Of a stretch of 11,947 nt of DNA, positions 1 through 11,947 are shown in pieces. Origin of the DNA: PVC group bacterium (GTDB lineage: Bacteria > Auribacterota > Erginobacteria > Erginobacterales > Erginobacteraceae); NCBI GenBank assembly GCA_043804695.1, contig JAZDIV010000055.1:1-11947 (forward strand), written 5' to 3'. The notes below the pieces were generated by a model that was not told the origin of the DNA, made no database searches, and saw only the letters and a program-made list of their open reading frames with translations. A program made the translations under genes and the position numbers. Positions within the stretch are counted from its first letter, which is position 1. The number at the start of each line of letters is the position of its first letter.

Positions 1-3
1 GGG

Positions 4-85
4 CGAAGCAATCTATTTTTTCATTCATAACCACCTCTTATCCAAAATGATGAGATTGCTTCGTCGCTGCGCTCCTCGCAATGAC
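4..85. repeat. Inverted pair of REP/RPE-like palindromic units (left unit cut by window edge)
   Basis: cgaagcaatct (4-14) is a perfect inverted repeat of agattgcttcg (53-63). The minus strand of 53-85 reads GTCATTGCGAGGAGCGCAGCGACGAAGCAATCT (translates RHCEERSDEAIS), a type of short interspersed palindrome I recall from many bacterial genomes. Confidence 0.7.
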
Positions 86-114
86 CTCTAAAATGCCTAA
101 AATCTGAATTATCG

Positions 115-139
115 GACAGCCTCTGAAGGCTGCCGCTAC
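115..139 (-). repeat. GTAG-type REP-like palindrome
   Basis: Minus strand GTAG-CGG-CAGCCT-TCAG-AGGCTG-TC: a GTAG tetranucleotide followed by a hairpin (arms 117-122 / 127-132). Single copy in the window. Confidence 0.4.
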
Positions 140-253
140 GACATTGAAATTCCGAAGCTGGAAATGTAAGATATATATACCGTATTACTCCGACAGTATA
201 GAACGAATATTTATGAGTAAACCGGTGATTAAACATTTTTTTTATTTTTTTCC

Positions 254-297
254 TTGCCATGGCAATTTGTTAATCGTATAACACTCCTATAAGAGTG
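254..297 (+). promoter_or_regulatory. Putative sigma70 promoter for the 431-1117 gene, with overlapping palindromes
   Basis: -35 TTGCCA (254-259), 17-bp spacer, -10 TATAAC (277-282), T-rich upstream tract. Palindromes TTGCCATGGCAA (254-265) and CACTC-N6-GAGTG (282-297). Confidence 0.5.
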
Positions 298-386
298 CAA
301 TGTGAGTGTTCAGGGCGCCAGTATCGAAATTTTAATCAAGTTTTTCTGAAAGAGATTCCGTAATCCGGAAAAATTTATTGGGACCA

Positions 387-425
387 ATAAACTTTTGCGC
401 CGAAGGCGCTGAACTTCAAAGGAGG
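387..425 (+). promoter_or_regulatory. Leader hairpin (element end-motif variant) plus Shine-Dalgarno
   Basis: ATAAACTTTT-GCGCC-GAA-GGCGC-TGAACTT resembles the motif before folE, rnfG, rnfC and the small basic protein. AAGGAGG at 419-425 precedes ATG 431. Confidence 0.55.
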
Positions 426-430
426 GTGTC

Positions 431-1117
431 ATGAAGAAACATTATCTATCAGCAGGAGTCGGTTTGGCGGCGGCCGGGTATTTTTTCCTCTCGGCGGCGG
501 CCGGACGGGCCGGTGACGACTGGGAGTGGTGGCTCTACACCCCGGTCAGCTGCAAGGTGACGAAGGAAGTTAAGCTGGACGTGACGGGGATGTTCCGCTG
601 GAAGAACGACATGAAGGATTATTATTACCGGAGCGTCATCGCCAGCGGTTACTATTCGCTGCTGCCCTGGATGGACGTCGGGGCCTCTTACTGGTACAAG
701 GAGTCCCGCAAGAGCAAGGACACCGATTGGGTCTACACCAACACCTACGTGGGGCGGATCAATTTCAAGTACTCCCCGGCCGGATGGGTCACCCTGAAGG
801 AAGCCAACCGGATCGAATACGACAACGCCCTCTACCGGTGGCTGCTCCGGGTCAAGCCCATCGCGGAGTTCCCGCTGGTCTGGCTGGGCCTGAAACCGGT
901 CAAGCTGTTCGTGGACAACGAGTTCTTCTTCGCCTTCGATTACCCGGATGACCGGGACACATTCTCCGAGAACCGGGTGACGGCCGGGGTGGACGCTGAG
1001 ATCGCGGGGCCGGTGGGGGTATCCGTCGCCTACCGGAACGTGGGCAAGAAATCGGCTTCGACCGGGAACTGGGACTTTGCCAACGTCCTGGTGACCTACG
1101 CCAAGCTGACGTTTTGA
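431..1117 (+). CDS. DUF2490-like outer-membrane beta-barrel protein
   Basis: 228 aa, N-terminal signal peptide, amphipathic aromatic-rich strands, motifs NRIEY / R.R.K / NEFFF / ENRVTAG, C-terminal Y-x-x-x-x-F, strong SD. Confidence 0.7.
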   Translation: MKKHYLSAGVGLAAAGYFFLSAAAGRAGDDWEWWLYTPVSCKVTKEVKLDVTGMFRWKNDMKDYYYRSVIASGYYSLLPWMDVGASYWYKESRKSKDTDWVYTNTYVGRINFKYSPAGWVTLKEANRIEYDNALYRWLLRVKPIAEFPLVWLGLKPVKLFVDNEFFFAFDYPDDRDTFSENRVTAGVDAEIAGPVGVSVAYRNVGKKSASTGNWDFANVLVTYAKLTF

Positions 1118-1303
1118 AGGAAACCCGGCGCGGTGGAGTAATAGAACAATGGATAGGAAAAAGATTATCCCTCCGGCCTTCGGGCCATTGCCGGCTTTCT
1201 TCCTCGCCGGTAACTGCTGTCTTGAGGAGGGACCGGGCGGGAAGGTGATCATTTTCCCTGCCGGCAGCCTTTCGGTGCCCTTTGATATCCTGGGAAAGAT
1301 CGC

Positions 1304-1750
1304 TTGAAAAAATCGGGGAAAGTAACGCAGATCAGGATCGGGAGGGAGAAGGGAAGCCCCCGGGAGTCTCTCCGGGAGGGGTTTTTCAAGGTGAATTTCG
1401 GCCTGGCGGGAGATACCCGTTCCGGGCCGGGCGAGAAGCAGGTGACCCTCTTCGGGGTCAAGGGGAGAAAAAAGCTCAAGGCTTCCCCGGAAGAGGGACT
1501 TTGCTTCCAGAGGTTCGTGGAGACGATAACCACCGAGGGGATCGACCTCTATCAGTTCCCGACCGGAACGCGGCTGGAGATCGGGGAGAGCATCCAGGAG
1601 ATCAGCCGGGCGGGGAAAAAATGTTATCCGGAATGCGTGCTGATCAGGAACAAAAAACCCTGCATCATGCCGGAGGAGGTTGTTTTTACCCGGGTGATCG
1701 AAGGAGGAACGGTCCGGGTCGGGGATGCGGTTGAAGTTTTAACTGATTAA
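1304..1750 (+). CDS. MOSC domain-containing protein
   Basis: 148 aa, TTG start. GLAGD, QVTL, F.E.ITTEGI, GTRLEIG, GKKC..EC, CIMP.E.VF.RVIEGG.V.VGD match small stand-alone MOSC proteins; the conserved Cys is present. Confidence 0.85.
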   Translation: MKKSGKVTQIRIGREKGSPRESLREGFFKVNFGLAGDTRSGPGEKQVTLFGVKGRKKLKASPEEGLCFQRFVETITTEGIDLYQFPTGTRLEIGESIQEISRAGKKCYPECVLIRNKKPCIMPEEVVFTRVIEGGTVRVGDAVEVLTD

Positions 1751-1801
1751 ACGCGATTCGATATTCTGCGGTTCGTTATCCGCCTCTCCCCTCCCCTCTC
1801 T

Positions 1802-2266
1802 TTATGGGGATGAGGTTGACTCCTTAGCGGGCGTCGGCTGGACCAGCATCGAGATACCTTCTTTGCTGTCGATCGCTTCAAAAATCATCTCGGCAGCGAA
1901 ACGGGCCAGCTCACTGTCGAGAGAGACCACATCCAGGCGGGTGCGGTCGGGACCTTCTTCCTTGAAGAAAAATCCAACCTCCGTGGTGTCGATACAGCTG
2001 GGATAGAGGCGGTTGAACCACATCGCCGTCACGTATCCGCTACCGGGGCTGTCCAGGTAGATATACAGACGGTACTCCTGCAGAACATCAATCAGGGCCT
2101 GATAGGTCTCGCTTTTCCCGGCCAGGACGATGCCGGAAAACCTGCCTATTTTCTCCTCTTCCAGGGACTGAACGGAAGTGCCGATGACCCGCCGTCCCAT
2201 TTCAACCGGGGAGCAGGCCTGAATGAGCAAAGAAAAACAGATTATTGCGAACACTGTCTTTTTCAT
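1802..2266 (-). CDS. Hypothetical lipoprotein
   Basis: Start reassigned to ATG 2266 (MKKTVFAIICFSLLIQAC): basic N-region, hydrophobic core, lipobox-like IQAC. The ORF-track extension to 2323 runs through an inverted repeat. Confidence 0.7.
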   Translation of the reverse strand: MKKTVFAIICFSLLIQACSPVEMGRRVIGTSVQSLEEEKIGRFSGIVLAGKSETYQALIDVLQEYRLYIYLDSPGSGYVTAMWFNRLYPSCIDTTEVGFFFKEEGPDRTRLDVVSLDSELARFAAEMIFEAIDSKEGISMLVQPTPAKESTSSP

Positions 2267-2301
2267 CCGATTAAAATACCTGTTCTGACATATCTCCCCA
2301 T

Positions 2302-2353
2302 TATTTTTATCCGGGGGTGACAATCAGATGATTGTCACCCCCGGATAAAAATA
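2302..2353. repeat. Perfect 25-bp inverted repeat over the stop codon of the PduS-like gene (possible terminator or processing hairpin)
   Basis: tatttttatccgggggtgacaatca (2302-2326), ga, tgattgtcacccccggataaaaata (2329-2353). Confidence 0.9.
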
Positions 2354-3657
2354 GAGTCGTCAAAAACATGCTCCACCGTCCCGCTGATGCTGGCATGGAT
2401 CGGGGCGCCCAGGGAACCCTCGGGGACATCGCCGATCATCTCCCCTTCCCTGACCCGGGCGCCGGCGGCGACCAGGGGGCGGCAGGGGACGCCCACATGC
2501 TGCTGGAGCGGGATATTGACCCTCCCGACCGCCAGCGGTTCCTTCTGAAGGGGGGCGTCCCGGTCATACTTCTTGACGCCGATCCGGGCGGCGAACCGGG
2601 AGACCGGGATCTTCCGCCCGTCCTTGACCGGATGAGGGGTCAGATCCGCGTTCCGGAGCGTCTTCTCCACCTTCTTCTCTTTCATCGTTTTCATCAGACC
2701 GGCGATCACCCGGTCCGGCGAGATGGTGGTGGGGCAGGCGTACATGCCGCAGACACCGCACTGGCAGCAAAGATATGCTTTGGCCAGGTCTTCGGGGGGG
2801 ATGCAGTCCGCCCGCTGCTGGCCGACCAGTCTCATGATGATATGGGGCTCCATCCGGTGTCCGATCAGGTACCGGGGGCAGTAGTCGGTGCAGGTGCGGC
2901 ACTGGTCGCAGGCCCAGGCGGCCCGCCTGACGTCGTTCTCGATCGAACGCCGCTTGTAGAGAACCTGCTGGTGATTCTTCGGGAGCACGATCAGACCGGT
3001 CGTTTTCTTGGATATCTGCCCCGTAGAGAAGGTCCCCATGATCGGGCCGCCGTCCAGCACTTCGTATTCATCGACGGTGGCCCCTCCGGCGGCGGCAATG
3101 ATGTCCTCCACAAAAGCGCCCACAGGAACGGAGAGGGTGATCGGGCGCCTGACCTCACCCGCGACCGTTAAGACCCGGTGGGTAACCGGCTGTCCCCGGG
3201 CGGCGCGGCGGACGTTGATCAGCGTCCCCACGTTATCCACGACCACGCCGACGTCCATCGGAATTCCCCCTTCGGGAACCAGGAGCCCGGTCACGTCGTA
3301 AACCAGTACCTGCTCATCGCCGACCGGGTAATAGCTGCCGAGAAGAGAGAGTTCCACCCGGGATTTCCGGCGGGCGATCTCTCCTTTCAGGGCGTCGACC
3401 GCGCCCTGGTATTTTTTCTTCAGCGCGATGATGACTTTTGAGGCCCCCACCGCGTCGCCCATCAGTTCCAGCCCCTCGATCAACTCAGCGGCGCCGGAGA
3501 TCATCAGCTGCTGATCGACCCGGAGGAGCGGTTCGCACTCGGCCCCGTTGGCGATGACATAGTCCGCCCGGGCCGCCGCTTTCACGTGGGTGGGAAACCC
3601 CGCCCCGCCGGCGCCCACGACACCGGCCCTTTTAACCTGCTCCGCCAGTGTGCTCAT
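2335..3657 (-). CDS. pduS: PduS-like RnfC-family FeS flavoprotein (cobalamin reductase / electron-transfer protein)
   Basis: GVVGAGGAGFPTHVK, NGAECEPLL, SLBB region, CDQCRTCTDYCP and CCQCGVCGMYACP ferredoxin motifs, C-terminal IPLQQHVG...IHASISGTV barrel-sandwich domain (PduS domain order). Substrate cannot be shown from sequence. Confidence 0.8.
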   Translation of the reverse strand: MSTLAEQVKRAGVVGAGGAGFPTHVKAAARADYVIANGAECEPLLRVDQQLMISGAAELIEGLELMGDAVGASKVIIALKKKYQGAVDALKGEIARRKSRVELSLLGSYYPVGDEQVLVYDVTGLLVPEGGIPMDVGVVVDNVGTLINVRRAARGQPVTHRVLTVAGEVRRPITLSVPVGAFVEDIIAAAGGATVDEYEVLDGGPIMGTFSTGQISKKTTGLIVLPKNHQQVLYKRRSIENDVRRAAWACDQCRTCTDYCPRYLIGHRMEPHIIMRLVGQQRADCIPPEDLAKAYLCCQCGVCGMYACPTTISPDRVIAGLMKTMKEKKVEKTLRNADLTPHPVKDGRKIPVSRFAARIGVKKYDRDAPLQKEPLAVGRVNIPLQQHVGVPCRPLVAAGARVREGEMIGDVPEGSLGAPIHASISGTVEHVFDDSIFIRG

Positions 3658-3660
3658 GGT

Positions 3661-4221
3661 CTACGAATTTCTCAAAAGGCTCAACGCCTCCGCCCGCGTC
3701 CTCTCGTCGCGGCGGAAGTTTCCCCGGACCGCCTCGGTCTTGACCAGAGTGCCCGGTTTTTTCACCCCCCGCATATTCATGCAGAGATGTTCCGCTTCGA
3801 TCTGAACCAGGACGCCTCGCGGGCGAAGTTTTGCCATCAAAAGGTCGGCGAGTTCGGTTGTCATCCGCTCCTGAACCTGCAGCCTCCGGCTGAAGAGTTC
3901 CACCACCCTGACCAGAGTGCTGAGACCGGTGATCTTGCTGTCCTTCGGGATGTAGGCGATATGGACCCGGCCGAAAAACGGGAGGAGGTGATGCTCGCAG
4001 AGCGAATAAAACGGGATGTCCTTCAGAAGAACGATCTCGTCAAAACCCGGGCAGGGGAAGACCCTGATTTCCCGGGCGATATCCATCCCCACTCCCCCCA
4101 GTATCTCCCCGCACATCTCGGCCACCCGATCCGGGGTTTTCCGCAAACCGGGGCGGGACGGATCTTCTCCGACAGCCGTCAGCAGGTCGCGAACCGCCTT
4201 CTTGATCTTTTCTTTATCCAT
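3661..4221 (-). CDS. folE: GTP cyclohydrolase I
   Basis: GEDP.RPGL.KTP.RVA, SLCEHHLLPFFG, RRLQVQERMT, EAEHLCM.MRGV motifs; Zn-ligand Cys/His/Cys present. Confidence 0.96.
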   Translation of the reverse strand: MDKEKIKKAVRDLLTAVGEDPSRPGLRKTPDRVAEMCGEILGGVGMDIAREIRVFPCPGFDEIVLLKDIPFYSLCEHHLLPFFGRVHIAYIPKDSKITGLSTLVRVVELFSRRLQVQERMTTELADLLMAKLRPRGVLVQIEAEHLCMNMRGVKKPGTLVKTEAVRGNFRRDERTRAEALSLLRNS

Positions 4222-4419
4222 AAATTAACGCCTTCGGCGCTACTTTATACTGGCCCCCCGACTGATTCAGTCGGGGGGCTGCTGGTTAATTAAAATATTT
4301 TCACCGAGGCAACACGATAAAATAGCCCTCTAACCAGCCACTATTTTACCATATGGAATATAATTTATCAGTCGGCTTCAGATATACCATTCTTATTTTT
4401 CGCAGAAAAAATAAGATTA
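4222..4419 (-). mobile_element. Bipartite hairpin intergenic element, copy 1 (unrecognised family; MITE-like or structured RNA)
   Basis: End hairpin tcttatttttc-gca-gaaaaaataaga (4391-4416). Conserved block 4222-4348 is homologous to 7518-7637 and 10518-10620. Mobility is inferred from dispersal only. Confidence 0.6.
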
Positions 4420-5207
4420 TCCAAAGAAAAAATAATATTCCGGGGGCAGACCTCAATACACTTACCACAACTGACACACTTCTCATAATCGATTTTTGCC
4501 AGGTTGTTCGCCAGCGTAATGGCCCCGACCGGGCATTCCTTCACGCACTTGCCGCAGCCGATACAGCCGACCGAGCAGACCTTGACGACGTTCTTCCCTC
4601 TGGCCAAGGAGGAACAGAGGATATCCACCCGGGATTGAGAAGGAACTATCCTGATTATCTCCCGGGGGCAGTGCTGCACGCAGAGCCCGCAGGACCGGCA
4701 CTTTTCCGGGACTACCACGAAATTTCCCCGCTCGTCGATCCGGATCGCGTCAAAGGGGCAGATTTTCCAGCAGGTGTAATACCGGAGACACCCGTCATCG
4801 CAGGCGGAAACACCGCCCCCGATCTGGTTGGCCGCCGCGCAGTTCTGGATCCCTTCGTACTCATACCGCCGGGCGGCGTCATGGCCCCCCCGGCAAAAGA
4901 TCCGGGCCTCCAGCTTTTCTTCCTCTTCCAGCATCTTCCCCAGAAGCTCGGCGATCTCCCGGCGGGCTTCCGGGGGAGCGACCGGACAGACCGATGGTTC
5001 GGCCTTTCCGTCCAGTAACGCCCGGGCGCAGTCCGCGCACCCGCCGTACCCACAGGCCCCGCAGTTGAGCTGGGGGAGCAGTTCCTCGATCTTCTCCAGC
5101 CGGGGATCGAGGTGGACAAAAAAGACCCGGCTGCCCACGGCCAGACCCAGCCCGAAGATCAGCCCCATTCCGCCGATCATGATGACCGCTGCCAGGATTT
5201 CCGTCAT
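4368..5207 (-). CDS. rnfB: Rnf electron transport complex subunit B
   Basis: N-terminal TM anchor, LP..NCGACGY.GC..CA FeS domain, several CxxCxxCxxxCP ferredoxin motifs, last gene of rnfCDGEAB. Confidence 0.95.
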   Translation of the reverse strand: MTEILAAVIMIGGMGLIFGLGLAVGSRVFFVHLDPRLEKIEELLPQLNCGACGYGGCADCARALLDGKAEPSVCPVAPPEARREIAELLGKMLEEEEKLEARIFCRGGHDAARRYEYEGIQNCAAANQIGGGVSACDDGCLRYYTCWKICPFDAIRIDERGNFVVVPEKCRSCGLCVQHCPREIIRIVPSQSRVDILCSSLARGKNVVKVCSVGCIGCGKCVKECPVGAITLANNLAKIDYEKCVSCGKCIEVCPRNIIFSLDNLIFSAKNKNGISEAD

Positions 5208-5325
5208 ATTATTCTTTGAACTCCGGGAATCAATACCCTCCGGGTGAATCGTGCTAATCGTTATTCAGCCACAGAAATAAATCCCAAATTACAAATTGAA
5301 TAAACAAATAATCCTTACCAGAGAT

Positions 5326-5982
5326 TTATATAAGACCCGAAAACCCCAGAAACGCCATCGACATCAGGGCGGCGACCAGAAAGGCGATCGGCGCCCCGCG
5401 CAGAGCCGGGGGGACGTCGGCCAGTTCCAGCCGCTCCCGGATCGACGCCATCAGGAGCAGGGCCAGGGTGAACCCGACCCCGGCCCCGAACCCCTGAACC
5501 AGGCATTTTAACAAGCTCCCGGAGACGGCCTCCCCTCCTTTAAAGAACGTGTCTATGTTCAGCACGGCCACCCCGAGAACGGCGCAGTTGGTGGTGATCA
5601 GGGGGAGGAAGATCCCGAGCGCCCGGTAAAGAGCAGGACTGCTCTTGGTGATCACCATCTCCACCAGCTGCACCAGGGCGGCGATGACCAGGATAAAGGC
5701 GATCGTCCGCAAATAGCTGAAGTCGAAAGCTGAGGGGTCGAGCCCATCCCCCCAGAGGCAGAACCAGAGGTTATGGTGTGTCGGGGCCAGGAGATAGTGA
5801 TAGATGAGCCAGGTGGCGGCGGCGGACATCGTCATCACGAAGATAACCGCCAATCCCATCCCGGCGGCCGACTTCAGGTCCCGGGAGACCCCGATGTAGG
5901 GGCAGAGCCCCAGGAAACGGACCAGGACGAAATTGTTGACCAGGACCACCCCGATGAAGACGATGAACAGTTCTCCGATCAT
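5326..5982 (-). CDS. rnfA: Rnf electron transport complex subunit A
   Basis: [58 protein letters not shown] motifs. Confidence 0.97.
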
Positions 5983-6114
5983 GACATTTCAGTAATTCAT
6001 TCCCTACAGACGATTAGTTCAATTACCCCCCCACCCCGCACCCTTTTTTAACAGACGATTTGAATGTGATTGAATAGGATTTCTTCCCTCTACCTCGACC
6101 CCATTCGTTCGATG

Positions 6115-6153
6115 CCCGCGGCGGGTAAATTCGATATTTATCCCGCCTGCGGG
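6115..6153. repeat. Imperfect inverted repeat built from two CCCGC..GCGGG mini-palindromes
   Basis: cccgcggcgggtaaat (6115-6130) pairs with attta-t-cccgcc-t-gcggg (6136-6153), with two unpaired bases. Confidence 0.65.
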
Positions 6154-6183
6154 GTTGAGTTTTTTCCATCCATTGATCACCGA

Positions 6184-6795
6184 TTACTGATTACCGATCT
6201 CAGCCTCCTTTGCCTCGCGCCGGGAGCGGATGAGAGCGAATAACCCCAGGAGAAGACCGATGGTCAGGAAAGCTCCCGGGGGCAAAATCATGATCATGGC
6301 CGGCCGGAAGCCCGGGACCAGTGCGTAACCGAGCAGCGTGTTCGACCCCAGGATCTCCCGGATCGCCCCCAGCAGCATCAGGGAAAGAGTGAACCCCACA
6401 CCCATCCCCAGGCCGTCAGCCAGGGAAAGCAAAACCGGGTTACGGGAGGCGAATGCTTCCGCCCTTCCCAGGATGATACAGTTGACCACGATCAGGGGGA
6501 CAAAGAGCCCCAGACTTTTGTTCAGGCCGGGGAGGTGCGCCTCCAGGAAAAGCTCCACCAGGGTGACGAAGGTGGCGATGACCACGATAAAACAGGGGAT
6601 CCGGATCTTTTTAGGGACGCCCTGCCTGATCAGGGAGACGATCAGGTTGGAGAAGGCCAGGACGAAGGTCGCTGCCGCCCCCATCCCGATCGCATTGGAG
6701 ACGGAGGTCGAGACCGCCAGGGTGGGACAGAGCCCGAGGAGCAGAACGAAGACCGGGTTCCGCTTGAACAGCCCTTTTGTAAAATCACTGATCAT
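6184..6795 (-). CDS. rnfE: Rnf electron transport complex subunit E
   Basis: NPVFVLLLGLCPTLAVS, IRIP.FIVVIATFVT, PLIVVNCIILGRAEAFA, IREILG, LPPGAF motifs. Start set at ATG 6795 (MISDFTKG) from typical family length; in-frame alternatives at 6798 (GTG), 6888 and 6915. Confidence 0.95.
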   Translation of the reverse strand: MISDFTKGLFKRNPVFVLLLGLCPTLAVSTSVSNAIGMGAAATFVLAFSNLIVSLIRQGVPKKIRIPCFIVVIATFVTLVELFLEAHLPGLNKSLGLFVPLIVVNCIILGRAEAFASRNPVLLSLADGLGMGVGFTLSLMLLGAIREILGSNTLLGYALVPGFRPAMIMILPPGAFLTIGLLLGLFALIRSRREAKEAEIGNQ

Positions 6796-6807
6796 CACTG
6801 TCTGTCT

Positions 6808-6865
6808 CACGGGAAAGCACGGAAGAGCACGGAAGAGCATGGAAGAGCACGGAAGAGCACGGAAA
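6808..6865. repeat. 10-bp tandem repeat (CACGGAAGAG), about 5.8 units
   Basis: cacgggaaag cacggaagag cacggaagag catggaagag cacggaagag cacggaaa. Confidence 0.95.
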
Positions 6866-6893
6866 TCACCCGCCTCTTCCCTTCTCATCCCTG

Positions 6894-7517
6894 TTATTCC
6901 CCTTGCTCCTTCCATTGCTTCAGGAACACTTCCACGCTTTCCCGGACCGCGTCCGTCACCGCCCGGCTGGTGATGGTGGCCCCGGTTAAAGCCTGAATGT
7001 CGGTATCGGTCTTCCCGGTCACCACCTTCAGTTCCTTGAGCATCTTTCCGGCAAACTGGGCCTCAAACCAGGGCCGGGCCGCCTCCTTTCCTTCGCCCCG
7101 GCCCAGAAGGGCCTGCCAGAAGGTGCGGGTACTGGGGACCTCGACCGCCTTGGTGCCCAGGCCCGGGGTCTCTTTCTGCTCCACGATCTTGATCCCGATT
7201 ATCGTGCCGTCCGGGTCAATCCCCACCATCACCTGGATAAGGCTGCTGTATCCCTTGGCCTCCCCCGAAAAAGCGAACCCCACCAAACGATCATCCCGGT
7301 CCAGCCCCTCGTAATAATCCATCGATTCCCCCCGCTTCCGTTCGGAAAAATAGGCCGCTTGCGGGAGCACTACCCTGAGGGCCTGAATCTGCTCCTCTCC
7401 GGCTCTCTTCTCAATGGCGCTCCTGGTCAGGTGATAGCCGACCGCCAGAGCGGTCCCGGAGATCAGACAGATCGCCATCAGGATAAGCCCCAGTTTATAG
7501 ATCTTCTCCTTCCCCAT
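6894..7517 (-). CDS. rnfG: Rnf electron transport complex subunit G
   Basis: N-terminal TM helix, GYSS.IQVMVGI, ETPGLG, WF..QF.GK, FMN-attachment motif TGATITS. Confidence 0.95.
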   Translation of the reverse strand: MGKEKIYKLGLILMAICLISGTALAVGYHLTRSAIEKRAGEEQIQALRVVLPQAAYFSERKRGESMDYYEGLDRDDRLVGFAFSGEAKGYSSLIQVMVGIDPDGTIIGIKIVEQKETPGLGTKAVEVPSTRTFWQALLGRGEGKEAARPWFEAQFAGKMLKELKVVTGKTDTDIQALTGATITSRAVTDAVRESVEVFLKQWKEQGE

Positions 7518-7929
7518 ATAAATTAGCTCGCTGCGCTCGCTACTTTATAATGGACCCGACTGCGTCGGGTCTGTTGGTTAACTAAGATATTTCACCGAGG
7601 CAACATGATAAAAAAGCCTTATAACCTCATATCTTAGCCCGATTTATTCATAAATCGGGTTAGTTTTGAACCATGACAAAGATTAAATGAATAGCCACAC
7701 GAAAAGATATTGATTTTATTATTTTCTCCGGCAATGAATTATAGCCAAAGGTCTATTTCTGCCGGCAGCGTTAACAAAAAGAATACCATGTTGTCCTTCC
7801 GGAGAAGAAAAAGCAGAGTGCTATAGCCGTATAAACAAGATTGCTATTCCTAATACATTGAACGACAATTATTAACCTGTCGGCATTAAACATACCATTC
7901 TTATTTTTTCGTAGAAAAAAATAAGATTA
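7518..7929 (-). mobile_element. Bipartite hairpin intergenic element, copy 2 (long form with AT-rich interior)
   Basis: End hairpin tcttattttttc-gta-gaaaaaaataaga (7899-7926), preceded by gtcggc..ataccat shared with copy 1. Conserved block 7518-7637; extra hairpin 7635-7662. Confidence 0.6.
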
Positions 7930-7932
7930 TTG

Positions 7933-8022
7933 TGCGCCAAAGGCGCATCTCCTCCCGAGGCGGATCTCCTCCCGAGGCGGATCAGCCTCAGGCTGAAGCC
8001 TCAGGCTGAAGCCTCGGGCTGA
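7933..8022. repeat. Cluster of tandem mini-palindromes
   Basis: tgcgcc-aaa-ggcgca (7933-7947); atctcctcccgaggcgg x2 (7947-7980); agcctcRggctga x3 (7984-8022). Confidence 0.9.
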
Positions 8023-8037
8023 AAATTCCGAAACAGT

Positions 8038-8094
8038 TATTTAGCGCCTTCAGCGCAGATTTTTAGTTTAAATTTTTTCGCAGAAAAAATTTAA
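8038..8094 (-). repeat. Minimal derivative of the intergenic element (both end motifs juxtaposed)
   Basis: Perfect 12-bp stem ttaaattttttc-gca-gaaaaaatttaa (8068-8094) includes the rnfD stop. It is followed on the minus strand by TAAAAATCT-GCGCT-GAA-GGCGC-TAAAT. Confidence 0.6.
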
Positions 8095-9083
8095 GTGCCG
8101 AAAATCCGGGGCCGGACGAACTTGTCGATCAGGGGGGTAAAAGCGTTCATGATCAGAATCGAATAGCAGACGCCTTCCGGGAACCCCCCGTAGAGACGAA
8201 TGATCGCGGTAATCAGACCGCAGCCGAGACCGAAGATCAACATGCCGGTTCCGGTTACCGGAGACGTGACCATGTCGGTGGCCATGAAGATGGCGCCCAG
8301 CAGAAGACCGCCCCCCAGAACGTGATGGTAGGGAGCGAACGCGATCGCCCCCTCCCGGGCGGGGAGCACCCAGGTCAGAAGCGCCACCGTTCCGATAAAG
8401 GAGACCGGGGTCTGCCAGCGGATATAACCCCGGATCAGGAGGAACAAGCCCCCGATCAAGAGGGCGAGAGCCGATGTTTCCCCGATGCAGCCACCGATAT
8501 TGCCCCAGAACATGTCCATTGTTGAAAACACCCCGCCCGGAGAGGGGACCAGGGCGGCCACCCCTTCCTTGGCCGCTCCCAAAGGAGTGGCATAGGTGAG
8601 CGCGTCGACCCCGGCATAGAGGGCGGTCCGGGGAGGGGACCAGGTCGTCATCTGAGGGAGCCAGGAGTGCATCACGAAAACCCGGCCGACCAGGGCCGGG
8701 TTGAAGATGTTGCGCCCCAGACCCCCGAAGGCCTGTTTCCCCACGGCAATCCCGAAGGCGGCACCGACCGCCGGGAGCCAGAGCGGGACCCCGGCCGGAA
8801 GATTGAAAGCCAGCAGCAGCCCCGCCACCGCCGCGCTGCCGTCGGAAACGGTGACCGGGCTCCCCCGCAGCTTCTGAATCAGCGCCTCGGTCAAAATCGC
8901 CGTGACGACCGCGACCACCTCGATCTGAAGGACCTTGAAGCCGAAAAAATAGAGACTGGCCAGGAGTGCCGGAAGGAGGGAGATGACAACCGCCCACATG
9001 ATCCGGGGGATCGTCTCACCGCCGTAAAGCTGGGGGGCGGGAGAGACCTGAAACAATCTGTCTTTTTGATTCTTACCGGACAT
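8091..9083 (-). CDS. rnfD: Rnf electron transport complex subunit D
   Basis: IMWAV...LLPA, DGSAAVAGLLLA..LP, KQAFGGLG.NIFNPALVGR, FMN-site D..TYATPL, GCIGETS, AIFMATDMVTSP, PEGVCYSILIMN motifs. Confidence 0.97.
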   Translation of the reverse strand: MSGKNQKDRLFQVSPAPQLYGGETIPRIMWAVVISLLPALLASLYFFGFKVLQIEVVAVVTAILTEALIQKLRGSPVTVSDGSAAVAGLLLAFNLPAGVPLWLPAVGAAFGIAVGKQAFGGLGRNIFNPALVGRVFVMHSWLPQMTTWSPPRTALYAGVDALTYATPLGAAKEGVAALVPSPGGVFSTMDMFWGNIGGCIGETSALALLIGGLFLLIRGYIRWQTPVSFIGTVALLTWVLPAREGAIAFAPYHHVLGGGLLLGAIFMATDMVTSPVTGTGMLIFGLGCGLITAIIRLYGGFPEGVCYSILIMNAFTPLIDKFVRPRIFGT

Positions 9084-9132
9084 TACTCTTTAATACTCAC
9101 AAGGTATGATCAGATCTATTCAAACATTCGAC

Positions 9133-9207
9133 TGGAGTGTTGGAGTAATGGAGTGCTGGAAAGCCGGCCCCCCCCATCACTCCAATACTCCACCACTCCA
9201 TTACTCC
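9133..9207. repeat. Inverted arrays of octamer TGGAGTRN
   Basis: tggagtgt tggagtaa tggagtgc tgga (9133-9160) face cca tcactcca atactcca ccactcca ttactcc (9174-9207). The last unit contains the rnfC stop. Confidence 0.9.
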
Positions 9208-10517
9208 CTGTTTTTATTTTTTAAAGCCTCTTTTCCCAGCTTGATCAGCTGGACCAGGTCCCGGCCGGCCGAACAGACGTAGGCGCAGCAGCCGCACTCG
9301 ATACAATTGTTGCCCCCCAGTTTTTCAAAATCCCTCCACCGCTCCTTCTCAACCAGCGTCCCCAGGTCGCTGGGGATCAGTCCCATCGGACATGACCGCA
9401 GACAGTCGCCGCACCGGATGCAGGGCAGGTTGCGCTCCCGGGAGATAGCCCGCATCACCAGCAGTCCCGAGGTGCCCTTGATGACCGGGGTGGCAAGACT
9501 CGCCTGGGCAATCCCCATCATGGGGCCGCCGGAGAGCACCCGCAGTTCCCCCCCGGGGATGCCCCCGGCCGCCTCCAGGAGGTACTGGAAGGGGGTACCG
9601 ATCCGGACCCGGAAATTCCCGGGCTTTTTTACTTCGGAGCCGGTGACGGTGACCACCCGGTCGATCAGCGGCTTGCCGGCGAAAACCGCCTCGGCAATCG
9701 CCACCGCAGTCCCGACATTCTGAACCACGCACCCGACCGCCGACGGGAGGCCGCCGGCGGGGACTTCCCGGCGAAAAAGGGAATAGATCAGCTGCTTCTC
9801 CGCTCCCTGGGGGTACTTGACCCGGAGCAGCCGGATCCGGATATTCTTCTCCTTATGGACCGCGGCCTGAAGCTTGTAAAAAGCGTCCATCTTGTTGGCC
9901 TCGAGCGCGATCACCCCCTCCCGGGCCCCGACAGCCCGCATGATCAGGCACAGACCGTCAAGCATCTTTCCCCCTTCTTCCAGCATCAGGCGGTAGTCAA
10001 CGGTCAGGAAGGGTTCGCATTCCGCCCCGTTGATAACCGCGTACTCGATCTCGGTGCCGGCGGGGGGACTGAGCTTGACCTGGGTGGGAAAGCCGGCGCC
10101 GCCCAGACCGACAATGCCGGCTTCAGCCACCCGTTTCCTGATGTCATCCGGGGAGAGCCGGGAAATGTCCCGGAGAGGAGGCATCCGGCGCCGGGAAGAG
10201 ACCGCCGGGTCAGTCTCGATCTCGATCGCCGGGGCATCCGGTCCGGCGGGAGAGGGAAACGCGTCTAGCACGGTCACCGTCCCGGAGACGGACGCGTGCA
10301 GGGTGGAAGAGACCGGGCCGGACGGCTCGGCGATCACCTCGCCCTCCTCGACCTTGCGGCCGTCTTCAACCACCGGCCGGGGGGGAGTTCCGGCATTCTG
10401 GTTCAGGGGGATGACGACCCGGGGAGGAAGCAGCAGTTCCCGGATCTTCTTCCCTTCCGTCAGCTCCTTGTATCCGGGGATGTGGATCCCCCCTTTGAAT
10501 GTCGGGAATGTGGTCAT
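9201..10517 (-). CDS. rnfC: Rnf electron transport complex subunit C
   Basis: TFKGGIH, IPL.Q..G, HASVSG.V, AGIVGLGGAGFPT.VKL, NGAECEPFLT.D.RLM, KYPQGAEKQLI, GGPMMG, CIRCG.C...CP and CIECGCCAYVC motifs. Confidence 0.97.
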   Translation of the reverse strand: MTTFPTFKGGIHIPGYKELTEGKKIRELLLPPRVVIPLNQNAGTPPRPVVEDGRKVEEGEVIAEPSGPVSSTLHASVSGTVTVLDAFPSPAGPDAPAIEIETDPAVSSRRRMPPLRDISRLSPDDIRKRVAEAGIVGLGGAGFPTQVKLSPPAGTEIEYAVINGAECEPFLTVDYRLMLEEGGKMLDGLCLIMRAVGAREGVIALEANKMDAFYKLQAAVHKEKNIRIRLLRVKYPQGAEKQLIYSLFRREVPAGGLPSAVGCVVQNVGTAVAIAEAVFAGKPLIDRVVTVTGSEVKKPGNFRVRIGTPFQYLLEAAGGIPGGELRVLSGGPMMGIAQASLATPVIKGTSGLLVMRAISRERNLPCIRCGDCLRSCPMGLIPSDLGTLVEKERWRDFEKLGGNNCIECGCCAYVCSAGRDLVQLIKLGKEALKNKNRE

Positions 10518-10704
10518 TATAAATTAACTCGCTGCGCTCGCAAATTTATAATTGGCTCCGACTTCGTCGGAGCTGTAGCTTAAACTAAGTTATTTCCTTC
10601 GAGGCTACACGCTAAAAAGACTTTTGGCGACCCGGGACAATATTGCCTTTTTAGGATGATAATTATTTATACATTCTTATTTTTGCGCAGCAAAAATAAG
10701 ATTA
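10518..10704 (-). mobile_element. Bipartite hairpin intergenic element, copy 3
   Basis: Perfect 12-bp end hairpin tcttatttttgc-gca-gcaaaaataaga (10675-10701) abuts the SH3-gene stop. Conserved block 10518-10620 abuts the rnfC ATG. Confidence 0.6.
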
Positions 10705-11610
10705 CCAGGTAACGCCCGCTCCCCTGACCTCCATCAGGGCGGGCCGGCCGTTTTGCTTGTCGATGATCACCGCCCAGAGACGCACCTGGCGGGACTGAAA
10801 TTTCCTCAGGTCGATGATGTCTCCGGTCAGAAAGCCGGTCGCATCCGAATCATACCGGGACTGAACAAGCTCGAATTGATACACCCGGCCGGAGAAGGCC
10901 ACCGGCTGATCCAGCTTCCGGATAAATCCGGTATACGATCTGACGACCCCCGGCAGGGCGGGCCGGGCGCCGGGGACAGGACGCGGCGGGATCGGACCGG
11001 CAATGAGCGGAGCCGGCCGGGGGACGGGGGTCGGAGAGAGAGACGACTGCGACGCGGGGAGCGCGGCGGCGCGGTCGCCGGCCAACGGCGACGGCCGGGG
11101 AAGCGGGGTCCCGGCCGCGGGAACAACAGCGCGAAAACGACCCGTTTTCTCCGGCGTGGGAACCGCTGCCGGTGGCGAGGAAGATGACAGGTAACGGGAA
11201 TCCACCCAGAGTCTTCCGGTCTCGGGGAGCGCGATCCTCACCCATTCCGCCTCTTCCTGGAGAACCGTGACCGGTGTTCCTTCCCGGAGATAGGTCAGCC
11301 GGCCGTAAGAGACCCCGGGACCGCTCCGGACATTGACCCGGCTGCCGGTGATCGCTCCATCTTTGACATACCGGGCCGAGACCCAGGCCGCAATCCCCGG
11401 CGGAGGAACGATCGCGGACCATTCGCCGTCAGTAAGAATCACCTCAACCTGCCGGCCCTTCTGGAGCTGGCCGACGATCTCCGATTTCAGGCCGGGGCTG
11501 ACCCGAAGATTGACGTTATTCCCGGTGACTGTTCGCGGGATGGGAGTGAGGTCGCCGAAGACCGGGGAGAACGGAAGGAGAGTGAGGGCAAATACCGTCA
11601 ATAATTTCAT
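10702..11610 (-). CDS. Secreted protein with two bacterial SH3 domains, Pro-rich linker and C-terminal domain
   Basis: Signal peptide; two repeats VTGNNVNLR.SPG...W..I.PP...AWVSARYV and ITGSRVNVRSGPG...WVRI..P...LWVDSRYL; Pro/Ala-rich linker. Confidence 0.9.
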   Translation of the reverse strand: MKLLTVFALTLLPFSPVFGDLTPIPRTVTGNNVNLRVSPGLKSEIVGQLQKGRQVEVILTDGEWSAIVPPPGIAAWVSARYVKDGAITGSRVNVRSGPGVSYGRLTYLREGTPVTVLQEEAEWVRIALPETGRLWVDSRYLSSSSPPAAVPTPEKTGRFRAVVPAAGTPLPRPSPLAGDRAAALPASQSSLSPTPVPRPAPLIAGPIPPRPVPGARPALPGVVRSYTGFIRKLDQPVAFSGRVYQFELVQSRYDSDATGFLTGDIIDLRKFQSRQVRLWAVIIDKQNGRPALMEVRGAGVTW

Positions 11611-11632
11611 CGATCTGGTCAGCCGGGCCGGA

Positions 11633-11788
11633 TTATTCTTTTACCGTTGTTTTCGGGAGTCCCAGAACGGACTTCTCGCCATCCCACTTACCCTTCTCCT
11701 GCAGGTAGCGGACACGCTCATACCGCTTGAGAACATTACGCCTGGCTTTGATCTTGCCTTTCCCTCCAAAACTCGGATGCTGCGACAT
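11633..11788 (-). CDS. PVC-superphylum small basic (signature) protein, 51 aa
   Basis: My translation: MSQHPSFGGKGKIKARRNVLKRYERVRYLQEKGKWDGEKSVLGLPKTTVKE. The MS.H.S / RNVLKR.ER / W / VLGLPK pattern matches the Chlamydiae-Verrucomicrobia-Planctomycetes small basic protein. SD AAGGAGG at 11797-11803. Confidence 0.9.
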   Translation of the reverse strand: MSQHPSFGGKGKIKARRNVLKRYERVRYLQEKGKWDGEKSVLGLPKTTVKE

Positions 11789-11796
11789 GGAAATAA

Positions 11797-11836
11797 CCTC
11801 CTTAAAATAAATTAGCGACCTTCGGTCGCAAATTTA
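11797..11836 (-). promoter_or_regulatory. Leader hairpin (element end-motif variant) plus Shine-Dalgarno
   Basis: Minus strand TAAATT-T-GCGACC-GAA-GGTCGC-T-AATTTA (11836-11808), then AAGGAGG and ATG. Confidence 0.65.
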
Positions 11837-11947
11837 GTTACTTATTGCGGGTTATACTATTCAAACCGGTAACAGTCGGATGATGTACGGGGATTAGTTC
11901 GAATTCTATTGTACAAGAAGTGACATTTAACCCTTTAGATTTTAAAC

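Follow-up and report, generated by a model that had tools for sequence, protein, structure and literature searches.

A dispersed, gene-less repeat of five hairpins between stop and start codons of a bacterial rnf operon

Three AT-rich inserts at gene junctions of an rnf operon, found in the window analysed here (the whole stretch of 11,947 nucleotides), are copies of one dispersed repeat family, all on the minus strand and in the same orientation as the genes. The family, which a handful of related, uncultured bacteria carry, is probably a lineage-restricted, selfish, non-autonomous modular mosaic repeat that resides in mRNAs and is tolerated by virtue of its stop-side and start-side hairpins. 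NCBIfam confirmed rnfC, D, G, E, A, B and folE, and the positions and orientation that an earlier note had assigned to the inserts were confirmed as well. An HMM built from the three window copies scored them at E = 4.5e-31, 1.2e-29 and 4.5e-26. Across the 3-Mb MAG (G000) it returned 280 matches at E ≤ 10, 131 at E ≤ 1e-3 and 81 full-length 3' blocks, in an assembly that is 88% complete and in which several copies sit at contig ends. This number of copies far exceeds chance. The identity of each copy to its best partner had a median of 0.88 and was at least 0.95 in 15 of 75 copies, with an all-pair median of 0.73; young and old subfamilies are both present among about a hundred copies.

A covariance model (CM), the scan that the earlier note had called for, found further copies in G000 and in four other genomes of the phylum. 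The family occurs in 5 of 41 genomes (G000, at least 88 copies; the congener G001, 50; G003, 27; G004, 5; G006, 1), and the CM returned zero copies in the remaining 36. A search of Rfam 15, HEARO-type models included, gave nothing at E ≤ 1 within the repeat elements; the sole Rfam matches at E ≤ 1 in the window were spurious miRNA and IRES matches to a palindrome at 2295-2362. The family is thus unmatched in Rfam, and its kind can be likened to the mosaic repeats of other bacteria discussed below. Neither an ORF nor terminal inverted repeats were found in the unit: its 5' end, (C)AATAATCTTATTTTTT, and its 3' end, GCTAATTTATA, are not inverted copies of one another. No conserved small ORF runs through the repeat, and the ATG after H1 (AAGAATG) is ACG, GTG or GCG in other copies.

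The element had been described as bipartite; we found instead that the canonical unit, about 200 nt long, comprises five hairpins, ordered on the coding strand from H1 at the 5' end to H5 at the 3' end. Of the 65 blocks with an H1 within 3 kb, 40 give a unit length of 185-240 nt. Every window insert starts (T/C/G)AATCTTATTTTT..AAAAATAAGAATG and finishes in a common block of about 105 nt. H1 is an AT-rich hairpin on, or directly 3' of, the upstream stop codon, with no U-tract after it, and H2, H3 and H4 are internal. H5, an extended palindrome of the form TATAAA-GC stem-TTTATA, stops 0-3 nt short of the downstream ATG or immediately ahead of the Shine-Dalgarno sequence of the downstream gene. 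Many copies of H5 read AAGTAGCGCC..GGCGCTA, and many others have AATTAGCG or AATTTGCG. The loops of both H1 and H5 contain a nested mini-hairpin, CCCCGATT..AATCGGGG. The 3' end was reached by 130 of 131 HMM matches, and the 5' limits varied, with 73 matches beginning at HMM positions 0-9 and 27 at 70-79.

Table 1. Repeat copies, single modules and associated features in the window.
Feature	Position	Strand	Details
Copy 1, rnfB/folE junction	4220..4419	-	Canonical, ~200 nt; H5 4220-4249, H4 4253-4279, H3 core 4302-4314, H2 about 4336-4378, H1 4391-4416
rnfB 3' end reading through H1	4368..4419	-	Tail ..NLIFSAKNKNGISEAD, stop TGA 4368-4370
Copy 2, upstream of rnfG	7518..7929	-	Unit interrupted by nested repeat; H5 7518-7549, H4 7553-7571, H3 core 7593-7605, H1 7899-7926
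Nested second dispersed repeat (family B) in copy 2	7625..7879	-	About 230 nt
Short ends-only form just after rnfD	8044..8094	-	H1-type AT hairpin and GC hairpin
Copy 3, SH3-protein gene/rnfC junction	10518..10704	-	H5 10518-10551, H4 10555-10573, H1 10675-10701
H5 alone	11805..11839	-	Followed by AAGGAGG and ATG of small-basic-protein gene
AT hairpin and GC hairpin	374..409	+	AT hairpin 374-391, GC hairpin GCGCCGAAGGCGC 397-409; 21 nt before ATG of ORF 431-1117

The three copies are located within rnfCDGEAB-folE or at its head, and their ends overlap the stop and start of the neighbouring genes (Table 1). The claim that the blocks end at or within 3 nt of the ATG of folE, rnfG and rnfC proved correct. 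H5 of copy 1 overlaps the folE ATG (4219-4221) by 2 nt, with the block ending TAATTTATG; copy 2 passes directly from TAATTTAT into the rnfG ATG (7515-7517), and H5 of copy 3 abuts the rnfC ATG (10515-10517) as TAATTTATA followed by ATG. The diverged GC stems keep their pairing, as the note had observed, and H4 is fully paired in all three copies. The extra G-C pair that it ascribed to the end hairpin of copy 3 was not reproduced, since that core equals the core of copy 2 but for one G-U closing pair.

Copy 1 scored 126.8 bits with the CM, has a best partner in the genome that is 96% identical, and folds on its sense strand at -68.9 kcal/mol (z = -5.35). As a correction to the note, the TAA of the element (4417-4419) is out of frame here, and rnfB runs 17 codons into the element, past H1, whereas RnfB of relatives ends ..RNIIFRV. 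Copy 2 (111.4 bits; best partner 96% identical) is a canonical unit and a chimera with family B, with a mosaic breakpoint at a CAG microhomology. There the nested repeat is joined to the 5' arm of the H2 of copy 2, and it lacks its own 5' hairpin. At least 12 near-full copies of family B, with 74-92% identity, were detected on other contigs by blastn, so what had been taken for a variable interior is a nested copy of another dispersed repeat. Copy 3 (85.1 bits; best partner only 79% identical) is an older copy without most of H2, and the upstream gene uses its TAA (10702-10704) as stop codon.

Modules were found alone, stacked, nested and in different combinations. H5 alone occurs in the window and at 11 G000 sites; at the small-basic-protein site, G001 has a full 3' block. 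The short form H1+H5, also present on C52, corresponds to the ends-only element reported near 8038-8094, which is real and here spans 8044-8094. Its AT hairpin (8068-8094) includes the rnfD stop TAA (8091-8093), and its GC hairpin, GCGCTGAAGGCGC, lies at 8044-8056; G001 has the same hairpin on the same rnfD stop, with a compensatory change. H1 precedes at least two different interiors, the 573-nt rnfD/rnfG junction is an example of a module stack, and the plus-strand hairpin pair follows the same module logic on the other strand.

Comparison with related genomes identified the repeats as insertions, because the same rnf junctions are 1-13 nt in sister genera, which is the ancestral length. The rnfD/rnfG junction, 573 nt in G000 and 274 nt in G001, is estimated at 1-2 nt in G002, G004, G005, G006, G007 and G008; in G010, rnfD and rnfG share 4 nt. 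The X/rnfC junction is 4 nt in G004 versus 184 nt in G000, and the rnfB/folE junction ranges from -8 to 25 nt across G010, G012 and G004 versus 146 nt in G000. For each junction of the operon there is at least one relative in which it is tight and another in which it is expanded, and the search for empty orthologous junctions that the note had suggested found junctions that lack the repeat. When filled and empty versions of X/rnfC, rnfD/rnfG and rnfB/folE were compared, no duplicated bases were seen, and the native spacer from stop to ATG had been replaced. One 5'-truncated G001 copy is flanked by an 8-9 nt direct repeat, ATATAAAT, the only such repeat seen. The ATG adjacent to the repeat is the gene's own, the same codon as in relatives.

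Twenty-eight G001 copies had an identifiable G000 ortholog of the downstream gene. At the same place G000 holds a full block in 8 cases, H5 only in 11 and no H5 in 5; another 3 map to a single G000 site with H5-H4-H5, and the remaining 1 is the rnfG junction, at which G000 has the fuller copy. For 6 of 7 orthologous pairs the identity of the 3' block was 0.69-0.76, equal to the random-copy median of 0.73, and neighbouring 4-fold sites were 0.47-0.69 identical.

The position of the family relative to genes was assessed with gene calls from crude ORF heuristics, which underlie the ORF-position, H1-stop and co-orientation counts alike: 109 of 130 blocks had an ORF of at least 60 aa starting at -3 to +33 nt on the same strand (random control, 556 of 1685), a long-ORF stop lay directly before H1 in 18 and within its 3' arm in 14 of 129 H1 sites, and the downstream gene was co-oriented in 77 of 93 cases. 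Sense orientation accounted for 83-84% of modules. Offsets fell into two groups, 72 at -3..+3 and 24 at 11..19, and the ATG lay inside the H5 stem in 26 of 121 hairpins having an ORF. No GGAGG stood between H5 and ATG in the 72 copies at offsets -3..+3.

Covariation demonstrated that the hairpins are kept. Paired cells amounted to 97.9%, versus 86.2% in shuffles, of which 0 of 500 reached the observed value, although this test overstates the signal because the alignment had been fitted to the model and because the copies share ancestry; slid controls were 26-45% paired. Sixteen of 17 pairs show compensatory change, with both sides altered, and variants of H2 include A-U, G.U and G-C. The HMM counts and the covariation agree with the note in describing a dispersed, gene-less family at gene junctions with conserved pairing. 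Strand-specific features were also present: folding of the sense strand is 12.5 kcal/mol more favourable than that of the antisense, G.A and A.G mismatches in H5 total 129 versus 3 for C.T and T.C, and G.T mismatches number 28 versus 10 for A.C under a scoring that favoured G.T.

These features bear on an alternative that we consider unlikely yet worth weighing: H1 and H5, perhaps with the whole 200-nt leader, would be a maintained intercistronic expression cassette that spread by usefulness. H5 could then act as a hairpin for RNase III-type processing or 5' stabilisation, giving mRNAs that are almost leaderless and independent of a Shine-Dalgarno sequence, and the upstream cistron could have its 3' end shielded by H1. 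The distance from block end to ATG is 0-3 nt in 72 of 109 cases, too short to hold a Shine-Dalgarno sequence, and folE has AGGAGG before its ATG in G004 where the G000 copy has only the H5 foot. Eleven orthologous starts retain H5 while the remainder of the unit differs, and H5 precedes ORF starts in 37 of 64 metagenome loci in the same two offset classes. Orientation is almost always sense. The loop and central stem of H5 covary and are not conserved, which favours a hairpin and argues against a dsDNA protein-binding site. The recurrent sense-only features (the G.A and A.G excess in H5, the G.T excess and the G.U pairs of H2) point the same way, but such mismatch asymmetries can be subfamily founder effects. 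Against a maintained cassette, the full unit is confined to a few genera, its presence at the same site differs between congeners, orthologous 3' blocks in 6 of 7 pairs are as similar as random copies, and sister genera run the same rnf operon with junctions of 1-13 nt. The recurrent cis-regulatory RNA that the note had offered is thus conceivable for the two end hairpins and fits the whole unit poorly.

REP and REPIN elements are short GC-rich palindromes with a conserved 5' GTAG/GTGG head, and GTAG stands at the 5' foot of the H5 GC stem in many copies, with TTAG or TTTG in its place in many others. Mobilisation of a hairpin-ended ssDNA element by an HUH enzyme (REP/REPIN with RAYT, IS200/IS605 PATE, or an IS91-type derivative) is very unlikely. 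Subterminal hairpins at both ends and a single orientation would suit such a system, but the left and right hairpins are dissimilar. The fixed 3' end and variable 5' extent resemble one-ended rolling-circle transposition; the left flank, however, shows no conserved target tetranucleotide, and TAA, TGA, TAG or another module precedes H1. The genome encodes six Y1_Tnp-like proteins and a broken IS91-like gene, yet H1 or 3'-block modules lay within 1.5 kb of 0 of 6 Y1 loci and 0 of 1 IS91-like locus. A RAYT-like 162-aa ORF on C62 has its own REPINs on both sides (GTGGGAGGGG..CCCCGATC), unrelated to H1-H5, and PF07282 (TnpB) had 0 matches in the 88%-complete MAG. The link to IS200/IS605 and RAYT systems raised in the note consequently found no support.

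Still less probable is a promoter-plus-terminator cassette in which H5 or H1 terminates, an internal promoter restarts and the operon is split into units. H5 does have its GC stem between an A-rich 5' flank and a U-rich tail, and in a consensus scan the H5 that precedes the small-basic-protein gene was marked as resembling a terminator on either strand. A terminator 0-3 nt before a start codon nevertheless leaves no room for a restart, and H1 has no following U-tract. Metagenome loci show a repeated promoter-like module before H5 (TTGAAA..17..TAGAAT type, by eye), and Correia and REP2 repeats are reported to carry promoters (PMC3184786). The three copies, however, share no consistent sigma-70-like site in the consensus scan (8 sites in the window versus 4.5 expected), and two such sites overlap H5 of copy 3 with the -10 on the ATG. 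The least probable of these alternatives is a SINE-like retro-element copied from transcripts, which would explain the sense-only orientation (77 of 93 copies co-oriented with the downstream gene) and the 5' truncation (3' end kept in 130 of 131 matches, 5' ends varied), but the one reverse-transcriptase gene in the genome, an ORF of the group II intron type, is truncated (about 271 aa) and lacks modules beside it, no poly-A or other priming signature was found, deletion under selection for the start-proximal end explains the 5' variation equally well, and single and nested modules fit recombination.

BIME/REP of enterobacteria, NIME (dRS3 + RS) of Neisseria and BOX (boxA-boxB-boxC) of pneumococci are intergenic, non-coding mosaics of hairpin modules with hundreds of copies; they lie mostly 3' of genes or are orientation-neutral, and REPs have a cognate RAYT. 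The rnf-junction repeat resembles them as a small module set that occurs alone, stacked, nested and in varying order. It differs in that its modules are sense-oriented and anchored to the stop (H1) and the start (H5), it has no sequence similarity to them and no match in Rfam, and, unlike in REP systems, the RAYT of G000 goes with different REPINs. Classical MITEs (Correia/CREE, ERIC, RUP) are bounded by terminal inverted repeats, duplicate their target site (TA in Correia and ERIC), are co-transcribed and can alter the expression of flanking genes. Like them the repeat is small, gene-less and polymorphic between close relatives; unlike them it has ends that differ from each other and no target-site duplication at the three window copies. 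Intercistronic hairpins that cut or protect polycistronic RNA are known from phage T7 early mRNA (RNase III hairpins) and from REP-stabilised operon mRNAs. These may serve as a model for how the repeat could act, although neither kind of hairpin is a dispersed repeat.

Two further kinds of repeat are comparable. REP2 of Neisseria and IR-A/IR-B of Borrelia plasmids are dispersed units, 120-180 bp long, that contain internal stem-loops, lack terminal inverted repeats and lie directly upstream of many unrelated ORFs (Delihas 2011, PMC3184786). The rnf-junction repeat shares with REP2, as portrayed there, its dispersal, stem-loops, place upstream of ORFs, lack of terminal inverted repeats and behaviour as a copied 5' leader. 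REP2 is described in that source with a promoter, a ribosome-binding site and the ATG itself (PMC3184786), whereas our repeat has no ribosome-binding site, no detected promoter and an ATG native to the gene; the copy number of our repeat is several times higher, and our repeat reaches the upstream stop and sits inside operons. MIRU elements are intercistronic, lie in polycistronic mRNA and are absent at the homologous site of related species (Supply et al. 1997, as cited in PMC3184786); they are further given as 40-100 bp long, with short ORFs, tetranucleotide direct repeats and ends that overlap adjacent genes (PMC3184786). The rnf-junction repeat likewise lies between operon genes in the same orientation, with ends that overlap the stop and start of its neighbours. 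Unlike MIRU in this description, it is a 200-nt five-hairpin structure with no conserved ORF, and its only flanking direct repeat is the one at the 5'-truncated G001 copy.

Under the preferred reading, a selfish mosaic repeat, the unit would be transcribed within the mRNA or operon transcript. Stop codons would come from H1 and the bases behind it when an insertion clips the upstream gene, and the AU-rich foot of H5 would keep the native ATG usable without a Shine-Dalgarno sequence. The repeat would thus be tolerated at tight junctions because it brings what the junction needs. The hairpins probably act in RNA too, as insulation, processing or stability signals between cistrons. The most likely route of spread would be copying, by copy choice or in the manner of gene conversion, between hairpin modules that the copies have in common, with H5 as the anchor. 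A cut-and-paste transposase of its own seems less likely as the means; no mobilising partner enzyme was identified in the 88%-complete MAG, and a trans-acting enzyme not seen in the genome may be behind the spread. The precision of 0-3 nt at the ATG is sharper than random insertion and selection would easily explain and may reflect targeting or a start-site function. H5 alone is conserved at more orthologous starts than the rest of the unit and looks more like a maintained signal than junk. A gene-less repeat of five hairpins between stop and start codons extends the known interspersed mosaic repeats of the BIME, NIME, BOX, MIRU and REP2 kind.

The window is one complete contig (C55; 11,947 bp) from a metagenome-assembled genome (G000) of 2.97 Mb in 155 contigs, with 57.8% G+C and 88% completeness. 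The three AT-rich inserts reported in an earlier note lie where it placed them, co-oriented with the genes. They share a 5' start (AATCTTATTTTT..AAAAATAAGAATG) and a 3' block of approximately 105 nt; the GC stems of the three copies differ in sequence and pair completely, and the short form after rnfD consists of an AT hairpin with a TAA stop and then a GC hairpin. With an HMM derived from these three blocks, the genome gave 280 matches at E ≤ 10, of which 131 reached E ≤ 1e-3 and 81 were full-length, demonstrating a real repeat family far beyond chance. The interpretation in the earlier note stood in part: dispersed hairpin elements do fill gene junctions, and the proposed bipartite anatomy and HUH-type affiliation did not hold.

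Features of the window, repeats elsewhere in G000 and hairpins of the repeat unit
Feature	Position	Strand	Sequence or remark
Copy 1, rnfB/folE	4220-4419	minus	block end TAATTTATG, overlapping ATG by 2 nt
Copy 2, upstream of rnfG	7518-7929	minus	block end TAATTTAT, then ATG
Copy 3, X/rnfC	10518-10704	minus	block end TAATTTATA, then ATG
Short form, AT hairpin	8068-8094		TAA stop
Short form, GC hairpin	8044-8056		
Family B, window	7625-7879	minus	nested in copy 2; family unit ~230-300 nt
Family B, elsewhere in G000	C40:34314-34544, C36:15164-15410, C117:1930-2165, C96:4484-4729, others		
Head-to-head short purine-rich unit array, rnfG/rnfE	6818-6864		
Head-to-head short purine-rich unit array, rnfD/rnfG	7948-8022		
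Head-to-head short purine-rich unit array, rnfC/rnfD	9134-9207		
Hairpin repeats at contig start	1-110		GAAGCAATCT..CATTGCGAG type
Near-perfect 68-nt palindrome	2295-2362		ATTTTTATCCGGGGGTGACAATC..GATTGTCACCCCCGGATAAAAAT, flanked by A and T runs
Small basic protein gene, PVC-type		minus	TIGR04137
X, SH3-domain protein gene		minus	
rnfC, rnfD, rnfG, rnfE, rnfA, rnfB		minus	
folE		minus	
Second rnfC-like gene		minus	
H1	upstream stop codon		TCTTATTTTTTC-loop-GAAAAAATAAGA
H2			AGCCRACA, ~25 nt, then TGTTGGCT
H3			region around nearly invariant TGTTGCCTCGGTG
H4			CCCCCGAC-loop-GTCGGGGG
H5	downstream ATG		TATAAAGTAGCGCC-GAA-GGCGCTAATTTATA

Alignment of 28 units, combined with single-sequence folds, yielded a model of five hairpins (H1–H5). 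The element has no terminal inverted repeats. H1 was present within 3 kb upstream of 65 of 130 blocks, and in 40 of those 65 the span between H1 and the end of the block was 185–240 nt; this is the canonical unit, represented in the window by copies 1 and 3. Copy 2 is a canonical unit broken at H2 by approximately 255 nt of family B, another dispersed repeat, and therefore the variable interior described for it is a nested insertion and a two-part anatomy is too simple. Copy 1 folded at −68.9 kcal/mol (z = −5.35), and its opposite strand at −56.4 kcal/mol. A frequent H5 variant has the core GCGAGC-GCA-GCGAGC, which pairs through tandem G.A/A.G. A mini-hairpin of approximately 25 nt (CCCCGATTAATGCTTCGGGGCGGGGCG and relatives), resembling H4, was observed within the H1 loop at five G000 sites (C40:24010-24257, C23:28569-28820, C142:8554-8813, C9:15833-16086 and C32:5758-6011) and within the H5 loop of one copy (L125) in the congener G001; hairpin loops thus seem to be insertion points for more hairpins.

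Family B has at least 12 near-full copies elsewhere in the genome at 74–92% identity (blastn). Its free form carries a long perfect 5' hairpin (TTAACCTGGATTATTCATGAAAATT..AATTTTCATGAATAATCCAGGTTA) and a 3'-end hairpin (AACCCGATTTATG..CATAAATCGGGTT); it gave no Rfam match and may represent an RNA gene or a further mobile element. The purine-rich arrays are composed of CACGGAAGAG, GGAGATCCGCCTC/AGCCTGAGGCTTC and GGAGTRNTGGAGT units, and arrays of such kind flank 23S_rRNA_IVP (GxxExxY) genes in the same genome. Repeats of the type found at the contig start occur in several copies on both sides of a small GIY-YIG gene (G000 C27:24480-27695), which may encode a nuclease of the Ssn type that has this repeat as its cognate (compare PMC11893778). 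The 68-nt palindrome directly follows the rnfC-like gene, precedes the next minus-strand gene and looks like a terminator. It attracted the only Rfam matches in the window, all spurious miRNA or IRES matches; the elements themselves, which the earlier note could assign to no known family, matched none of the Rfam families at E ≤ 1.

We examined base pairing with a covariance model (CM) of the 3' block, to which 81 copies from G000, G001 and two other genomes of the phylum (G003 and G004) were aligned. In this alignment, which is fitted to the model and contains mutually related copies, standard pairs occupied 97.9% of cells versus 86.2% in column shuffles, with 0 of 500 shuffles reaching 97.9%. 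Both-sided changes were present at 16 of 17 pairs, and slid controls were 26–45% paired. Double changes were also found in H1 (UA/GC at one pair; UA/CG/GC at the loop-closing pair), and one H2 pair occurs as A-U, G.U and G-C. On the rnfD stop, both H1 arms have changed between G000 and G001 (ACTTAA..TTAAA versus ACGTAA..TTACGT). The loop and centre of H5 covary instead of being conserved, which argues for a hairpin in single strand rather than a double-stranded protein-binding site. An apparent long-range helix, in which the 3' arm of H1 would pair with the U-run preceding H3, was rejected, as it fitted one subfamily only and was contradicted by another; in a column-pair scan for extra helices, the signal was swamped by A/U runs.

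Gene order from the small basic protein gene to the gene after the second rnfC-like gene is conserved in ten relatives; the lengths that follow are gap estimates, and junction sequences were examined separately. The rnfD/rnfG junction measures 1–2 nt (TGAcgATG type) in six members of the bacterial family and is a 4-nt overlap in G010, as against 573 nt in G000 and 274 nt in G001, which agree in nothing but the first hairpin and the last palindrome. The X/rnfC junction is 4 nt in G004 and 184 nt in G000, with different modules in G001; the rnfB/folE junction spans −8 to 25 nt in G010, G012 and G004, 146 nt in G000 and 149 nt, with a different interior, in G001. Each of the ten junctions was tight in some genome and 100–1,000 nt longer in another, frequently because of other repeat families. 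The empty orthologous junctions that the earlier note proposed to look for were thus found: the rnf-junction inserts are insertions, of a family that is young and local.

Of 41 genomes of the phylum scanned with the CM, 5 contain the family (G000, at least 88 copies; G001, 50; G003, 27; G004, 5; G006, 1). The 36 in which it was not detected include four of the five from genus g2, which belongs to the same bacterial family as G000. Best-partner identity had a median of 0.88 and was at least 0.95 in 15 of 75 copies, with an all-pairs median of 0.73; window copies 1 and 2 reached 96%, copy 3 only 79%. The copies range from young to old. Turnover was assessed with 28 G001 copies whose downstream gene could be matched to an ortholog in G000. 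A full block occupied the same G000 place in 8, and in 11 the G000 site held H5 only, with other modules or nothing upstream. Five had no H5 at the G000 site (three of these with an AT-rich hairpin beside the ATG), three corresponded to a single G000 site with an H5-H4-H5 arrangement, and one was the rnfG junction, at which the fuller copy is that of G000. Both genomes carry a full block in seven pairs, and here 3'-block identity was 0.69–0.76 in six and 0.96 in one; identity at orthologous sites was no higher than between random copies (0.73), and neighbouring 4-fold sites were 0.47–0.69 identical. Start sites thus tend to stay occupied even as the occupying sequence changes, and H5 is the most persistent module. 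In G001, the same gene start and element recur in two to three near-identical copies on different contigs (L103/L104/L139 and L137/L138); this genome has a stated contamination of 8% and may combine several strains, so that its copy counts may be inflated.

An ORF of at least 60 aa started −3 to +33 nt after the block in 109 of 130 cases, versus 556 of 1685 in the random control. The offsets formed two groups: 72 at −3 to +3, with no space for a Shine-Dalgarno sequence, and 24 at 11 to 19, where AAGGAGG is typically kept. As scored with a crude ORF/GC3 caller, the downstream gene was co-oriented with the element in 77 of 93 cases, and the upstream gene pointed toward it in 58 of 84 and was divergent in 26, indicating that the unit occurs both inside operons and in 5' leaders. 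A long ORF stopped directly before H1 at 18 of 129 H1 sites, and at 14 its stop was the TAA within the 3' arm of H1; random positions gave approximately 0.2% per base. In the window, the genes of the essential respiratory operon rnfCDGEAB and folE are intact despite three inserts of 190–410 nt running from stop codon to start codon; tight operon junctions are usually thought to have no room for mobile DNA. All three downstream genes keep the native ATG codon of their relatives, and the inserts remove any Shine-Dalgarno sequence: upstream of folE, G004 has AGGAGG versus only the H5 foot in G000. rnfB represents the third frame, reading through H1 and gaining 17 extra codons; its relatives terminate in ..RNIIFRV*. 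Start-codon sequestration is not a general feature, since no more than 26 of 121 H5 stems include the ATG.

From its position inside the operon, the unit is presumably transcribed. The sense bias, the H2 G.U pairs, the recurrent H5 G.A pairs (G.A and A.G mismatches number 129, C.T and T.C 3) and a folding advantage of 12.5 kcal/mol for the sense strand over its opposite favour a role on the coding strand, although the mismatch asymmetries could be founder effects of subfamilies. Counts of G.T versus A.C in stems carry little weight, as the scoring favoured G.T.

Regarding the mode of spread, the 3' end was reached in 130 of 131 HMM matches with variable 5' extent (27 are H5 only), breakpoints fall at microhomologies (CAG in copy 2; repeated ATATAAAT around one 5'-truncated G001 copy), and modules are nested in one another's loops. 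The inference we prefer from this pattern is spread by copy-choice, or by copying akin to gene conversion, among hairpin modules that the copies share, with H5 as the anchor. As the genome is incomplete, a trans-acting enzyme may merely be missing from the assembly; the three window copies have no flanking duplication. Long copies enclosing a nuclease or transposase, as the earlier note had suggested, were not seen: the 25 H1-to-block intervals exceeding 240 nt hold ordinary genes, stacked modules or family B, and thus no autonomous version. Its suggested HUH link fares no better, as none of the six Y1_Tnp loci in the genome carries element modules and TnpB gave 0 matches in this 88%-complete assembly. 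A RAYT-like 162-aa Y1 gene (C62:4265-7576, L001) has REPIN doublets (TGTGGGAGGGGTTTCCAACCCCGATC .. GATCGGGCTTAAAAAGCCCTCCCACA) on both sides; it is a separate, classical REPIN-RAYT system whose REPINs are unrelated to the element. Other candidate partners were rejected: eight 23S_rRNA_IVP/GxxExxY genes have inverted short-unit arrays on their flanks instead of the element, the small one of three GIY-YIG matches is flanked by CATTGCGA..GAAGCAATCTC repeats, the sole RVT_1 match is a truncated group II-type ORF, and the one IS91-like Y2_Tnp gene is broken.

Among known repeats, REP2 of Neisseria and the Borrelia IR elements have no TIRs, contain internal stem-loops and lie immediately upstream of ORFs, and are said to contain a promoter, RBS and ATG; MIRUs are intercistronic, transcribed in the polycistron, overlap their neighbours with their ends and are missing at the homologous site of a related species; mosaic BIME, NIME and BOX families are also among the nearest kinds (excerpts of PMC3184786). 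The five-hairpin family behaves like a blend of the REP2/IR, MIRU and BIME/NIME/BOX kinds, and it fails the defining tests of classical MITEs, REP-RAYT and IS200/605 PATEs. The combination is unusual: a single unit reaching from stop to start, almost only in sense, with no Shine-Dalgarno sequence and at approximately 100 copies per 3-Mb genome. A literature search of limited reach found no published description of the family, and the words repeat, palindrom, intergenic and hairpin are all absent from PMC9324843.

Beyond these genomes, the exact H5 core was present in 64 metagenome contigs, before an ORF start in 37 and in the same two offset classes. In public collections, two H5 variants matched 0 viral contigs and the H3-core pattern 0 metagenome contigs. 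In lower-G+C relatives, a recurring module of approximately 70 nt precedes the H5 core (metagenome loci L228, L248, L250, L252, L259, L260, L277 and L282-L286); its sigma-70-like hexamers, identified by eye, are of the TTGAAA..TAGAAT type, and its 3' end, GGTTCAAAACT, is also the end of family B in window copy 2.

For work on metagenome-assembled genomes, the repeats break assemblies, as several copies lie at contig ends, and create false C-terminal extensions such as the 17-codon rnfB tail; they could also serve as fine-scale strain markers. A more ambitious reading, which we regard as a long shot, is a mobile, RNA-acting operon-junction cassette: the upstream cistron would end at H1, H5 would take the place of the Shine-Dalgarno sequence, and 3'-anchored, hairpin-guided self-copying would proceed without a dedicated transposase. 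H5, flush with the AUG, might for example be cut to give near-leaderless mRNAs, or might position the ribosome. If the cassette reading were true, insertion would rewire the translation of neighbouring genes. If the end hairpins make insertion tolerable, the unit would be a natural portable insulator for stitching cistrons together, and would give insight into how translation starts independently of Shine-Dalgarno sequences in an uncultured lineage of the PVC group.
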